This document shows positions 1 through 59,385 of a stretch of 59,385 nucleotides of DNA, piece after piece. Source of the DNA: a virus (Duplodnaviria > Caudoviricetes); the IMG/VR virus record IMGVR_UViG_3300029309_000033, positions 1-59,385 of that record. One strand, 5' to 3'. Within the stretch, counting starts at the first letter, position 1; every line of letters begins with the position of its first letter. The notes below the pieces were generated by a model. The model did not search any database and was not told the origin of the DNA. It saw nothing but the letters and a program-made list of their open reading frames with translations. A program made the position numbers and the translations under genes.

Positions 1-410
1 GAAGTTGATTGTCCAGAAAGAGTGCTTCCACTCGTTCCAACAAAATCAAAACCAGAATTATTCATCGCTGATGTTCCTGTACCATCATGTTGTGCTTCAA
101 ACACGATAAAAGGATCCACAAACACCGTAGCCACTATATCTGAAGCGTTTGTGCTTGCAGGATAGAAGGCTTTGAATGTAGGTTTACTAGTTGATGGATC
201 TGTGAAGAAACAACCTCCGAACACACCCGCTTGTTGAGTGTCTCCAGCTGCCGCTTGTTCAATACCACCACCAGCTACCGCTTCAACCACTTGACCATTA
301 AAAATGGAAGTTCCATGGTTAGCCGCGATTTTATACTCTTCAGCTCTGATTCTTCCACCTGAAAGATGTCTTGTAGGTTTGAAACCAAAAGCCGCGTCTT
401 TATTAGCCAT
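1..410 (-). CDS. Partial second allele of the capsid-associated gene at 58664-59230 (runs off the left edge)
   Basis: ATG at 410; reads MANKDAAFGFKPTRHLSGGRIRAEEYKIAANHG, nearly identical to 58664-59230. Confidence 0.9.
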   Translation of the reverse strand, partial: MANKDAAFGFKPTRHLSGGRIRAEEYKIAANHGTSIFNGQVVEAVAGGGIEQAAAGDTQQAGVFGGCFFTDPSTSKPTFKAFYPASTNASDIVATVFVDPFIVFEAQHDGTGTSAMNNSGFDFVGTSGSTLSGQST

Positions 411-579
411 AGTATTGCTCCTTTTATGTACCTGCCCAAAAGGGCCTCCAGTACGATTTAATTATTCGTTGGGTAGGAATCGTTAAAAAATTAACTTTTC
501 TTTGTACCACCGAAGGTTACACGAGTCTGTCGATCACTATTGATCGGCATACTTGGATGCTGTTCCTTCATTAAATCAT
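1..579. repeat. Left copy of imperfect terminal redundancy (partner 58821-59385)
   Basis: 1-80 is identical to 58821-58900 and 482-579 is identical to 59288-59385; the middle has many substitutions and a different intergenic segment. Confidence 0.95.
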
Positions 580-946
580 TATCAATCGCGTCGTTTTGGT
601 CTTTGGTTTGTTGTGCAAAATATGCTTTGCGCGACTCAACAATCTCTTCCGGTATCCTTGCCAGCAAAAGGCCGCCAACTCCGATAACTCCTTTGTATTT
701 CCCGTCCTCCACACTTGGATAATCCTCATCAGAATATTCATCAGCTCTTACTAATTCATATCCTGATCTAATCTTAGCCGACATGTTTGATGTGTCATCA
801 AAACCTAACGACTCAGCTCTTATCCACCTGTGTTTAAAACCATCTGGTGCGGGTGGAGCATCTAAAGATGATGGTGGAGTCCAAACTTTTTTCTGTTGTT
901 TAACTTTCGTTTGGCTCGCACGAGAGTCTATTTTTTTATTTTCCAT
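491..946 (-). CDS. Head-module hypothetical protein
   Basis: 151-aa ORF between the scaffold and capsid-associated genes; its 3' end recurs at 59297-59385. Confidence 0.8.
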   Translation of the reverse strand: MENKKIDSRASQTKVKQQKKVWTPPSSLDAPPAPDGFKHRWIRAESLGFDDTSNMSAKIRSGYELVRADEYSDEDYPSVEDGKYKGVIGVGGLLLARIPEEIVESRKAYFAQQTKDQNDAIDNDLMKEQHPSMPINSDRQTRVTFGGTKKS

Positions 947-950
947 ATGC

Positions 951-1931
951 CTAAGCCCCTTTCGTGATTTTTAATTGTTTCGCATATTCTTCTAGTGGCA
1001 CACCTAATTTTTTAGCAATTGTTACTTGAGATGGCGTGAGTCTCACCGTTTTCTGCGACTTATTGTTTACACTTCGCTTTGCTGAAGCTACTGTTTGTGT
1101 TGGTTTAGTCGTTACCGTATCTTCAGTTCTACCAAATTTATGTGGAAAGTCAAGCCTCATACGTTTATCTATTTCAGTATAATACTCATCTGATTGAGCA
1201 TCAAAGCCCTCTTCCTCAGTTAATTTTTTATGTAAATCAAATACAGTGTATGTCATGGCACTATCTGTTCCAAACCAAGGGTTTTTTTCTGCCCATGCCT
1301 CAGCTTTTGGATCAGGTGTTGGTTGTTTAGGTGCCATTGCTTGATCTAATGTTTGAGTCTGAGTTTCTGCAGGTTTAGCTGCAGCTTGTTTTTTTAGATT
1401 AGCAACTCTAGCCTCCTCTACACCTAATCTAGCTATCATTTTTTGTGCCTCTACTTCAGCAGCTACATCGCCTGCCTCTCTAGCTTTAACTAGTTGCGAT
1501 TGTGCAGCTTGTAATCCAGAAACAACTCTGCCCTCCATGGCAGTCATGTAGTTAGGCTCTATCGTAGATAATTTAGTTTTTAAACTTTCTTGTTCTTTTT
1601 GAACTCCCTTAGCATATTCTATGGCAGCTTCTTTTTGTCGTTCTGCTTCACGCCATTTTTTAGTTAGCTTTGCAATTCTTTTTTGAACACCTTCACTATA
1701 ATCTTCTAGTTCTTTTTTCTTTTCTTCTTTTGGCTCTTCTTTTTTTGTTTCTTCTCTTGCATTAATCTCTTCTTCTTTTATTTCTTCGACTTTTATTATT
1801 TCCTTTGGTTCTTCAACTTTTTTATCTTCTTTATTCTCATCAAGGTTTACTTCTACTTCAGGTCCTGAAGTATCTATGTCAACCATTGGTACATTTTTTT
1901 TATTTTCTGTTTCTGTTTCTGTTTCTGGCAT
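951..1931 (-). CDS. Putative capsid scaffolding protein
   Basis: Acidic N-terminus, coiled-coil core, C-terminal VRLTPSQVTIAKKLGVPLEEYAKQ; upstream of the capsid genes on the circular map. Confidence 0.7.
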   Translation of the reverse strand: MPETETETENKKNVPMVDIDTSGPEVEVNLDENKEDKKVEEPKEIIKVEEIKEEEINAREETKKEEPKEEKKKELEDYSEGVQKRIAKLTKKWREAERQKEAAIEYAKGVQKEQESLKTKLSTIEPNYMTAMEGRVVSGLQAAQSQLVKAREAGDVAAEVEAQKMIARLGVEEARVANLKKQAAAKPAETQTQTLDQAMAPKQPTPDPKAEAWAEKNPWFGTDSAMTYTVFDLHKKLTEEEGFDAQSDEYYTEIDKRMRLDFPHKFGRTEDTVTTKPTQTVASAKRSVNNKSQKTVRLTPSQVTIAKKLGVPLEEYAKQLKITKGA

Positions 1932-1950
1932 AGTTTACTCCTTCTATGTT

Positions 1951-2394
1951 TTAATATTGATGAAATATATCTTCAGGGTTTTCGATGGTTGCTAAAATTT
2001 CATCATCATTTAGCAATCTAACTTCCCCACCATCGATTTGCATTCTAGATCCAGCATACCTTGCGTAAATAACCCAGTCGCCTTTTTTACACCAAGGGCC
2101 TTCAGGATATCTTTCTTTGTCGTAACATTTTGAACCCATTTTTAAAACTAGTCCACATTGTGATGCAACTTGCTGTCTCTCTAAAGTTTCTTGACCAAGA
2201 TAAAGTCCGCCTTTAGTTTTATCTTTCATTCTAAAAGGTAAAACTAAAACTCTCCATCCAGTTGGTTCTGGTAATTTAGAATTTTCTTTTTTTGATAAAT
2301 CTACTTCTGGTTCTTTTTCAGCTTCTATCTTGTCTAATAGTGCTGGTTTAAGTTTTGGGACCTCTGTTGAGATCGATGACTGTTCCTTTTTCAT
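1951..2394 (-). CDS. groES: Co-chaperonin GroES-like protein
   Basis: PTGWRVLV...KTKGGLYL...KGDWVIYARYAG...RLLNDDEILA matches the GroES pattern. Confidence 0.9.
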   Translation of the reverse strand: MKKEQSSISTEVPKLKPALLDKIEAEKEPEVDLSKKENSKLPEPTGWRVLVLPFRMKDKTKGGLYLGQETLERQQVASQCGLVLKMGSKCYDKERYPEGPWCKKGDWVIYARYAGSRMQIDGGEVRLLNDDEILATIENPEDIFHQY

Positions 2395-2587
2395 TTTTTT
2401 GCTCCTTATTGTCTAGCAGGTTAGAGATTTCCTGTAACATAATTTGATATGTATTAGCTTGTCCTAGTAGATACTTATATTTTTCCATGTTGTCAACCCC
2501 GCCACTAATCAAAATATCTCCTATCTTTTGTAAGTTGTCTCTCATTAACTTTTGTAATTTAGCGATTATTACTAATCCATCTTCCAT
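2348..2587 (-). CDS. Hypothetical protein
   Basis: 79-aa ORF coupled to its neighbours. Confidence 0.7.
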   Translation of the reverse strand: MEDGLVIIAKLQKLMRDNLQKIGDILISGGVDNMEKYKYLLGQANTYQIMLQEISNLLDNKEQKNEKGTVIDLNRGPKT

Positions 2588-2805
2588 TATAACTGTGTTC
2601 CTTTCTCTGGTTCAAATTCATCTAATACATCAAGTTTTTCTTTTGCATTAGCTATCTTTTCTATTTGTTTGTTTACCTCCTCAATGTGCTGAGGGTGCTC
2701 TCCTATACCAACACTATTTTCTAAATATATGTTTGCTGTGGCATCAGCCTCTGCAATCTCGGCTTCATATTTAGCACGAAGTGCTTCCAGTATTGCTCTT
2801 CTCAC
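2587..2805 (-). CDS. Hypothetical protein
   Basis: 72-aa ORF containing VGIGEHP; stop/start overlaps. Confidence 0.75.
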   Translation of the reverse strand: MRRAILEALRAKYEAEIAEADATANIYLENSVGIGEHPQHIEEVNKQIEKIANAKEKLDVLDEFEPEKGTQL

Positions 2806-3077
2806 GCTCTAGCCTTTCTTATAGACTCTTTTCCTTTTTTAAATATAGAGGCTACTTCTCTTTTACCCATGACCTTTGCTCTTTGTTCTCCAACAGTTAA
2901 AATTTGAATTTTTCTAGCAAACGGTTTAGATATCTTTTTAACTTTTGCCACCGTCTTTCTCGCATCTGTCGGCGTTGCAAATTTAATTCTAACAGTATCT
3001 TTAGGATTCTCATCTGTGTATAATCTTCTACCAGAGCCTTTTGGTTTCTTACCTGTACCTACTTTAGGATCTACCAT
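2802..3077 (-). CDS. Small basic protein
   Basis: 91 aa, K/R-rich, GRRLYTDENPKDTV. Confidence 0.75.
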   Translation of the reverse strand: MVDPKVGTGKKPKGSGRRLYTDENPKDTVRIKFATPTDARKTVAKVKKISKPFARKIQILTVGEQRAKVMGKREVASIFKKGKESIRKARA

Positions 3078-3180
3078 GTTTCATCTTTTTAATATGTTTG
3101 GTAATAATTTTTGATTGCTTTTTATGTAACTTAGAAGCTTTGTTTAAAGCCTTAGCTACTTTTTTTAGTTTTTTTACCAT
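3064..3180 (-). CDS. 38-aa basic protein (not in ORF track)
   Basis: MVKKLKKVAKALNKASKLHKKQSKIITKHIKKMKHGRS; GGAG upstream. Confidence 0.65.
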   Translation of the reverse strand: MVKKLKKVAKALNKASKLHKKQSKIITKHIKKMKHGRS

Positions 3181-3283
3181 TAATAACTCCCTTTAATGTC
3201 TTAGCTTGACCTGCATGTAATTTAGAAGCTTTTTTTAAGCCTTTAATTACACCTTTTATTTTTTTTGTTTTTCCATTTTTCAT
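3152..3283 (-). CDS. 43-aa basic protein, paralog of 3064-3180 (not in ORF track)
   Basis: MKNGKTKKIKGVIKGLKKASKLHAGQAKTLKGVINGKKTKKSS; AGGAG upstream. Confidence 0.65.
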   Translation of the reverse strand: MKNGKTKKIKGVIKGLKKASKLHAGQAKTLKGVINGKKTKKSS

Positions 3284-3393
3284 GTTTTTCTCCTTTTGTA
3301 TTTTTCTCTCCAGTATTTAGCTCTCTCTAAACATCTGATTCTGTAATCTAGTTTATCTAAACCCAGTATTTTTTTAAATAGATTTGTTAACAT
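3280..3393 (-). CDS. 37-aa basic protein (not in ORF track)
   Basis: MLTNLFKKILGLDKLDYRIRCLERAKYWREKYKRRKT; ATGA overlap with the next gene. Confidence 0.55.
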   Translation of the reverse strand: MLTNLFKKILGLDKLDYRIRCLERAKYWREKYKRRKT

Positions 3394-3677
3394 TTCCATC
3401 TTCTTCTAGCCTGACGTAGTCTAGAATTAGGATCTTTTGCTGCTTTAGGAAATTTTTTCATTTGTCCTAGTGATCTTGCACAGAAAGATTTTCTGCGTTT
3501 AGCAGCTTTTGATCCTGGCTTCACTTTACCAGTCACAGCTGTTTTTAATTTAGAACCAGGGTTAAGTCTTCTATAAGCTTTTACCCCAGCCTCTGTCATC
3601 CCGGCTCCCTTTTTGGTTGCACGAAAATTTTTTTTATTTCTAGCAGGCATTGTGCCTTTTGAATAATATGCCCTCAT
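3387..3677 (-). CDS. Small basic protein (DUF6321-like)
   Basis: GMTEAGVKAYRRLNPGSKLK...RRKSFCAR...DPNSRLRQARRRWKC; family recognised from memory. Confidence 0.7.
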   Translation of the reverse strand: MRAYYSKGTMPARNKKNFRATKKGAGMTEAGVKAYRRLNPGSKLKTAVTGKVKPGSKAAKRRKSFCARSLGQMKKFPKAAKDPNSRLRQARRRWKC

Positions 3678-3832
3678 CAGATCCTCTGCATTCTTGGATC
3701 AGTTGATAAAATATTTTTCTTTGCTTTTGGTCTAGAGATAGAGTCTTTACTTCTTTTTCTAAGTTGTGCGATAGCAGATTCTTTTAACGCCTTTTCTTTT
3801 TTTAATATTTTTAAATCTCTTTCTAGATTCAT
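3677..3832 (-). CDS. 51-aa basic protein (not in ORF track)
   Basis: MNLERDLKILKKEKALKESAIAQLRKRSK...; TAATG and TGATG coupling at the two ends. Confidence 0.65.
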   Translation of the reverse strand: MNLERDLKILKKEKALKESAIAQLRKRSKDSISRPKAKKNILSTDPRMQRI

Positions 3833-4206
3833 TACAGCATGCCTTTATAGTATTTTACATAAGATGGATTAGATAGGTTGACCCCACCGTACTCACCTTT
3901 GATACTCTTACCAATATATCCCGCAGCATAACCTTTAGCTGCCTTAGCTCTCTTTGTGAAAGTTTTTACATTAGTTGGTTTGCCGCCAACACCTTGAGCA
4001 ACTGCTCTCTTTCTGGAGACAGCTGATTTTCTCTGTCCCTCTGTCATACGTCTTGCTTTTGCTAGAGGCACGCATTTTGGATACTTACGCTTTGCATCCG
4101 CTTTCTGTTTAGAACGGCCACACTTAGAGAAAGAGCCATCTTTCTTTTTGCTACCTATGTCCACCCACTTCTGAGCAAACCATTTTTTTAAACCGTTCTT
4201 TGCCAT
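3832..4206 (-). CDS. Small basic protein (DUF5872-like)
   Basis: Start moved to MAKNGLKKWFAQKWVDIG; CGRS...YPKCVP. Confidence 0.7.
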   Translation of the reverse strand: MAKNGLKKWFAQKWVDIGSKKKDGSFSKCGRSKQKADAKRKYPKCVPLAKARRMTEGQRKSAVSRKRAVAQGVGGKPTNVKTFTKRAKAAKGYAAGYIGKSIKGEYGGVNLSNPSYVKYYKGML

Positions 4207-4207
4207 G

Positions 4208-4501
4208 TTACTTATTTGGTCTTCTAGCTGCACCAAATCCTTTTAACTGTATGCAGGTTCCACCCATACCAAAACCTTGTCGTTTTAGTCTTTGTGTTGC
4301 CTCCATGAGGCCACCTTTGGCCTTATATATCCTGCCGCCCTCAGCTTTTTTGGGACCTCTGAAATCTTTTCTTTTCACACCAGATGGGTCTTTAATCTTA
4401 CCTGCACAGATTTTAGAAGCATATGCGTTCGCGTATGCACTGGGATATACTTTGAACTTACGCTTCGCCGCTGCTTTACCTCTAGGACATAATTTAGTCA
4501 T
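4208..4501 (-). CDS. Small basic protein
   Basis: MTKLCPRGKAAAKRKFKVYPSAYANAY; repeated xxGG motifs. Confidence 0.75.
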   Translation of the reverse strand: MTKLCPRGKAAAKRKFKVYPSAYANAYASKICAGKIKDPSGVKRKDFRGPKKAEGGRIYKAKGGLMEATQRLKRQGFGMGGTCIQLKGFGAARRPNK

Positions 4502-4650
4502 TAAGTTTTTCTCGCTGTTTGTGCAGCTCTTCTAAAGTTAGCTGCAGTTGGTGAACCTTTGGCTCCTCGTTTTCTCATTTTCTCTCCAGAGCCAGCTTTG
4601 ATTCTAGCTTTTTTAGCTGCAATGTTTGCGTACAAACCTTTACCAGCCAT
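4501..4650 (-). CDS. 49-aa basic protein (not in ORF track)
   Basis: MAGKGLYANIAAKKARIKAGSGEKMRKRGAKGSPTAANFRRAAQTARKT; TAATG coupling at both ends. Confidence 0.75.
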   Translation of the reverse strand: MAGKGLYANIAAKKARIKAGSGEKMRKRGAKGSPTAANFRRAAQTARKT

Positions 4651-4940
4651 TACTTACCTTTTTTCTTAGCCATCATAAATTTTCTAAGGCCTGGGTTTAA
4701 CTTAGACATTCCGCCGCCCATTTTTTTAACTCTGCCACCTTTCATCATTTTTTTAGCTGATGCTGCTGCAGATTTCATGGACTCAGTTTTATTGTTGTCT
4801 TTATCTAAATCTAAAAAATCAGGTTTAGATCCTTTCATCATGGGCTTTCTTTTCATCATTCCGCCGCCCATTTTTTTAACTCTTCCACCCATCTTGTATC
4901 CTTTAGGTGAAACTTGTTTGTTGTATAGTCTATTTGGCAT
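4650..4940 (-). CDS. Met/Lys/Gly-rich basic protein
   Basis: GGRVKKMGGGM occurs twice. Confidence 0.75.
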   Translation of the reverse strand: MPNRLYNKQVSPKGYKMGGRVKKMGGGMMKRKPMMKGSKPDFLDLDKDNNKTESMKSAAASAKKMMKGGRVKKMGGGMSKLNPGLRKFMMAKKKGK

Positions 4941-5332
4941 TATTTTTTTCCTCCTTTAAATATTTGCGTTCCCTTTATACCATAAATACTCGCCACGACA
5001 AGGATCCATAAATTTGTGAACCATGACGGCAGCTGTTGGAACTGTTCAAAAAACTCTTTTATCTTTGCAGACGCTGACGGATCGTCCGAGAAGACCCCGT
5101 ACGCAATCACCAGTATCGGGAGCGTTAACACGACCAACACGAACTCGTCTTTCCAGTCCGATTGTCTAGCTTCTAGTAATTTTCCAGAATATTCTAACTC
5201 ACCGTTTGCCATTTTCTCAGCGTGTTTGGCTTGTGCGTTAGCCATCATCATTTGTGTTTCTTTTTTCTTCTTATAAATGTGCGAACCAGCATTTACTGCA
5301 AGTTTTAGTGCACCTAAAATAGGAAATGCCAT
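4940..5332 (-). CDS. Membrane protein, possible holin
   Basis: SDWKDEF followed by two hydrophobic helices; resembles 3TM GTA-type holins. Confidence 0.55.
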   Translation of the reverse strand: MAFPILGALKLAVNAGSHIYKKKKETQMMMANAQAKHAEKMANGELEYSGKLLEARQSDWKDEFVLVVLTLPILVIAYGVFSDDPSASAKIKEFFEQFQQLPSWFTNLWILVVASIYGIKGTQIFKGGKK

Positions 5333-5337
5333 AAATT

Positions 5338-7824
5338 TTACTCCTCTCCTCTAACAATTGATACTTGATTTGGTATTTTATCCGTTGATGGTATAGTTTT
5401 ACTTAAAATAGTTTTTTGAATAGACGTATCAGCTCTTAACTTAGACAGTTTTTCATTCTGATCTAGTTTTTCATCTTGATTTTGGTCGTTCATCATCGCT
5501 TTCATACGATCTAGGTCTAATCTTTCCTTACCTTCACGCTCTTTTCTCTCATTTTCTCTTGCTTGTAAGTCTATTTCTCTAGACCTTAGTGCAGCAATAG
5601 GGTCATTATCAAATCTTGACGTAATTTTATTCTCTTCTTCAGCAAAATCTTTCATCATTTCTGATATTAATACTGCTTTTCTAGCTTCAATCCTCTCTGT
5701 TAACATTCTAACCTGCATTTGTAGTTGTGGGTTTTGCATGGCCATCTGTTGCATCTGTGCAAGTTGTGGTAATTCTTGTTTAAATTCTATTTCAATTTGT
5801 TCTTGTGCCATTAAACTAATGTGCTCTAGAATATTTTTTTGTATTGCAGCACCTATCACTGGTGAATTTTTCACCATGTTAGTTTCCATAAAATTTAAAT
5901 GCGCTGTAATATGCGCTTGGTGGTCTTGACCTGGAAATGCTTGAAAAGGTTTACCAGCTAGCGCATCAATGTGCTCTAACGCTGGATCTTTTGGCATTGG
6001 TGGTTGTGGTTTTTTTAAAATTAAATCTATGTCTTTAACACCTAATGCTTCGTACATGTTTCTGTAAACTTCATACTGGTTGTGAATAGCAGGATTAGAT
6101 GCTGCCAGCTGCATTTCAGTTTGAGCTAAAGATATCCTTTGCGTTTGGCTAAAGATATTGGGATCTGCAACTGGCAGTATGTCAATACGGTCATCAAAAT
6201 CAGATTGCTTGATTTGTCTTTGACCGCCAACAACGTCATAGGGATAGACTGGAGGTAGGTAAAGTTTAAAGACTCTAGCCATTAAACTAAACTCTCTTCT
6301 CATTGAGGCATAGAGCCTCTTGTGGATGGCTGACATTGTTCTAGATCCTCTTTCCAACATAGCAACAGTTGTGCCAACAGCCGCTTGTTGATTGCCTTCA
6401 CCGACTTGTAAGTCAGCAATAGAGGCAAATCTTTGTCCTGCCTGAACCACGATACCCATCAACTGTAACAATGTGCCTGATGGTTCTTTAAATGGTAAAG
6501 GCATAAATGCATCTCTCAAATTACCACCTGGTGCATCTACGTCTCTAAATTCACCTGGCTGTATTGGAGCTGCTTCATCTCTTAATTTTATACCACGCAT
6601 CTTAAATCCTGATGGCTGATTAGAAAAGGTTCCAGCGTCAAGAAGCGATCTTAACGCTGCAGTTGCAGTTCTAGATAGTCCACCTATCATGTGGATTAAA
6701 CCAAAACCGTAAAATCCTAGACCTGGTAAAAATTTAAAATGAACAAAATATTGTATCTTACTTCTAGTTGCATCGTTTACTTCGTAGTTTCTTCTAATAG
6801 ATAATACTTCATTAGATCCTTCTTCGATTGTAACTATGTAAGGCAACTTGATACCTGTCGCTTGATCAGCGCTATCAGTATCTTCAAAACCCTCTATGTC
6901 TAAATTTACATGACACTCCAACAACGTAAACATTTGTTGGTCTCTACTTTTGCTCATGCCATCTAGCTCTCGTTCTTTTTTCTGTGACTCTGTCTCTTCA
7001 CTTTGTCCTGGTGACAGCTCAATGTCTCTGTAGAATCCAGCGACCTGTTGCTTTCTTAATTCGTTTTCTGACATTTTAACAACATGAATAATTGTTTCCG
7101 CATCATCTAATGAGGTAGCTGAATACGGAACAATTAAATCATCTGCAGAAACAAATTTAGAAACTGTTCTCTGCATAATCTCGTCGTAATAAATTTTTTT
7201 AAATGTTGAACCTGTTAATGGTAAATAAAATAACATCTGATCAAACTCTGGTTCATACTCTTTCATCTCTGACATTATTTGGTAATTCATAAATTCTTTT
7301 ACACGTAGTGCTTGTGCTTCTTTGTCTGGAGTTGATGCACCAATAATTTGTGTTCTAACTGGTCCTTGTGATGGTAATAATTCTTTGTATGCTAATGCTT
7401 GAAACTGTGTGACAGCTTCTGCTAATACTGGGTGTGTTGCACCTGATGCGCCTTTGAACGGTTCTGATTTTTCTTCATATTTAAATCCTAAAAGATCTAA
7501 ACCGTTTGTGTATGCATGTTCCCAATCTTTTCTTGATGTTTTGTAATCTTGATAATTAGAAAACAGTTCACTGCCAATAGGCCCTAATACTTCTTCTGGT
7601 AATAACTCTGCAAGATTTGCAAAGTGATCTTGTCCTTGCTCTTCACCAGCAACAGACGGACTAAATTCTATATCAACACTACCATCTTCATTTGGTTTTA
7701 TGTTTAGGGGTGGGTTATCAGCTATCTCTTTTTGCTGATCTTGAATATCTACTACTATCTCTTCAGGACTAGGTACGTTTATTGTTTGCTTTACGTTCGG
7801 TAAAGACTTGTCTATTTCTGCCAT
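5338..7824 (-). CDS. Portal protein
   Basis: 828 aa next to TerL; HPVLAEAVTQFQA, GFYGFGLIH, C-terminal coiled coil. Confidence 0.85.
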   Translation of the reverse strand: MAEIDKSLPNVKQTINVPSPEEIVVDIQDQQKEIADNPPLNIKPNEDGSVDIEFSPSVAGEEQGQDHFANLAELLPEEVLGPIGSELFSNYQDYKTSRKDWEHAYTNGLDLLGFKYEEKSEPFKGASGATHPVLAEAVTQFQALAYKELLPSQGPVRTQIIGASTPDKEAQALRVKEFMNYQIMSEMKEYEPEFDQMLFYLPLTGSTFKKIYYDEIMQRTVSKFVSADDLIVPYSATSLDDAETIIHVVKMSENELRKQQVAGFYRDIELSPGQSEETESQKKERELDGMSKSRDQQMFTLLECHVNLDIEGFEDTDSADQATGIKLPYIVTIEEGSNEVLSIRRNYEVNDATRSKIQYFVHFKFLPGLGFYGFGLIHMIGGLSRTATAALRSLLDAGTFSNQPSGFKMRGIKLRDEAAPIQPGEFRDVDAPGGNLRDAFMPLPFKEPSGTLLQLMGIVVQAGQRFASIADLQVGEGNQQAAVGTTVAMLERGSRTMSAIHKRLYASMRREFSLMARVFKLYLPPVYPYDVVGGQRQIKQSDFDDRIDILPVADPNIFSQTQRISLAQTEMQLAASNPAIHNQYEVYRNMYEALGVKDIDLILKKPQPPMPKDPALEHIDALAGKPFQAFPGQDHQAHITAHLNFMETNMVKNSPVIGAAIQKNILEHISLMAQEQIEIEFKQELPQLAQMQQMAMQNPQLQMQVRMLTERIEARKAVLISEMMKDFAEEENKITSRFDNDPIAALRSREIDLQARENERKEREGKERLDLDRMKAMMNDQNQDEKLDQNEKLSKLRADTSIQKTILSKTIPSTDKIPNQVSIVRGEE

Positions 7825-7957
7825 TTGTTTTCTCCAGTTTTACCGTCTTAACAGTATTATAGTCAACATTCAACCCTTGTGGTGTAGGGCCAGATTTAGG
7901 AGGGGCTCCTGTCGATAGTTTCTTGTATTTACTAGGGTGTTTAAATGTGAATGTCAT
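7769..7957 (-). CDS. Small hypothetical protein
   Basis: Start moved to MTFTFKHPSKY; PPKSGPTPQGL. Confidence 0.55.
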   Translation of the reverse strand: MTFTFKHPSKYKKLSTGAPPKSGPTPQGLNVDYNTVKTVKLEKTNGRNRQVFTERKANNKRT

Positions 7958-7958
7958 A

Positions 7959-9434
7959 CTACCAATAATATTTAAATTTTCTTCTAGGCAATCTTTCATC
8001 CCTATAATCTTCAGGGTGATTAATTAGACCACCTTGTCTAAATCTCATGATAGCTTGTGTTGTACTATCCACTAAGTCATCATGATCACCATATGGAAAA
8101 GCAGCGCATTCTTCTACAACCTCTTGTGCAAACTGTTTATCCAAAGGTGCCCATATCATACCACTTTCAAACAGTGGTGCAACAGAATTAACACGTGTGT
8201 GCTTGTCGTTACCTTTCGATGGTGTGTAGCTGACAACAGGTATACCCATGTTACGAAGTTCGTATGTCAGTGGTAGACCCGATGCTTTCGCCTCAACTAA
8301 TACAGTCTCTGGTTCCCAGTAATCGTATTGCTCTTTTGCAACTCTACGAAGTTCTGGAAACTCTAGCCTATCTTTGATTGCATCTAATAAAATTAATTGT
8401 GGTGGACTATCTTCATTCAACCTAAATACGCCCCACGTTGTAATAGCAGAAAAGTCGGCAGATTCTTTTTTCATAAATGCGGTGTCATAACTTTGTATGA
8501 CATGATCTAAAGTTGGAATATTTTCTTTATCCCAGTCTTGCCACCATTCACGTTTTAAGATTGCACCTTCTTCAGACGTTGGGTTCTGCATCCATTGTGC
8601 ATTCCACTTGCCGAGTGATAAGGATGCTTTAACTGATTCCAGTTCATCTAGCTTCCAATATTCCGGCCATACAGGTTTACCACTCGGCATAATCGCCGGA
8701 AACTCTACCAAGTCCCATTGATCAGATTTGGGTTCCGTTTGGTTCTTTATGAGAATTCCAGTTAAGTCTTTTACATTCCATCGTGTCATAACACAAACAA
8801 TTTTTCCACCTGGTTGTAAACGCTGTCGTGGTCCTGATGTATACCACTCATATGCTTTCTCTAATGCACCCATGTTAAGCGCGTCTTGCTCCGAGTGTGG
8901 GTCGTCAATAATTAATAAGTCTGCACCTCTACCTGTGATAGCTCCCCCGACACCTGCCGCAAAATACTCGCCACCTTGAGCAGTTTCCCAGCGACCAGCG
9001 GCTTGACTATCTTCTCTTAGTCTCGTCTTAAATACATTCTGATATTCTGGACTATCGATGAGTGTTTTGGCTTTACGACCAAAACGAACTGCAAGTTCTC
9101 CTGTGTGAGTGGTTTGGATTATCTTTAGTTTAGGGTTCTTGCCTATCATCCAAGCAGGAAGCAACGTAGATGCGAACTCAGATTTTGTGTGTCTGGGTGG
9201 CATATTCACAATTAGTCTTTTGATTTCGCCAGATGCAAGTTTGTTAAACTTATCTGCAATAATTTTATGGTGCGATCCTTCAATAAAGTCAGGCCACATA
9301 TGCTTTGTAAAAGCTAGAAAGTCTTTTTGTGCAGCTTCTTTTTTATCTTCTTCTTTGTACTTTACTAGGATCTTCTTAAATCTGTCCCTGACATCAGGTG
9401 GTAATCTATTTATCTTTTCTAGGTCTATCTGCAT
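7959..9434 (-). CDS. terL: Terminase large subunit
   Basis: MPPRHTKS Walker A variant, LLIIDDP Walker B, QSYDTA nuclease motif, HDDLVD. Confidence 0.95.
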   Translation of the reverse strand: MQIDLEKINRLPPDVRDRFKKILVKYKEEDKKEAAQKDFLAFTKHMWPDFIEGSHHKIIADKFNKLASGEIKRLIVNMPPRHTKSEFASTLLPAWMIGKNPKLKIIQTTHTGELAVRFGRKAKTLIDSPEYQNVFKTRLREDSQAAGRWETAQGGEYFAAGVGGAITGRGADLLIIDDPHSEQDALNMGALEKAYEWYTSGPRQRLQPGGKIVCVMTRWNVKDLTGILIKNQTEPKSDQWDLVEFPAIMPSGKPVWPEYWKLDELESVKASLSLGKWNAQWMQNPTSEEGAILKREWWQDWDKENIPTLDHVIQSYDTAFMKKESADFSAITTWGVFRLNEDSPPQLILLDAIKDRLEFPELRRVAKEQYDYWEPETVLVEAKASGLPLTYELRNMGIPVVSYTPSKGNDKHTRVNSVAPLFESGMIWAPLDKQFAQEVVEECAAFPYGDHDDLVDSTTQAIMRFRQGGLINHPEDYRDERLPRRKFKYYW

Positions 9435-9624
9435 TTCGAAAAATTTTTTGTAAAATTTTTTTACATGTTGTTTTTAGCTTTATAATGATTTTTAGGGCTT
9501 TGACCACGCAAATGTTTGCATTTGTACTGTGTTTTGTAAGTTTCTTTGCGAAAAGATAAATTAAAAATAAATAAAGATCCGAAATTCCAGATCGTGTTGG
9601 TACCTCTATTGAAGATACAAGACG

Positions 9625-9657
9625 CTGGCGGCTTGTATCTGGCGGCTTGTTGCTTGT
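9625..9657 (+). repeat. CTGGCGGCTTGT direct repeat plus an extra GCTTGT upstream of terL
   Basis: ctggcggcttgt at 9625 and 9639; gcttgt at 9652. Confidence 0.7.
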
Positions 9658-9711
9658 TCTCTTAGTTCTCTAAGTTTTTAAATGTGTCCTATAAAATCCT
9701 ATAACTATTAT

Positions 9712-10074
9712 TTAAACTTTCTCCAGTCGCTCGATACATGCAGCAAGTCCCTTTGCTACGGGTTCAAGCATCAAGCCGCTTGTGACCAGATCCCGTATTT
9801 GTGATCCCTCATAAAGTATCGGGCAGCAAGCGGCGGTGGTCGTGACTAGGATAAAAGCATTGTGAGGGTGGCGCACATGGAACGAAATTTGGTGCGGTGA
9901 GAACCTCAATTTATAGCGTTTAGTTACTTTGAACTCTATTGTAAAAAAGTGTCCTGATTTGCCATATACGAGCGCATCAGGCGTTCCCAAAGCTGCTGAA
10001 TTTTCAAGGCGTGTGAACCAAAAATCAGGGGTATTTTTCTTAAAATATTGGTAGAATTTAGCTTCATTAATCAT
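9712..10074 (-). CDS. PD-(D/E)xK nuclease, resolvase/VRR-NUC-like
   Basis: GTPDALV...TIEFK...FSPHQ. Confidence 0.7.
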   Translation of the reverse strand: MINEAKFYQYFKKNTPDFWFTRLENSAALGTPDALVYGKSGHFFTIEFKVTKRYKLRFSPHQISFHVRHPHNAFILVTTTAACCPILYEGSQIRDLVTSGLMLEPVAKGLAACIERLEKV

Positions 10075-10210
10075 AGTATTTTTAGCGTTATTATATCACG
10101 ATATTATACAACCTGGAATTGAATTTAATTTAGGGGTGCGACACTTTGGATCGATACTTATTTAATAGGATTTTATAAGATAATCATATTTAAACAAAGA
10201 AAGGATAAAA

Positions 10211-10438
10211 ATGAGTACAGATAAAAGAATAGTTTATATTAACGGCTTAGAGATAGGTTTTAAAGGTGGCAACACTTTATTAGAACTAATCGATAAAGAA
10301 AAAATCAATATAAAAAAATACGGTAAATCGCTCGAATACCATAAAATCCATTTAGAATATTTAACCAAATCAATTAATAAATATCTGTCACAATGGGACA
10401 ATGTAAAATTAGGAGATGAGGTTCACTATAAAAAATAA
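10211..10438 (+). CDS. Early hypothetical protein
   Basis: 75 aa, preceded by AGAAAGGATAAAA. Confidence 0.7.
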   Translation: MSTDKRIVYINGLEIGFKGGNTLLELIDKEKINIKKYGKSLEYHKIHLEYLTKSINKYLSQWDNVKLGDEVHYKK

Positions 10439-10505
10439 ATCGAAACGGGGGGGCAGTAATGCCCCCTGTCTACATGGGTGGCGGCTGTGTACTGATGAGA
10501 TGCCA
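10439..10505 (+). ncRNA. Type II hammerhead ribozyme
   Basis: ATC-GAAAC, stem III with GTAA loop, GTC cleavage triplet (10468-10470), stem I TACATGG/CTGTGTA, CTGATGA (10492-10498), GAT closing stem II, loop I TGGC complementary to 3' GCCA. Confidence 0.9.
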
Positions 10506-10521
10506 AAACAAAAGGATACAG

Positions 10522-10953
10522 ATGAACAAAGAACAAAAAGAAATAATTAAAAGAATAAATAAGGCTTATTCTAAATTATACATTTTAAGTAATATTACAT
10601 GGACACCCCATAGAGACGAATTATTTAAAATGAATAGAAAAGACGAAAAGCAACATAGATTTGGCGATTGGGCTGAATATCATCAAGGCGCAGCTTCAAT
10701 TAATGATTGTGCAAAACTTTTTACAGTAAAACATATTGCGGAAAGTTTATTAAATCTAAATAAATGGGGCGTAAAAGATTTATTAAATATTAAGAAATCT
10801 TGTGTTTATTCTCAATCATTGGTTAATAATTATGGCGATAGAATTAGAGAAGCATGGATTGATGAAGATATAAAATATCTTGCAGATTTAGACTATATTG
10901 CCCTAGTTAACTGGGATTTATATCAAGAGCAAAAAAATAGAAAAATTGCTTAA
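10522..10953 (+). CDS. Early hypothetical protein
   Basis: Start moved to MNKEQKE after AAAAGGA; the track's extension runs through the ribozyme. Confidence 0.75.
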   Translation: MNKEQKEIIKRINKAYSKLYILSNITWTPHRDELFKMNRKDEKQHRFGDWAEYHQGAASINDCAKLFTVKHIAESLLNLNKWGVKDLLNIKKSCVYSQSLVNNYGDRIREAWIDEDIKYLADLDYIALVNWDLYQEQKNRKIA

Positions 10954-10960
10954 ATTAAAC

Positions 10961-10994
10961 TTGAACGGACAATCCTTTTCGTGTAGGATTGTCC
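10961..10994 (+). promoter_or_regulatory. Promoter overlapped by an inverted repeat
   Basis: TTGAAC-17-TAGGAT; GGACAATCCT...AGGATTGTCC. Confidence 0.55.
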
Positions 10995-11015
10995 TATATT
11001 AAAGAAAGGATAAAT

Positions 11016-11240
11016 ATGAATATAGATGAATTAAAAATATTAGTTAAACCAAAATATTATTTTGGTTACTTACAAGGTGTTACTGTTCATATAAATGGAA
11101 AGAAATTTCCAACAAAGAAAAATTTTGTATATGCACATAACAAGGACAACAAAGCAATTCGAACAGCTTTAATTGATGGTGGTTATACTGAAAATCATGA
11201 ATTAGTAAAATCAGCATTACAAAAAGAAATGAACCAATAG
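11016..11240 (+). CDS. Early hypothetical protein
   Basis: ATG within AGAAAGGATAAATATG. Confidence 0.7.
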   Translation: MNIDELKILVKPKYYFGYLQGVTVHINGKKFPTKKNFVYAHNKDNKAIRTALIDGGYTENHELVKSALQKEMNQ

Positions 11241-11252
11241 AAAGGATAAAAA

Positions 11253-11465
11253 ATGTATAAACAATATGAGTTTAGCATAAAGATTGATAAATATATATTC
11301 AATCGATTTGTTAAAGATAAATGCACAATAAAAGAATATAAAGAATACAAAAAAGAACATTCAAAGTGTGTTTGTAACTTTATATTAAGAGGAGATGATC
11401 AAAAAGAACCACAAATTTATTTGTGGGATATCTCAGAAAGAAAACCATTAAAAGAAAGGATATAA
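11253..11465 (+). CDS. Early hypothetical protein
   Basis: 70 aa with the shared SD motif. Confidence 0.65.
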   Translation: MYKQYEFSIKIDKYIFNRFVKDKCTIKEYKEYKKEHSKCVCNFILRGDDQKEPQIYLWDISERKPLKERI

Positions 11466-11466
11466 A

Positions 11467-11784
11467 ATGAATATAAACCAATCAATAACAATAGAGAACA
11501 ACAAATCAAATATTTATCTTTGTACTTGGAACGAAGGCGACATAGTGCAAGTTCACACAAAAGAAACATTGAAAGATGAATACAAAGATACAAATTTATT
11601 TGATGTTGATAAAGATAGATTAGTTAACAACTCAATGTTTAATTGGTGTCTTGTAATTCCTACAAGGGCAAATGAGCAGGTAAGATCAATTAATCAAATT
11701 TTTGATTATTTTGAAGATCAAGAAAATTTTACAATTGGTCATGTTTGGGAACAAGACAACATGAGAATACAAAGAATAAAATAG
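11467..11784 (+). CDS. Early hypothetical protein
   Basis: 105 aa with the shared SD motif. Confidence 0.7.
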   Translation: MNINQSITIENNKSNIYLCTWNEGDIVQVHTKETLKDEYKDTNLFDVDKDRLVNNSMFNWCLVIPTRANEQVRSINQIFDYFEDQENFTIGHVWEQDNMRIQRIK

Positions 11785-11796
11785 AAAGGATAGAAA

Positions 11797-11964
11797 ATGA
11801 AAAAACAAAATGAGTGGGAGTGGGAAAGTCTTAAAATTGAGATTAAAGACCCACAAGGAAAAATACACACTTTGAATAGTGGAGATATGGGGGACTTTTG
11901 TTTAAGTGCCTTATTTGATGAAATAACGGAATATGTAACAGAAAGAAAAGGGGTTTTAAAATGA
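11797..11964 (+). CDS. 55-aa early protein (not in ORF track)
   Basis: MKKQNEWEWESLKIEIKDPQG after AGAAAGGATAGAAA. Confidence 0.65.
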   Translation: MKKQNEWEWESLKIEIKDPQGKIHTLNSGDMGDFCLSALFDEITEYVTERKGVLK

Positions 11965-12122
11965 AAATAAAAGAGTTAATTAAAAAATTAAAAGAATATG
12001 ATTTTGAAAAAGAAATTGTAATATATTCTTGCGATTCTGATTTAATTCAATATGAAACTTTAGGTTTTTATGAAAATGAGGGACAAGTTGAACTTCATAT
12101 TGATGAGGGAATTAAACTTTAA
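11961..12122 (+). CDS. 53-aa early protein (not in ORF track)
   Basis: MKIKELIKKLKEYDFEKEIVI; ATGA overlap. Confidence 0.65.
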   Translation: MKIKELIKKLKEYDFEKEIVIYSCDSDLIQYETLGFYENEGQVELHIDEGIKL

Positions 12123-12145
12123 TTTAAGAAAGGAGAACGATTAAA

Positions 12146-12451
12146 ATGAAAAATAGTGTAGTTACATGGCATGGGTGTGAAAATTACAGTATGAATTGTA
12201 GTATTGAAGATCTTGAAAAAAAGGGTTTTGAGTGTTCATCTTGGAATAATGATCTCGCACCTTCATACACAAATAAAAAAGGCAACATTCAAATTTTCTT
12301 TTTTGATCTTGATAGTGATGAGATGAAAGCAGAAAGTATGAAACATAAATTTTCAGTAATGAAACTTGATGAACATGGTGAATATCAAGTTCACATTGGA
12401 ACGACTAATTCATTTGAGGAAATGCTTAAAATGGTTGAAGGCAATGAATAA
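12146..12451 (+). CDS. Early hypothetical protein
   Basis: 101 aa; SSWNNDLAPS. Confidence 0.7.
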   Translation: MKNSVVTWHGCENYSMNCSIEDLEKKGFECSSWNNDLAPSYTNKKGNIQIFFFDLDSDEMKAESMKHKFSVMKLDEHGEYQVHIGTTNSFEEMLKMVEGNE

Positions 12452-12511
12452 ACACTACATATTGTATAAAAGCTCTTATACACAACTCCAGGTTGTGTTT
12501 AAAAATAATGC

Positions 12512-12539
12512 TTGATTATATTAATTATAGGATTATAAA
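12512..12539 (+). promoter_or_regulatory. Sigma70-like promoter with ATAGGAT in the spacer
   Basis: TTGATT-16-TATAAA. Confidence 0.55.
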
Positions 12540-12564
12540 GGATAAAAAATAGAAAGGATAAATA

Positions 12565-12711
12565 ATGGAACCAATAACAATAACAATTAAGAAAGCCGTT
12601 TCCATAATCAGGCAACATGGGAACATGGACGAAATAGAAGACTTTTTTAAAACATTAGGAAAGAAAAAAGTTTATAAATTAAAGGATCTAAAAGATTGGT
12701 TAGGATACTAG
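12565..12711 (+). CDS. 48-aa early protein (not in ORF track)
   Basis: MEPITITIKKAVSIIRQHG...DWLGY after the shared SD motif. Confidence 0.65.
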   Translation: MEPITITIKKAVSIIRQHGNMDEIEDFFKTLGKKKVYKLKDLKDWLGY

Positions 12712-12722
12712 AAAGGATAAAT

Positions 12723-12890
12723 ATGAATATGAAACAATTAGAAAAAGAAATAATTAAAGTTATTGAAACTGAAAAAACCAGTTTAGATAAATTAGATACT
12801 CATACAACATTAGAAGTTCTAGATTATTCTTTTATTAACTTAAAAAAATTTGTTAAAAAATGTTTTAAGGAACATGTGGAGAAAGGATAA
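12723..12890 (+). CDS. Early hypothetical protein
   Basis: Start moved to the ATG of AGAAAGGATAAATATG. Confidence 0.65.
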   Translation: MNMKQLEKEIIKVIETEKTSLDKLDTHTTLEVLDYSFINLKKFVKKCFKEHVEKG

Positions 12891-12892
12891 AT

Positions 12893-13057
12893 ATGACTTT
12901 AAAAGAATATAGAAAAAAATTATTAGAATTAGAGTTAAAACCAATTACTAATAGTAAAGACCTTAAAAAATTTAATAATAATAGAGATAAATTATTATGT
13001 GAATTTAAAGGTTGGAAAAATCAACAAGCGAGCAGAAAGGATAAATATGAAAGCTAA
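12893..13057 (+). CDS. 54-aa early protein (not in ORF track)
   Basis: MTLKEYRKKLLELELKP after the shared SD motif. Confidence 0.6.
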   Translation: MTLKEYRKKLLELELKPITNSKDLKKFNNNRDKLLCEFKGWKNQQASRKDKYES

Positions 13058-13214
13058 AGACTACAAGGGCATAGAAGACTATATAAAGAAAAGAAGTGAA
13101 CAGAAGAAGCAACCATTGAAAGGTACTATTATTTGCCTTGCAAAGGGTTGTGATAATTATTTATACAAAAATCAAAGTCCATGCGATAGTAGATATTGCG
13201 TGGATTGTTTTTAG
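13047..13214 (+). CDS. Small Cys-rich (Zn-finger-like) early protein
   Basis: CLAKGC...YCVDC; start at the shared motif. Confidence 0.65.
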   Translation: MKAKDYKGIEDYIKKRSEQKKQPLKGTIICLAKGCDNYLYKNQSPCDSRYCVDCF

Positions 13215-13225
13215 AAAGGATAAAT

Positions 13226-13441
13226 ATGAAACATTTAAAAATAGATACTGAAGAAGTAAGATTTTTAATTAATTCTTATGAAGATTGGTATAATACTTTT
13301 GATAAAGACGGCTATAAATATGTTATCGAACAATTAAATTTTGATAACAAATATTATGACGATATACTTTCATCACTTCATAATTTTGTTAAAGGTGGTG
13401 AATTTTACCCTATAAAAATAAAACAAGAAAGGAAACAATGA
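13226..13441 (+). CDS. Early hypothetical protein
   Basis: Start at the shared motif, MKHLKID. Confidence 0.65.
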   Translation: MKHLKIDTEEVRFLINSYEDWYNTFDKDGYKYVIEQLNFDNKYYDDILSSLHNFVKGGEFYPIKIKQERKQ

Positions 13442-13626
13442 AACATTACAGCGTTGGAGTAGCAGACATTACTTTTTACTTAATGGACGAAGACGGAAAT
13501 GTTAAAGAAGATAAACAAGGTAATGAAATAACTTATAGAATAAAAGATGGTATAAGATTTAAATCCATTGAATATTTAACAGAAGACTTAGATGTTGATA
13601 TGCTAGAACAAGAAAGGAAAAAATAA
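13438..13626 (+). CDS. Early hypothetical protein
   Basis: 62 aa; AGAAAGGA SD. Confidence 0.65.
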   Translation: MKHYSVGVADITFYLMDEDGNVKEDKQGNEITYRIKDGIRFKSIEYLTEDLDVDMLEQERKK

Positions 13627-13627
13627 T

Positions 13628-13783
13628 ATGTTAAAAGCAATATATTTCGCATTACATTTTGCAATGTTAATGCTAGGTACGGTTATAGCTATTCACATTG
13701 ATTTGTGGTTAGGTTTAGCGATAGCAATTACATTTGGTGTAAAGTTTTTCTTTATGCTGCCAAATAATAAAGAAGGTTTTTAA
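13628..13783 (+). CDS. 51-aa membrane protein (not in ORF track)
   Basis: MLKAIYFALHFAMLMLGTVIAIHIDLWLGLAIAITFGVKFFFMLP; two hydrophobic segments. Confidence 0.65.
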   Translation: MLKAIYFALHFAMLMLGTVIAIHIDLWLGLAIAITFGVKFFFMLPNNKEGF

Positions 13784-13800
13784 ATAGAAAGGATAAAAGA

Positions 13801-14046
13801 ATGAAAGAAGATAAATTATGGGAATGGGACAGTATGATAAATTATTTATACGGTAAAGATGTGGTTGATGCCTACCCAGACGGGTGGAGTTGTATTAGCT
13901 GTGGTGCTGAATTTACTGAAAAAACAATAGATGTTGAGTGTCTTTATGTTATTCACAACAGAGAAGGAACAGAATGTTTAAAATGTGTAAATCAACAAGC
14001 TAAAGGTAGTCATGAACTAACAAAGGTGCGACAATATGGTGCTTGA
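13801..14046 (+). CDS. Zn-ribbon-like early protein
   Basis: CISC...CLKC; shared SD motif. Confidence 0.65.
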   Translation: MKEDKLWEWDSMINYLYGKDVVDAYPDGWSCISCGAEFTEKTIDVECLYVIHNREGTECLKCVNQQAKGSHELTKVRQYGA

Positions 14047-14074
14047 TATTATAGGATTTTATGTATATTTATAG

Positions 14075-14430
14075 GACAACCAACAAATAAACATTGCAAG
14101 TTTATTTGGCTTTGTGGCAGAACAACGCTTAAGCGGGTGTAATGCACAGGATCGGAGGGTTACGGGCTAGTGCCTGAAGACACCGAAACTGGTTGTGAGT
14201 ACCGACCATCTATCAAAAAGATACTTGGACGCTTCGGGAAAGCTTGTGGGTGATCTACCAAGATAGTCCCACCAAGCAGGTTAAATAGGTGAGTACGCGA
14301 GTGCTGTATCGATATGGGTGAACCAAAAAAGTGACATTTATATGACCAATAAAGGTTCAACAAAACTCATAGGAGGTGCTATATGCGTCCTTACGCCAGA
14401 TACCCCACCCGAAAGGGTGGGGATACAAAA
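14075..14430 (+). ncRNA. Candidate structured non-coding RNA, family not recognised (5' end approximate)
   Basis: GC-richer island with no credible ORF, many nested helices, promoter-like TTGATA...TATATT upstream and a strong 3' hairpin. Confidence 0.6.
14403..14422. terminator. Strong hairpin between convergent units
   Basis: CCCCACCC-GAAA-GGGTGGGG. Confidence 0.7.
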
Positions 14431-14432
14431 AT

Positions 14433-14678
14433 CTAAAGTTTCTTCTTAACAGATCCCATTTTCCAAGATTGCTGCGTTGATAGTTCTATAACAAGTCTAT
14501 GACTTTCTCTTGCGCCAATAATATTATTTTCAAATAAACTTATTGAGAGAATATCAAATTGACCGTCTGGTGAATGAAACTCGCCTTGTGGTAACTTAAC
14601 AACTACTCTCGCATCTTGACATGTGGGGGACTTTAAAAACCTGTCTAATTGTCTAGCTAATTCTTTCGCATTAATCAT
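14433..14678 (-). CDS. Hypothetical protein
   Basis: 81 aa, divergent from terS. Confidence 0.7.
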   Translation of the reverse strand: MINAKELARQLDRFLKSPTCQDARVVVKLPQGEFHSPDGQFDILSISLFENNIIGARESHRLVIELSTQQSWKMGSVKKKL

Positions 14679-14682
14679 GTAT

Positions 14683-14715
14683 TTGACATTTAAAGTTATT
14701 TGCCGTAAATGTCAA
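14683..14715. promoter_or_regulatory. Bidirectional promoter formed by an inverted repeat
   Basis: TTGACATTTA-13-TAAATGTCAA gives TTGACA-17-TAAATG on both strands. Confidence 0.7.
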
Positions 14716-14717
14716 GA

Positions 14718-15263
14718 ATGGGTGTACCGAAAAGATTAACAGAAATGCAGAGAAAATTTGCAAACCTTTTAGTATCAAATGAAGGCCGCAAATATGGCTA
14801 TGAGTGCGCCATAGAAGCAGGCTACGAGAAGGATAGATCAAGGCAGACAGCTTATGAACTACAAAACCCTAAATTATATCCATTAGTTGTAAAATATATT
14901 GGTGAGATTAGAGAAGAATACCAGAAGAAATACGAAGTAACTTATGAAAAACATATAACAGAACTAGCAAAAATCAGGGAACAAGCATTAAAGAAGGGTG
15001 CATTCTCGGCAGCTAGTAACGCAGAAGTTGCAAGGGGTAAAGCTGCGGGTCTATATGTCGAACAGAAAATAATTCGAACTGGTAAATTAGACGACATGTC
15101 AAAAGCAGAAATGGAAGAAGAACTAAAAAAGATTATAGACGAATATTCACCTATCTTAGAAAATGTTACTGTTGATGATGTAAAGAAAAATATCGAGAAG
15201 AAAAGATTACCGCGACTTAAGAAAGTTTCGTCAACTTCTTCACCCAAGAACGAGGTATCATAG
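14718..15263 (+). CDS. terS: Terminase small subunit (alternative start 14709)
   Basis: LTEMQRKFA...CAIEAGY...QTAYEL...VVKYIGEIRE resembles the Terminase_2 N-terminal HTH; ATG 14718 sits at the predicted TSS. Confidence 0.75.
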   Translation: MGVPKRLTEMQRKFANLLVSNEGRKYGYECAIEAGYEKDRSRQTAYELQNPKLYPLVVKYIGEIREEYQKKYEVTYEKHITELAKIREQALKKGAFSAASNAEVARGKAAGLYVEQKIIRTGKLDDMSKAEMEEELKKIIDEYSPILENVTVDDVKKNIEKKRLPRLKKVSSTSSPKNEVS

Positions 15264-15510
15264 TTCTATCACCGAAGGTAATAGTGCCGTCATCATCTTT
15301 ATCATAGCTTGCAAAAATTTTAATTGATTTTTTATCTTTTGAATACAACCAACCTTCGTTAACTGGTGTCGCCAGTTTCATCTTATCAAATTCTTTGTCT
15401 GTAGCCCAACCACTATCGGACACGCAATCAATCCATTCGACACGATATTTTGGATAAGGTATGTCATTTGACCTGGTGCTAGTCATATTTAGTTTTCTTT
15501 TTTTAGGCAT
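15217..15510 (-). CDS. Hypothetical protein
   Basis: VEWIDCVSDSGW...IPRSWV; convergent overlap with terS. Confidence 0.7.
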   Translation of the reverse strand: MPKKRKLNMTSTRSNDIPYPKYRVEWIDCVSDSGWATDKEFDKMKLATPVNEGWLYSKDKKSIKIFASYDKDDDGTITFGDRTMIPRSWVKKLTKLS

Positions 15511-15784
15511 GAGGGGGTTATATCAGACCCCTATAGGTTTTCCATGAGAAATTATGTCAATATGGAGTTCAAAACACTCGCGCGGCCCCTATATACTTGA
15601 TTACATATGACAATATACATGTAATCCTATGCTTTAAAACCATTGGTATTCCTTACTGATCACCAAAGAGCCAGATCACCTCTATTTTTAAACACGCTTT
15701 TGCAAATTTTAATATATCCAGAAACCTATAGGTTGGTGATGAACCGCATAAAACCTAGCTTTTCTATTTTTGCCCCCTGACACC

Positions 15785-16006
15785 TGATATTTAAACCCAG
15801 TATCAAGGGACATGATCAGTCCCCGTGCGTTTACGGGAGCTACTCCCAACGCAGCTAAACTAATCTCAGATCCATTGTCCCGCTACATGTACAGTCGCGA
15901 ACCCGTTACAATGGATCAGAGATCAGCTCTAGGGCAAACCAAGCAGGATAATGCTAAAATCCCTAGAGATGATCCTCAAATGAGGGGGTTATCCCCCCTT
16001 ATTTGA
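15785..16006. other. Array of consecutive hairpins (structured RNA or DNA element)
   Basis: GGGAC/GTCCC, TGCGTT..GGGAG/CTCCC.AACGCA, GATCCATTGT/ACAATGGATC, CTCTAGGG/CCCTAGAG, TCAAATGAGGGGG/CCCCCTTATTTGA. Confidence 0.6.
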
Positions 16007-16216
16007 ACCTTTTAAACCAGAAAGAGGGTCGTTCTTTTGTCCTAGTTCTTCTAATTTAACAATCTCGCCTTGTATATGCACTATCAGATCGCGTAGAACT
16101 GATATCTTTGCATAAATACTAGCCGTAGTGCTAACATCATTGAAAGACTTAGCCAATGTAAAAGCAAGATCGCTGTCCCTATTCTCTTTTTTGTTTTTAT
16201 TTATATCTGTATTCAT
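15989..16216 (-). CDS. Hypothetical protein
   Basis: 75 aa starting MNTDINK. Confidence 0.55.
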   Translation of the reverse strand: MNTDINKNKKENRDSDLAFTLAKSFNDVSTTASIYAKISVLRDLIVHIQGEIVKLEELGQKNDPLSGLKGSNKGG

Positions 16217-16302
16217 GTAATCCTTGTATCATTGACAATATAGGATTACAATATAATATTAATGAGTGCGACATTATTGTACAATTAAGGCAGATATCAC
16301 TT

Positions 16303-16980
16303 TTAAGCCTCATTTTGATAAAATTTACTAACTCTAGCTAAAAACATATGCTGATACTTGATAAATTCCTTACCTTTTACTTGAAACTTTTGGAAATATT
16401 TATCTGGGGTACACATTAGAATGACCCCTTGCGTGATTTCTGTATTATAGACATGATTATGCGCCATAGCATAGGCCCCTAGTTGCATGAAATAATCTTC
16501 AATCCATTCTTTACGCTTTGGTTTATTCGATTGCTTAAAATCTACGATACTATCCTCGTAATCATACACCCCTACAAGGTCTGTAGCGCCTGCATATAGG
16601 CCTGGATAGTATAATGTAACCTCAGACCCCCATATTTCAGACATATCACATAAACCCTTGTCTATGATCATTTGCGCCATGTCGCCTGCTACTTGTCCCT
16701 CGTCAGTTAGATCCATGTGTCCTTTACCTAAAATATATCTCTCTAAATGCAAGTGCATGTTAGTCCCTCTGCTTGCAGCAGTATTCTTGACACGCTCGGC
16801 TTCTACCGCACCCACTTTCGCCTTCCATCTATTAATCGATTCTTGTTTTTCTTTTGACTGTGTTGCCTGTAAAATGGTCGTTACACTCGGCAGCTTTTTA
16901 CCAGTTATCTCGTAGTGACGCTTACCTTCAATAGAAGTACGCATAGATGCAGGGTAATTAAATTGTTTATTCCATTTCAT
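16303..16980 (-). CDS. PD-(D/E)xK exonuclease
   Basis: LPSVTTIL, RGTNMH, YAGATD, IVDFK, QLGAY. Confidence 0.85.
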   Translation of the reverse strand: MKWNKQFNYPASMRTSIEGKRHYEITGKKLPSVTTILQATQSKEKQESINRWKAKVGAVEAERVKNTAASRGTNMHLHLERYILGKGHMDLTDEGQVAGDMAQMIIDKGLCDMSEIWGSEVTLYYPGLYAGATDLVGVYDYEDSIVDFKQSNKPKRKEWIEDYFMQLGAYAMAHNHVYNTEITQGVILMCTPDKYFQKFQVKGKEFIKYQHMFLARVSKFYQNEA

Positions 16981-17086
16981 CGTCTCTCTTTTCTAAATGA
17001 TTTACTATAAAAAGTATAATAACACTCGCCAGTAGTATTAAAAACATACCAAGCAAAAACATACCTAAACCATGAAAAAATGTCAT
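16967..17086 (-). CDS. 39-aa single-pass membrane protein (not in ORF track)
   Basis: MTFFHGLGMFLLGMFLILLASVIILFIVNHLEKRDDEME; ATGA overlap. Confidence 0.55.
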   Translation of the reverse strand: MTFFHGLGMFLLGMFLILLASVIILFIVNHLEKRDDEME

Positions 17087-17505
17087 TCTAAACTCATAGC
17101 TTGTTTATATTCTTCTAAACTTACAACCTTGTCATTCATTATCTCTAGCTTTGAAGAATAATGATCTATTATTTTTTGTATTTTATGTAATTTTACATGC
17201 GCATAAGGCCAAAGTAATCTTGCAACATAATAAGCCTCTCTATGTTGACAACGCCAACGCCATTGTTTTTTCCAACCAAGCGTATATTTAGTTTTATATC
17301 TCTTTGGATTTACTGTTCCAACTTTTAAAATTTCATGGATCCATTTTAAAATAGACTGGTCCGTCATGGATATCTCTAATCTTATGCTCCATGTCGGATA
17401 CGCTCTTTTATTATGTGGTCTCTTTCGATCATATTGTTTGTAAGATACACAACCCTCGCCATCAAATAGGCCTGCGATATAAGCCAAGTTAGTATCACTC
17501 GGCAT
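17083..17505 (-). CDS. Single-motif LAGLIDADG endonuclease-like protein
   Basis: LAYIAGLFDGEGCV. Confidence 0.8.
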   Translation of the reverse strand: MPSDTNLAYIAGLFDGEGCVSYKQYDRKRPHNKRAYPTWSIRLEISMTDQSILKWIHEILKVGTVNPKRYKTKYTLGWKKQWRWRCQHREAYYVARLLWPYAHVKLHKIQKIIDHYSSKLEIMNDKVVSLEEYKQAMSLE

Positions 17506-17617
17506 CAGGTTTCTCTATTCCACCATATATCCCCGCTCCTACATTAATTATGTCCGTTGCGCTGCAATGACTTAAGCAAAGGGTGATTATCAAAATACTC
17601 GTCAAATTCTTTATCAT
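17495..17617 (-). CDS. Possible 40-aa lipoprotein overlapping 17544-17741
   Basis: AAAGGAGA SD; MIKNLTSILIITLCLSHC resembles a lipoprotein signal. Confidence 0.4.
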   Translation of the reverse strand: MIKNLTSILIITLCLSHCSATDIINVGAGIYGGIEKPDAE

Positions 17618-17741
17618 GAACTTCTCCTTTAGAATTGCAAATAACACATTGCATGACTGTGTCATTTGCAGGATTTTGTGTTTTTTTAACCTTAACAAAT
17701 CCGTTACCCTTACAATTAGGACAGATTTTCTTTTGTGTCAT
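17544..17741 (-). CDS. DnaJ-type Zn-finger small protein
   Basis: CPNCKGNG and CVICNSKG. Confidence 0.75.
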   Translation of the reverse strand: MTQKKICPNCKGNGFVKVKKTQNPANDTVMQCVICNSKGEVHDKEFDEYFDNHPLLKSLQRNGHN

Positions 17742-17871
17742 CTTTCTTATTTACAGCTTTCTCTTGTTTTAATGATGCTAACATTGCAATAAGTTGTGCA
17801 ACCTCACCGTATGGTCTTCTATACATGTAGGCTATTAGCTCTTTTCTTTGTTCCTCTGTTAACTTAAACAT
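17716..17871 (-). CDS. 51-aa hypothetical protein (not in ORF track)
   Basis: MFKLTEEQRKELIAYMYRRPYGEVAQLI; AAGGAG SD, TAATG coupling. Confidence 0.65.
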   Translation of the reverse strand: MFKLTEEQRKELIAYMYRRPYGEVAQLIAMLASLKQEKAVNKKDDTKENLS

Positions 17872-18041
17872 TATTTCTCCTTCATTTTACCGTTAAGTCT
17901 TTTTGCTTTTTCATTAGCTATACATTCTACAGTTTTAGATATGGATAACTTAGTGTCGGGCAATAATGACTTAGACAACTTCTCTAGAATAGAGTATGTT
18001 TCATGTGTTAGTGAAACATTTTTATATTTGTTTTTATTCAT
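17871..18041 (-). CDS. 56-aa ribbon-helix-helix-like regulator (not in ORF track)
   Basis: KYKNVSLTHETYSILEKLSK...LSISKTVECIANE strand-helix-helix pattern; GAAAGGA SD; TTGACT-16-TATATT upstream. Confidence 0.6.
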   Translation of the reverse strand: MNKNKYKNVSLTHETYSILEKLSKSLLPDTKLSISKTVECIANEKAKRLNGKMKEK

Positions 18042-18096
18042 TTGTTTCCTTTCATATATTAATTGTGATAATATAGGAGATTAATTTAATAAGTCA

Positions 18097-18312
18097 ATGA
18101 CTAAATTCGTGCTGTTCATGTGGATCTGTAGTAGTGTAGCGCAACAATGTATACCAGGTGTATTACCGCAAACAGTTTTTGATACTTATAAAGAGTGTGC
18201 TGTGTTTGGCTATGATCATTCATCAAAAGTTTTAAACAACATGTCTGTTGAAGACATGGAAAAGTATAGAACCAGTATTATACTTCAATGTAGAGAAGAC
18301 GCTACAACTTAA
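18097..18312 (+). CDS. Small exported Cys-containing protein
   Basis: Hydrophobic N-terminus and four Cys. Confidence 0.6.
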   Translation: MTKFVLFMWICSSVAQQCIPGVLPQTVFDTYKECAVFGYDHSSKVLNNMSVEDMEKYRTSIILQCREDATT

Positions 18313-18518
18313 TAACATATGCAACCATACAGGTCGCCTGATCCGTCATTCATGACATGAACATTAACTGGGTAATCGTAATAAGTTGTTAGGTGTAATC
18401 TTAATATATCGCAAAGATCAAAACAATCTACCTCACTCAAAAGTTCTACGCCTGCCACCATTTCCTTTGTTACCGCCACTAGATGATATAGTCCATCGCT
18501 TAATAATATTAGATCCAT
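18309..18518 (-). CDS. Hypothetical protein
   Basis: 69-aa ORF. Confidence 0.6.
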   Translation of the reverse strand: MDLILLSDGLYHLVAVTKEMVAGVELLSEVDCFDLCDILRLHLTTYYDYPVNVHVMNDGSGDLYGCICY

Positions 18519-18618
18519 AAAGTTTGTATATGAGTTGATACCATTGTTTCTTATACTTCGGATTCTTCGTCTCGTTCCAAAGTCTTGCTGTTTCGTCTAT
18601 TTTGTTTTGTGTAGTCAT
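18433..18618 (-). CDS. Hypothetical protein
   Basis: MTTQNKIDETARLWNETKNPKYKKQWY; overlaps neighbours. Confidence 0.45.
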   Translation of the reverse strand: MTTQNKIDETARLWNETKNPKYKKQWYQLIYKLYGSNIIKRWTISSSGGNKGNGGRRRTFE

Positions 18619-18781
18619 TCTTTTTGTTACCTGCATCTATTATTTTTTTAAGGCCATGACCGATTAACTTTACATCAACACCGTAGGGTCGCCATTGTTT
18701 TTTCATAATATTAAGTTCAAGCACAAAATTACCCCATTGTTTTTGCGTGATACCTTCAACATTAAGAGTTATTTTTTTCAT
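18551..18781 (-). CDS. Hypothetical protein
   Basis: 76 aa, ATGA-coupled. Confidence 0.6.
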   Translation of the reverse strand: MKKITLNVEGITQKQWGNFVLELNIMKKQWRPYGVDVKLIGHGLKKIIDAGNKKNDYTKQNRRNSKTLERDEESEV

Positions 18782-18948
18782 TTTTTCTTCAATCGTTTCA
18801 TCTCCATATACATATCTTGCAGATCCATCACCTTACAATCTTCTATAAAATTTTTCAACTCAACCCGCATGGTGTTTCGTTCTTGGTGCATCTTGATTTT
18901 ATTTTTAAGTTGCACCTCATTTATTCTCCATTTAGTTTGATCTGTCAT
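18778..18948 (-). CDS. 56-aa hypothetical protein (not in ORF track)
   Basis: MTDQTKWRINEVQLKNKIKM fills the gap between neighbours exactly. Confidence 0.6.
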   Translation of the reverse strand: MTDQTKWRINEVQLKNKIKMHQERNTMRVELKNFIEDCKVMDLQDMYMEMKRLKKK

Positions 18949-19278
18949 TTATATATAAGTTGTGCTAGATGATGTTGCCATGTTAGGTGTATTTGCACTC
19001 GACCACCTGTTATTCTGGATCCTAGAATCTACATAATTAACTTCTGAAGCAGAAGGCTGTCTCTCATGAAGATATACAACCTTTCGTAACAAATCTACTT
19101 CTACCTTTAATTTAGAGGTCTCTAAATCTTTAAGTTTTTCTTCTAGTTTAGAAACTTTTTCTTTTTGAACCGATACTTCATCTGTTTCTTGATGCCACCA
19201 ACCCTCATATTTTTGTCTTTCTTTTGTCTCCTCAGCTAATTGTTTTTTTAGCTTTAGATATTCTTGTTTATATTTCAT
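18949..19278 (-). CDS. Coiled-coil hypothetical protein
   Basis: 109 aa; AAAAGGAG SD. Confidence 0.7.
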   Translation of the reverse strand: MKYKQEYLKLKKQLAEETKERQKYEGWWHQETDEVSVQKEKVSKLEEKLKDLETSKLKVEVDLLRKVVYLHERQPSASEVNYVDSRIQNNRWSSANTPNMATSSSTTYI

Positions 19279-19306
19279 ATTTCTCCTTTTATTGTTAATT
19301 TAAACA

Positions 19307-19328
19307 ATGGGGCCTTTGCAGGCCCCAT
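19307..19328 (-). terminator. Hairpin after the ParB-like gene
   Basis: ATGGGGCCT-TTGC-AGGCCCCAT. Confidence 0.65.
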
Positions 19329-19332
19329 CATG

Positions 19333-20235
19333 TTATGCTCCAATAGTTCGAATAACTTTTATTTTATTATTCTTACTCAAGCCTTTATTATAAGCCTCGA
19401 CTAGCTGTAAGTCCCAAGATTCTTGATTATTACAAGTTTTAAACATATCAACATTTTTTGACATTTGTTTAACACCAGTCATAACATTCCAAGATCCTGC
19501 TGAGTTAGGCGCAATCATATTTTGCGTTTTAACCCAAGCCATACAGAACTTACCATTAGATACTAGTAACGGAACTTTAGCTTTTATTTTTTTAAGTTGA
19601 CTACCGTATTTCTCGGCAGCGTGTAAGTTTTTAATTTTAAACTTACCTTCTTTAAAAGCTTTGTTAGAGTTACCACCACCATGATACACAAAATTACCTG
19701 ACAATAAATTTATACTGACAGAAAAATTTAAACTGTAATCATCAAAGAATTTTTTAACCTTTCGGTATTCTTGATGATTTTTATGATTCTTATGACTAAA
19801 ACATTTCAAATAATCTCTGTTCTTCCAAGACTTTTGATTATTATTCATAAGAATTGTATCTTGTATACTAGCACCATCTGATATTATGTATAAAACAGGA
19901 ATATCTAATAGGATACACGCTTTTACTCTATGCTGTCCCTCACATATTTCCCATTTTTCGTTAATAACGATAGGTTGCAACTGGCCATTCTTTTTGATAG
20001 ACTCAGCTAGACGCTTTACATCACCGTCATCTGTGTCCCGATTATCTTCCAAAAATTTTAGTTTATCCCAATCTTTGGTTAATCGGACACTAGATAAAGT
20101 TTGCTGATCTTTATAGGTGTTAAACTTTACATCATGACCCAAAAATTTAGCCTTTGTTGATCCTATCATAAAAGGCGGCAAAGTTAGGTCTTTCGGTTTA
20201 ACACTTATATTTAGCTTTCGCTTTTTCTTAGACAT
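19333..20235 (-). CDS. ParB/Srx N-terminal-domain protein
   Basis: NRDTD...LAESIKKNGQLQPIVIN...ICEGQHRVKAC. Confidence 0.8.
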   Translation of the reverse strand: MSKKKRKLNISVKPKDLTLPPFMIGSTKAKFLGHDVKFNTYKDQQTLSSVRLTKDWDKLKFLEDNRDTDDGDVKRLAESIKKNGQLQPIVINEKWEICEGQHRVKACILLDIPVLYIISDGASIQDTILMNNNQKSWKNRDYLKCFSHKNHKNHQEYRKVKKFFDDYSLNFSVSINLLSGNFVYHGGGNSNKAFKEGKFKIKNLHAAEKYGSQLKKIKAKVPLLVSNGKFCMAWVKTQNMIAPNSAGSWNVMTGVKQMSKNVDMFKTCNNQESWDLQLVEAYNKGLSKNNKIKVIRTIGA

Positions 20236-20326
20236 ATATTCTCCTTTCTACACAGCTTAGTTTAGAAAGGCTTATGAAGTCGCCATGTGATACTTTCATA
20301 ATTTCTTTTTTTATATCTGTATTCAT
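20228..20326 (-). CDS. Possible 32-aa leaderless upstream ORF of the ParB-like gene
   Basis: MNTDIKKEIMKVSHGDF begins 7 nt after TTGACA-17-TACATG; its stop overlaps the ParB-like start. Confidence 0.35.
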   Translation of the reverse strand: MNTDIKKEIMKVSHGDFISLSKLSCVERRIYV

Positions 20327-20362
20327 GTAATTACATGTAATGCTTTTACATGTAATTGTCAA
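20324..20362 (-). promoter_or_regulatory. Promoter containing tandem TTACATGTAA palindromes
   Basis: TTGACA (20362-20357)-17-TACATG; palindromes at 20331 and 20346. Confidence 0.65.
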
Positions 20363-20383
20363 TAGGATAATATATTATTTTAA

Positions 20384-20518
20384 CTATTGTTTACGACCCT
20401 GACGATTGTATTTTTTATGTGATCTTTTAGCGTGTTTATTGAGTTTTTTTGCGTGTCTTCTAGGTCTTTTACGAGGCTTTGGTCTTGGTGTAAAGTTTAT
20501 AAACTTACGCTTTGCCAT
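20384..20518 (-). CDS. 44-aa very basic protein (not in ORF track)
   Basis: MAKRKFINFTPRPKPRKRPRRHAKKLNKHAKRSHKKYNRQGRKQ. Confidence 0.7.
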   Translation of the reverse strand: MAKRKFINFTPRPKPRKRPRRHAKKLNKHAKRSHKKYNRQGRKQ

Positions 20519-20720
20519 GAGTTTTTAAGTATTCCTGCTCATCAGGGGTTAGTTGTATATATCTTATTTTTCCATTTATATATTGTTTGGTATCTGCACC
20601 ACAATTTGTGCATCTATAAAACTCTGATACTATCGCCACTAATATAGAGTCTTCCTCACAATGATGACAATGCCCTGTGACTGTATCTATGTTATGAAAA
20701 TTAAAAGTTAATTTTTTCAC
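20505..20720 (-). CDS. Zn-ribbon protein
   Basis: CHHC...CTNC. Confidence 0.7.
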   Translation of the reverse strand: MKKLTFNFHNIDTVTGHCHHCEEDSILVAIVSEFYRCTNCGADTKQYINGKIRYIQLTPDEQEYLKTHGKA

Positions 20721-21193
20721 ACTAGATCCGTTGCTTTGCCTAACACAGGCTTGTATTTTGTCTTACCCTCAGATTTATATGCGTGTAAAAAAGATGCACG
20801 CCTACCTTCAGGTATCCAAGAACAATGAATCCATCCAGAGTTGGGTTCACCTAGAGTATAAAACTCGAGGATGAGCTGATCTGGCTCGAGGTTTGCTTTT
20901 ATCCAATCAAAAAGTTCAGCGTTGTCTGTGCCCATGCATTCGAAGTCTGCGGCTTCAGCTTTGGCATGCTGTGAATTTACAGAACTACCAATAGCAGTGC
21001 ATAATTCTACGCTACGAAAGCCGCTTGTTACTTTAACCCTGCCAAAATGATCACGAACTGGTTGTAAAATATTTTCGCATAAAGCTTTTAATTTTTCTAT
21101 TTGATCTGCATTAGGGTTGTTATCAATATCCATACGGATAGCCGTGTCTGATTTGGTAAGCTCTTGCAAGCTAAAATTTCGTGAAAGATTCAT
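20717..21193 (-). CDS. Peptidase M15, probable endolysin
   Basis: LSRNFSLQEL, VTSGFRS, SQHAKAEAAD, WIHCS. Confidence 0.85.
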   Translation of the reverse strand: MNLSRNFSLQELTKSDTAIRMDIDNNPNADQIEKLKALCENILQPVRDHFGRVKVTSGFRSVELCTAIGSSVNSQHAKAEAADFECMGTDNAELFDWIKANLEPDQLILEFYTLGEPNSGWIHCSWIPEGRRASFLHAYKSEGKTKYKPVLGKATDLV

Positions 21194-21534
21194 TAATTTG
21201 CTAATGGATTTGTGCTTTTAACTTTTAACTCTTCTATTTGTGTTTGTAATAATTGTATTTCTTTTTCATTTACTAAAGTTTTTGTATGTGAGTGTTCAAC
21301 TGGGTGTTCGTGTTCTTGTAGTTTATGTGAATGAGATGTATCAATATTTTCTAACGCACTAACTTTTTCCTCTAACACAGCTATCTCTGCTGACCAATCC
21401 TTACCACCAGATGATTCTTCTAGCGCATCTAATTTAGTTACAATCTCTCCATACTTAACAAAACCACCACCGATTGCAACTATGGCTGCAATCAAAGCTG
21501 CTATTCCTGCGAGTTGATCTTTAAGTTTGCCCAT
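21193..21534 (-). CDS. Membrane-anchored coiled-coil protein
   Basis: N-terminal TM helix, His-rich insert, ends STNPLAN. Confidence 0.7.
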   Translation of the reverse strand: MGKLKDQLAGIAALIAAIVAIGGGFVKYGEIVTKLDALEESSGGKDWSAEIAVLEEKVSALENIDTSHSHKLQEHEHPVEHSHTKTLVNEKEIQLLQTQIEELKVKSTNPLAN

Positions 21535-23236
21535 TTTTTAATATCTCCAATTCATTCAAAAGCCGTTGCTTCTTAAGATTTATCTCCTCAAGTTTTCTCG
21601 CTTTGATTTCAATCTTATCATTTTGAGTATAACTTGCAAGACTCTTATCAGAATAAATAAGTCTATTATCTATTATGTTTAATTGATCTATGTATATATC
21701 TTTTGGTTTATAAAACTGCGTATTTGCATACGCATTTAACGATGCTTGATCGCTTGCCATTATCTCTAATTTAATAATATTTTTTATTTGTAAATTTTTT
21801 GAAATACTTTTAATATCCTTGTCGACTTTCGCCATTATCTTTTCAACATTTATAAGCTTTGACTGTGACGTAACATTTGTTGTTTTTGTTTTCGACTGTA
21901 CCTTTTCTTGTTTGGCAACTTCTTTTGTCTGAACAGAAGACTTCTTAGTAGTCTTGCTATCGGGTTTTTCTTCTTTAATTTTTTCTTCATTTGACTCTTC
22001 TACCATTTGTTCAGATTCTTCTTCAATAATTTCTTTCTCTTCTTTTACCTCTTCTTTTGGTGCAGCCATCATGCTTTTTGGCTCTTCTTCAATAACTTCT
22101 TCCATCATAGGTTTTTCCTCAGTCATTTCCTCTTCTTTCATAGGCATTTCTTTTTCTTGCGGTGGTGGCATTGGTAAAAAATTTGTAATTAACTCTTCTG
22201 TTTCTTCATATATCTCTTCTTCCGCAGGGTCAGACATGGTTAAAAAAGACGGTTTCATGTCTTTTTCCATTGGTATTTCATCCATCTCCATAGTCATCTC
22301 TTGTTCCATTGGCATATCTTCTATTATCATTAACATTGGTTCAAAAGACATATCCTCAAAACCCTCTGTCATAATTTCTTCCATGGGTGGTGGTTCACCA
22401 AAAAATGTTATCATTTCTTCGAACAATTCTTCTATTTCACCAAAAGAAAAATCTTCAAAAACCTCTTCTTGTAATTCTTCAAATATATCTCCTATCTCTT
22501 GCACTATATTGTCAGCTATAGTTGTGTCATCGTAAGTCATTGTGAGTTTAGCACCAAGCAAATTAGGGCCACCTCTTTGTGCCGTACCTGTGTTGTTATC
22601 TGTGCCACTCCAAGACCAATCAAACTTATTAGATCCGTGACCATTATAAATCACCTGATCATTATACTGACCACAACCTGCGGTCTGGCCACCTGATGAA
22701 CTTGTTGGATAACCATTACAGTTTCCTTGAAACCCTGCTATGTTTGTTCTTGTTTGTGTTGTCGTGGATAAAATATTACCAGATGAGTCTTTTAAATTTA
22801 TCGTAATCGTATGCGAGTCCGTTGCTCCACTCTTACCCTCACAGTTACCTGCTTGATTATCACAGTTTGCAACATCGATGTAGCTATCAAGAGTTACACC
22901 ATTGTCTAACATCTGTTGAGTTATATTGTTATTTGTTAAATTAACATCAGTTACAGAAAGAGTCGATGTTCCAGTAACTTCAAAGTCACCACCAACACTA
23001 TATTTGTATCCACAGTTAGCTTGAGATTCAGCACATGTTACATCAAACCCGTTCACCGTGGAACCGTTGGACACAGTCCCAGAACCACCGGGATTAATTT
23101 GATCTGTTGAATTAGATCCCCAGTCCACACCATCGTTTGCATTTGGAAGTAAGTTGCCTGTTGTAATTACATCAGCTTTTGCAACTGCATACAACATTAA
23201 AAGAAATATAATAAAAAGACCTACAAACCATCTCAT
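21521..23236 (-). CDS. Large exported protein with acidic linker
   Basis: Signal peptide ending AKA, Cys-containing N-domain, Glu/Met/Pro-rich middle, basic C-terminus. Confidence 0.75.
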   Translation of the reverse strand: MRWFVGLFIIFLLMLYAVAKADVITTGNLLPNANDGVDWGSNSTDQINPGGSGTVSNGSTVNGFDVTCAESQANCGYKYSVGGDFEVTGTSTLSVTDVNLTNNNITQQMLDNGVTLDSYIDVANCDNQAGNCEGKSGATDSHTITINLKDSSGNILSTTTQTRTNIAGFQGNCNGYPTSSSGGQTAGCGQYNDQVIYNGHGSNKFDWSWSGTDNNTGTAQRGGPNLLGAKLTMTYDDTTIADNIVQEIGDIFEELQEEVFEDFSFGEIEELFEEMITFFGEPPPMEEIMTEGFEDMSFEPMLMIIEDMPMEQEMTMEMDEIPMEKDMKPSFLTMSDPAEEEIYEETEELITNFLPMPPPQEKEMPMKEEEMTEEKPMMEEVIEEEPKSMMAAPKEEVKEEKEIIEEESEQMVEESNEEKIKEEKPDSKTTKKSSVQTKEVAKQEKVQSKTKTTNVTSQSKLINVEKIMAKVDKDIKSISKNLQIKNIIKLEIMASDQASLNAYANTQFYKPKDIYIDQLNIIDNRLIYSDKSLASYTQNDKIEIKARKLEEINLKKQRLLNELEILKNGQT

Positions 23237-23451
23237 TCTAATATAAGTTTTTTAATTGATAAAGATCCATCAATATTTGTTTCTAACTCTGCCATAGATT
23301 TTATACATTGATATTTTATGTTACCACCAACTTTTAAACCACGTTTTGCTAGACGAGCCCCTTTGAGACACTCAGACATTGAAGTCTGGATACGTGCTTC
23401 CTTAATCTCTCCGTTTATTATCATAAGTAAGGCTACTACCATTTCTGTCAT
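23233..23451 (-). CDS. Hypothetical protein
   Basis: 72 aa, two Cys, coupled to both neighbours. Confidence 0.7.
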   Translation of the reverse strand: MTEMVVALLMIINGEIKEARIQTSMSECLKGARLAKRGLKVGGNIKYQCIKSMAELETNIDGSLSIKKLILE

Positions 23452-23810
23452 TAGTGGCTTCCGTTTGCTCTAACTTTATCTTTTAATGCTTCTACATCAG
23501 ATAATAGTTTTTCTAATTGTTTTTGGGTAAATTCTATGTTGACTTTGTTGGTCATGTTTTGCTCTTGATTTTTTTGTAATTTTTCTACGTCAGAAAAAAG
23601 TGCCTCTAGAAGCATGTATTGCTCTTGATCGGTCGGTAACTGCTCTGACTTCTTTAAGAGATCAGCCTGAAACAACTCTCTTGATGTTTCTAACGAGGTA
23701 AGTCTAGCTGTTAAATCTGACCATGCGAGCACGCCAATAATAACGCCCCCGATGATCGCCAACATGTTCTTAATTGGCATCGACAGGCTTGTGTTCTCAT
23801 TGATTTTCAT
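23451..23810 (-). CDS. Membrane-anchored coiled-coil protein
   Basis: TM segment MLAIIGGVIIGVLAW followed by heptads. Confidence 0.7.
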   Translation of the reverse strand: MKINENTSLSMPIKNMLAIIGGVIIGVLAWSDLTARLTSLETSRELFQADLLKKSEQLPTDQEQYMLLEALFSDVEKLQKNQEQNMTNKVNIEFTQKQLEKLLSDVEALKDKVRANGSH

Positions 23811-24487
23811 TATCTAACATTCTTTATGTTTTTAAGTTCTTGTTCTTTTAGTTTAGCTTCTTCTTTCGCTATCGCCTCAGCGATCTTTTTTTCTTTTGCT
23901 TTTCTATCATCCATACGTTTCACGTATGTTTTATAATCTGGTCTTTCATGATCGTACTTAGACCATAAAGCTTGTGCCTCTTTACCTATCTTACCATCTA
24001 TTGGACATGGTGTGCCTGCTTGTATCATAGATTCAAACACTCTTTCATCCTGACATAATATAGCAACCGCAGCCACTTTCATACCAAAATCATTTAATAT
24101 TCTTGCTAACTTTAATCTTTCACAATTCTTGTCTATTGTGTGTTTACCACCACTTAAACCTACACCAAATGTCTGCACCCCTGCTGATACTCCAACGGCA
24201 CAAACGTCTTGCGTCATGGAGTTATAGGACGGTGCTGAAGCTGATGGTGGCGCTGACCTAATATTAGAATTTGTTGTATTAGTTGTTGTGCTATTGGAAC
24301 TTGATCCAGACTGATATGTTGTAGTTGCCGTAGATGTGTACCCGCCTTCAATCGCTGTGTTAGATCCAGATGTGTTTGTTTGTGTTGATCCTGCATGTGC
24401 AGGGCCTCCACAAAAAGCTAAAAGAGTCAATAAAAGTATTAGAACTCCCGTAAAATAATAATTATTTTCTACGGTTTTAGTCCTCAT
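23810..24487 (-). CDS. Exported Ser/Thr-rich, Cys-containing protein
   Basis: Start moved to MRTKTVEN; signal peptide ending AHA; CAVGVSAGVQ...NCERLKLA...AGTPCP. Confidence 0.7.
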   Translation of the reverse strand: MRTKTVENNYYFTGVLILLLTLLAFCGGPAHAGSTQTNTSGSNTAIEGGYTSTATTTYQSGSSSNSTTTNTTNSNIRSAPPSASAPSYNSMTQDVCAVGVSAGVQTFGVGLSGGKHTIDKNCERLKLARILNDFGMKVAAVAILCQDERVFESMIQAGTPCPIDGKIGKEAQALWSKYDHERPDYKTYVKRMDDRKAKEKKIAEAIAKEEAKLKEQELKNIKNVR

Positions 24488-24623
24488 CTTTTTTCTCAAT
24501 CTTCGAATCTTTACATTTACAGCCTTCACAAGTACACACTCCGTATTCGTCTGCATGTAGATCGTTATCTTCGCCACAATGGCAAGGATGATGACACTTA
24601 CTACAGAATTGTCCTAATGTCAT
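24477..24623 (-). CDS. 48-aa Cys/His-rich metallothionein-like peptide (not in ORF track)
   Basis: MTLGQFCSKCHHPCHCGEDNDLHADEYGVCTCEGCKCKDSKIEKKDED; ATGA-coupled. Confidence 0.6.
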   Translation of the reverse strand: MTLGQFCSKCHHPCHCGEDNDLHADEYGVCTCEGCKCKDSKIEKKDED

Positions 24624-24691
24624 TTTTTAAACCTATCCTTAATTCTTTTTATAGGTCTTAAAATCCATCTTCTTATAAATTTTTTAATCAT
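24620..24691 (-). CDS. 23-aa cationic amphipathic peptide (not in ORF track)
   Basis: MIKKFIRRWILRPIKRIKDRFKK; GAGGAG SD. Confidence 0.5.
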   Translation of the reverse strand: MIKKFIRRWILRPIKRIKDRFKK

Positions 24692-25334
24692 GTTTTTTCT
24701 CCTCAATCTCGTAAAAGAAGTCATCAGTATCTGATGTCTTCCATTCACCAGTATCTTCTACATTCCATTCAGATGTCTGCACTTTCCAGTTAGGAATTTC
24801 GTCTTTAACCGTGAATGAAGGTATATCCCAAATTATTCTATTATTTGGTTGCGCAGCAAAGTTGCCATCGTCTAATTCTAATATGTGCGCACACTTGTGT
24901 TCGTGTGGTATCTCTGAATGTTCAGCGTCTACTATATTACAATCTGGGTGTGCCCAGTCAATAGTAAATAAATATTTTCCTCGGTGCCACTTCCTATCTT
25001 TTCCCATGTATTTACCATGGGTGCCTTGGATTATATCCCAATTAGTAACAGCAGGATAATAACTAAAGCAATTCCAAAGCTCCAACTCGTCAAGTCTACG
25101 TTTAGGAACTTCTTCTGGTTTAAAGCCTCGCTGTATGAAGGCAGATATCGGGAGACGATAAAAGATAGCCCCGCTTTCCATAATTGCATGGCATAAGATA
25201 GCAGTCCCAGCAATAGATGTAATGCCGAAGACAATACAGTCTTCAACTTCTCCGTGATGTTTTTTAAGATCATATAAATACTCCCTTCGTATTTGTGCAT
25301 AAATCGGCGGTATATTTGCATTTAAGTAAGCCAT
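24684..25334 (-). CDS. Conserved phage hypothetical protein
   Basis: MAYLNANIPP...YLFTIDW...HKCAH...AAQPNNR; GAGGA SD. Confidence 0.8.
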   Translation of the reverse strand: MAYLNANIPPIYAQIRREYLYDLKKHHGEVEDCIVFGITSIAGTAILCHAIMESGAIFYRLPISAFIQRGFKPEEVPKRRLDELELWNCFSYYPAVTNWDIIQGTHGKYMGKDRKWHRGKYLFTIDWAHPDCNIVDAEHSEIPHEHKCAHILELDDGNFAAQPNNRIIWDIPSFTVKDEIPNWKVQTSEWNVEDTGEWKTSDTDDFFYEIEEKKHD

Positions 25335-25343
25335 AGTCAATCC

Positions 25344-27185
25344 TCATTTTATTTCTCCCCAGTTCTTACCAAACTCATAATCCACTTTACTTGGTATCTC
25401 TAACTCAACTGCGGATTCCATAATCTCTTTTATATGTTTTGCTTTTATATCACTTTCCACAGATATATCTAGTTCATCATGTACTTGTATATGTGCAACA
25501 ATGCCCTCCTTATATAACTCTAACATAGATTTTTTTGTCATATCTGCGGCTGATCCTTGTATTAATTTATTCAAAGCTTTGTAAGTATAAGCACGCCTGA
25601 TACCTGCTCCATGTTCCTGACGAGCTTGTTCAAAAGGTAACGCTTTGTGAACACCAAATCTACTAGGCTCCCACAAATGAAACCTGCATAATCTACCAAG
25701 TAAAGTTCGTATCTGCCCTCTTTGTTGTGCTCTGTTAGACACAGAGTTCATTAAAGTTTTAACAAACGGAACTCTTTCATGATAAACAGTAAATAGCTCT
25801 TCAGCTTTTTCTTTCGATACACCTAACTCTGCTTGTAGTTTTGCTTTACCCATGCCATAAAATAATCCAAGATTAATTGTTTTTGCTTGAGTTCTAGGTA
25901 TGTCAGCCATCTTCGCAACGATTGTGTGAAAGTCTGCATCGTCTTGTAAGTAAGAGTCCTTAACACTGAAGACGCTTGTATCTTGATCTAGGGATGCATA
26001 GTGAACTACTAATCTAGGTTCTTGTTGATTATAGTCAAAGCATCCCCACTCACAACCAGATTCAGGAATAAAGAGGGATCTGATCAATGGTCCTAAGTCT
26101 TTGTTGCGAGCAGGAATTTGTTGTAGATTTGGATTAGAGTAACTAAATCTACCAGTTACTGTGCCTCCTGTATCAGATCTAATCTGATTTATATCTGCAT
26201 GTATTCTACCTTTGTGTTCGTGTTTTATAATTGTATCTATGAATGTCGTATGTGCCTTGTTTATTTCTCTGGCTTTTGATATGCATTTTACTAAAGGATG
26301 TTTATGTGTAGACAAGAAATTTTTTGTAAAGGATGGTGCTTGTGTTTTTAAAGTTCTTTCATACGGTAAGTTTAGTTTATCAAACACTTTGGCTATCGAT
26401 CTTGCTGCCCATATTTGAGTATCTACTCCTGTCTCTGTTTTTACTTTTTGCAGGAGTTCTTTTTCTTCTGATGCTAATTGTTGCTTCATTGTGTGAGCTT
26501 TTTGAACATCTACTCTCACTCCTAAAAAACGCATGTCTACTAAACAAGGAAAAAGATCTGTTTCTAAATCAAAAATAGAATTTAAATCTTGATCCATTAT
26601 TTCTTTCTGCATTATCTTCCACAGTCCATACGTTAACTCTGCATCACGTTCAGCATAATTACCCACATACATCGCAGGTAGTTTCCACATGTCAGCTTTT
26701 GAATCTATGCCCCATTCTTTTGCAGCGTTGTTTAGTTCTGTTTCATTTTTACCTTGACTTAAATAGTCCCAACCAAGTGATCCAAGATCATATCTAAACC
26801 TATTTTCGTTTACGAGTGATGCTGCAATCATGGTATCAATTATAGTTCCGTTAATTGGTATGCCCATGGCCCTAATCCAACACACATCGTACATGGCGTT
26901 GTGAAATATTTTTGTAGAGGTAGTTTTACAAATGTCCGTAAACCATTGAATTACTTTACTTTTTTCTAGATTACCACCACCTTCATGATCGAATGGAAAG
27001 TATCCAGAATAACCCTCTGTCGCAACTGCAATGCCTACAACCTTACCTTTACCGATTACAGAACCAGACCCCATAGTTTTTAAGTCTGGGTCGTGTGTTT
27101 CTAAGTCAATTGCAATCTCTTCACAAAATCTTAAATCTGGAAACTCTTTGGGTTTAACCCACTCCGTCTGTGCCTTAAATATCAT
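25344..27185 (-). CDS. polA: Family A DNA polymerase with 3'-5' exonuclease (Leu762 type)
   Basis: IAIDLET, FHNAMYD, TGRFSYSNPNLQQIP, DYNQQEPR, RTQAKTINLGLFYG, IQGSAAD, QVHDEL. Confidence 0.95.
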   Translation of the reverse strand: MIFKAQTEWVKPKEFPDLRFCEEIAIDLETHDPDLKTMGSGSVIGKGKVVGIAVATEGYSGYFPFDHEGGGNLEKSKVIQWFTDICKTTSTKIFHNAMYDVCWIRAMGIPINGTIIDTMIAASLVNENRFRYDLGSLGWDYLSQGKNETELNNAAKEWGIDSKADMWKLPAMYVGNYAERDAELTYGLWKIMQKEIMDQDLNSIFDLETDLFPCLVDMRFLGVRVDVQKAHTMKQQLASEEKELLQKVKTETGVDTQIWAARSIAKVFDKLNLPYERTLKTQAPSFTKNFLSTHKHPLVKCISKAREINKAHTTFIDTIIKHEHKGRIHADINQIRSDTGGTVTGRFSYSNPNLQQIPARNKDLGPLIRSLFIPESGCEWGCFDYNQQEPRLVVHYASLDQDTSVFSVKDSYLQDDADFHTIVAKMADIPRTQAKTINLGLFYGMGKAKLQAELGVSKEKAEELFTVYHERVPFVKTLMNSVSNRAQQRGQIRTLLGRLCRFHLWEPSRFGVHKALPFEQARQEHGAGIRRAYTYKALNKLIQGSAADMTKKSMLELYKEGIVAHIQVHDELDISVESDIKAKHIKEIMESAVELEIPSKVDYEFGKNWGEIK

Positions 27186-28260
27186 TTACAACCTTTTTTA
27201 TAGCTAGTCCTATTTCTTTTGCGATTTGCGGGACGATAGCATTTCCCAATCCTTTAAGTCGGTGTACTCTGCCGGGTACCCCATTAGCCACTCTACCCAC
27301 ATTGGGTTCAACGCTCCACCAGCTGTTCCCGCTAGTCTGCTTTTCTTTTTCGCTGTTTCGTAATTCGTGTTCAGCCATGAATCTTTCCAATCTCTTGCTG
27401 TAGGTGTTGGCATCATGGCTATTCTCTCCTCTAATCTCGCCTTGTCTACTCCTCTCCTCTTGATGTTTTCCATGTTCTCCGACATGGCTTTCGATGCTCT
27501 TGGAGTTGGCCACATTTGTTTTGGTGGTGGATATATAACTTGCTCTCTCAGTGTCGAATGAGTGGTTCGACCCTTTCTGTTTTTTTGATATTGTTTCTTT
27601 AATTCCTTCTCGTTCCTTGGAGGCAAGCTGTCCATTGCGTTCGGCGTAAGCCACATTTGTTGAACTTGTTGATTCAGAGGTGGCACTTGTCCCCCTCCAG
27701 GATGTGGTTTTCTCGGCTTCGTTATGTTGTTTGAGTCGAATGTTGTCGGGGTTGACCATAGATTCTTCTCTGTTGGCAATAATCCAGACTCTTTCTCTCC
27801 GATGGGGAGCACCGACGCCTGCAGCTGGAATAATGAACGGTTGAACTTCGTAGCCTTCACTTTCCAAGTCAGTGCACACAGTTTCGAAGACCACGCCGTC
27901 TTGGATGTTAATAATATTTTTGACATTCTCCCCAATAACGAATTGGGGTTTGATCTCCCTAATGAGTCTAAACATTTCTGGCCAGAGATGTCGGTCGTCA
28001 CTCGTTCCTTTCTGTTTGCCTGCGACTGAAAATGGTTGACATGGGAAACCTCCGCAAATGACATCTGCCTCTCCTTCTTTTCCTTTGACATTTTTTATAT
28101 CCTCCTCGATTGGTATGTTGGGAAAGTTTTTTTGTAAAACTTTCTGACAGTATTTATCTTTCTCTACAAACTTCACTGTCTCAAAAAAGTTTGTTGAATC
28201 TAATCCTAACGTAAAACCACCTATGCCTGAAAATAAATCCAAAACTTTTAATTTTTTCAT
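27175..28260 (-). CDS. C5-cytosine DNA methyltransferase, alpha-type polypeptide
   Basis: DLFSGIGG (I), GGFPCQPFS (IV), ENV (VI), HRRERVW (VIII), LGNAIVPQ (X); no motif IX in this frame. Confidence 0.9.
   Translation of the reverse strand: MKKLKVLDLFSGIGGFTLGLDSTNFFETVKFVEKDKYCQKVLQKNFPNIPIEEDIKNVKGKEGEADVICGGFPCQPFSVAGKQKGTSDDRHLWPEMFRLIREIKPQFVIGENVKNIINIQDGVVFETVCTDLESEGYEVQPFIIPAAGVGAPHRRERVWIIANREESMVNPDNIRLKQHNEAEKTTSWRGTSATSESTSSTNVAYAERNGQLASKEREGIKETISKKQKGSNHSFDTERASYISTTKTNVANSKSIESHVGEHGKHQEERSRQGEIRGENSHDANTYSKRLERFMAEHELRNSEKEKQTSGNSWWSVEPNVGRVANGVPGRVHRLKGLGNAIVPQIAKEIGLAIKKVVNDI
27210..28091 (-). CDS. Nested alternate-frame ORF, putative methyltransferase beta polypeptide (start uncertain)
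   Basis: 293 open codons in AT-rich DNA; four xxTP repeats and motif-IX-like LNPMWVEWLMGYP. Confidence 0.7.
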   Translation of the reverse strand: MSKEKKERQMSFAEVSHVNHFQSQANRKERVTTDISGQKCLDSLGRSNPNSLLGRMSKILLTSKTAWSSKLCALTWKVKATKFNRSLFQLQASVLPIGEKESGLLPTEKNLWSTPTTFDSNNITKPRKPHPGGGQVPPLNQQVQQMWLTPNAMDSLPPRNEKELKKQYQKNRKGRTTHSTLREQVIYPPPKQMWPTPRASKAMSENMENIKRRGVDKARLEERIAMMPTPTARDWKDSWLNTNYETAKKKSRLAGTAGGALNPMWVEWLMGYPAEYTDLKDWEMLSSRKSQKK

Positions 28261-28463
28261 TTATAATCTCTTTCAATTATCATTTCTAAATAATGTATGG
28301 CTTTCAGTATATCATCCTTCTTCCCTTTGTGCGGGTGTCTGCATATGTATTTTATAGCATTGCCCTCCGCAAAAAGCAACTTGTTGTCATTTATAAACTT
28401 CGAGGGCTGTATTTTAAAACTAATGTAGTGTCCACCCGCTATTTGTTTTTCATATACACTCAT
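28257..28463 (-). CDS. DUF3310-like protein
   Basis: QIAGGHY...GNAIKYICR...DILKAIHYLE. Confidence 0.8.
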   Translation of the reverse strand: MSVYEKQIAGGHYISFKIQPSKFINDNKLLFAEGNAIKYICRHPHKGKKDDILKAIHYLEMIIERDYK

Positions 28464-29896
28464 AATTTAAACTCCTTAGATTTGTTTTGTGATTTTATTA
28501 AATATAAATTTTTTGCAGACCGTGTGATGCCCACATACCAAACTCTATACTCCTCGTCTCTTTTAGCTATGGATCTTTTAGCACCTTTGATCGTGTTAGC
28601 TGTTTCGTTTAAAAATAAAACTACGTTCGTAGCCTCACCACCTTTAGCCCCATGTATTGTTGATACCGTGATTCTTGGATCTTCGGTAACATTTTCATTG
28701 TTTAACAGTAACAACCTCATGTAAGTAATTTGACTATCAGTTAATTTATTAAACGCATCATACCATTTTAAAGATATGTTCATTGTCCCATTTATTCTTT
28801 CTTTTATTCTCTGCACATGTATGTCTGCCACATGTTTTTTCTTTTGTATTAAATGCCAGTTCTGTATGTCTTCATACAAACTTTTACCTATGCTATTACC
28901 TTGCGCTGTGCAAAAAAAGAAACCTTTCTTTTTTAAAAAAGTTATTACTGGTTTTAATAGTGACTTTGTTCTTGTTAGTATTAACCAATCTTCTTTTGAT
29001 AAATCTATGTCAGACAGTTTATATCTATCAAAAATTTCTCCAGTTTCTGATTTTGGAAAATATTCTTTGTCAATTCTATTATCTTGTATTCTGTCAATGA
29101 CATTTAATGCTTTTTCCTGTATAGTTATTGGCACTCTTTTTGATTGTTTTAGTGGTATTTCTTCTGCCTCCCAGTCAATAAAAGAGTCTACATCAGCGCC
29201 TGCCCAACCAAATATGGCTTGATCATCATCACCTGCAACCCACACATCGCAGTTAGTATCTCTTTCTATTTTATCTATCATAGACCATTGTATCAATGAT
29301 AAGTCCTGCGCCTCATCTATAAATATAACATCAAACTTTGGTGTAACATCTTGGTCTAAAAATTTTTGTATCATGTCAGTAAAGTCTATAAGACCGTATG
29401 TTTTTTTATAATTATTTATTTCTTTTTCTATCGCATCTAATTTATCTCTTTCTATTCTAGATAAATGCTCGTTTCTATCTAGTTGATCCATGGCGGATAT
29501 CTGCCTTACTCTTGCAAGATTAATCATGCTTAAATACTCACTATCAGATGAAAAAATACCATTCCAATTGTTTGTTTCATATGATGCATACTTTATCTGT
29601 ATGCCACATGTCTCACCTATTTTTTTATAGTTTAACTCCTGCATGACGTTTTCCTCTTTTAAACCTAAAGTATTAAAAGCCAAAGAGTGTAGTGTTTGAA
29701 AATATTTTATATCTTTCTTGGTAAGCTCTGTTTTTATTTTTAAGAATCTATCTTTTGCCTCTCCAGCAGCTTTTCTTGTAAATGCAAAATACCCTATTCT
29801 ATTCAAAGGTGTTCCAATATCAGAGTATCTCTGCACATTATTTAACAGTCTTCTAGTTTTACCAGTTCCCGGAGGGCCTACAACTTTGTATCTCAC
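28460..29896 (-). CDS. Superfamily 1 (UvrD/Rep-like) helicase
   Basis: GPPGTGKT, IDEAQD, GDDDQAIF, TIHGAKGGE, YVGITR. Confidence 0.9.
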   Translation of the reverse strand: MRYKVVGPPGTGKTRRLLNNVQRYSDIGTPLNRIGYFAFTRKAAGEAKDRFLKIKTELTKKDIKYFQTLHSLAFNTLGLKEENVMQELNYKKIGETCGIQIKYASYETNNWNGIFSSDSEYLSMINLARVRQISAMDQLDRNEHLSRIERDKLDAIEKEINNYKKTYGLIDFTDMIQKFLDQDVTPKFDVIFIDEAQDLSLIQWSMIDKIERDTNCDVWVAGDDDQAIFGWAGADVDSFIDWEAEEIPLKQSKRVPITIQEKALNVIDRIQDNRIDKEYFPKSETGEIFDRYKLSDIDLSKEDWLILTRTKSLLKPVITFLKKKGFFFCTAQGNSIGKSLYEDIQNWHLIQKKKHVADIHVQRIKERINGTMNISLKWYDAFNKLTDSQITYMRLLLLNNENVTEDPRITVSTIHGAKGGEATNVVLFLNETANTIKGAKRSIAKRDEEYRVWYVGITRSAKNLYLIKSQNKSKEFKL

Positions 29897-31464
29897 TAAT
29901 AATTATCTCCTTTTCTTTCTACTGGTTTGTATTCTATTTTATCTACATGCAGTTGCTTGACTCTGCACACTTTAAAAGTCTTACCATCCACATTTAGCGA
30001 GTGATTAAACTCTACATCACATTTATCTTTTAATTTTTGTGCTATTCTTTCTTCTGGTATTTTCCAACTAGAACCCAAATGATCTATAAAAGAGTTAAAT
30101 CTAAAGTAATGATAGCCCTCCTCTGTAAGACAAGATCCACTATTAATCTGCACTCTTTGTTTAGCTCTTGGCCCATTAACACAATATTGAAACAACTCCT
30201 CTCTTAATCTATCCTCTATCTGTGTCCCTGCTGGCGGTGATATCTTAACAGAGTTCTTTCTAATCTCCGTTAGCTTTGCTCTAAAGTCTTTTGCTTTTAG
30301 TGGCTCATGGTAGATACCAGTTTGCTCCCATATCAAATCTAATAGTTCTGTTTGTTTTGTTATCAGTCGCCTGTTACCTGCTATCACTCCAGCCTTTGTG
30401 CCATCTGGCAATGCCACATTAAACCTGTACTCAGGCTCTGCATACATGATAATCTCAAAGTCTGTGATGTCAGGAAACATACTAATACTATCAGATTTAA
30501 CGCCAAACGGTCTAGAGTAACAAAGACTACGCATGCATTTGCTTTGTATTGGATCTTCGTAACACGTATGACCTGCTGTATCTTTCTTCCATGCAGTTAG
30601 CTTAGTATCTAACTTAGCTTTATCCCATGGGTCTTCTAAATAATTATAGTTTGCTTTTGCAACATAATCTGGCCATTTGTCTTTGTATTTCTTTTTAGCA
30701 AAGACCATGTAATTGTACATAAACCTATCTCTACCATCATCTAATTTTCTTTTTGAACATAATGCTAAACATGGTGGACCATCTTCAAACTCCTCACTAG
30801 TTCCAACTAATATATTCTTGTATGTCTCTGTCACTAATTTTTCTAAATCATCTTTGCCTATTTTATTTTGATTAGCAAACTCTATAAATTTTTGTAGATC
30901 TAATTTATTGTTGTCTTTGTCTACAGCGTATCGATGTGTGTGTCCGTTGTTATAGTAGGGTAGGTTTATAAAGTTGCCTGGTTTTGTGTCGCCTTTGTCA
31001 TCTTCCTTTAGTTCTTTCTGTTTAGGAAAAACCTCTGTCGTGGGATCTAGCCCAAGAGGTAGTAGAAAAGATTTTAGTGCTGATATTAAATCTATCGCTG
31101 ATATTGGTTCTTTTAAAAATAAATAACAATGTAATCCACCGCTCTTTGATAACAACGGTATTAAAGGTAGTTTGTACTGTTGAAATAATGCTAAATAGTT
31201 TTCTATTTTAAATGTAGAATAATTTTTTGGATCAATATCTATGCAGCCAAAGCTTGCTGTTTTATCTAGTCTGCATGGTTGTATACCTATGGATATCTTA
31301 CCTTGTATATGATCTCTGTAGTCACCTTGTGTGATTGGTCGACCTGCCCACTCGTAGTTAGGTTTAAGTTTGTTTTTCTCTTCATCTAACTGTGCCGATG
31401 ACATGTCCGCTATACCAAAATCACCTTGGTATCCTGTAAACAGTTCTATAAAATCATCAACCAT
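29896..31464 (-). CDS. Putative AEP-type primase
   Basis: GCIDID, SKSGGLHCYLF, EVFPKQ, GNFINLPY, PPCL; start moved to MVDDF. Confidence 0.75.
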   Translation of the reverse strand: MVDDFIELFTGYQGDFGIADMSSAQLDEEKNKLKPNYEWAGRPITQGDYRDHIQGKISIGIQPCRLDKTASFGCIDIDPKNYSTFKIENYLALFQQYKLPLIPLLSKSGGLHCYLFLKEPISAIDLISALKSFLLPLGLDPTTEVFPKQKELKEDDKGDTKPGNFINLPYYNNGHTHRYAVDKDNNKLDLQKFIEFANQNKIGKDDLEKLVTETYKNILVGTSEEFEDGPPCLALCSKRKLDDGRDRFMYNYMVFAKKKYKDKWPDYVAKANYNYLEDPWDKAKLDTKLTAWKKDTAGHTCYEDPIQSKCMRSLCYSRPFGVKSDSISMFPDITDFEIIMYAEPEYRFNVALPDGTKAGVIAGNRRLITKQTELLDLIWEQTGIYHEPLKAKDFRAKLTEIRKNSVKISPPAGTQIEDRLREELFQYCVNGPRAKQRVQINSGSCLTEEGYHYFRFNSFIDHLGSSWKIPEERIAQKLKDKCDVEFNHSLNVDGKTFKVCRVKQLHVDKIEYKPVERKGDNY

Positions 31465-31476
31465 AAGATCCCGGGT

Positions 31477-31506
31477 GGGGTGACTCCAGTCTCCCTTTGT
31501 CACCCC
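31477..31506 (-). promoter_or_regulatory. Hairpin in the primase leader
   Basis: GGGGTGAC-AAAGGGAGACTGGA-GTCACCCC on the minus strand, 12 nt before the ATG. Confidence 0.55.
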
Positions 31507-31527
31507 TATCTTTCTCTTAAGAAAGAA

Positions 31528-32286
31528 TTAGTAGTTAGAGTCCTGTGAAGAACTCTCAGCGTTAAGTTGGCTCTTTTTTAATGAACTATAGAACTCTCTA
31601 GCCATTTGATAGAGTGGTGCGTTATCTACCTTTCTTAATAGATTTACGCTATATCCATGCCAAGAGAAACTTCCTGAGTTTTCAACTGAGTTTAATCTAT
31701 AAATCCTAGAAAATCTTGGTGCAGGCACCGACTTTCCAGTAGACGGATCGTTTTCAAACTCGTTTTCTATTAAGGAGTTCCATTGCCTACTAGTTTTTAA
31801 CTGAGTAGTCTTCATAGTCATCAAAGCTTTTTCTGGCTTATCACCTAAAATGATTACAAAGTGGTTAGCAGTTTTGATAATTTCATTACCATTTTCTAAC
31901 ATATCTTTGTTTCTATCATTTTGCTTTGTTTGTGACATGATCTCCGGCCCTCTATCTGGATGAATAGGTCTACCCTCTGCTTTTTCAAAAGGTGCCCACT
32001 CAGGGTATGTCATCTTGTAGTAAACAGGTACAACTTCTATACCTTTTTCACCATCATACAGTTTCTTTGTAACTGTATTATAAAACATACCAGGCTCTGC
32101 GCCATCCACATATTTCGCATGTTTCTTTTTAGTCTCATATGAACCTGATTGTAACAGCTTCAAAAAAGGTAGCGCCAAATCTTCTTTGTCTATATTCTCA
32201 AGCCCCATGCCTGAGTCTTTAACAAAGTCCAAAGTCGCTACTTGACCACTTTGCTTTTTCACAACGTCTCTTGTTTCTTGTGTCAT
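31528..32286 (-). CDS. Putative ssDNA-binding/replication accessory protein
   Basis: LALPFLKLLQ...QLKTSRQWN; position upstream of the primase. Confidence 0.5.
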   Translation of the reverse strand: MTQETRDVVKKQSGQVATLDFVKDSGMGLENIDKEDLALPFLKLLQSGSYETKKKHAKYVDGAEPGMFYNTVTKKLYDGEKGIEVVPVYYKMTYPEWAPFEKAEGRPIHPDRGPEIMSQTKQNDRNKDMLENGNEIIKTANHFVIILGDKPEKALMTMKTTQLKTSRQWNSLIENEFENDPSTGKSVPAPRFSRIYRLNSVENSGSFSWHGYSVNLLRKVDNAPLYQMAREFYSSLKKSQLNAESSSQDSNY

Positions 32287-32288
32287 AT

Positions 32289-32849
32289 TTATTTGCTCCT
32301 TGTTATTTTTGTTTTGTTTCCTTTAAACAAGTTAAAATGTTCAGAGGGTAGATCTAGATTTTTTTCGACCTGCTCTCTGTACAACGCTTTGAGAGTCATG
32401 GGCTCCACCTTAAGTTTTTGCTCAGGTTGGTACCCATTACTCTCGGCAAGGTTAGCGTATTCACGCGCCTTGTTATCTTCGTTACGACCAAAGGAAACTA
32501 TGATTTCATTTTTAATCAAATCACCATGACCGTTTTTTCGAAGCCAGTTAAATGCGCCCTCTTTTTTCGCTACAGGGATAGTGGCGCTAAAAATTTCTTT
32601 TACCTCAATAGCAGAGCCATCTTTTAACTTCATAGTTTTCAAGTTCATAGACTCCATTATTTCTGGTATTACTTGTTGAGATAATTTATCTGCCTCTGCC
32701 TTTTTTGCAGACAACCTCTCTTCATCTTTTTTAATTTCATCCTCTAATCTTTGTAAATCAATAACATGATTAGACAAAGAGTCTGGATTTTTTAAATCGT
32801 TCACTTGTTGAGGTGCATCCTCTATGAACATCTTTTGTAAGTTACTCAT
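32289..32849 (-). CDS. Replication-module hypothetical protein
   Basis: 186 aa; AFNWLRKNGHGDLIK. Confidence 0.75.
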   Translation of the reverse strand: MSNLQKMFIEDAPQQVNDLKNPDSLSNHVIDLQRLEDEIKKDEERLSAKKAEADKLSQQVIPEIMESMNLKTMKLKDGSAIEVKEIFSATIPVAKKEGAFNWLRKNGHGDLIKNEIIVSFGRNEDNKAREYANLAESNGYQPEQKLKVEPMTLKALYREQVEKNLDLPSEHFNLFKGNKTKITRSK

Positions 32850-33198
32850 CTGTATTACCTTTCTCGTATAAGTTAATTGCTATAGGATAATAAGTTCTTT
32901 CTTGTTTATCCCACTTTAGTAAATTATATTTACCATTTGTTATGTCAGAAACTATAGAACATGCAACACCAATTATCGCAGGATCACCTGTAAGAAGAAG
33001 ATAATCATTTTCGGTATAATTTTTTAACAAAGATCTTAGTTTAAAAATTAATGGCCCTGGAGAAAAAATTATTTGAGAAGACTCAGGTAGTAAAAATTTA
33101 AACTGACCATATTTAGCTGCACCCATAATATTTATTCTAGGGTTGCCTTCTCTGGTTCCTGGTACTTCCTGTATTATGTATACTATACTTTCTTTCAT
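32842..33198 (-). CDS. Hypothetical protein, probably leaderless
   Basis: DYLLLTGDP...LKWDKQ; ATG adjacent to the predicted TSS. Confidence 0.75.
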   Translation of the reverse strand: MKESIVYIIQEVPGTREGNPRINIMGAAKYGQFKFLLPESSQIIFSPGPLIFKLRSLLKNYTENDYLLLTGDPAIIGVACSIVSDITNGKYNLLKWDKQERTYYPIAINLYEKGNTDE

Positions 33199-33201
33199 GT
33201 G

Positions 33202-33234
33202 TTGACATATAATTCATCATAGATTATATGTCAA
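33202..33234. promoter_or_regulatory. Bidirectional promoter formed by an inverted repeat
   Basis: TTGACATATAAT-9-ATTATATGTCAA gives TTGACA-17-TATATG on both strands. Confidence 0.7.
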
Positions 33235-33253
33235 GTCATACAGGAGAAAAATT

Positions 33254-34684
33254 ATGAATTATAAATTTAAAACACCGCCATATAAACATCAACTTAGGGC
33301 ATTAGAAATGTCATGGGATAAGAAATGTTTTGCTTATTTTATGGAGATGGGTACAGGTAAATCAAAGGTATTAATAGATAATACTGCCATGCTTTATGAC
33401 AAAGGTAAGATAAATGGTGTCTTAATTGTGGCACCAAAAGGTGTGTACAAAAACTGGTATAGCTCTGAAATACCCACACATCTACCAGATCATATAGAAA
33501 AAAATATGGTGCTGTGGCAAGCTAATATTACAAAACAACAACAAAAATATTTAGATACTTTATTTAAAACAGATACAGATTTACATATATTAATTATGAA
33601 TGTTGAGTCTTTATCAACCAAAAAAGGTGTGGACTTTGCAGCTAGATTTTTAAACTCACACAGAACTATGATGGCTATAGATGAGTCTACAACCATAAAA
33701 AATCCGACAGCTAAAAGAACTAAAAACATAGTAGCATTAGGAAAATATGCACAATACAAAAGAATATTAACAGGCTCACCAGTCACTAAATCACCCTTAG
33801 ATTTGTACAAACAATGTGAGTTTCTAGATCCATGGTTACTAGATCATCAATCTTTTTACTCGTTTAGAACTAGATACGCAGTCATGAGAAAAATAAATTT
33901 TGGTGGTAGGTCTGTTGAGATACCTGTCGGCTATAAAAATTTAGGTGAACTATCTGATAAATTAAAACCCTTTTCTGACCGAGTATTAAAAGACGATTGT
34001 TTAGATTTACCTAAAAAAACTTTTATGAAACGTATTGTTCAACTCACACCAGATCAGTTTAAAGTGTACGAACAAATGAAAAAAGAGGCACTCGCTATCA
34101 TGAATGGCAAGATGACGACAACCGCAAATGCATTAACACAGTTGATGCGATTACAACAAATTACATGTGGTCATTTTAAAGCTGATGATGGCACTACACA
34201 AGATATTAAAAGTAATCGTTTAGATGAATTGATAAATGTTCTTAATGAAATAGAGGGTAAGGTTGTAATATGGGCGCATTGGCAAAGCGATGTCAGACAA
34301 ATTATAAAAGCAGTTGTTAAAAATTTTGGAGAAAATTGTTTTGTAGATTATTATGGTTTAACACCACAAGAGGACAGACAACAAAATATAAAAAGATTTC
34401 AAGAAGATGATACATGTAGATTTTTCATAGGCACACCGCAAACTGGTGGTTACGGTATTACACTTACGGCAGCTAGTAACATGATCTATTACTCTAACGG
34501 CTATGATCTTGAGAAACGACAACAATCAGAGGCTAGGATAGATCGTATAGGTCAAGAGAAACCCATGACATACATTGATCTTATTTGTGAAGATACAGTT
34601 GATGAAAGAATTGTAAAAGCTTTGCGTAAGAAAGTTAATATCGCAAGTCAAGTTATGGGTGAAGAATTAAAAGCTTGGATCTAA
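33254..34684 (+). CDS. SNF2-like superfamily 2 helicase
   Basis: EMGTGKS, IDES, LTGSP, GGYGITLT, QSEARIDRIGQ. Confidence 0.9.
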   Translation: MNYKFKTPPYKHQLRALEMSWDKKCFAYFMEMGTGKSKVLIDNTAMLYDKGKINGVLIVAPKGVYKNWYSSEIPTHLPDHIEKNMVLWQANITKQQQKYLDTLFKTDTDLHILIMNVESLSTKKGVDFAARFLNSHRTMMAIDESTTIKNPTAKRTKNIVALGKYAQYKRILTGSPVTKSPLDLYKQCEFLDPWLLDHQSFYSFRTRYAVMRKINFGGRSVEIPVGYKNLGELSDKLKPFSDRVLKDDCLDLPKKTFMKRIVQLTPDQFKVYEQMKKEALAIMNGKMTTTANALTQLMRLQQITCGHFKADDGTTQDIKSNRLDELINVLNEIEGKVVIWAHWQSDVRQIIKAVVKNFGENCFVDYYGLTPQEDRQQNIKRFQEDDTCRFFIGTPQTGGYGITLTAASNMIYYSNGYDLEKRQQSEARIDRIGQEKPMTYIDLICEDTVDERIVKALRKKVNIASQVMGEELKAWI

Positions 34685-34875
34685 AGTTTCTGTAATAACA
34701 CCACAATTACACCACCCATACCAGACATGACAGCCCCCATGGACACAAGCAGTATTCTTTCTATTCTAGTTATCTGCCCCTGTAGCTGTTGCATGCGATC
34801 GTAGGTCTGCTTTTGCATTATTCTGCAAAGCTTTTCGTGTGATTCTATTCTTTGTAGTGCGTTATCTCTTGGCAT
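34681..34875 (-). CDS. Small coiled-coil protein with C-terminal TM helix
   Basis: MPRDNALQRIESHEKLC...ILLVSMGAVMSGMGGVIVVLL. Confidence 0.65.
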   Translation of the reverse strand: MPRDNALQRIESHEKLCRIMQKQTYDRMQQLQGQITRIERILLVSMGAVMSGMGGVIVVLLQKL

Positions 34876-37210
34876 TGAACAATCCTTTAATAAAAAATTG
34901 AACTGTTCTGTAAACAAAAGTCCATGCAGTCTTTAATGTTCTTCTTTTGCCTGTACCAAATGCAACATAATCTTTAAATTCTTGGTAGTGGTTTTTAGCT
35001 TTACCTTCATCAATTGCTTTTTGACCATAGTATCTGTATCCTCTTCTTACAGCTTCACCCCACCATGTTCTATGTAAGTTTTTAACACACCAACGGACAG
35101 CTTCTCTTTTTGTATCTTTTGTAAAGGCACCAGAGTTAACAGCATGAGTTGCGATTACACAGCCACCTTTATCATCACCGCCTTTATCATCACCGCCACC
35201 AGTATCTCTAAACGCTTGAAACTGTGCGGTTGTTACACCTTGTGAAGTTTTTGCAGGTGTACCACCAAACTCTCCTTCACCACCTTGATCAACAAATCCT
35301 TGTCCTGGATCAAAACTAGGTGCAGGGTCATCATCTCTAAGTTGTCCACCAAAACCTAAAACAGTATCTCCTGGTGATGGATCTAAAGTGCCCTCTCCTA
35401 TTTCTTCTAGATCATCTAAGTATTCTTGTCCATCGGTTCTTGATTGAATTAAATCAATAGCACTATCAGGATTCTCATCCAAAAGTTCATTAAATTTATT
35501 CATGGGTAAATCTGCTAAATTTATAGCTGTATCTATTTCATTTATATTTACTAACTCACCGTCTTTTACAAGTTTGTTAACTTGTATTCTTTCAGCTTCT
35601 GCTTTTTTTATAGCTTCTTTAACTTTTTGAACATTAACTATATCTGGTGCAGTAGTATCCATTTCACCTAACTCAACAGCTCCTTGATCTACTCCGCCAC
35701 CAACTCTATCTATAAATCTATCTTCGTCTTCACCTTCGACACCTATATCATCAATTAAATTTAATCTATCTTGTGCTGCCAGTGTCTCTGCAATACTAGC
35801 GTCACCCGTTGGATCAGCATCTATGTCTCCTGTAACTAAACTTGTTGCACCACGAAGAGCTAGTTGTTCTGCTTTTTTTCCTGCAGCTAAATCTGCTAAT
35901 TTTTGTATGTTGTTAGTTGTTTTACCTAATGCCTCACTATAACCTTTTACGTTCATTGATGGCGTAATATCGCCTGCTTCTATCTGATCTAACTCTTCCT
36001 TTGTGAAACCATATTTTTCTGAAAGTGTTTCTCTAACATTAGCTATTCTAGTGTTATATGCTTCTTCTAATCCAAATTTTGTAGGCTCTCCTACTCTGCC
36101 ACCTGTTATTGTGTTTAAAAAACCACCTGATACAGGATTATAACCTTTCATTAATCCTGAAGCGATAGTGCCAGCACTGGTTCTGTCTGGGTATAGTTCG
36201 TCTAATGCTGTTTGTCTTGGGTCTTGTGGTGGTACGATTTCTTTTAAAGCGTCTATTAATAAGGTAACTGGTTTACCTATCGCTGTATTGATAGCTGCTT
36301 TTACAGCTGCCTCTTGAGCGTTAAAACCTGTTATACCTAATTTTGCTAAAAGGCCATCAGGATCAGATGCATCTTCTGCTGTTATAATATCTAATTTTTC
36401 TCTTGGATCAGCTAAGGTTCCTGCAACATCAGTAAAGTCTCCAGCTGCAAATACATCCCCAGTAGGAGGAGTGGCGGTAAATCTACCTGGATCTTCACCC
36501 TCAACACCTATGTCTCCTTTTATTCCTAGCTCATCCTGTAAAGAAGTTTGTCTTGGAAGAATTACACTATCTCTTGTTTGTGGTAACATGCCTGTTGGAT
36601 CAATTGGTTGGCTTGAAGGTGAAACAGGTGTTACAGGTATTCTATTCTCTGCATCTAATTGTGCCTGTGTAACAGGTATTTCACCTGGTGCAAACACAGG
36701 GCCTGTTTCTCCTATTCTAAGTCCTATACCTTGATCTACTAATTGTTGATTTCTAAAATCTGTGTTCACAGGTCTTAAATTAAATTCATCTAGCTCATCT
36801 TGTGTACGAGGTATCTCACCTAGTGCTACAACAGGATCACCTGAACCTATCTGTACACCGATACCTGCATCTATTAATCTTTGGTCTTCTGCTGTGTTTC
36901 TAGGTGTTACAAGAGTGTTTATGCCTCCTGGCACAGTCACTTGAGACCCGCTGCCTGAGTCTGGTGTTTTAGTAGCAGGTGGTGTTGCTGCTTGTGTATC
37001 TACTAAAGGTAAACCATAAGCAAACAACTCATTTAAGTCTGATAGATAATCAAAACTTGTAGGGTCATACGATATACCCGGAAAGTCTGCAATTGATGCA
37101 AGTAGCCTTGGATTAGTATCTGTTTGTGTTCTTAAACCAGATACGTCTATGCTTTCATCTAGTAAACTAGGATCTGTTACTATTAGTGATCTTAAAGTTT
37201 CGTTGGACAT
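34862..37210 (-). CDS. Large acidic putative internal virion protein
   Basis: 782 aa, internal repeats, GGDDK linker then a CVIATH-initiated C-terminal domain. Confidence 0.65.
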   Translation of the reverse strand: MSNETLRSLIVTDPSLLDESIDVSGLRTQTDTNPRLLASIADFPGISYDPTSFDYLSDLNELFAYGLPLVDTQAATPPATKTPDSGSGSQVTVPGGINTLVTPRNTAEDQRLIDAGIGVQIGSGDPVVALGEIPRTQDELDEFNLRPVNTDFRNQQLVDQGIGLRIGETGPVFAPGEIPVTQAQLDAENRIPVTPVSPSSQPIDPTGMLPQTRDSVILPRQTSLQDELGIKGDIGVEGEDPGRFTATPPTGDVFAAGDFTDVAGTLADPREKLDIITAEDASDPDGLLAKLGITGFNAQEAAVKAAINTAIGKPVTLLIDALKEIVPPQDPRQTALDELYPDRTSAGTIASGLMKGYNPVSGGFLNTITGGRVGEPTKFGLEEAYNTRIANVRETLSEKYGFTKEELDQIEAGDITPSMNVKGYSEALGKTTNNIQKLADLAAGKKAEQLALRGATSLVTGDIDADPTGDASIAETLAAQDRLNLIDDIGVEGEDEDRFIDRVGGGVDQGAVELGEMDTTAPDIVNVQKVKEAIKKAEAERIQVNKLVKDGELVNINEIDTAINLADLPMNKFNELLDENPDSAIDLIQSRTDGQEYLDDLEEIGEGTLDPSPGDTVLGFGGQLRDDDPAPSFDPGQGFVDQGGEGEFGGTPAKTSQGVTTAQFQAFRDTGGGDDKGGDDKGGCVIATHAVNSGAFTKDTKREAVRWCVKNLHRTWWGEAVRRGYRYYGQKAIDEGKAKNHYQEFKDYVAFGTGKRRTLKTAWTFVYRTVQFFIKGLFNAKR

Positions 37211-39645
37211 TATGCTAGTCCTCTTTGTCTAAGTCTCATAAGTTTTTCTTCATCATCAAGTATAGCATTTTCTAAAGGCGTTAAACCATTATCCATGACT
37301 CCAGCCACTGGTGCTTGAGCTAGTAGGTTGGGATTTACAACTTGTGTTTGTAGTGGTGGCACTCTTCTAATAGGTAGTTGTGACGTGTCACCTTCAATAC
37401 TTTGTGTTTCCTCTGTGTCTTCTTCTGTGTCTTCTTTAAATTTTAAAAACTCTTCTGTTGAATTTATCGTAGCATCTATTCCCCTTTTTATGTCCGATAA
37501 AGGTATTGATTCAATATTTTCTTTCATTAATATAAAATCGTTTTTTTCTTGTTTAGTTTGACTATCACTAATCATCATGTCTATTAGTTTTAATGATGTT
37601 ATTTTTATTTGATTTGCAGGAGTGTTGGGATCTAAAACTTTTATTACGTCATCAAGAATTTCTGGATTAGATAATACACTAGATGTTCTTCGTGCTAGTA
37701 AAATAATTGGGACAGCAAGTGTTGGCTCCGCACCTGTTCCAACAGTCATTATCGTTCCTCCTATTGCAGTTTTAGGTCCCCCTAAAACAAATCTTCTAGC
37801 CATAAAAGAACCAACATCTGGAATCTTTAGTCCTGCATGGTTTTTAGCTACATCAAGAAAAGCCTCTAACGCTTCTACAGTCAACGGGTTATCTTTTTTA
37901 GTTTTTGCAGACTGCAACATAATTTCTAACATTTCTCGACCACGAGATGTTGTTAAACCTAAATTTTGTTCAAGTTTATAAGGATCAAATATTAAGCCTA
38001 CTTGATCTTTTCCAGCTTTGAGCAGTGAATCACTGTAGGCTCTTTCTAATTTTGCTCCAACAAATTTTTTAAATTGTTGTTCTCCTATTAAAGATTTTAA
38101 ATTTTTAAATACTTCTGGACTCGCTTTTCTTTTTAATAATTCTTCTGCTAATTCATCCGCAGTAATAGAACCTTGTTTTAAAAATCCTGCACTAAATATA
38201 CCTTTATCCACTTTTTTAAATTCTGAAGCTGGTGGGGATTTAAAAGTTTGTTTACCTGGAATAGGGACTAGTCTTATTCCCTCTGTTTTAGCCTTATCTT
38301 TTAATGCTTTAGTTATGATAGAGTTTTCTAAACCGTTAGCATAAACTTTATCTGCAAATTTTAATTTATTAGCGATATCGGACAATAAGTTAGGATTTAA
38401 TTTTTGTCTTTTACCTTTAGCTAAAGGATAAACATTTTTAAGTAAATTTTCTTGATAAGACTTTTTGGTTAATAGTCTTAAATCCGTTTCTAAAGCAGAC
38501 TTAAATTCAGTTAAAACCCTAAGAATTCCAGGGTTATTTTGTTGAGCTTGTCCCATATAAAGTTTTAAGTCGTCTATTAAAGATTTATGTTGAGCAGCAC
38601 TTATATAGTCTGGATAATTTTTAAATTTTTTTGCAAAATTATATAATTTATCTCCAGCTTTTAAACTCTTTACTTTTTCTCCTGTTTTTAATGTAATTAC
38701 TCCATCATCAACTAATTTTGTAAAATTTCCTAAAGAGTTTTTAAAATTTTGAGTAGATATAATAGGAGTTTTTCTACCTACTTTATCTACAGCATTATAA
38801 AAATCATCATAAAAAAAACTACTTACAATTCTAAAATCATCGAAGGTAGATCTAGATGCTTTTGTCATGTCTACACCTAATTTAAAAAGAGTTACATTTG
38901 GTGCAAACGTGTTTAATGTTTTATTTGCTTTTTCATTTAACAAAGTTGCTTTTTTTGCGGCAGCTCTTTTTATTGGACCTCCTACAAACGGAAACACACC
39001 TATAACTTGGCCATATCCCTTTGCAAATATGTTACCCGTATCACTTAAACTTAAAGGATAACCAAATTTTTTAGCAGAGGCGTATAGAGATTTATCGCCT
39101 TTACCAAAAACAAGTCTTCTAGCTCCTGTAATTAACCCAGGTATTTTTGAAAAAAAACTTTGTAATAAAAGTTCTCTTTGAAAATCTTTTGTAGCTCTTT
39201 CCATTTGTGTTCCAAAACCAGTTGTCTCACCCGTTAAAAACCCTTGCACTATGTCGTACAATTGACCCATAGCCATGGAACCTGCTGTTCCAGCAGCAAC
39301 AGTCCCTGCAGGACCAAGAGGTGTTCCAGGAAGTGCTCCAAATATTGCACCTGCTGCTTCAAAAGTAGGTCTATCAAGAAATAGTTTTTCTAAACCCTGT
39401 AACTCCCCAAGTTTTTTTAAGTTAGGGTCTATCATTCCAGGAGTTATTTCTTGAGTTATTTTTTCTGTTTTTTCTAAGTCTTTTTTACTTTGCTCTTCAA
39501 TTTCTACCTTCTCCACACTAGGTGATATATCAGTGGTTTCTGTTGATGCACCTAAAGCCTCTATAATAGCTTTTTCTTCTTCTGGTGTAGGAGTATCTCC
39601 TTGAATTTCTATTTCACCTAAACCTTCTATAATAACTGTACCCAT
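37210..39645 (-). CDS. Putative internal virion/ejection protein
   Basis: 811 aa with a Gly/Ala-rich hydrophobic hairpin; position after the tail genes. Confidence 0.6.
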   Translation of the reverse strand: MGTVIIEGLGEIEIQGDTPTPEEEKAIIEALGASTETTDISPSVEKVEIEEQSKKDLEKTEKITQEITPGMIDPNLKKLGELQGLEKLFLDRPTFEAAGAIFGALPGTPLGPAGTVAAGTAGSMAMGQLYDIVQGFLTGETTGFGTQMERATKDFQRELLLQSFFSKIPGLITGARRLVFGKGDKSLYASAKKFGYPLSLSDTGNIFAKGYGQVIGVFPFVGGPIKRAAAKKATLLNEKANKTLNTFAPNVTLFKLGVDMTKASRSTFDDFRIVSSFFYDDFYNAVDKVGRKTPIISTQNFKNSLGNFTKLVDDGVITLKTGEKVKSLKAGDKLYNFAKKFKNYPDYISAAQHKSLIDDLKLYMGQAQQNNPGILRVLTEFKSALETDLRLLTKKSYQENLLKNVYPLAKGKRQKLNPNLLSDIANKLKFADKVYANGLENSIITKALKDKAKTEGIRLVPIPGKQTFKSPPASEFKKVDKGIFSAGFLKQGSITADELAEELLKRKASPEVFKNLKSLIGEQQFKKFVGAKLERAYSDSLLKAGKDQVGLIFDPYKLEQNLGLTTSRGREMLEIMLQSAKTKKDNPLTVEALEAFLDVAKNHAGLKIPDVGSFMARRFVLGGPKTAIGGTIMTVGTGAEPTLAVPIILLARRTSSVLSNPEILDDVIKVLDPNTPANQIKITSLKLIDMMISDSQTKQEKNDFILMKENIESIPLSDIKRGIDATINSTEEFLKFKEDTEEDTEETQSIEGDTSQLPIRRVPPLQTQVVNPNLLAQAPVAGVMDNGLTPLENAILDDEEKLMRLRQRGLA

Positions 39646-39647
39646 AA

Positions 39648-40829
39648 TTATTGCTCCACAAGTCTAGGTTTACCGTCAACAACTTCTATTTTAAATTTTT
39701 TTATTATATTTTGATCTATAATTTGTTTTCCTAGTAAAGCATTTTGATCATTTATATAAGTTTTAAATTGTTCTTTAATTTCTGAAAGCCTTGCTCTTAC
39801 TTCATCAGAACCAGTTATACCAGTAAGTCCGATAGCTGCTTTTGCCTCTTGCAACATTAAGTTTGTTATTCTTGTATTTGGGTTTAATACTCTAGCATAC
39901 GCAGGGACTAGTAAATCCTCTATGGCATTTAATTTTGCAATATCTGTATCAAGTACTAAACCTTCAGCACCAAGTGCTTTAATAGGACCTGTTAAATCAA
40001 AATTAAAATCTTTAGCTGCTGTTATTACTTGATTTGCAGTTCTTCTAGCAAAACCTGCGAGACCCGCTAAAGTTGGATCGTCTGTAAGTAATTTATCAAT
40101 ATTATCAAGATTACCTAGTTGTCTGGCAACAAAACTAGTTTCTTGAATTATTTTATCTCTTTCAGAACCTGATTGAACAACACCTCTTTGTTGACCTTCA
40201 AATTTTTCTAAATTCATATTTATGTTCGTAGACGCACCTCCAATTGTAAAGATTTTTTGATAATTATCTGAAGTTGGATCTAAATTCACCTGATATGCTT
40301 TGTCTTTATCTAAACCCGGTATCTTACTAATTTCTTCTTGAGTTAATGTTCTAAACCCTGCCTTTGGTGCTACATCTTTAAAGATTAAAGTCTTCATGGC
40401 TGCCTCGTACTCTGGAGATCCTTTAATAAAACCAGCTGCCTCTAATTTTTTTTCTAAATCTGTTCTTGTGTCTTTAGATTTTTTTAACTGTGAACTCAAA
40501 GCTGTAGACACAGCCGCTCCTGCTCTCTTGGCTCTAGCAGCTTGTGTTGCATCATCTGCTTTTACAAATTTGCTGTACCCTGCTCCTAAGGCATCTATTG
40601 GATCTGCACCTGATGCAAGAAGAAAACCAACCTCACCTAAAGGTAGTCTTGTTTTAGGAATGGGTGCGAATCTATCTAAGACTCCTGTTATAGCTGCAGC
40701 GTCTGATCTTAATTTTTCTTCATCAATACTGCCCAATGCATACTGTTTTCTATCCACAACATTAGACATGATACCATCATTAGACTGTCCGCCTCTTTTA
40801 AACATCGGTCTTTTTAATATTCTTGACAT
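39648..40829 (-). CDS. Putative internal virion protein
   Basis: 393 aa starting MSRILKRPMFKRGG. Confidence 0.6.
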   Translation of the reverse strand: MSRILKRPMFKRGGQSNDGIMSNVVDRKQYALGSIDEEKLRSDAAAITGVLDRFAPIPKTRLPLGEVGFLLASGADPIDALGAGYSKFVKADDATQAARAKRAGAAVSTALSSQLKKSKDTRTDLEKKLEAAGFIKGSPEYEAAMKTLIFKDVAPKAGFRTLTQEEISKIPGLDKDKAYQVNLDPTSDNYQKIFTIGGASTNINMNLEKFEGQQRGVVQSGSERDKIIQETSFVARQLGNLDNIDKLLTDDPTLAGLAGFARRTANQVITAAKDFNFDLTGPIKALGAEGLVLDTDIAKLNAIEDLLVPAYARVLNPNTRITNLMLQEAKAAIGLTGITGSDEVRARLSEIKEQFKTYINDQNALLGKQIIDQNIIKKFKIEVVDGKPRLVEQ

Positions 40830-40831
40830 GA

Positions 40832-42469
40832 TTATCTTATTTTTAATACGTTTTGTGGTTTAAATATTCTGCCATATATATCAGCACCTGCTAGACCTAA
40901 ACCTAGCGCTGTCATTAACGGACTTGCACCTGATGCTTGTTCTGCTGCAGTTGGAGCTATTTGAACTGTCCCTGCTCCTGGTGTTAGTCCTGTTATACCT
41001 TGACCAAATCTAGCTAACCTGTCTCTTGGATCTTGTACTGCCATGGCTGCCGCTTGTCTTTGTGCATCTAGTATTGCTTGTTGTTGTGCTTGTTCTTGCG
41101 CACCTAATGTGCCAAGGCTAGATATCTGTGCTCTAGCAAGGTCTTGTGTTCTTGCACCTAAATTAGACTGTAATCCAGCTATACCCATTTGGTTTGCAAG
41201 ATCTTGTTGTCTTCTTTGTGCTGCACTCTCAAATCCTCTTTGTTGTAAGTCTGCTAGTAATCTAGATCTATTTAAGTCACTTGCCGCCTGAAACTCGGCT
41301 CTTTGTACACCTTCACGGCCACCACCAAACGCACCAGGTACACCTAGTGTTCTAGCTGCTAATTGGTTTTGTTGTGCTTGTCTTTGTTTGTCAAACTCTG
41401 CAAGAGTAGTATCTATAACCTGTTGTTGAAAAGGTGATGTATATTCTGCTATAGTCCCTGTGCCCGTTCCTGCCCCTGCTCCTGTTAAACCTGTTGCTGC
41501 ATCTGCAGCTGTTCCTGCTTTTGTTAAAAATGGTTGAAAAGAACCAAGACCTGTTGCTGGATCTACTGCCTGTGTTCTAGCTGCAGTTTGTAGTGTGTCT
41601 TGTGCTGCTACTTGCGGTGCAAGTTCTGCCATGCCCGCTTTTGTAATTTGAAACTGTTGTGCTTGTGCTTGTCTATTTGCAAACTGTTCTGCTGTTTCAC
41701 CAGGTTGTTGTTGAACAGCTGTTGTAATACTTGGTATGCCAGATTGTCTAGATAAATCTGTTAGAAATGTTTTTTGTGCTGCCTCTATAAACTCTGGTGG
41801 TAACACTCTTGATTCTGTAACACCTCCTGTTTGATAGCCTGCTCTACCACCTTTAGCATAAGTTGAATCTAGATATTCTTCACCATAAAATTCTATAATA
41901 TAATCTTCAATTGATCCTTCATATCCCTCTTTAACATTTGCTTCATATTCATCTCTAATACGTTTACTAAAACTAAGACTACCTTTATTAAAACCTGCTC
42001 TGCCGCCTAATGCAAATAAACTAACATTTAGCTCTTCTGCTAACATTTTTATTTGTCTTTTCTCTGAGTCTGTTTGTGCTTCTTGAAATAGTCTTGGAAT
42101 TATAGTGTTATAATAAAATTGTTTAGTCTCTTCATCTACTTTACCATCTATATCATTCATTAAAGCGTTTAAAATATTTCGATCCTCAGATATTCCTGAT
42201 ATTAAAGGTATGTCTAATTTTTCTATTCTAGTTGTTTTTACTTCGCCCTCTTTAGGCATGTCACCCATTCCTCCAAGTAAAGATCCTACTCCAGATTTAT
42301 TCGCAGCTTTTCCAATGCCACCTAATAGACCCATTAAACCTGTTTGATTAACATTTGTTTCACTTATTTCTTGCAACGCCTCCTCTAACATTTTATTTGT
42401 TACTCTACTATCTGGGTTTCTCGATTGTGCTAGTTTAAGTGCTTTAATTATGTTATCTTCTTCTGCCAT
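40832..42469 (-). CDS. Putative DNA ejection/pilot protein
   Basis: Gln/Ala-rich, SPFQQQVID...GAFGGGR, C-terminal Gly-rich hydrophobic segment. Confidence 0.65.
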   Translation of the reverse strand: MAEEDNIIKALKLAQSRNPDSRVTNKMLEEALQEISETNVNQTGLMGLLGGIGKAANKSGVGSLLGGMGDMPKEGEVKTTRIEKLDIPLISGISEDRNILNALMNDIDGKVDEETKQFYYNTIIPRLFQEAQTDSEKRQIKMLAEELNVSLFALGGRAGFNKGSLSFSKRIRDEYEANVKEGYEGSIEDYIIEFYGEEYLDSTYAKGGRAGYQTGGVTESRVLPPEFIEAAQKTFLTDLSRQSGIPSITTAVQQQPGETAEQFANRQAQAQQFQITKAGMAELAPQVAAQDTLQTAARTQAVDPATGLGSFQPFLTKAGTAADAATGLTGAGAGTGTGTIAEYTSPFQQQVIDTTLAEFDKQRQAQQNQLAARTLGVPGAFGGGREGVQRAEFQAASDLNRSRLLADLQQRGFESAAQRRQQDLANQMGIAGLQSNLGARTQDLARAQISSLGTLGAQEQAQQQAILDAQRQAAAMAVQDPRDRLARFGQGITGLTPGAGTVQIAPTAAEQASGASPLMTALGLGLAGADIYGRIFKPQNVLKIR

Positions 42470-43515
42470 TATACTACTCTTTTCTCCAATTTTTTCATGG
42501 TATCATACATTCTTTGTGCTCCTTTTTCAATGCTGCCGTTGCCTGCTCCTCGAACCGCGTCTGCTGTAAATACAAACTCGTTCTTAGATAACATGGCAGG
42601 TACGTCATCTGCTTTTTCTTTTATACCTACTGGTACAAATCCACCTTTATCTCTGTAATCTCGTTCCATGACTCCAGCTTTATTTGTTCTCATAATACCT
42701 GTCGGCATGCCGCCTTTTGCTACGTTAACTCTAGCAATAAAGGCATTCTTTTGTTCATCAGTCATACCTGAATAATCTTTGTCAAACTTAAAGTAATTGT
42801 CAAAGTAAGCTCTCATTTTACCACCAACATTTTCTCTTCTTCTAGCTAAATATTCTGAATTACTTTCAAACTCTTCTTGTGGTGGTTCTTCTGCTAAAAA
42901 TGCTTCATACACATAAGTTATTGCACCAGTTGCACCGCCAACCAATATCTGACTTTTTGCAAATTCAGGTAATTTATTTACTATAGGTATTTTATCTATA
43001 GTTGCTTTTGTTGTCTTTGTTACAAACTCTGGTGCACCACCAGTTGTTTTAAATGCAGTTCCCTCGGTTGGTTTTGCTACATCCAAACCTGCTTCATCGT
43101 AAGTAGATCCTAATTTTTCTTGTGGATTAAAAAACTCTTTTACAGCAGTTGTTCTATCTGGACTTAATGGAGATGTAAAACCACCTTTGAGTCCACCACC
43201 AAATGGATCTGTTGCTCCACCTAAACTTCTTGCACCTGCTCCAAAAGCAAAGGTTCCAACTCCCTGTTTAAAGGCATCGCTGATACTGCCTCTTTGATCA
43301 AACCTACCTATACCTCTCATGAGTCCTGCAATACCTGGATTGAAAGGTGCAACAAACGGTGCAGCTTTGACTGCAATATCTGCTAACTCATTCGGTATAA
43401 GTTTTCTAAATCTTTCTTTTAATTTACTACCAAGACCATATTTTTCTCTAGGAGTAACACTTGCTATTCCACCTTTATCACGTAATTGTCTTGGCATTTT
43501 TGCTCTATTGATCAT
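42469..43515 (-). CDS. Putative internal virion protein
   Basis: C-terminal ADDVPAMLSKNEFVFTADAVRG motif. Confidence 0.65.
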   Translation of the reverse strand: MINRAKMPRQLRDKGGIASVTPREKYGLGSKLKERFRKLIPNELADIAVKAAPFVAPFNPGIAGLMRGIGRFDQRGSISDAFKQGVGTFAFGAGARSLGGATDPFGGGLKGGFTSPLSPDRTTAVKEFFNPQEKLGSTYDEAGLDVAKPTEGTAFKTTGGAPEFVTKTTKATIDKIPIVNKLPEFAKSQILVGGATGAITYVYEAFLAEEPPQEEFESNSEYLARRRENVGGKMRAYFDNYFKFDKDYSGMTDEQKNAFIARVNVAKGGMPTGIMRTNKAGVMERDYRDKGGFVPVGIKEKADDVPAMLSKNEFVFTADAVRGAGNGSIEKGAQRMYDTMKKLEKRVV

Positions 43516-43598
43516 ATATGTTAAATGTTGTTATTTTTAAAAGGCAGGGATTACACCTGAATTTACATTATTACTTGTTTTTAACAAGTAAATCAAGA

Positions 43599-43940
43599 CT
43601 ATGTTGTAACTTCTCTAGGCTTAGATTGTAGGGCCGAAAGAACCACATGTAGTCTATTAGCTGTAGCCGCAGTCACTTTTAGTATCTCACTTTCTTCTAA
43701 TACTAAAGGAGCTGATAATAATTCTGTTGTACCATTGGCAGATATAGATTTTGTCTTAAAAAGACTAAATACATTTGAGCTAGTATCAGTAATAGTTAGC
43801 GTAATTGTATCTCCGCTACCAGAGTCATCCGATACCAATATAGACTTTATAATGGCTGTGGTAGCCGACGGCACCGTGTATAAAGTTGTTTCTGATGTAG
43901 AGGTTAAATCTACCTTTTTATTTACAAATGAATTAGCCAA
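43599..43940 (-). CDS. Tail-associated protein, paralog of 51794-52159
   Basis: MANSF...LYTV...TELL...VLE; TTG start with GGAGG upstream. Confidence 0.7.
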   Translation of the reverse strand: MANSFVNKKVDLTSTSETTLYTVPSATTAIIKSILVSDDSGSGDTITLTITDTSSNVFSLFKTKSISANGTTELLSAPLVLEESEILKVTAATANRLHVVLSALQSKPREVTT

Positions 43941-44097
43941 AGAAAAAAGCCTCCGCCTCTGCTTCGTCTTTTAGATCCTGTTGATAGGTTGTATTTAATT
44001 TTTGTACAATACTATCCACATCTCTAACAAATGATTGTTGTATCTGTTGATCGTAGTCTTCTGTTGGTTGTGTTAATGCTTGAACTATTCTAGCCAC
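43933..44097 (-). CDS. 54-aa tail-associated protein (not in ORF track)
   Basis: GTG start after AGGAG; MARIVQALTQPTEDYDQQ...EAEAFFFG. Confidence 0.65.
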   Translation of the reverse strand: MARIVQALTQPTEDYDQQIQQSFVRDVDSIVQKLNTTYQQDLKDEAEAEAFFFG

Positions 44098-44221
44098 GTT
44101 TCTTAACTCCTTTAATTTTCTTTTTATTTAGTGATGCATAAAAAACTTGTTCACCACGTTTTTTACCATATTGTTTTTTCATGGAACTCATTATCTTTTT
44201 ACCTTTTTTATTTAATGGCAT
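44090..44221 (-). CDS. 43-aa basic protein (not in ORF track)
   Basis: MPLNKKGKKIMSSMKKQYGKKRGEQVFYASLNKKKIKGVKKRG; TAATG coupling. Confidence 0.7.
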   Translation of the reverse strand: MPLNKKGKKIMSSMKKQYGKKRGEQVFYASLNKKKIKGVKKRG

Positions 44222-46368
44222 TATCTTCTTCCGTCTGGTTGGTAATCTATTCTAAATGTCCCCAATTTCCAAAATTGACTAGTGCTAGTATTTTCTACTT
44301 TTAAAGATATCTCTCTAGCTCTAGCACGTGTGTCTATCTTCTGTGTGCCACTAGTTATTGTAAATGGACCTAATGTAGAACTAGCTGCGGTATCATTTGG
44401 AAAATCTCTTAAATTTAATGTTACTCTAGCATCGCCTGTTTGTGATAAAAAATCTGGTATGACTCTTCTTATTTTCATCATAAACTCACCATCTCCAGCT
44501 AAACCCTGTTGTCCTATATCAAAATTTCCAGATTCTATATTTGCTGGTATTGCGGATGTTTGTCCTGCCTTAACCTGATCAAGTCCTGTCTCATGTTCGT
44601 AGTATGTTGATGCACCATCTGTGTTACCATGAACATAATTAACGTCATCGTCATCCGTTTCCGCACTAGAATCATATTCTGTTGCGTGTGGTTTACCAAA
44701 TACAGCAGAGTCCTCCCATGCTGTTCTAGCTAGTGTGCCCGTAGTCCACACTGGTCGCTCAGGGCTTGAATCTAGATAATTGTATGAAACCATCCTATTA
44801 ACAACGCCAGAACCTGAGTTTGGATAGAACCAGATAACCTCACCAAATAAGTTATTAAGACCTGCATTAATGTGTTGTTTTGGTATGGTATTAATATCAT
44901 CGTATACATGATCTTCAACCAAACATGGTAGTGATTCTAATTTACCTGTATATCTAAAAAAACCATTTTCTGACATCCAATAAGCTGTACCATCAACCTC
45001 AACAGCTGCATTCTGTCCAATTAATCCACAGTTTGTACCAACCTGTTGAAATGAGAAAGTAAATGGTGGACCAACAAAACGCATGATAAATAATGCAGTG
45101 TCTGTCCATATATAAATCGCATCACGACCTCTGATTGCTCCAACAAGTTTAGATCCATCTGCAAGTCTTTGTGTGCCAGCGGTGTTTGTTGCTGATGGTG
45201 TGTAAGTGTTTATGTCCTCTTGATCTGAAAATCTTATAAACATCGGATCTTGTGTTGATTTAGTTCCAATTGTTGTTTCTGTGCCAAAAAATATCAAGTG
45301 ACGATCCGGTGTTGATACAAGACTAAATGCTGATGCGGTTGGTGCTCCTGATATTATTGTAGCCCTGGTGCTGTTGGCAGTCAGTGGATTTGAATCCCAC
45401 TCAAAACTCTCACCGCCATTGATTGTTGCAATTAACTTATTACCAAGGTTATCTAATGACCAAAGACCAGGTGCTGTTATGATATCTCCTGATGCTGCAG
45501 CGTTCCATGCAAAAAAGTTTGATGCATCTGTTACTGTTGCACCAGACGAGTGTGTTGCAGCTGTGGTGCCACTAGCTCCTCTTGTGAGACCAGATAAGGT
45601 TCCCCCACTATTACTGGTATACGTTATAAGTTCTGATCCTATCAATACCGTACCTGAAGATGGAAAAGATGTTGAACTTGCCATCGTCAGACTTGTCACC
45701 GAGGCGTTTATCCCTGATGAAAGCGTTGATGTGAATTGACCTGTTTGTTGACCACCCCATGATCCAAGTCCCCAACCTGTGGATGCAACCTCAACAGCTG
45801 GTCCCACGGGGTAATAATGTTGTACCCTTATGCCACCAGATGTGGATGCACCAGATCCAGATTCATTTGATTCCATTTCTATTGTAAGAGTGGTGTCTGT
45901 TGGTATTGATGTCACCATAAATTTTTTATCTGTAAAATCACTAGATGCAAAATTAGAACCTGTTATGGACGTAAAGGTATCTAATAATATAATATCAAAT
46001 TTATTTATATTGTGCGCAGATGAAAATGTTAATGTTACAACCTTAGATCCATTTGTTGTGCTAAAAGCATTTGATAAAGATGTTGTCGCTTTAATTGGGT
46101 GTATGTCATAAAATATACCACCAGAGTATGCATATAAAATTCTGTTTGTCCCTAAGATAGCATACTTGATACCTGATGTATTTACAAAATGATGAATAGC
46201 CGTGGCTCTCCCTGTGATCTGAACAGAACCTAATTGTGACCAACCACCTATTTTTTCAGGTGTTCCATATCTGAATCTAACGTTATCACCATTGACCCAT
46301 TGACTCTCACCACCTGTAGATGTAACTTGTTTGTTAAACCCCGGCGCAAATTTTACTTTTTGCAACAT
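44221..46368 (-). CDS. Putative tail nozzle/stabilisation protein
   Basis: 715 aa, beta-rich, NVRFRYG.PEKIGGW at the start, IRFSDQED, ends PDGRR. Confidence 0.65.
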   Translation of the reverse strand: MLQKVKFAPGFNKQVTSTGGESQWVNGDNVRFRYGTPEKIGGWSQLGSVQITGRATAIHHFVNTSGIKYAILGTNRILYAYSGGIFYDIHPIKATTSLSNAFSTTNGSKVVTLTFSSAHNINKFDIILLDTFTSITGSNFASSDFTDKKFMVTSIPTDTTLTIEMESNESGSGASTSGGIRVQHYYPVGPAVEVASTGWGLGSWGGQQTGQFTSTLSSGINASVTSLTMASSTSFPSSGTVLIGSELITYTSNSGGTLSGLTRGASGTTAATHSSGATVTDASNFFAWNAAASGDIITAPGLWSLDNLGNKLIATINGGESFEWDSNPLTANSTRATIISGAPTASAFSLVSTPDRHLIFFGTETTIGTKSTQDPMFIRFSDQEDINTYTPSATNTAGTQRLADGSKLVGAIRGRDAIYIWTDTALFIMRFVGPPFTFSFQQVGTNCGLIGQNAAVEVDGTAYWMSENGFFRYTGKLESLPCLVEDHVYDDINTIPKQHINAGLNNLFGEVIWFYPNSGSGVVNRMVSYNYLDSSPERPVWTTGTLARTAWEDSAVFGKPHATEYDSSAETDDDDVNYVHGNTDGASTYYEHETGLDQVKAGQTSAIPANIESGNFDIGQQGLAGDGEFMMKIRRVIPDFLSQTGDARVTLNLRDFPNDTAASSTLGPFTITSGTQKIDTRARAREISLKVENTSTSQFWKLGTFRIDYQPDGRR

Positions 46369-46379
46369 AATAATTTACC

Positions 46380-46667
46380 CTATGGTTTAGTTGGCCAAGT
46401 TGCATTTTCACATTTTTCTACAGTATCTTTACCTGCAGGCAAGTCTCTAAGATTTTGTCTATATGTCTTCATGTCATCTGACATGGTTACATCAGATAAA
46501 GCATAATAATCAGTTTCAGCGAGAAGTCTATTTCTTTTAGCTCTAAGATTAGCTAAAGCTCTAGCAGGGGCTGCATCTTCCCATGCTTTTTCTTCAGCGT
46601 CTCTAGCTGCCTCTTCTTCAGCTGTAAACTGTACTTTGTTACCGTTTATATTATGATATCTTGGCAT
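46380..46667 (-). CDS. Tail fibre assembly chaperone-like protein
   Basis: LRAKRNRLLAETDY...YRQNLRDLP...WPTKP. Confidence 0.8.
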   Translation of the reverse strand: MPRYHNINGNKVQFTAEEEAARDAEEKAWEDAAPARALANLRAKRNRLLAETDYYALSDVTMSDDMKTYRQNLRDLPAGKDTVEKCENATWPTKP

Positions 46668-46697
46668 AGTTTTTTCCTTATTATTTGTGTACCATTT

Positions 46698-47318
46698 TTA
46701 ATTTATTCCGTAAAGGCAAATATCTCCAGCGTCTATGTTGCCTGATGACATTTTAAATTGTACTGCATCTATTGCACTTGTTGTATTAAAATATCCAGCT
46801 GTAAATACATCTCTAGTTTTATCTGATTGATGAGCATTATTAGTTCTAGCTATAAAATGTTTTACAAAAGTTGTAGATGATGGATTAAATAACTGTAAAA
46901 TTCCAGCTAAAGACTGATCGTTATCAACACCCACTGATTGACCAATATTTTGAAAATTTGTAGATTGTGCTAAATCTTGTGATTCTTGATAAGCTAATGC
47001 ACCATTAGAACCATCTTCATCATGTGTTGCTCTAAAATATGACGATGTTATTGTCGTATTATAATTACTACCACCATCTGTTGAACCTTGAAAAGTTAAA
47101 CCATCTACACCAGTGGCTGATGGATGAATATCTTTAAAAGTAAATAAATATTCTTTATAAGTAGAATCTAATACTACATCAGAACTACCATCAACAAAAC
47201 TTATAGTAGAACTAGAACTAGCAGTCAGCTTTTTAATAAATATCATACTACCAGTATTCAAAGACCCAAAGGCTGATACCGATCTAACCGCTCTATCATT
47301 AAGTGTAACTATGCTCAT
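46698..47318 (-). CDS. Tail/fibre-associated protein, paralog 3 of 3
   Basis: TASSS, NPSSTTFVKHF, SGNIDAG.I.LYG. Confidence 0.7.
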   Translation of the reverse strand: MSIVTLNDRAVRSVSAFGSLNTGSMIFIKKLTASSSSTISFVDGSSDVVLDSTYKEYLFTFKDIHPSATGVDGLTFQGSTDGGSNYNTTITSSYFRATHDEDGSNGALAYQESQDLAQSTNFQNIGQSVGVDNDQSLAGILQLFNPSSTTFVKHFIARTNNAHQSDKTRDVFTAGYFNTTSAIDAVQFKMSSGNIDAGDICLYGIN

Positions 47319-47944
47319 TATGAATCCTTTATTCCATATAGTTTTATAGTGCCAGCATCTATATTACCAGAATTAAAAGTAAACTGTATTGCGTCAACAT
47401 CTGAAGTTGAATTTACATAACCAGCTGTATAATCCTCCATTGAAGCACCACCACTTTCATAATAATAGTTCACTCTAGCTAGAAAATGTTTTACAAACGT
47501 AGTGTTTGAAGGATTAAATAAATAAAATTCTCCACTTAAACTTTCATCATTACCATTACCAACTGCTGAAGCTTGTAGTTGAGCAACTCCTGTTCCTTGT
47601 GCTAAATCATCATTAGATGCATAATCAAGACTGGCAAAGCTGTCACCTTCATCATGTTGAGCATGAAACATGGTAGTGGTTTTAGTTAAGTTATAATTTG
47701 ACCCAGCATCAGTAGAAACATTAAATCTTAACTTAACATCGTCTGTGCCTGGGTGTAAATTAATAAACTTAAACAAATAAATAGGAAATGTAGAATCTAA
47801 TACAACATCATTACTACCATTTACAAAACTTAAATTAGCACTGCTACTTGCGGTCAAAGTTTTAATAAGTGTTAATGATTTAGCTGCCCCAGGTATAGCT
47901 GAAATATTTCTAATGCTTCTATTATTATAAGTTACAATTGACAT
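47318..47944 (-). CDS. Tail/fibre-associated protein, paralog 2 of 3
   Basis: Same motifs as its neighbours. Confidence 0.7.
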   Translation of the reverse strand: MSIVTYNNRSIRNISAIPGAAKSLTLIKTLTASSSANLSFVNGSNDVVLDSTFPIYLFKFINLHPGTDDVKLRFNVSTDAGSNYNLTKTTTMFHAQHDEGDSFASLDYASNDDLAQGTGVAQLQASAVGNGNDESLSGEFYLFNPSNTTFVKHFLARVNYYYESGGASMEDYTAGYVNSTSDVDAIQFTFNSGNIDAGTIKLYGIKDS

Positions 47945-48549
47945 TACGAAACTCCATATAATTTAAATGTTCCAGAGTCTATGTTTCCTGATGAAAATTT
48001 AAATCTTACTCTAGTGATTGCTGTTGTAGTGTTAAAATATCCTGCATGGTACTCATTATTAGAAGTATCACTGTGAGCAATAGATTGAAAATTAGAAATA
48101 AAATGTTTTACAAAAGTTGTGCTACTAGGATCAAAGATGTGCAATGTACCACTTATACCCTGATCACTATCATTGCCAATACTATTTGCTAATGTTTCAT
48201 CACTTGTTCCTTGAGCTTGATCAGAACCTGTTAAATAAGATAGAGAAGTAGAGACATCATTTTCAGTATGTTGAGCTCTAAAATGAGTAGAAGTAATTGT
48301 TTGATTGTAATTTGTATTTGTTCCTGTATCAGCTTGAAATTTAAAACTTACATTGTCAGTAGCTGGATGAGCGTTTATAATTTTAAATATGTACTCCTTA
48401 TGTGTAGAGTCTATGTTACTAGTAAAATCTATTGTGCCACTAGAACTAGCAGTTTGTGTCTCTAATAACACTAAGCTACTACCAGAGACCCCTGAAGGAA
48501 AACTAGTAATGGATGCCATGGATCTGTCATTACATACATTGATTGACAT
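47944..48549 (-). CDS. Tail/fibre-associated protein, paralog 1 of 3
   Basis: Same motifs as its neighbours. Confidence 0.7.
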   Translation of the reverse strand: MSINVCNDRSMASITSFPSGVSGSSLVLLETQTASSSGTIDFTSNIDSTHKEYIFKIINAHPATDNVSFKFQADTGTNTNYNQTITSTHFRAQHTENDVSTSLSYLTGSDQAQGTSDETLANSIGNDSDQGISGTLHIFDPSSTTFVKHFISNFQSIAHSDTSNNEYHAGYFNTTTAITRVRFKFSSGNIDSGTFKLYGVS

Positions 48550-48558
48550 GTTATGCTC

Positions 48559-49788
48559 CTAACACATTAGTGAACATGGAACTATATAACTACCATCACT
48601 GTAAGTTTCTATTTTAGTATTAGATAATACTTTTGCAAAAGTGCTAGATTTAATATTATCATCGCTTTGTTTTTTTGCTGTTCCATCTCCGTTTGATTGT
48701 AATAAATCTCCTTTAGCAACTGTTTCATCTTTATGTATTCTAACTACAAATGAACCAACTGATGCTACATAAAAATCATTATATCCTTCACCATCTTCAT
48801 CCCAAGAACTAAATACACCATAAACATTTTTAGCATCTACTGTGTCAGATACTTTTGATTCCATATGTTTAATATCATCTTCTTTAACTATCGTTGCTTC
48901 ATAATCTGTTCCCTCATAATTATATGTAATTTTATCTCCATCTGATTGACTAGCTGTTAATACATGAGGAATTTTTTGAGCAGTACCATTATTATCATTA
49001 AACTCTAAATTATACCAATTAACCATAGTGTCTAAAGTTTCTAAAACTGTTCCTTTTAGAATAGTTGGTTTAGAATTATCAGAAAATCTAGACCAGTGAG
49101 AACCTGTAAAAGAGTTATAAGATACTGTTGATCCAGAAACTGCTATGGTTCCTTCTTCAGAATTAGCTTGTCTAATAGAAACAAGATTTCCATCATCACC
49201 ACCTCTATTAATAAACATTGTTGTTCCACCTGTTGTTCCACTTCTAGAAAAAACAGCTTTACCATTATCTTCAAATTCTACACCATTTACGTTAGTACCA
49301 GAACTTGTTTTGCCATATAAAAAAACTGATGAAGATAAAGTTAGTTTATCAGTTCCACCAATTTTAACATGTATAGTATCATCTGTATCTGCAGTTATTG
49401 AACTATCGGCATCTGCATCTAAAATTAATTCATTACCATTTACATCTAATGTTCCTGGAGTAACTAAATTTCCTGATAATTTAGCACTAGTCACAGTATC
49501 GTCAGACGGCTGGCCTAGGTCGAGCACGTTACCTAATATTTGAACAAAATCAATTACGTCACCTGTCGCCAGATTCGAGGCAAAGGTCATCGTACTACCT
49601 GAGATTGTATAGGATGATCCTGGTTTTTGTAGGATACCATTTAAACTGACCAGCATATGATTAGCTGATTCTGGTGCAACATTTACACCCCCTACTTGTA
49701 AAGTATAGGCTGCCTGTCCGTTTACGACTGATATCGCATCACAAACTTGAAAATTTCCGACTGTGGGTTGTTTTCCTATATAGGCCAT
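48559..49788 (-). CDS. Tail fibre/spike with possible C-terminal intramolecular chaperone
   Basis: MAYIGKQP anchor; VSYNSFTGSH then a domain with VAKGDLLQSNGDG. Confidence 0.65.
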   Translation of the reverse strand: MAYIGKQPTVGNFQVCDAISVVNGQAAYTLQVGGVNVAPESANHMLVSLNGILQKPGSSYTISGSTMTFASNLATGDVIDFVQILGNVLDLGQPSDDTVTSAKLSGNLVTPGTLDVNGNELILDADADSSITADTDDTIHVKIGGTDKLTLSSSVFLYGKTSSGTNVNGVEFEDNGKAVFSRSGTTGGTTMFINRGGDDGNLVSIRQANSEEGTIAVSGSTVSYNSFTGSHWSRFSDNSKPTILKGTVLETLDTMVNWYNLEFNDNNGTAQKIPHVLTASQSDGDKITYNYEGTDYEATIVKEDDIKHMESKVSDTVDAKNVYGVFSSWDEDGEGYNDFYVASVGSFVVRIHKDETVAKGDLLQSNGDGTAKKQSDDNIKSSTFAKVLSNTKIETYSDGSYIVPCSLMC

Positions 49789-49791
49789 GGG

Positions 49792-50109
49792 TTACTCCTT
49801 TGGGTTATCGTCTTTAATCTTTTTAATTCTTGCTTTCCATGCATCTATGTCTTTATAGATTTCATCTAGCTGATCACCTATGTCTCCATAGGCAACTTTT
49901 CTTGTAGCTCTGACTGTATTATTAGATTCTTCAGTGTTACCTGCAGTTTCATACTCTGCTATTTTAGAATCATCTGGTTTAGCAAAACTATAAGTCCAAG
50001 TTTTAATGTAATCTCCCGACCCGTCATTTTGTAGGGATACTTTATCATCATCCCATGCATTAGAATTATCTTCTATATAAAGTTTTGTTTTTGTATAAAG
50101 TGAAGCCAT
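49792..50109 (-). CDS. Fibre chaperone-like protein
   Basis: LQNDGSGDYIKTW...RKVAY..IGDQLDEIY...IKDDNPK. Confidence 0.6.
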   Translation of the reverse strand: MASLYTKTKLYIEDNSNAWDDDKVSLQNDGSGDYIKTWTYSFAKPDDSKIAEYETAGNTEESNNTVRATRKVAYGDIGDQLDEIYKDIDAWKARIKKIKDDNPKE

Positions 50110-50117
50110 AATTTATC

Positions 50118-50597
50118 CTATGTTATTAATTTAAATGCTTGAAATATACATTGATTACTACCGCCATTAAGGCTTAAACTTGATCCTGTATTATGTTGAG
50201 TATAAGCCTCTAAATAATCATCTGCATCTAAATCAACTATTGCATTTACTTCTGTTGACTTATCTCTGCCTGAACTACTAGCAGTTCTAGTTCTGTGGGA
50301 ATGAACCGAACTTCCATTTTTAAATATATAAACTTGTTGATATTTGCCTTCAGCACTAGCATCCGCGTAACTTACCTTTGCCGTAACATGATATTTTCCA
50401 GCAACAGCAGGAGTAAATCTATAATTTGAACTATTATCGTATTTGTCATCACTATCAAAAACTTCAGTATCAAATTGCACTTTTGTCGCTGAAGAATTTG
50501 AAATACTTTGATTACTACTTAAACTAACTTGAAAAGCTGGAGTTGAAAAGTTATCTGCTAAATTTATTGATTCTGATTGTATTTTACTTAATGCCAT
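50118..50597 (-). CDS. C1q-like domain protein
   Basis: PAF...VQFDTEVFD...RFTPAVAGKYHV...DLDADDYLE. Confidence 0.75.
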   Translation of the reverse strand: MALSKIQSESINLADNFSTPAFQVSLSSNQSISNSSATKVQFDTEVFDSDDKYDNSSNYRFTPAVAGKYHVTAKVSYADASAEGKYQQVYIFKNGSSVHSHRTRTASSSGRDKSTEVNAIVDLDADDYLEAYTQHNTGSSLSLNGGSNQCIFQAFKLIT

Positions 50598-50611
50598 AAT
50601 TTCTCCTAAAG

Positions 50612-50905
50612 TTATTTATCTAAGCTATCTTCTCTTTGTTTTCTATTTTTATAATCTGATCTAGTTGTAACTAATTCTACAAAATCTGATTGATTAGATG
50701 GAATAGCATCTGTAAAAGAACTATCATTCATCAACTTAGTAGTCCATTCATTTTGCATACGCTTCCAACAGTTGTTAATTTTACCATCAACTGCTGCTTG
50801 AATCCAAGCATCTAAACCAGCATTATCTGTGTCGTTGTATAGATCATTAGATAATATCTTTTGCTGTAGATCAGTTAGTGTTATTGTTTTTGTGTGATTT
50901 GCCAT
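50612..50905 (-). CDS. Hypothetical protein
   Basis: 97 aa; AAGGAGG SD. Confidence 0.7.
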   Translation of the reverse strand: MANHTKTITLTDLQQKILSNDLYNDTDNAGLDAWIQAAVDGKINNCWKRMQNEWTTKLMNDSSFTDAIPSNQSDFVELVTTRSDYKNRKQREDSLDK

Positions 50906-50940
50906 GTTATACCTCCTTTAAGATTAATTGTTTCATTATT

Positions 50941-51792
50941 CTAACATGCTAAATGTACTGTTAAAAAAGTTTCAGGAGCTGATGCTGATCCTACAACAAC
51001 ATCATGTTGTGCTGATCCATGAGATGAATGACGAACTTTTAATAGTAAAGTATCGTTTGCATCCATATCAACTAAAGTTGAAGCATTAAATCCTCTACCA
51101 TAAGATGAATAATCTTCTGTTATTTCATATCTAGGTTGAATTTGTTGCAGATAATAATTTCTATTAGAAGAAACCAAAAGAATTCCATACATCCATTGAT
51201 ATGCTGTATCAATATCTGATATAGTTACAGATGCATTCACTTGATATTTTCCTGTAACAGGTGCAGTAAAGGTGCTACTAGAAGTATCAAAATCTGAATT
51301 AACATCATAAATTTCAGCGCCAAGTGCTATGGTAACAATTCCTGTTGACATATTATCTTGAGCAGTATTTGGATAAGCATGAACAGCTGATTGTAAAGGC
51401 ATTGTTACATGACCATTACTGTCAATAGTAATTGAATTTGCTGAAGCATTATCATCAATTCCTGTTGAACTAAAAGTTGTTAATGGATAATTAATCATAC
51501 TACTTGTAACACTATTAGTTGCGGGCGTTACAGTCTGTAATGCTCTACCTAAAAATACACAATACATCGCATCTCCTGATGCTGTTGCTTCACTTAACGT
51601 TAGAGCAGTCCCTGTAGCAGTATATGCTTTACCAGACCCAGGTTGCTGTCTTACATTATTAATAAATAATGCTAATTCATTTTCATTAGCTACTGCATGA
51701 TCTAAAGTGTAGGAGGTAGTTGCACTTACAGAAAATGTCTGTGTAGCAAATGAAGTAAACGATTCTGCTGGCTCTGGTCCAATATAGGCCAT
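50941..51792 (-). CDS. Fibre protein with MAYIG anchor and C1q-like C-terminus
   Basis: FTAPVTGKYQV, DMDANDT. Confidence 0.7.
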   Translation of the reverse strand: MAYIGPEPAESFTSFATQTFSVSATTSYTLDHAVANENELALFINNVRQQPGSGKAYTATGTALTLSEATASGDAMYCVFLGRALQTVTPATNSVTSSMINYPLTTFSSTGIDDNASANSITIDSNGHVTMPLQSAVHAYPNTAQDNMSTGIVTIALGAEIYDVNSDFDTSSSTFTAPVTGKYQVNASVTISDIDTAYQWMYGILLVSSNRNYYLQQIQPRYEITEDYSSYGRGFNASTLVDMDANDTLLLKVRHSSHGSAQHDVVVGSASAPETFLTVHLAC

Positions 51793-51793
51793 C

Positions 51794-52159
51794 TTACGTT
51801 ATCTCCATTACTGACAATGTGCCTGATAGTTTATCAGCTACAGAGCAATCAATTCTTATAACGTCTCCAGCCTCTAATACAACTTTACCACCTGATAACA
51901 GTTCAAGTGAAGTTCCACTAGGGATGTTTACGTCTTTCACTAAAAAAGACGTGCCGTTTGAAGCATTATTTGCACCAGCACGATTTGATGTTGTACTAAC
52001 AAGTTCTACCTCTGCAGTCACTGTAGTTGTATGTATGTTAGCCAATACCAATCCAAGCACAACTGTAGTCGTACTCGATGCTACCGTGTACATTGTAAAA
52101 GGTGTGCCTGCTGAGTTTGGCTCTGCAGCAAAATTGATCACTTTAAAAGTATTTGCCAT
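51794..52159 (-). CDS. Tail-associated protein
   Basis: MANTFK...SLELLSGGKVVLE...MEIT. Confidence 0.7.
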   Translation of the reverse strand: MANTFKVINFAAEPNSAGTPFTMYTVASSTTTVVLGLVLANIHTTTVTAEVELVSTTSNRAGANNASNGTSFLVKDVNIPSGTSLELLSGGKVVLEAGDVIRIDCSVADKLSGTLSVMEIT

Positions 52160-52187
52160 ATTTTCCTCCTAAAAATTCCTTATATAC

Positions 52188-54053
52188 CTAGCCCAAGGCA
52201 ATTGCAAGAGCCGTAGGGTCCTCAGTACTAAATCCTGCGCTTGACAAGTATGTTTTAACATCTGTTAACGCCACTTGTTTCATGGTGCCAGCGTCATTTG
52301 TTACAAGTCTATCAGCATCTACTAAAGTTGTAGAAGTCGCTGATGTACCACCATCCATTATGTTTAATTCTGTTGCTGTAGAGGTAACACCATCCAAAAT
52401 ATTAAGTTCCGCAGCAGTGGATGTAACACCATCTAATATGTTAAGCTCTGCGGCTGTTGATGTAACACCATCTAATATATTAAGCTCTGCGGCTGTCGAT
52501 GTCACACCATCTAATATGTTTAATTCTGCAGCAGTAGATGTCACTCCATCTAATATATTAAGTTCTGCAGTTGTTGCAGTCACACCATCTAATAAATTTA
52601 TCTCTGTAGCTGTTGCAGTAACGGCAACATCTTCGTTTACTTTTGGTGATGTTAATGTTTTATTTGTTAATGTAGCAGTTGAAGTTGCTGATACTAATCT
52701 AGCATTACCACCAGTGCTTGGAAGAGTTAGGACATTATCTGCAGCCTCCGAGTGTGGTGCTGCTTTTATCTGCTGCCCATGAGAATTACTTTCACAGTTA
52801 AACTGAATAGTTCCTTGATTAGTATTACCTCTAACAGTTACGTGTCCTGTTCCGTTTGGTGCTAATTCTAAGTCTGCATTTGATGTGGTAACAATATCAT
52901 TACCATTCATATCAAGATTACCACCTAATTGTGGTGTTGAATCCTCAACCACGTTTGATAACGCACTAGATGTAGCTAAACCTGATACAATTGCCGATCT
53001 TGCAATCTTTTTAAGGCCACCACCTGAAGTATCTATTGCTAAAAATACATCATCATTAGCAACTGTAGATATCTCTGATAGTGAGCTTACTGCTACAGAA
53101 TTAAAGTTTGTGCCATCTGCGATTAATAGATTACCTGCAGTATTTGTACCCATGGTAATATCATCACCAGCGACTGTAAGATCTCCAGTTATACTTAAGT
53201 TTCTAAATCCAGATATATCTTTGTTTGAGTCTACTATGACTGCTAAAGATGCAGAAACAGTTCCCGCAGTAATACCATCTAATAGATTTAATTCTGCTGT
53301 AGTTGAAGTAACTCCATCTAATATATTAAGCTCTGCTGCAGTTGAAGTGACTCCATCTAAAATATTTAATTCTGCTGTAGTTGAAGTAACTCCATCTAAT
53401 ATATTAAGCTCTGCTGCAGTTGAAGTGACAGCAGTGCTTCCTAAAGTCAAACCACCATCAGGTATGACCACACTACTTCCTGATAAAGCTGTAAATGTGT
53501 TTGCTGTAAATCTAAAATCGTCCGCACCAGCTATTGCAATATCTATCTGATCATCTGTGTCTGCTGTGATTGTTGTATCTGCATCAGCATCAAGAGTTAA
53601 TGATCCACCATCTAAATCTGTTGCACCACCAAAGCTAGCATCAACTATATTTGTGCCATCAGAAAAAACTAATTTTGTGCTTTTATCAGATGCACCAAAA
53701 GTTACACCCGTTCCTGATGCGGTTTTAAATTGAACAGTATGTGCACCGGTTGTGCCATTTACCACAATGTAAACTTTTTCTATTGAATCTGGAACAGTAA
53801 CAATCTGATTACCTGTGATCGTTCCTGTTAATTTTATGACCGCATGTCTAGCAACAGATGTTGATTCCGTGGTGTCACCATCCGTGATTGTTAAGGTTGT
53901 TGTTTGTGCACCACCAGCAATAGATTTTTCCACATAACCAGCGACTGCTTTCTCTACTATCTGTAAATTGGTATTTGTTTTATCACCCCATGTACCGGCA
54001 TTTTCGCCGGTTGTCATTAATTCAATACCTAGATCTGAAAATGTTGATGCCAT
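52188..54053 (-). CDS. Tail fibre with 13-aa repeats
   Basis: GENAGTWG N-terminus, VTSTAAELNILDG repeats, DSTPQLGGNLD, ends ALAIALG. Confidence 0.8.
   Translation of the reverse strand: MASTFSDLGIELMTTGENAGTWGDKTNTNLQIVEKAVAGYVEKSIAGGAQTTTLTITDGDTTESTSVARHAVIKLTGTITGNQIVTVPDSIEKVYIVVNGTTGAHTVQFKTASGTGVTFGASDKSTKLVFSDGTNIVDASFGGATDLDGGSLTLDADADTTITADTDDQIDIAIAGADDFRFTANTFTALSGSSVVIPDGGLTLGSTAVTSTAAELNILDGVTSTTAELNILDGVTSTAAELNILDGVTSTTAELNLLDGITAGTVSASLAVIVDSNKDISGFRNLSITGDLTVAGDDITMGTNTAGNLLIADGTNFNSVAVSSLSEISTVANDDVFLAIDTSGGGLKKIARSAIVSGLATSSALSNVVEDSTPQLGGNLDMNGNDIVTTSNADLELAPNGTGHVTVRGNTNQGTIQFNCESNSHGQQIKAAPHSEAADNVLTLPSTGGNARLVSATSTATLTNKTLTSPKVNEDVAVTATATEINLLDGVTATTAELNILDGVTSTAAELNILDGVTSTAAELNILDGVTSTAAELNILDGVTSTAAELNILDGVTSTATELNIMDGGTSATSTTLVDADRLVTNDAGTMKQVALTDVKTYLSSAGFSTEDPTALAIALG
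52351..52623 (-). repeat. Seven 39-bp coding tandem repeats
   Basis: Seven VTSTAAELNILDG-type units with synonymous variation. Confidence 0.9.
53275..53430 (-). repeat. Four 39-bp coding tandem repeats
   Basis: Alternating TAAE/TTAE units. Confidence 0.9.
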
Positions 54054-54063
54054 AATTTAATCC

Positions 54064-54768
54064 TTAAGGTGTTGGTGAGTTAACTGGGATTCTGACTGTT
54101 CCATCTGTATAGTCATCTCTTCGTCTTCTACCTATTTGCTCTCCTCCAAATTTTTGTATTTCTTGTTGGTATTTTTGTTCGTATAATTGCAGCATATCAG
54201 CTGGGCCTTTTAAGAAACCATAGGTTTCTGCTAGGCAACAATATAGCAGACCATTTGGAAAATTTAAACTAATATAATTAGTGTCATTGTTTTCCAATAA
54301 AGCTGGTATTGCATTGTAGTGTATTTTGTATGCAAAAGTTGCGCTTGGTGTTGGTGACACAATTATAGATCCAGAGTTTGATGAACCGTCTCCAGTTGCT
54401 CCTGTATCTAACATTGCGTAATATTTTGGTGTTCCAGTAGATGTAGTTGCTGAAATGTATTCCTCTAAAAATGTAATATCTTTTTTTTCTAAATATACAT
54501 TAGCACCAGTAAAAGTAGATCCAGTTGCAGTATAGACTTGAACCGCTCTTATAAATACAGCTCCTGCTGGCACTGTTACGGTGCCTGTTCCAGATGTAAA
54601 ATTGCCTGTGGCTGTTTTTCTATCAGCGTCTATAGGGACATCTCTAAAAATTCTATTTTGTGCATTTAATATAATATTCTCTAATACACTATCTGATAGG
54701 ACAGTAGAGCTGACCTCAGTATAACTTCTTATCTGTGTTTTTAATCCTGATGCACTTAATCCTGCCAT
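54064..54768 (-). CDS. Putative head-tail adaptor
   Basis: GTPKYYA, VSPTP, LLYCCLAE. Confidence 0.6.
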   Translation of the reverse strand: MAGLSASGLKTQIRSYTEVSSTVLSDSVLENIILNAQNRIFRDVPIDADRKTATGNFTSGTGTVTVPAGAVFIRAVQVYTATGSTFTGANVYLEKKDITFLEEYISATTSTGTPKYYAMLDTGATGDGSSNSGSIIVSPTPSATFAYKIHYNAIPALLENNDTNYISLNFPNGLLYCCLAETYGFLKGPADMLQLYEQKYQQEIQKFGGEQIGRRRRDDYTDGTVRIPVNSPTP

Positions 54769-54769
54769 A

Positions 54770-55339
54770 TTATGCTGTCAACGTTGCTGGACCAGCCGAA
54801 CAATTGTTGCCTCCTCCTGATACTCCTCCACTTGTAGCAGTATCTGTGTCTACTGTAAAGTGATAGAAATCTGTCGTGTTAGTTATGTTACCGCTAGAGT
54901 CTCTCTTACCAACGGTGATAGAATATCCTGTTGCTTTTGATATATTAGATCCAGTAATGCCATCAAAATTTTTAGGATTTTGAAAAGCATCTGGGTCTGA
55001 TGTTGTAAATATTGGTCCTCTAAATCTCACAGTGTCGCTTGTGGATCTACCATGAGATTTTTCAAATACGTTTATTATCCCTGATGATGCTGATATTGTT
55101 TGAAAAGGATCGGGGCTAAGAAATCTCGCAACCTCGCTCTCAGTTCTATCAGGTCTTACATCTCTCAATCCTTGTGCGTCACCAGATCTAGACCTTAATT
55201 CTAATTGAGGGTGTTTCTCCTCATATTCTGATTTATGAACCAGATGACCATTCCATTCCTTAACCATCTCCTCATACGGAAAAGCTAAACCAGATCTATC
55301 TGATATCGCCTTTGATTTTTTTCCTCTTGCAAATGCCAT
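54770..55339 (-). CDS. Virion-associated protein
   Basis: AISDRSG.AFPY...KHPQL N-terminus. Confidence 0.65.
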   Translation of the reverse strand: MAFARGKKSKAISDRSGLAFPYEEMVKEWNGHLVHKSEYEEKHPQLELRSRSGDAQGLRDVRPDRTESEVARFLSPDPFQTISASSGIINVFEKSHGRSTSDTVRFRGPIFTTSDPDAFQNPKNFDGITGSNISKATGYSITVGKRDSSGNITNTTDFYHFTVDTDTATSGGVSGGGNNCSAGPATLTA

Positions 55340-56103
55340 TATGCTCCTGGATAATAAGTTTTAGGTGTTATTATAGTGCTAGAAGATGATCCATCCTCTG
55401 CTAATGCTCTTGCCAATTCATCTTCATAATATAATTTCATTGCCTGCACTCTTTCAGGCGCATACTTCTGCGCTAAATAAAAAGCTAAACCAGATACCAT
55501 ACATGGTACAAATCTATAGGGAACATCAGTTGCATCTGTATAAGTAGTGTCTACATCTTGTATTCTTTTTACAAAAAAGATGTGCATGTCTTTTGTTGCT
55601 GCTGTTGCATCAGGGCATGGATAGACAGTGACAGTTGTCTTATCTATAAATCTTTGAACAAAATATTGTGATGGTGTGCCTTTAGATAATTTAGCTGATA
55701 GACTAGAGTATGTTGATCTATCAATCTTTGTCATCGCTGCATCTGATTGAGTTGTTTGTGTTCTATTTTGTCTAAACGTGGCCTCCAATACATCTGCGAT
55801 ACCAAAAGTGCTAGATCCACTCGTGCCTCCAACAGTTACCGATGATGTGCCATCAGCACTAGATCTAAAAAAAGTATACTCAGCTTGACCTTCAATAAGA
55901 TCTATATTTGTATCTCCCACTTCCCAATAGTGCAAACCTCTGTTGCCCCATTCTTGGAATAAAATATTTAAAGATCTTCTAGCTGATTTTAATTGGTATC
56001 CAGAAGTTACTTGAGATCCTATACGCTCATATGCCTCTGCAATGATATCATCGACTGCAAAGTTTTTATCGAAAGTAACTGTGCCGGAAGTTGTATTGGC
56101 CAT
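55339..56103 (-). CDS. Putative head completion/connector protein
   Basis: ARRSLNILFQEWGNRG, GTPSQY, VPYRFVPCMVSGLAFY. Confidence 0.6.
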   Translation of the reverse strand: MANTTSGTVTFDKNFAVDDIIAEAYERIGSQVTSGYQLKSARRSLNILFQEWGNRGLHYWEVGDTNIDLIEGQAEYTFFRSSADGTSSVTVGGTSGSSTFGIADVLEATFRQNRTQTTQSDAAMTKIDRSTYSSLSAKLSKGTPSQYFVQRFIDKTTVTVYPCPDATAATKDMHIFFVKRIQDVDTTYTDATDVPYRFVPCMVSGLAFYLAQKYAPERVQAMKLYYEDELARALAEDGSSSSTIITPKTYYPGA

Positions 56104-56114
56104 CCGTTACCCTC

Positions 56115-56534
56115 CTAATAATTCTTTAAAAATTCTGCAATGACTGTGTAAGTATTTCCAGAATCAGCTGCTCCTGGTACGACAAAGTTTACATCATTTT
56201 CATTTGAATTAGATGAAGTGTTAGCTGGTACCCCACCAAATTCTCTAAAGTCCCAATATCCAGATCCCACTAAAGTCACTATAGGAATATCTCCATCTGA
56301 GTCTTCATAATCTAAACGAGCAAAAGAGTCTTTTCCATCACCATTTGAACAAGAGTACCACAATCTTTGTAGTGTTACATGTGTTGGACTAGCTCCATCA
56401 ACATTAGCTGCGAGTGCAGATACATCTGCAAATACAGTTGTTCCACCTGTTCCGTCTGATTGATTTACTATTTTTATGGTCACTCTCTTGTCGTTCTGTT
56501 GCAAGATAGTTGGACCTGTTACTGTGTCTGCCAT
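56115..56534 (-). CDS. Virion-associated hypothetical protein
   Basis: 139 aa; AAGGAGGG SD. Confidence 0.7.
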   Translation of the reverse strand: MADTVTGPTILQQNDKRVTIKIVNQSDGTGGTTVFADVSALAANVDGASPTHVTLQRLWYSCSNGDGKDSFARLDYEDSDGDIPIVTLVGSGYWDFREFGGVPANTSSNSNENDVNFVVPGAADSGNTYTVIAEFLKNY

Positions 56535-56558
56535 AGTTTCCCTCCTTAATCAAGAAAC

Positions 56559-56580
56559 TGTGAGGGCCGAAGCCCTCACA
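56559..56580 (-). terminator. UUCG hairpin after 56588-57094
   Basis: TGTGAGGGC-TTCG-GCCCTCACA on the minus strand. Confidence 0.7.
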
Positions 56581-56587
56581 TTAAGTA

Positions 56588-57094
56588 TTATTGATCTGCA
56601 AATGCAGGCACATCTGCACCTTCTGCGTAACCCCAAATATAGTAGTTAGTACTATCTTTAGCCACAATGTTTATTTCAAACAGACCACTGTCTGTAAGAG
56701 TTAACTTTGAGTTAGAGTTTCCATCAGAGTAAACAGATACGTTATCTGCGTTAGAATCTAAGTGTACGATACCACCTAAGAAAAAATTACTATTTCCTGG
56801 TGTTACAATAATTAGATTTTCTGTTTCTTCTGCAGCACCTGCGTAGAAAAACTTGTAAGTCTGTCCAGCAACTGGGGAAGGTAGAGTAATAGTTCTATTG
56901 CCTCCTATTGCAGGAACAGCAAGTGTTCTTCCGCTGTGCGTTGCAGCATCAAGAGTTTTATCTTCATCTCCTAACGCTACGGGTGCATCACCCATAGTGA
57001 TAATTTCAGTAATAGCTCCAGTTGTGGAATTTTTACTTACTGTTTTAATTGTACTCTCAGATCTTACTGGACCTGAAAAAGTTGTTGTTGACAT
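56588..57094 (-). CDS. Virion-associated protein, possible capsid decoration
   Basis: MSTTTFSGPVRS; has its own promoter, leader and terminator. Confidence 0.7.
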   Translation of the reverse strand: MSTTTFSGPVRSESTIKTVSKNSTTGAITEIITMGDAPVALGDEDKTLDAATHSGRTLAVPAIGGNRTITLPSPVAGQTYKFFYAGAAEETENLIIVTPGNSNFFLGGIVHLDSNADNVSVYSDGNSNSKLTLTDSGLFEINIVAKDSTNYYIWGYAEGADVPAFADQ

Positions 57095-57105
57095 GGTTGT
57101 ATTCT

Positions 57106-57172
57106 CCTAGTTTTCGAACGTAATCTCTAGGCCGTCGACTATACTCGTTTACGTTCTAATTAATTGTATAGT
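57106..57172 (-). promoter_or_regulatory. Structured 5' leader with three interleaved pairings
   Basis: ACTATAC/GTATAGT, GAACGTAA/TTACGTTC, CCTAG/CTAGG; the last overlaps the SD. Confidence 0.6.
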
Positions 57173-57178
57173 GTGTTT

Positions 57179-57207
57179 TTTATACAACAGTTTTTAGTAG
57201 AGCGCAA
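57179..57207 (-). promoter_or_regulatory. Sigma70-like promoter
   Basis: TTGCGC-17-TATAAA. Confidence 0.65.
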
Positions 57208-57254
57208 GAGAGCCTGTAGTGTGGATTGGATTTTTCCAACGATGTAGCTTTTTA

Positions 57255-57482
57255 TTAAGTTGCTACTGAAACTTGTGGAGCTGCTTCCTCAATTTTATTT
57301 TGCAGATGCTCTTTTTGTGCCTCTGCAGCTTTTATATGGGTAAGAACTTCTTTAACTTGTCTGTCAATCTTAACCATATTAAGGGTATATCTACCCTCCT
57401 TGAGATGTTCCTGCTCCCATTTGAGATCCAAACCTCTTTTCTTCTGATAGAGATCTTGTAGATGTTGCATCATCTCCTCCAT
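57255..57482 (-). CDS. Coiled-coil hypothetical protein
   Basis: 75 aa; GAGGAGG upstream. Confidence 0.7.
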   Translation of the reverse strand: MEEMMQHLQDLYQKKRGLDLKWEQEHLKEGRYTLNMVKIDRQVKEVLTHIKAAEAQKEHLQNKIEEAAPQVSVAT

Positions 57483-57678
57483 TTATAACCTCCTCATAGG
57501 TTATTCTGTTTACCTTGGGATCCATCATTTCTCCAAGATACTCCCACTTTATATCTTTTTTTCCTAGTTTGTCAACTATGGCGTTTTCAATATCTAGAGG
57601 GCCATCTAAAGAAGTTATAATAAAATCTGCATGGTATTTGTATGCAGAAATCTTAACTCTGAATTGTTTGGGGTGCAT
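57391..57678 (-). CDS. Hypothetical protein
   Basis: 95 aa, 3' overlap with the next gene. Confidence 0.6.
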   Translation of the reverse strand: MHPKQFRVKISAYKYHADFIITSLDGPLDIENAIVDKLGKKDIKWEYLGEMMDPKVNRITYEEVINGGDDATSTRSLSEEKRFGSQMGAGTSQGG

Positions 57679-57698
57679 TTTTTCTTTCTATTGTTTTA

Positions 57699-57725
57699 TT
57701 AAGGCGGGATTGTGTCCCGCCTTAA
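57699..57725 (-). terminator. Hairpin after the major capsid gene
   Basis: TTAAGGCGGGA-5-TCCCGCCTTAA. Confidence 0.7.
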
Positions 57726-57735
57726 ATTATTTAGA

Positions 57736-58644
57736 TTACGCTGCTCCTGGAGAACCGAACATACCTCTAGGGTCTGAGAATCCAAATGAATATCTCTCTC
57801 TAGCTTTGTATCTTACGTTTCCAGTTTCAAAGTCACCTTCCATTGCAGTTTTTACTGGTGCTCTAACGAACATTTTCATTCCGTTAGGTACATCAGTTTT
57901 AATGAAGAACGCATCAGTATCAGTTAAGTAGTGGTTTACCACATAACCTTGTGGGATCATTCCCATGTTTCCTAATGCATTGATATCATTATCTGCAGTT
58001 CCAGTTCTACCTTGAGATTTCATTAATCTCTCAGCAGTAAATCGTAGAGCAGAAGGAACTATCATTTTCATTCCTTTAGCCGCGATTTTTAGACCTCTCT
58101 CATCAGTGAACGCTGCGATGTCAATTAACGACTGCTCTAACGATGTCTCGTTTAAGTCAGCTGCAGTTGACAATTCATTTCTGAATGTTCCAGCGATGAT
58201 TGGGTGGTCAGTAGCAAAAAGCTCCTTACCATCACCACCTGTGAAAGAAGAATCGAAACCGTTGTTTAACACGTTAGCTCCTTTGATCTGTTTAGCATTT
58301 GCCATAGATCTAGCTAAAGCTTTTGTATATCTAGACGCAAGTCTGTCATACAAATTATCCTCAATCGCTTCTTCAGTGATTGAGAACGCTAAAGCAAGCG
58401 TTTCGTGTGTGTATCTAGCAGTGAAAGTTTCTTGTGCTGTATCGAAGTTTATGCTTGATCCTTCAGGTTTTACTGAAGCATTAGCGAAACCAGATAACAT
58501 CACTTCTTCTTCGAAAGCTCTGTCAGAATTTTCTACATCGTAGATCTGAAGATGCTCATCCGCGTAGTTGTTATATTCCAGGCCAAATAGTGCATTCAAA
58601 CCTGGCTCTAGTTCTTTGACTAGCTGTGCTCTTGATATTGCCAT
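57736..58644 (-). CDS. Major capsid protein
   Basis: MAISRAQLVKELEPGLNALFGLEY...RYKARERYSFGFSDPRG; followed by a terminator hairpin. Confidence 0.9.
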   Translation of the reverse strand: MAISRAQLVKELEPGLNALFGLEYNNYADEHLQIYDVENSDRAFEEEVMLSGFANASVKPEGSSINFDTAQETFTARYTHETLALAFSITEEAIEDNLYDRLASRYTKALARSMANAKQIKGANVLNNGFDSSFTGGDGKELFATDHPIIAGTFRNELSTAADLNETSLEQSLIDIAAFTDERGLKIAAKGMKMIVPSALRFTAERLMKSQGRTGTADNDINALGNMGMIPQGYVVNHYLTDTDAFFIKTDVPNGMKMFVRAPVKTAMEGDFETGNVRYKARERYSFGFSDPRGMFGSPGAA

Positions 58645-58663
58645 AATTTATATACTCCTATAA

Positions 58664-59230
58664 TTATACGCCTGTTGTTAATTTAAAGATGTGTTCACCA
58701 GTATTGAATACAACATATGCATTTGCATTCGCTGATGACTCATCACTATTTTCTGGATCTTTTGATATACCGATTTGTTTAAAACCACCAGATGTTCCAG
58801 AAGTCGACGTGTCAATCTCTGAAGTTGATTGTCCAGAAAGAGTGCTTCCACTCGTTCCAACAAAATCAAAACCAGAATTATTCATCGCTGATGTTCCTGT
58901 GCCATCATGTTGTGCTTCAAACACGATAAAAGGATCCACGAACACTGAAGCTACAATATCCGAAGCGTTTGTGCTTGCAGGATAAAAAGCTTTAAATGTC
59001 GGTTTACTCGTTGATGGATCAGTAAAAAAACAACCTCCGAACACACCCGCTTGTTGAGTGTCTCCAGCTGCTGCTTGCTCAATACCGCCACCCGCTACTG
59101 CTTCAACCACTTGACCATTGAAAATTGATGTCCCGTGATTTGCTGCTATAGCGTACTCTTCCGTTCTGATTCTTCCACCTGTAAGATGTCTTGTAGGTTT
59201 AAAACCGAACGCCGCGTCTTTATTAGCCAT
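58664..59230 (-). CDS. Capsid-associated protein
   Basis: 188 aa immediately upstream of the major capsid gene. Confidence 0.7.
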   Translation of the reverse strand: MANKDAAFGFKPTRHLTGGRIRTEEYAIAANHGTSIFNGQVVEAVAGGGIEQAAAGDTQQAGVFGGCFFTDPSTSKPTFKAFYPASTNASDIVASVFVDPFIVFEAQHDGTGTSAMNNSGFDFVGTSGSTLSGQSTSEIDTSTSGTSGGFKQIGISKDPENSDESSANANAYVVFNTGEHIFKLTTGV

Positions 59231-59385
59231 GTTTATCTCCTTTTGTCTACCGAGGTAGACGATTTAATTATTCGTTGGGTAGGAATTGTTAAAAAATTAA
59301 CTTTTCTTTGTACCACCGAAGGTTACACGAGTCTGTCGATCACTATTGATCGGCATACTTGGATGCTGTTCCTTCATTAAATCAT
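58821..59385. repeat. Right copy of imperfect terminal redundancy
   Basis: Aligns to 1-579. Confidence 0.95.
59297..59385 (-). CDS. 3' end of the gene at 491-946 (partial)
   Basis: Identical to 491-579. Confidence 0.9.
   Translation of the reverse strand, partial: DLMKEQHPSMPINSDRQTRVTFGGTKKS

What the first reader, a model, noticed from the sequence alone, without database searches (positions are those of the whole stretch)
14075..14430. Candidate novel ~330-nt structured phage RNA with its own promoter and terminal hairpin
Seen: an abrupt GC-richer island after a promoter-like sequence. Helices include TTTGGC (5') / GCCAGA (3') closing the domain, CGC-TTAA-GCG, CGGGC-TAGT-GCCTG, TATC-AAAAA-GATA, GCTTG.TGGG..ATCT/AGAT..CCCA.CAAGC, TGAGT/ACTCA enclosing GTAC-GCGA-GTGC and TGAACC/GGTTCA, AGGA..TCCT, and a final GAAA-capped hairpin. 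GNRA loops and G-U pairs favour the + strand. I do not recognise the family. Inference: a multi-domain functional RNA (decoy, scaffold or ribozyme) expressed with the early region. This is my best candidate for an undescribed system.
Basis: partly seen in the sequence, partly recalled or inferred. Interest (0 to 1): 0.8.

Follow-up and report, generated by a model that had tools for sequence, protein, structure and literature searches.

The report
Folded RNA gene of ocean phages
This marine phage carries a separate small gene for an intricately folded RNA, a distant cousin of the 'manA' RNAs that can build RNA-only cages in the test tube, and the same RNA is common in viruses of the ocean's most abundant bacteria.

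Summary
Window 14085-14422 (+) is a real, conserved, structured non-coding RNA.

- **Conserved part:** a 5' hairpin (14085-14107) plus a five-way-junction core (14108-14280). The core includes a long-range pairing that covaries C-G/A-U/U-A.
- **Distribution:** about 115 marine viral loci and the isolate Pelagibacter phage HTVC008M. Two pattern scans found none in 185,579 bacterial and archaeal species genomes.
- **Covariation:** 99% of cells paired and 25 of 43 pairs with double changes on 49 sequences not used to build the model.
- **3' extension:** the 14281-14422 stretch with its terminal hairpin occurs in only 5 loci.
- **Expression:** contigs from three marine RNA-library studies cover 14086-14405.

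The family is only partly undescribed. Rfam's manA model (RF01745) matches HTVC008M and 12 of 14 relatives over their full length, at 23-33 bits, below its cut-off of 55.2. The window copy gives no match at all. This is therefore an unrecognised, divergent pelagiphage branch of the manA family.

The gene has a sigma-70-type promoter. It lies in either orientation between the same neighbours, and in the window it ends at a hairpin facing a convergent gene. That argues against the published riboswitch idea and for a stand-alone RNA. A 2026 preprint shows that manA RNAs self-assemble into closed cages, so self-assembly is the most likely mode of action here. The biological role is unknown.

The parts
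14043..14069 (+). Promoter-like sequence: TTGATA (14043-14048), a 15-nt spacer, TATATT (14064-14069). It is imperfect in this lineage.
   Evidence: Read. The simple scan does not call it. 54 of 84 distinct homologous upstream regions carry TTGAC[AT]-16..18-TAnnnT, ending 36-41 nt before P1. Canonical manA genes of P-SSM2 and P-SSM4 have TTGACA-17-TATAAT in the same place.
14085..14107 (+). P0, the 5' hairpin: AAAUAAAC / loop AUUGCAA / GUUUAUUU. The centre of the loop is self-complementary (UUGCAA).
   Evidence: The stem sequence differs freely between homologs while pairing is kept. By eye in the 57 distinct upstream regions, the loop centre is UGCA or UCGA in all and the hexamer is a perfect palindrome in 55. 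A contig of RNA run X5 begins at 14086, directly behind adapter letters.
14108..14280 (+). Conserved core, a five-way junction. P1 is 14111-14114 with 14273-14276. P2/P2b is 14117-14145. P3/P3a is 14147-14191. P4/P5 is 14195-14243. P6 is 14246-14272.
   Evidence: Model R1 gives one hit in the window, 196 bits. Covariation is shown.
14132..14135 (+). 5' half of the long-range pairing: AGCG, in the P2b loop UUAAGCGG.
   Evidence: It pairs with 14230-14233. The middle pair is C-G in 21, A-U in 19 and U-A in 4 of 44 sequences with letters. Whether it forms within one molecule or between copies cannot be told from covariation.
14230..14233 (+). 3' half of the long-range pairing: CGCU, in the bulge ACGCU between P5 and P4.
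14156..14182 (+). Invariant internal loop GAGGGUUA ... GAAGACAC, flanking hairpin P3a (14163-14176).
   Evidence: The loop is invariant in all rows of A3 and A4. Column 56 (14163) covaries in Watson-Crick fashion with loop column 63 (14170) in 63 of 63 sequences. This is unexplained.
14199..14240 (+). AGUA (14199-14202) opposite GAA (14238-14240) inside P4. It looks like a loop-E / sarcin-ricin type motif.
   Evidence: The sequence is read. The motif consensus is recalled, not tested.
14281..14402 (+). Lineage-specific 3' extension. It holds a strong ribosome-binding-like AGGAGG and an AUG (14383) that would start a 17-codon frame.
   Evidence: It is present in 5 loci only (window, L003, L011, L010, L014), in two forms. 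L010 and L014 differ by a compensated hairpin, ACCCG/CGGGU against GCUCG/CGAGU. RNA-library contigs run through it to 14405.
14403..14422 (+). End hairpin CCCCACCC-GAAA-GGGUGGGG, the likely terminator. Here it is followed by AUACAAAAAUC, not a U-run.
   Evidence: The same hairpin is followed by UUUUUUUAUU in L010 and L014. The convergent ORF 14433-14678 (-) starts 11 nt beyond it.

Best explanation
Window 14085-14422 (+) is an autonomously transcribed gene for a compactly folded non-coding RNA.

**Anatomy**
- The conserved part is a 5' hairpin plus a five-way junction.
- It carries a covariation-proven long-range pairing and an invariant internal loop.

**Family**
- It belongs to a clade carried by SAR11 phages of at least two kinds: T4-like HTVC008M relatives and this 59-kb phage with DNA polymerase A and an SU10-type portal.
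- The clade is a divergent, so far unrecognised branch of the manA RNA family.

**Proposed mechanism (inferred)**
- Host RNA polymerase makes the RNA from a sigma-70-type promoter.
- The RNA acts as a free molecule, not as the leader of a neighbouring gene.
- Like canonical manA RNAs in vitro, it most likely joins with copies of itself through loop-loop contacts into closed homo-oligomers.
- The self-complementary loop of the 5' hairpin is the candidate two-fold contact.
- What the assembly does in the infected cell (sequestering, scaffolding or protecting something) is not known.

**Shown versus inferred**
- Shown: the structure, its conservation, its phage-only distribution, its presence in RNA libraries and its variable gene orientation.
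- Inferred: homology to manA, action in trans, and self-assembly.
For: **Structure**
- RNAalifold predicts 41 pairs, 12 of them compensated.
- On A3, 93.7% of cells are paired and 22 of 48 pairs have double changes. No shuffle of 500 reaches this, and slid controls give 28-45%.
- On 49 distinct sequences not used to build R1, 99.0% of cells are paired and 25 of 43 pairs have double changes.

**Spread**
- IMG/VR pattern scans gave 15, 35 and 113 stretches.
- R1 hit 65 of 65 sources searched, once each.
- HTVC008M carries it between gp007 and the SSB gene.
- Two scans of genome contigs gave 0 hits.

**Link to manA**
- RF01745 aligns over its full length (1-192) to HTVC008M at 25.9 bits, E 5e-5.
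- It also aligns to 12 of 14 relatives at 23-33 bits.
- R1 aligns over its full length to the annotated manA of cyanophage S-CREM1 at 16.7 bits, E 0.0024.
- Canonical manA genes of P-SSM2 and P-SSM4 have the same layout: TTGACA-17-TATAAT, then a 5' hairpin, then P1.

**Autonomy**
- The RNA lies between the same two genes in opposite orientations: 7-9 loci one way, 2 loci the other.
- In the window it ends at a hairpin facing a convergent ORF.
- S-CREM1 manA sits 1 and 0 nt from flanking tRNA genes.

**Expression**
- RNA-library contigs of three studies cover 14086-14405.

**Self-assembly**
- The preprint 10.64898/2026.07.01.735769 reports cryo-EM of manA RNAs as a 60-mer cage, decamers and an octamer, held by intermolecular kissing loops.
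- The P0 loop centre is self-complementary in all 57 distinct versions.
- Columns 56 and 63 covary although they cannot pair within one hairpin.
Against: **Weak link to manA**
- The window copy gets no manA match at E<=10 and none in a whole-record search.
- No member of the clade reaches the gathering score of 55.2.
- R1 scores canonical P-SSM4 and P-SSM2 manA at only 6.2 and 3.9 bits, E 0.87 and 3.5, which is not significant.
- The link to manA therefore rests on one-directional sub-threshold matches plus shared layout.

**Self-assembly untested here**
- No member of this clade has been tested for self-assembly.
- The canonical P0 loop (GACG) is not self-complementary, so the contacts would have to differ.
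- The cages in the preprint were made in vitro at about 3 mg/mL RNA and 10 mM Mg. No role in cells is shown there.

**Cis-regulation not excluded**
- In at least 72 of 115 loci (T4-like phages) the RNA lies upstream of, and co-oriented with, a small ORF and gene 32. A cis role is not excluded there.

**Limits of the expression data**
- Contigs cannot show strand, ends or level of an RNA.
Confidence: 0.6

Rival explanations
1. It is a riboswitch or other cis-regulatory leader, as first proposed for manA. The core would bind a small ligand in its invariant internal loop and control the gene that follows, or an antisense transcript of a convergent gene.
For: - Weinberg 2010 rated manA a riboswitch candidate lying in 5' UTRs (passages).
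- In at least 54 of 115 loci gene 32 lies downstream in the same direction, often after a small ORF whose ribosome-binding site is 10-25 nt from P1.
- The window copy has an 'expression-platform-like' 3' extension with a sequestered AGGAGG and a terminator hairpin.
- The junction and internal loops are invariant, as in ligand pockets.
Against: - The RNA lies in opposite orientations between the same neighbours.
- The downstream genes are unrelated across lineages.
- In the window nothing co-oriented follows the hairpin.
- No copy was found in any bacterial genome, whereas riboswitch classes are normally cellular.
- S-CREM1 manA lies inside a tRNA array.
- manA RNAs form defined cages without ligand.
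Confidence: 0.17
2. It is a monomeric protein-binding RNA, a decoy or scaffold. It would capture a host factor of SAR11 (for example RNA polymerase, an RNase, a ribosomal or defence protein) or a phage protein shared by both phage types.
For: - It has its own early-type promoter, is present in RNA libraries, and is transferred as a unit between unrelated pelagiphages.
- It has a loop-E-like AGUA/GAA element, a common protein and RNA docking site (recalled).
- A relative's contig lacks the cassette 13784-14438, so the gene is accessory (run X3).
Against: - No protein gene co-occurs with it across both phage types.
- It shows no likeness to any host RNA family in Rfam.
- Its nearest relatives are shown to interact with themselves.
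Confidence: 0.15
3. It is a ribozyme: a self-processing or trans-acting catalyst.
For: - The fold is compact, with a long-range pairing and invariant unpaired nucleotides.
- Many copies have no terminator at their 3' end.
- The phage carries a hammerhead elsewhere.
Against: - It matches no ribozyme family.
- No conserved sequence lies at either end where cleavage would fall.
- The manA structures were reported as intact assemblies.
Confidence: 0.05

Closest known systems
manA RNA motif (Rfam RF01745; Weinberg et al. 2010, PMC2864571)
   Same: - Both are marine phage RNAs of about 190 nt.
- Both follow TTGACA-17-TATAAT with a 5' hairpin, a closing helix P1 and a multi-helix core.
- Shared strings: UG(A/G)C(U/A)GAA(U/C)AA, UAA(G/U)G, and the last hairpin UUGUG(G/A)GUA...AAUC(C/U)CAC.
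- The Rfam model aligns over its full length to HTVC008M and to 12 of 14 relatives.
   Different: - Scores of 23-33 bits stay below the cut-off of 55.2, and the window copy gets none.
- The P3 domain has one hairpin here, against two or three in manA.
- P4/P5, with the AGUA/GAA element and the ACNCU bulge, is specific to this clade.
- The P0 loop is UUGCAA/UUCGAA here, against GACG in manA.
- The hosts are SAR11 phages, not cyanophages.
- The gene is found in both orientations and, in the window, without a downstream gene.
GOLLD and ROOL RNAs (large phage- and prophage-associated RNAs that form RNA-only multimeric cages; recalled from the 2025 cryo-EM literature, not read here)
   Same: - They are phage-borne stand-alone structured RNAs of unknown function.
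- They are often next to tRNA genes, as manA is in S-CREM1.
- Self-assembly is their only demonstrated property.
   Different: - They are 3-4 times longer.
- They show no sequence or model match here.
- They occur in other bacterial phyla.
phi29 prohead RNA (pRNA)
   Same: - It is a phage-encoded RNA of about 170 nt with its own promoter.
- It oligomerises into a ring by intermolecular loop-loop pairing (recalled).
- In the window the RNA gene lies about 280 nt upstream of the small terminase gene.
   Different: - Rfam gives no match.
- In the T4-like carriers the gene lies in the replication cluster (gp59 to gene 32), not by the packaging genes.

Membership tests
manA RNA (RF01745) | Score at or above Rfam's gathering cut-off (55.2 bits) | tested here: not met
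   - The window gives no match at E<=10 in 13900-14600 and none in the whole record.
- Relatives score 23-33 bits.
- Positive controls: P-SSM4 scores 184.1 and P-SSM2 181.6 bits.
manA RNA (RF01745) | Colinear full-length alignment to the family model | tested here: inconclusive
   - Met by clade relatives: model positions 1-192 of 192 align in HTVC008M and in 12 of 14 loci, at exactly the RNA's place.
- Not met by the window type (L003) or by L089.
- In the reverse direction, R1 gives 16.7 bits on S-CREM1 manA, but only 6.2 and 3.9 bits on P-SSM4 and P-SSM2.
manA RNA (RF01745) | Architecture: 5' hairpin, closing helix, multi-helix core, long-range pairing ('pseudoknot?' in the 2010 paper) | tested here: met
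   - Covariation on A3 and A4 supports the helices.
- The long-range pair is C-G in 21, A-U in 19 and U-A in 4 sequences.
- Helix-by-helix mapping to the published drawing could not be done. Figures and supplements were not available.
manA RNA (RF01745) | Lies in the 5' UTR of a co-oriented gene (Rfam type: cis-regulatory) | tested here: not met
   - In the window the RNA ends at a hairpin and faces a convergent ORF.
- In 7-9 loci it is antisense to its neighbours.
- The feature is met in the T4-like carriers.
manA RNA (RF01745) | Self-assembly into closed homo-oligomers (preprint 10.64898/2026.07.01.735769) | not testable with these tools
   Only indirect hints exist: the self-complementary P0 loop and the covariation of columns 56 and 63.
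Any other Rfam 15 family (including lysine riboswitch, GOLLD, ROOL, pRNA, RNase P, tmRNA, 6S) | A match at the gathering score, or a credible sub-threshold match | tested here: not met
   - The only family at gathering score in the window is Hammerhead_II, at 10438-10508.
- The 7 weak matches in 13900-14600 are chance-like; the best is SmY at 18.5 bits on the - strand.
- ARAGORN found no tRNA or tmRNA.

The most novel reading that the evidence does not exclude
The pelagiphage manA-like RNA would be a building block of an RNA-only shell made in infected SAR11 cells.

- The self-complementary P0 loop (UUGCAA/UUCGAA) would make the two-fold contacts.
- The 'impossible' covariation of column 56 with column 63 would be a pair between neighbouring protomers, as perhaps would the UUAAGNGG/ACN'CU pairing.
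- Because these phages infect the most abundant bacteria of the sea and the RNA turns up in many marine RNA libraries, such RNA cages would be a widespread natural particle with a role in infection.
Probability: 0.3. Interest if true: 0.85.

Novelty: new variant of a known kind. Interest (0 to 1): 0.6.

Why it matters
manA has been an orphan RNA since 2010, filed as a probable riboswitch. A 2026 preprint shows that it builds RNA-only cages in vitro but gives no biology.

This clade adds three things:
- It extends the family from cyanophages to phages of SAR11, including a cultured pair, HTVC008M and Ca. P. ubique HTCC1062.
- Its gene layout argues that these RNAs are free-standing gene products rather than leaders. 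The gene has its own promoter, occurs in either orientation, has its own terminator, and in one cyanophage sits inside a tRNA array.
- It supplies covariation that may mark contacts between molecules.

It also shows that Rfam's model misses a large branch of the family. At least two phage genomes carry spurious 'hypothetical protein' calls over the RNA.

Tried and rejected
**Ideas and checks that led nowhere**
- Rfam at gathering score and at E<=10 on the window copy gave nothing usable.
- ARAGORN found no tRNA or tmRNA.
- I considered RNase P (a CAGAAC..GCUUA resemblance). I dropped it because the AAGC of GGGAAAGC covaries with P4, not with GCUU.
- I considered the lysine riboswitch (also a five-way junction), 6S, SRP, T-box, group I intron, put/EAR-type antiterminator and origin-primer RNA. 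None had a model match, and each was contradicted by topology or by the inverted gene orientation.
- I looked for a host copy or a mimic. Two pattern scans of genome contigs gave 0 hits. I did not run a covariance-model search of SAR11 genomes because I had no handle for them.
- BLAST with the S-CREM1 manA found only itself.
- RF01745 found nothing in S-H9-2, S-RIM2, S-CAM3, Syn9, S-PM2 or S-RSM4.

**Read cover**
- Runs X2, X4 and X5 gave no contig on the flanking genes 13400-14085 and 14406-15300.

**Possible small ORF**
- The 17-codon frame at 14383, behind AGGAGG, differs from L010 by a 3-nt length change.
- I did not test it further.

**Literature**
- No paper on this RNA in pelagiphages turned up in searches. 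I judged these by listings only.
- One search was badly posed and uninformative.
- Supplements were closed: Weinberg 2010 Additional files 1-3, the preprint's Figures S13-17, and S-CREM1 Table S7. They may hold manA gene contexts and helix numbering that bear on the mapping.
- The metagenome-contig scan was not used.

Full report
**1. The observation**

The stretch 14075-14430 is a G+C island: 0.49 at 14100-14299, against 0.19-0.34 upstream. It has no meaningful ORF. The + strand folds far better than shuffles (-114.1 kcal/mol, z -4.93, 0 of 100). The - strand does not (z -1.76, 5 of 100). Rfam 15 finds nothing there at gathering score or at E<=10. The only family in the whole window is a type II hammerhead at 10438-10508. 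ARAGORN finds no tRNA or tmRNA.

**2. Relatives**

GenBank phages hold one close relative, the seawater phage 023Pt_psg01. It is 85% identical over window 14086-14275, in an unannotated gap. Three pattern scans of IMG/VR gave 15, 35 and 113 stretches. I built covariance model R1 from 25 distinct cores. R1 hits the window once (14108-14280, 196 bits). It also hit 65 of 65 further sources, once each.

A version from a T4-like contig led to the isolate Pelagibacter phage HTVC008M. There the RNA lies between gp007 and the single-strand-binding protein gene, under a 56-codon 'hypothetical protein' call.

Of 115 loci with context, at least 72 are T4-like. They carry a 287-aa gene upstream and/or gene 32 downstream, with gp59 further up. 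The rest include phages like the window's, which have an SU10-type portal, DNA polymerase A, an AEP primase and an SNF2 helicase. Two pattern scans of 185,579 bacterial and archaeal species genomes found nothing.

**3. Structure**

The conserved unit is a 5' hairpin P0 (14085-14107) plus a core closed by P1 (14111-14114 with 14273-14276). Four arms leave the junction:
- P2/P2b.
- P3, carrying an invariant internal loop GAGGGUUA/GAAGACAC and hairpin P3a.
- P4, with an AGUA/GAA element, leading to the variable hairpin P5.
- P6.

RNAalifold gives 41 pairs, 12 of them compensated. My curated structure on A3 gives 93.7% of cells paired and 22 of 48 pairs with double changes. No shuffle of 500 reaches this, and slid controls give 28-45%. 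On 49 distinct sequences that were not used to build R1 it gives 99.0% paired and 25 of 43 pairs with double changes. That alignment was fitted to the model, which favours the structure.

A long-range pairing joins the P2b loop (AGCG, 14132-14135) to the bulge (CGCU, 14230-14233). Its middle pair is C-G in 21, A-U in 19 and U-A in 4 sequences. Column 21 instead pairs with column 30 (A-U 23, C-G 14, U-A 6, U-G 1).

Invariant G-U pairs fix the + strand.

One covariation remains unexplained. The first base of P3a (14163) is Watson-Crick to the third base of its own tetraloop (14170) in 63 of 63 sequences: U-A 31, C-G 22, G-C 10, in several backgrounds. Those two bases cannot pair within one 5-bp hairpin.

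**4. The 3' third**

The stretch 14281-14422 exists in only 5 loci, in two forms. It ends in the same CCCCACCC-GAAA-GGGUGGGG hairpin, which in L010 and L014 is followed by a U-run. It is a lineage-specific add-on with a terminator.

**5. A gene of its own**

54 of 84 distinct upstream regions have TTGAC[AT]-16..18-TAnnnT, ending 36-41 nt before P1. Most of the rest show TTGACA-17-TATATA or TATAAG by eye. The window's own version is weaker (TTGATA, 15 nt, TATATT) and a simple scan does not call it.

The RNA sits between a small Cys-rich protein gene and an RHH-like gene in one orientation in 7-9 loci, and in the other orientation in 2 loci. In 023Pt it is antisense to all neighbouring genes. 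In the window it faces a convergent ORF. A contig of run X3 joins 13783 to 14439, so a relative lacks ORF 13801-14046 together with the RNA gene.

**6. Expression**

14 RNA-library rows from marine studies hold 4-11% of the words of a 1.9-kb stretch around the RNA. I laid four runs. Contigs of three studies cover 14100-14335 (X2, identical), 14122-14405 (X4) and 14086-14321 (X5). One X5 contig starts at 14086 directly behind adapter letters, which is a weak hint of an end at the foot of P0. Contigs cannot give strand, level or true ends.

**7. What it is related to**

The HTVC008M copy matches Rfam manA (RF01745) over the whole model at 25.9 bits, E 5e-5. So do 12 of 14 relatives, at 23-33 bits. 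All are below the 55.2 cut-off. The two misses are the window type (L003) and L089.

Canonical manA RNAs score 184 and 182 bits in P-SSM4 and P-SSM2. They show the same layout: promoter, then 5' hairpin, then P1. They also share strings, including the last hairpin.

R1 finds the annotated manA of S-CREM1 over its full length at 16.7 bits, E 0.0024. On P-SSM4 and P-SSM2 it gives only 6.2 and 3.9 bits, which is not significant.

I read this as real but distant homology (about 0.85). The window RNA is two steps from the Rfam model and fails the family's formal threshold.

**8. What manA is**

Weinberg 2010 (passages read) describes manA this way:
- It is a riboswitch candidate from marine metagenomes, T4-like cyanophages and two gamma-proteobacteria.
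- It lies in 5' UTRs of diverse genes.
- Its pseudoknot is marked as doubtful.

In S-CREM1 the annotated manA lies 1 nt after tRNA-Leu and abuts tRNA-Asn inside a tRNA array. This suggests release as a free RNA, which is my inference.

A July 2026 preprint reports cryo-EM structures of manA RNAs as a 60-subunit icosahedral-like cage, decamers and an octamer. They are built from pentamers held by intermolecular kissing loops and a GNRA-receptor contact. No biological function is given. I read the abstract, section 8 and passages.

**9. Reading**

The gene layout argues against a leader or riboswitch and for a free RNA. By homology, self-assembly is the best-supported mode of action.

Two features of this clade fit it:
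- The P0 loop centre is self-complementary (UGCA or UCGA) in all 57 distinct versions. The GC to CG switch keeps that property.
- The column 56-63 covariation needs a partner outside its own hairpin.

Covariation cannot tell pairs within a molecule from pairs between identical molecules. The 'pseudoknot' may therefore also be a contact between copies. All of this is inference until tested.

**10. Verdict**

This is a real, conserved, transcribed structured RNA gene. It is a new, unrecognised pelagiphage branch of the known but functionally unsolved manA family. Its function in infection is unknown.

Noticed in passing
window 10438-10508 (+): A type II hammerhead ribozyme match (RF02276) at 38 bits, against a cut-off of 37. 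It overlaps the start of ORF 10459-10953, at the head of the + strand early gene block.
   Followed up: no
window 15511-15995: A second G+C-rich stretch (up to 0.49) with no ORF over 64 codons. It folds with z -4.4 on the - strand and z -4.8 on the + strand. Parts (15400-15771) are 70-85% conserved in L011, L031, L050, L055 and L084. It has no match in GenBank phages or Rfam, and may be another structured RNA.
   Followed up: partly
L039 2987-3157 (HTVC008M gp008, record 4993-5163); L132 2085-2258 (P-SSM4 PSSM4_169.1): Annotated 'hypothetical protein' genes lie on top of the manA-like RNA in HTVC008M and of the canonical manA RNA in P-SSM4. They are probably false gene calls.
   Followed up: partly
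L062 3983-4274; L025 915-1189: T4-like pelagiphage contigs encode a permuted (two-piece) alphaproteobacterial tmRNA: RF01849 at 73-81 bits and RF04321 at 88-99 bits. It lies about 0.5 kb (L062) to 2.6 kb (L025) upstream of the manA-like RNA.
   Followed up: no
window 13784-14438: A contig of run X3 joins 13783 to 14439, with TTATAA between. A close relative therefore lacks ORF 13801-14046 and the RNA gene together, so the pair behaves as an insertion/deletion cassette.
   Followed up: no
L001 3860-3955 (phage 023Pt_psg01): Just upstream of the RNA's promoter lies a further promoter-like TTGCAA-17-TAATAA. About 60 nt follow, ending in a strong hairpin plus T-run on the same strand. No ORF is present. 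It may be a small RNA unit.
   Followed up: no
L124 2633-3002 (cyanophage S-CREM1): The canonical manA RNA is wedged between tRNA-Leu and tRNA-Asn with gaps of 1 and 0 nt, inside an array that also holds wcaG and abiF RNAs. No promoter lies between the tRNA and the RNA.
   Followed up: partly
window 17083-17505 (-): A free-standing LAGLIDADG homing endonuclease gene (PF00961, E 1e-7). LAGLIDADG-type ORFs (by their GLFDGEG motif, recalled) or an annotated HNH gene lie within 1-1.5 kb of the RNA in several relatives.
   Followed up: no

What the first reader, a model, noticed from the sequence alone, without database searches (positions are those of the whole stretch)
27175..28260. Methyltransferase split over two overlapping frames, with four repeats in the nested frame
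Seen: the main frame has motifs I, IV, VI, VIII and X but a featureless variable region. The nested frame stays open for 293 codons and carries LWSTPTTFDS, MWLTPNAMDS, MWPTPRASKA, MMPTPTARDW and motif-IX-like LNPMWVEWLMGYP. Established: M.EcoHK31I takes motif IX from a beta polypeptide encoded in an alternative frame of the alpha gene. Inference: a heterodimeric phage enzyme whose beta chain holds several target-recognition modules, giving expandable multispecific anti-restriction methylation.
Basis: partly seen in the sequence, partly recalled or inferred. Interest (0 to 1): 0.7.

Follow-up and report, generated by a model that had tools for sequence, protein, structure and literature searches.

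The report
Two-frame phage cytosine methyltransferase gene pair
One stretch of this marine phage's DNA is read in two overlapping frames, most likely giving the catalytic chain and the DNA-recognition chain of a single cytosine methyltransferase; that design has been shown by experiment for only one E. coli enzyme.

Summary
Window 27175-28260 (-) encodes a 361-aa C5 cytosine methyltransferase, here called alpha, with motifs I, IV, VI, VIII and X (Pfam PF00145, E 9e-58). A 293-codon ORF, here called beta (27210-28091, -), lies inside it in the +1 frame. Beta carries four W/M-x-T-P modules and motif IX.

This is not chance: 0 of 5000 synonymous-codon shuffles kept either frame open. The layout recurs in 64 of 80 virus loci retrieved by beta; 15 were cut by contig ends and 1 is a variant. 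It also recurs in 75 of 80 virus loci retrieved by alpha and in 73 of 80 bacterial or archaeal genome loci. No single-frame form was found in any set.

Codon-position variability shows selection on alpha at motifs I-VIII and X. It shows selection on beta at the modules and motif IX.

An SD-like site precedes the beta ATG in 50 of 65 loci. The alpha linker is predicted disordered. A complex model passed (score 0.91, best control 0.01), but likeness to solved single-chain enzymes may explain that.

The modules are swapped between otherwise near-identical relatives. Multispecificity is untested.

The closest known enzyme is M.EcoHK31I. No Pfam or NCBIfam model covers beta. This scan has noted the same layout before on other DNA (326 notes).

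The parts
27175..28260 (-). alpha gene: 361-aa C5 cytosine methyltransferase, large (catalytic) domain plus motif X
   Evidence: ORF. PF00145 E 9.3e-58 over residues 4-356. TIGR00675 E 3e-51. phrog_363 E 6e-83. The model's N-terminal domain matches M.HhaI (Foldseek E 7.7e-17, 39-40% identity over 166-174 columns).
27210..28091 (-). beta gene: 293-aa nested ORF in the +1 frame, the proposed small (recognition) subunit
   Evidence: ORF. It has 1473 homologues at E<=0.001 and 9086 cluster representatives at 50% identity. phrog_1008 E 2.6e-22. No Pfam or NCBIfam family. No solved relative by sequence profile, 0 hits at E<=10.
28101..28107 (-). SD-like GAGGAGG, 9 nt upstream of the beta ATG (28089-28091), inside alpha codons
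   Evidence: Sequence read. An SD-like tetramer lies at -16..-5 of the first beta ATG in 50 of 65 loci, against 231 of 1321 (17.5%) for other ATG triplets inside the alpha genes.
28213..28233 (-). alpha motif I (AdoMet binding), residues 10-16
   Evidence: Translation. Residues S11, G12, I13, G14, G15 and F16 are nearly invariant in A2.
28036..28053 (-). alpha motif IV (GGFPCQ, catalytic Cys74), residues 70-75; overlaps beta residues 13-19
   Evidence: G71, P73, C74 and Q75 are invariant in 64 sequences.
27922..27930 (-). alpha motif VI (ENV), residues 111-113
   Evidence: E111 and N112 are invariant.
27778..27804 (-). alpha motif VIII (HRRERVWII), residues 153-161
   Evidence: H153, R155 and R157 are invariant. 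The strand before it (alpha 141-145) is modelled pairing with beta 88-90.
27307..27765 (-). alpha linker, residues 166-318: the off-frame reading of the beta modules, predicted disordered
   Evidence: pLDDT is below 50 and no secondary structure is predicted over 186-339. Mean amino-acid entropy is 2.73 here in alpha against 1.98 in beta, and variability is highest at alpha codon position 1, which is beta position 3.
27810..27950 (-). beta residues 48-94: helix plus beta-hairpin, the proposed docking element on alpha; overlaps alpha motifs VI-VIII
   Evidence: Interface residues beta 48-92 in the complex model. These are the best-predicted part of beta alone (pLDDT 70-84). Synonymous variability of alpha falls here, with position-3 entropy 1.10 against 1.48 in the non-overlapped part.
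27657..27761 (-). beta module 1 (residues 111-145, starts LWSTP)
   Evidence: It is 87-97% identical in P0005, P0018, P0010, P0019 and P0040, whose N-terminal parts are only 10-66% identical. It is absent from P0002, P0003 and P0004, whose flanks are 95-96% identical.
27516..27656 (-). beta module 2 (residues 146-192, starts MWLTP): the most conserved module type
   Evidence: T149 and P150 are nearly invariant in A3. Residues 144-152 touch alpha in the complex model.
27417..27515 (-). beta module 3 (residues 193-225, starts MWPTP)
27312..27416 (-). beta module 4 (residues 226-260, starts MMPTP)
27261..27311 (-). beta motif IX (residues 261-277); the same DNA encodes the conserved alpha segment just before motif X
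   Evidence: G259, L261, E267, M270 and G271 are invariant in beta. G327, R331 and R334 are invariant in alpha on the same bases. Beta-frame entropy at positions 1/2/3 is 0.44/0.51/1.17. Contacts beta 258-272 with alpha 328-345.
27229..27246 (-). alpha motif X (GNAIVP), residues 339-344; overlaps the beta tail
   Evidence: G339, N340 and P344 are invariant. Helix 342-359 has pLDDT about 90. Alpha-frame entropy is 0.96/0.41/1.13.

Best explanation
This is a pair of same-strand overlapping genes that together make one two-chain DNA (cytosine-5) methyltransferase. Alpha (361 aa) is the catalytic large domain. It has motifs I-VIII, then a long disordered linker that is only the off-frame reading of beta, then the motif X helix that closes the AdoMet pocket. 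Beta (293 aa) starts at its own SD-like site and ATG inside alpha codons 52-57, in the +1 frame. It has an N-terminal helix-hairpin that docks on the motif VIII strand of alpha, four related W/M-x-T-P modules, and motif IX, which packs on motif X. So beta supplies the small, DNA-recognition domain that alpha lacks. The phage uses the enzyme, encoded in its replication module with no nuclease partner seen beside it, to methylate its own DNA, presumably against host restriction. Shown here: both frames, their conservation, the frame-specific selection, the SD-like site and the mosaic modules. Inferred: translation of beta, the heterodimer, the need for both chains, the role of the modules in sequence recognition and the anti-restriction role.
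For: (1) Both frames are open against expectation: 0 of 5000 shuffles either way.

(2) Across 66 genes (the window plus 65 loci), the +1 frame over alpha motifs IV-VIII is stop-free in 66 of 66. Synonymous shuffles keep it open in a mean fraction of 0.003, so 0.23 loci would be expected. The alpha frame over the beta modules and motif IX is stop-free in 66 of 66, with 0.26 expected.

(3) Conservation of the layout was checked in three sets. Of 80 virus loci retrieved by beta, 64 have alpha N-terminus to motif X in one open frame and beta at +1. Fifteen are cut by contig ends, with the parts present at +1, and 1 (L069) is a variant. Of 80 virus loci retrieved by alpha alone, 75 show the layout, 3 are cut by contig ends and 2 are irregular. 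Of 80 loci from bacterial and archaeal genomes of many phyla, 73 show it, 3 are variants and 4 are irregular. No single-frame form was found in any set.

(4) Selection switches frame along the gene. Alpha position 3 is the most variable in the alpha-only part (1.48). Beta position 3 is the most variable in the modules (1.54) and at motif IX (1.17, against 0.44 and 0.51). The alpha pattern returns at motif X. Alpha's synonymous variability drops to 1.10 where the beta hairpin is encoded.

(5) An SD-like site precedes the beta ATG in 50 of 65 loci, against 17.5% of other ATG triplets.

(6) The alpha linker is predicted disordered, while the catalytic domain and the motif X helix have pLDDT of 90 or more.

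(7) Complex model: score 0.91, best of 3 controls 0.01. That mark was reached by 58 of 80 solved complexes and 2 of 110 mismatched pairs. These counts hold only roughly, because my own alignments were used. The runs agree in at least 58% of contacts and the partner's pLDDT is at least 60. The contacts are the expected ones: IX with X, and the beta hairpin with the motif VIII strand.

(8) Precedent: in M.EcoHK31I the beta chain lies wholly in another frame of the alpha gene, and both chains are needed for activity (passages of PMC2836561; PMC3404938).
Against: There is no direct evidence that beta is translated or that the two chains bind. The complex pass may reflect likeness to solved single-chain C5 methyltransferases (halves of one fold), not binding of these copies. 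Beta alone folds poorly (mean pLDDT 59, pTM 0.25), and its language-model 'recognition' value is low (1626). The pattern of selection (alpha, then beta, then alpha) would also fit a single chain made by two frameshifts. The locus sets are the best 80 of 540, 579 and 308 confirmed matches, not the whole families. I did not measure how many more distant C5 methyltransferases lack the nested frame. I could not obtain the M.EcoHK31I sequence, so homology to it is untested.
Confidence: 0.8

Rival explanations
1. A single canonical chain is made by two programmed ribosomal frameshifts: +1 after motif VIII into the module frame, then -1 after motif IX back to the motif X frame.
For: The order of selected segments (alpha I-VIII, beta modules and IX, alpha X) equals the canonical order of a one-chain enzyme. 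Metagenomic ORFs exist that join the two frames: P0104, P0259, P0204, P0292, P0290, P0294 and P0296.
Against: This model needs neither the alpha frame open through the modules nor the beta frame open for about 108 codons upstream of them. Yet both are open in 66 of 66 genes, against 0.2-0.3 expected. It does not explain the SD-like site and ATG of beta. It also does not explain the lowered synonymous variability of alpha over the beta hairpin. The seven joined ORFs switch frame at seven different places and are mostly singletons, as sporadic indels or read errors would be. I saw no slippery heptamer at either junction by eye; I made no formal search.
Confidence: 0.04
2. Beta is a real protein but works apart from alpha, for example as a DNA-binding or regulatory protein. 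Alpha alone would then be the methyltransferase.
For: Beta has no recognised domain and no solved relative by sequence. Beta runs beyond the alpha stop in 5 of 65 loci.
Against: Alpha lacks motif IX and any conserved or folded segment between motifs VIII and X. Beta carries a strongly conserved motif IX, modelled against motif X. In four variant loci the beta-type chain also carries motif X in frame, so it is part of the enzyme there. In M.EcoHK31I alpha alone is inactive (PMC2836561).
Confidence: 0.06
3. The four modules build one composite recognition domain (one specificity, or relaxed specificity). They would not be four independent target-recognition domains.
For: Nearly all modules fall in one related family: 1047 of 1195 by single linkage. 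One module type (window module 2) is nearly universal and is the only one placed confidently against alpha. The other modules have low pLDDT.
Against: The count varies from 2 to 9 T-P dipeptides per beta. Beta lengths run from 191 to 501 aa. Modules are exchanged, added or lost between relatives whose flanks are 95-100% identical. That is hard to reconcile with one fixed fold. It resembles the tandem recognition domains of the multispecific Bacillus phage enzymes, a comparison I make from recall, not from any call.
Confidence: 0.4
4. The second open frame is a by-product of composition or of alpha-frame conservation and is not expressed.
For: Part of beta's N-terminal and tail conservation must follow from conserved alpha motifs on the same bases.
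Against: Shuffles that keep the alpha protein and its codon usage never keep the frame open. In the module region and motif IX the beta frame is the one with the protein-like pattern of variability. There are thousands of homologues of beta.
Confidence: 0.02

Closest known systems
M.EcoHK31I (E. coli HK31, YGGCCR); Lee, Kam and Shaw 1995. I saw it only as described in passages of PMC2836561 and PMC3404938. The 1995 paper itself is not held.
   Same: It is a C5 methyltransferase of two chains. Alpha has motifs I-VIII and X. Beta has motif IX and is encoded wholly inside the alpha gene in another reading frame. The N-terminal part of beta is needed for association with alpha, and here the beta N-terminal hairpin is the modelled docking element.
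   Different: Those papers place the predicted target-recognition domain in alpha and only motif IX in beta. Here the alpha segment between VIII and X is unconserved and predicted disordered, and the conserved modules lie in beta. Beta here carries an array of four exchangeable modules. M.EcoHK31I belongs to a restriction-modification system, whereas this gene is a phage gene with no nuclease seen beside it. Sequence homology to M.EcoHK31I could not be tested.
M.AquI (CYCGRG), as described in PMC3404938
   Same: It is a natural two-chain C5 methyltransferase split in the variable region.
   Different: In M.AquI the small chain carries motifs IX and X and, as I recall from no call, the two genes are consecutive. 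In the window motif X stays on alpha and the genes are nested. The variant loci L069, L118, L124 and L138 (motif X in the beta frame) have the M.AquI division of motifs but still overlap out of frame by about 360-430 nt.
Multispecific C5 methyltransferases of Bacillus phages (SPR, phi3T, rho11s); recalled, not seen in any call
   Same: They have tandem short recognition units in the variable region, and unit number and type differ between related phages.
   Different: Those are single chains with experimentally assigned specificities per unit. Here the units are on a separate chain in a second frame, and their function is untested.
phrog_1008 ('DNA methyltransferase') and the nested second 'DNA-cytosine methyltransferase' CDS annotated in Paenibacillus larvae phages (e.g. 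Tadhana gp54/gp55)
   Same: Beta matches phrog_1008 (E 2.6e-22). Tadhana has the same +1 nested pair, and both CDS are deposited.
   Different: These are annotation only. The two Paenibacillus phage papers I searched by passages (PMC6070908; PMC5056774) do not discuss the nesting.

Membership tests
C5 DNA cytosine methyltransferase (Pfam PF00145) | Profile match above the curated cut-off | tested here: met
   Alpha scores 196.6 bits against a cut-off of 22. Beta has no match.
C5 DNA cytosine methyltransferase (Pfam PF00145) | Motifs I (FxGxG), IV (PCQ, catalytic Cys), VI (ENV), VIII (RxR) and X (GNxxxP) on one chain | tested here: met
   Translation. The residues are invariant in 64 sequences.
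C5 DNA cytosine methyltransferase (Pfam PF00145) | Target-recognition region and motif IX between motifs VIII and X of the same chain | tested here: not met
   Alpha residues 166-318 are unconserved and predicted disordered. Motif IX is read only in the +1 frame.
M.EcoHK31I-type nested alpha/beta methyltransferase | Beta encoded entirely within the alpha gene in another reading frame | tested here: met
   27210-28091 lies inside 27175-28260, in the +1 frame. The pair is nested in 60 of 65 related loci.
M.EcoHK31I-type nested alpha/beta methyltransferase | Alpha has motifs I-VIII and X; beta has motif IX | tested here: met
M.EcoHK31I-type nested alpha/beta methyltransferase | Target-recognition domain on alpha, as described for M.EcoHK31I in PMC2836561 and PMC3404938 | tested here: not met
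   The conserved, selected sequence between motifs VIII and X is in the beta frame. The alpha segment is predicted disordered.
M.EcoHK31I-type nested alpha/beta methyltransferase | Both chains are made and both are required for methylation | not testable with these tools
   Only indirect support is available: the SD-like site and the complex model, score 0.91 against best control 0.01.
M.EcoHK31I-type nested alpha/beta methyltransferase | Sequence homology to M.EcoHK31I alpha and beta | not tested
   No M.EcoHK31I sequence was available. The 1995 paper is not held. There was no match in E. coli genomes by DNA and no E. coli hit among plasmids.
M.AquI-type split methyltransferase | Small chain carries motifs IX and X | tested here: not met
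   In the window motif X is in the alpha frame. The feature is met in the variant loci L069, L118, L124 and L138.
Multispecific phage C5 methyltransferases (recalled) | Several tandem recognition units, each giving its own target sequence | tested here: inconclusive
   Tandem, related, exchangeable units are present. The specificity of each unit cannot be tested here.

The most novel reading that the evidence does not exclude
Beta is a plug-in array of exchangeable target-recognition cassettes. Each W/M-x-T-P module would direct the one catalytic alpha chain to a different DNA sequence. Phages would then widen or change their protective methylation by recombining cassettes, every one of which must also read through without a stop in the alpha frame. 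On this view the gene pair arose by reciprocal overprinting. Its 51-nt segment that encodes motif IX in one frame and the conserved pre-motif-X segment in the other is an ancient true dual-coding element, later duplicated in the variants that carry motif X on beta.
Probability: 0.3. Interest if true: 0.8.

Novelty: new variant of a known kind. Interest (0 to 1): 0.65.

Why it matters
Long same-strand overlapping genes that are conserved across phyla are rare in prokaryotes and their viruses. Here about 880 nt are dual-coding, with invariant residues in both frames on the same bases. If the two-chain reading holds, a large class of genes annotated as single 'DNA cytosine methyltransferase' genes in phages, prophages and plasmids hides an unannotated second subunit. 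That subunit has no Pfam or NCBIfam model, and RefSeq plasmid records list only one gene over it. The published assignment of the recognition domain to alpha in the only studied example would then deserve a second look. The mosaic modules offer a natural system for learning how C5 methyltransferase specificity is built and exchanged. They could also serve as a modular scaffold for targeted methylation tools, the purpose for which M.EcoHK31I was used in PMC2836561.

Tried and rejected
Sequencing-error frameshift in the window: rejected, because both frames are complete and the same layout recurs in independent assemblies.

Conserved single-chain relatives: the search for longer proteins listed 44 proteins, of which 6 carry PF00145, and the near-length search showed 1 of the 120 listed. 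Read out, the seven switch frame at seven different points, so I treat them as sporadic indels or errors and not as a fused family.

Beta against solved structures by profile: 0 hits at E<=10. I did not fold-search the beta model because its confidence is low.

Module typing by single-linkage clustering merged 1047 of 1195 modules into one type. It therefore could not define cassette types, and I used region-wise identities instead.

Finding M.EcoHK31I or a relative in E. coli: blastn of the C72C1 gene against E. coli genomes gave no match. tblastn of its beta against plasmids gave 21 records, none from E. coli.

Literature on a family-wide nested layout: searches found none. PMC4559738 only names a C-5 methylase. 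Supplementary files were not opened and could hold relevant annotation tables.

Not attempted: sequencing-run and read-laying tools, because reads cannot tell which frame is translated.
Full report
**What is there.**
The window is an IMG/VR virus record of 59,385 bases, estimated 99% complete. On the minus strand, 27175-28260 is a 361-codon ORF and 27210-28091 is a 293-codon ORF inside it, 169 nt downstream of its start, so in the +1 frame. I call them alpha and beta.
- Alpha matches the C5 cytosine methyltransferase family from end to end: PF00145 E 9.3e-58, TIGR00675 E 3e-51 and phrog_363 E 6e-83. It shows motifs I, IV, VI, VIII and X.
- Beta has no Pfam or NCBIfam match. It holds four W/M-x-T-P units with T-P at residues 114, 149, 196 and 229, and the motif IX segment at 261-277.
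- The gene sits between an ORF similar to the DUF3310 gene of phage 023Pt_psg01 and one similar to the DNA polymerase A gene of pelagiphage HTVC027P. It is therefore in a replication module, and no nuclease gene was seen beside it.

**Not chance.**
- Shuffling synonymous codons of alpha, which keeps the protein and the codon usage, never left the +1 frame open for 293 codons or more in 5000 trials (mean 82, maximum 205).
- Shuffling the synonymous codons of beta never left the alpha frame open in 5000 trials.
- In the other 22 long open stretches of the window, the longest open run in an alternative same-strand frame is 70 codons.

**Conservation of the layout.**
The beta protein has 1473 homologues at E<=0.001 in the word-indexed search, almost all without a Pfam domain. 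It also has 9086 cluster representatives at 50% identity, 2348 of them at E<=1e-10. I fetched three sets of loci.

| Set | Retrieved by | Kept / confirmed | Two-frame layout | Cut by contig end | Other |
|---|---|---|---|---|---|
| a. Virus contigs | beta | 80 of 540 | 64 | 15, with the parts present at +1 | 1 variant (L069) |
| b. Virus contigs | alpha alone, which removes selection on beta | 80 of 579 | 75 | 3, with the beta N-terminus at +1 | 2 irregular (L202, L240) |
| c. Bacterial and archaeal genome contigs | beta | 80 of 308 | 73 | 0 | 3 variants (L118, L124, L138) and 4 irregular (L115, L129, L134, L141) |

- In the two-frame layout, alpha's N-terminal domain and motif X lie in one stop-free frame and beta (or its motif IX) is in the +1 frame.
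- Set c comes from Bacillota, Bacteroidota, Pseudomonadota, Planctomycetota, Actinomycetota, Chlorobiota, Verrucomicrobiota, Nitrospirota, Patescibacteria and one archaeal MAG.
- No locus in any set has all motifs in a single frame.
- With phage C72C1 added, 60 of 65 complete pairs are fully nested. In 5 of them beta runs 4 to 424 nt past the alpha stop.
- Paenibacillus phage Tadhana has the same pair with both CDS deposited. In the record KM23-C739 the alpha frame is broken.
- Across the 66 genes, the +1 frame over alpha motifs IV-VIII is stop-free in 66 of 66, where shuffles predict 0.23 loci. The alpha frame over the beta modules and motif IX is stop-free in 66 of 66, where shuffles predict 0.26. 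The second count is partly built into my filter, but only one locus (L069) failed that filter for a reason other than a contig end.

**Which frame is under selection where (66 sequences).**

| Region | Guide frame | Entropy at codon positions 1/2/3 |
|---|---|---|
| Alpha-only part (residues 1-56) | alpha | 0.88/0.64/1.48 |
| Beta modules | beta | 1.15/1.10/1.54 |
| Motif IX | beta | 0.44/0.51/1.17 |
| Motif X | alpha | 0.96/0.41/1.13 |

- The alpha-only part has the usual pattern of a coding frame, with position 3 the most variable.
- In the modules the amino-acid entropy is 1.98 in beta against 2.73 in alpha.
- Where beta's hairpin is encoded (alpha 111-165), alpha is still the dominant frame. 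Its position-3 entropy falls to 1.10 there, a sign of constraint from the second frame.

**Independent start.**
The beta ATG (28089-28091) is preceded by GAGGAGG at 28101-28107, made of alpha's Glu-Glu-Asp codons. An SD-like tetramer lies at -16..-5 of the first beta ATG in 50 of 65 loci. The same is true of only 231 of 1321 other ATG triplets inside the alpha genes. The alpha residues at the site differ between loci while the SD-like bases persist.

**Structure.**
- Alpha alone (AlphaFold2 with 64 sequences) has a confident catalytic domain and motif X helix (pLDDT 90 or more). It has no structure and pLDDT below 50 over 186-339. The folded part matches M.HhaI (Foldseek E 7.7e-17).
- Beta alone is poorly predicted (mean pLDDT 59, pTM 0.25). 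Its best part is at residues 40-100, a helix and a hairpin.
- The complex model passed its controls: score 0.91 in three runs against 0.01 for the best of 3 controls. That mark was reached by 58 of 80 solved complexes and 2 of 110 mismatched pairs. These counts hold only roughly, because my own alignments were used. The runs agree in at least 58% of contacts, and the partner's pLDDT is at least 60.
- The contacts pair beta 85-92 with the alpha strand 141-145 next to motif VIII. They also pair beta motif IX (258-272) with alpha 328-345 around motif X, and beta 144-152 (module 2) with alpha.
- Because these are in effect two halves of a fold with many solved single-chain examples, the pass may show likeness and not binding.

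**The modules.**
- T-P dipeptides per beta range from 2 to 9 in 66 sequences. Beta lengths range from 191 to 501 aa and alpha lengths from 275 to 540 aa.
- Nearly all modules are related to one another: 1047 of 1195 from 292 proteins fall in one single-linkage group.
- They are exchanged as blocks. P0001 is 95% identical to the window beta over residues 1-104, 96% and 94% over modules 3 and 4, and 100% over motif IX and the tail. It is only 36% and 23% identical over modules 1 and 2, where it has other modules.
- P0002, P0003 and P0004 lack module 1 entirely. Conversely, module 1 is 87-97% identical in five proteins whose N-terminal parts are 10-66% identical.
- This mosaic is what recombination of recognition cassettes would give. 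It does not show what the cassettes recognise.

**A second architecture and a dual-coded core.**
- In L069, L118, L124 and L138 the alpha-type ORF stops soon after motif VIII. The beta-type ORF still starts out of frame inside alpha and runs on through motif IX into motif X in its own frame. This is the M.AquI division of motifs.
- In these loci the DNA of motif IX, read in the old alpha frame, still gives a decayed copy of the segment that precedes motif X, now with stops in three of the four. An intact copy of that segment lies downstream in the beta frame. This fits a duplication of a segment that was once dual-coding.
- In the window, the same 51 nt (27261-27311) carry invariant residues of both chains.

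**What is known.**
- PMC3404938 (passages) says the vast majority of characterised C5 methyltransferases are monomers, the exceptions being M.AquI and M.EcoHK31I.
- PMC2836561 (passages) describes M.EcoHK31I. Beta is encoded entirely in another frame of alpha. [quoted passage not shown] Alpha alone is inactive once beta's start codons are removed, and beta's N-terminal part is needed for association.
- The window fits this kind, except that the conserved recognition-type sequence is on beta and comes as an array.
- PHROGs has a family for beta (phrog_1008).
- My searches found no paper that describes the layout as a widespread family. The 1995 paper could not be read, and supplements were closed.

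**Rivals.**
- A single chain made by two frameshifts fits the order of selected segments. It explains neither the open frames beyond those segments, nor the internal start site, nor the scattered switch points of the seven joined ORFs.
- A beta that works apart from alpha is unlikely, because alpha lacks motif IX and variant betas carry motif X.
- A non-expressed shadow frame is contradicted.
- Whether the modules are separate recognition domains or parts of one remains open.

**Earlier notes of this scan.**
Look-ups after my own reading was formed show that the scan has met this layout before on other DNA: 326 notes in at least 310 genomes. Several follow-up reports reached the same reading and named the same closest enzyme. 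One note was later re-checked, with odds of 92/100 for what was seen and 56.5/100 for the two-chain reading. These are unchecked AI notes, and my scores rest on the calls above.

Noticed in passing
L069:2251-3535; L124:2811-4239; also L118 and L138: These loci show a second architecture. The alpha-type ORF ends just after motif VIII. The out-of-frame overlapping beta-type ORF carries the modules, motif IX and motif X in one frame. A decayed alpha-frame copy of the pre-motif-X segment still lies over motif IX.
   Followed up: partly
window 27261-27311 (-): The same 51 nt encode motif IX of beta and the conserved segment before motif X of alpha, with invariant residues in both frames.
   Followed up: partly
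proteins P0259, P0204, P0292, P0290 (no window coordinates): Some beta chains carry an inserted unit of 143-148 residues after a T-P start (module type F, 9 instances). It may be a folded extra domain, and the alpha frame still reads through it in at least P0204.
   Followed up: no
window 27175-28260: The G+C content of the gene is 42.7% against 35.8% for the whole window. This may come from avoiding stops in two frames or from horizontal acquisition.
   Followed up: no
L089, L090, L091 (one Roseovarius MAG chromosome): Three copies of the two-frame gene, with identical match statistics, lie at three places of one chromosome.
   Followed up: no
L001:2810-3738 (KT997847.1): In the deep-sea phage record KM23-C739 the alpha frame is broken around motifs IV-VI, and the pieces are annotated as two methyltransferase genes, one of which is the beta frame. 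This is either a pseudogene or a sequencing error.
   Followed up: no
plasmid hits H56-H65: In RefSeq plasmid records of Bacillus, Paenibacillus, Lacticaseibacillus and others, the beta-like frame lies under a single annotated 'DNA cytosine methyltransferase' gene. No second CDS is listed there.
   Followed up: no
window 27175-27185 and 28257-28260: Alpha overlaps the start of the downstream DNA polymerase ORF by 11 nt and the end of the upstream 68-aa ORF by 4 nt. This suggests one translationally coupled minus-strand operon.
   Followed up: no
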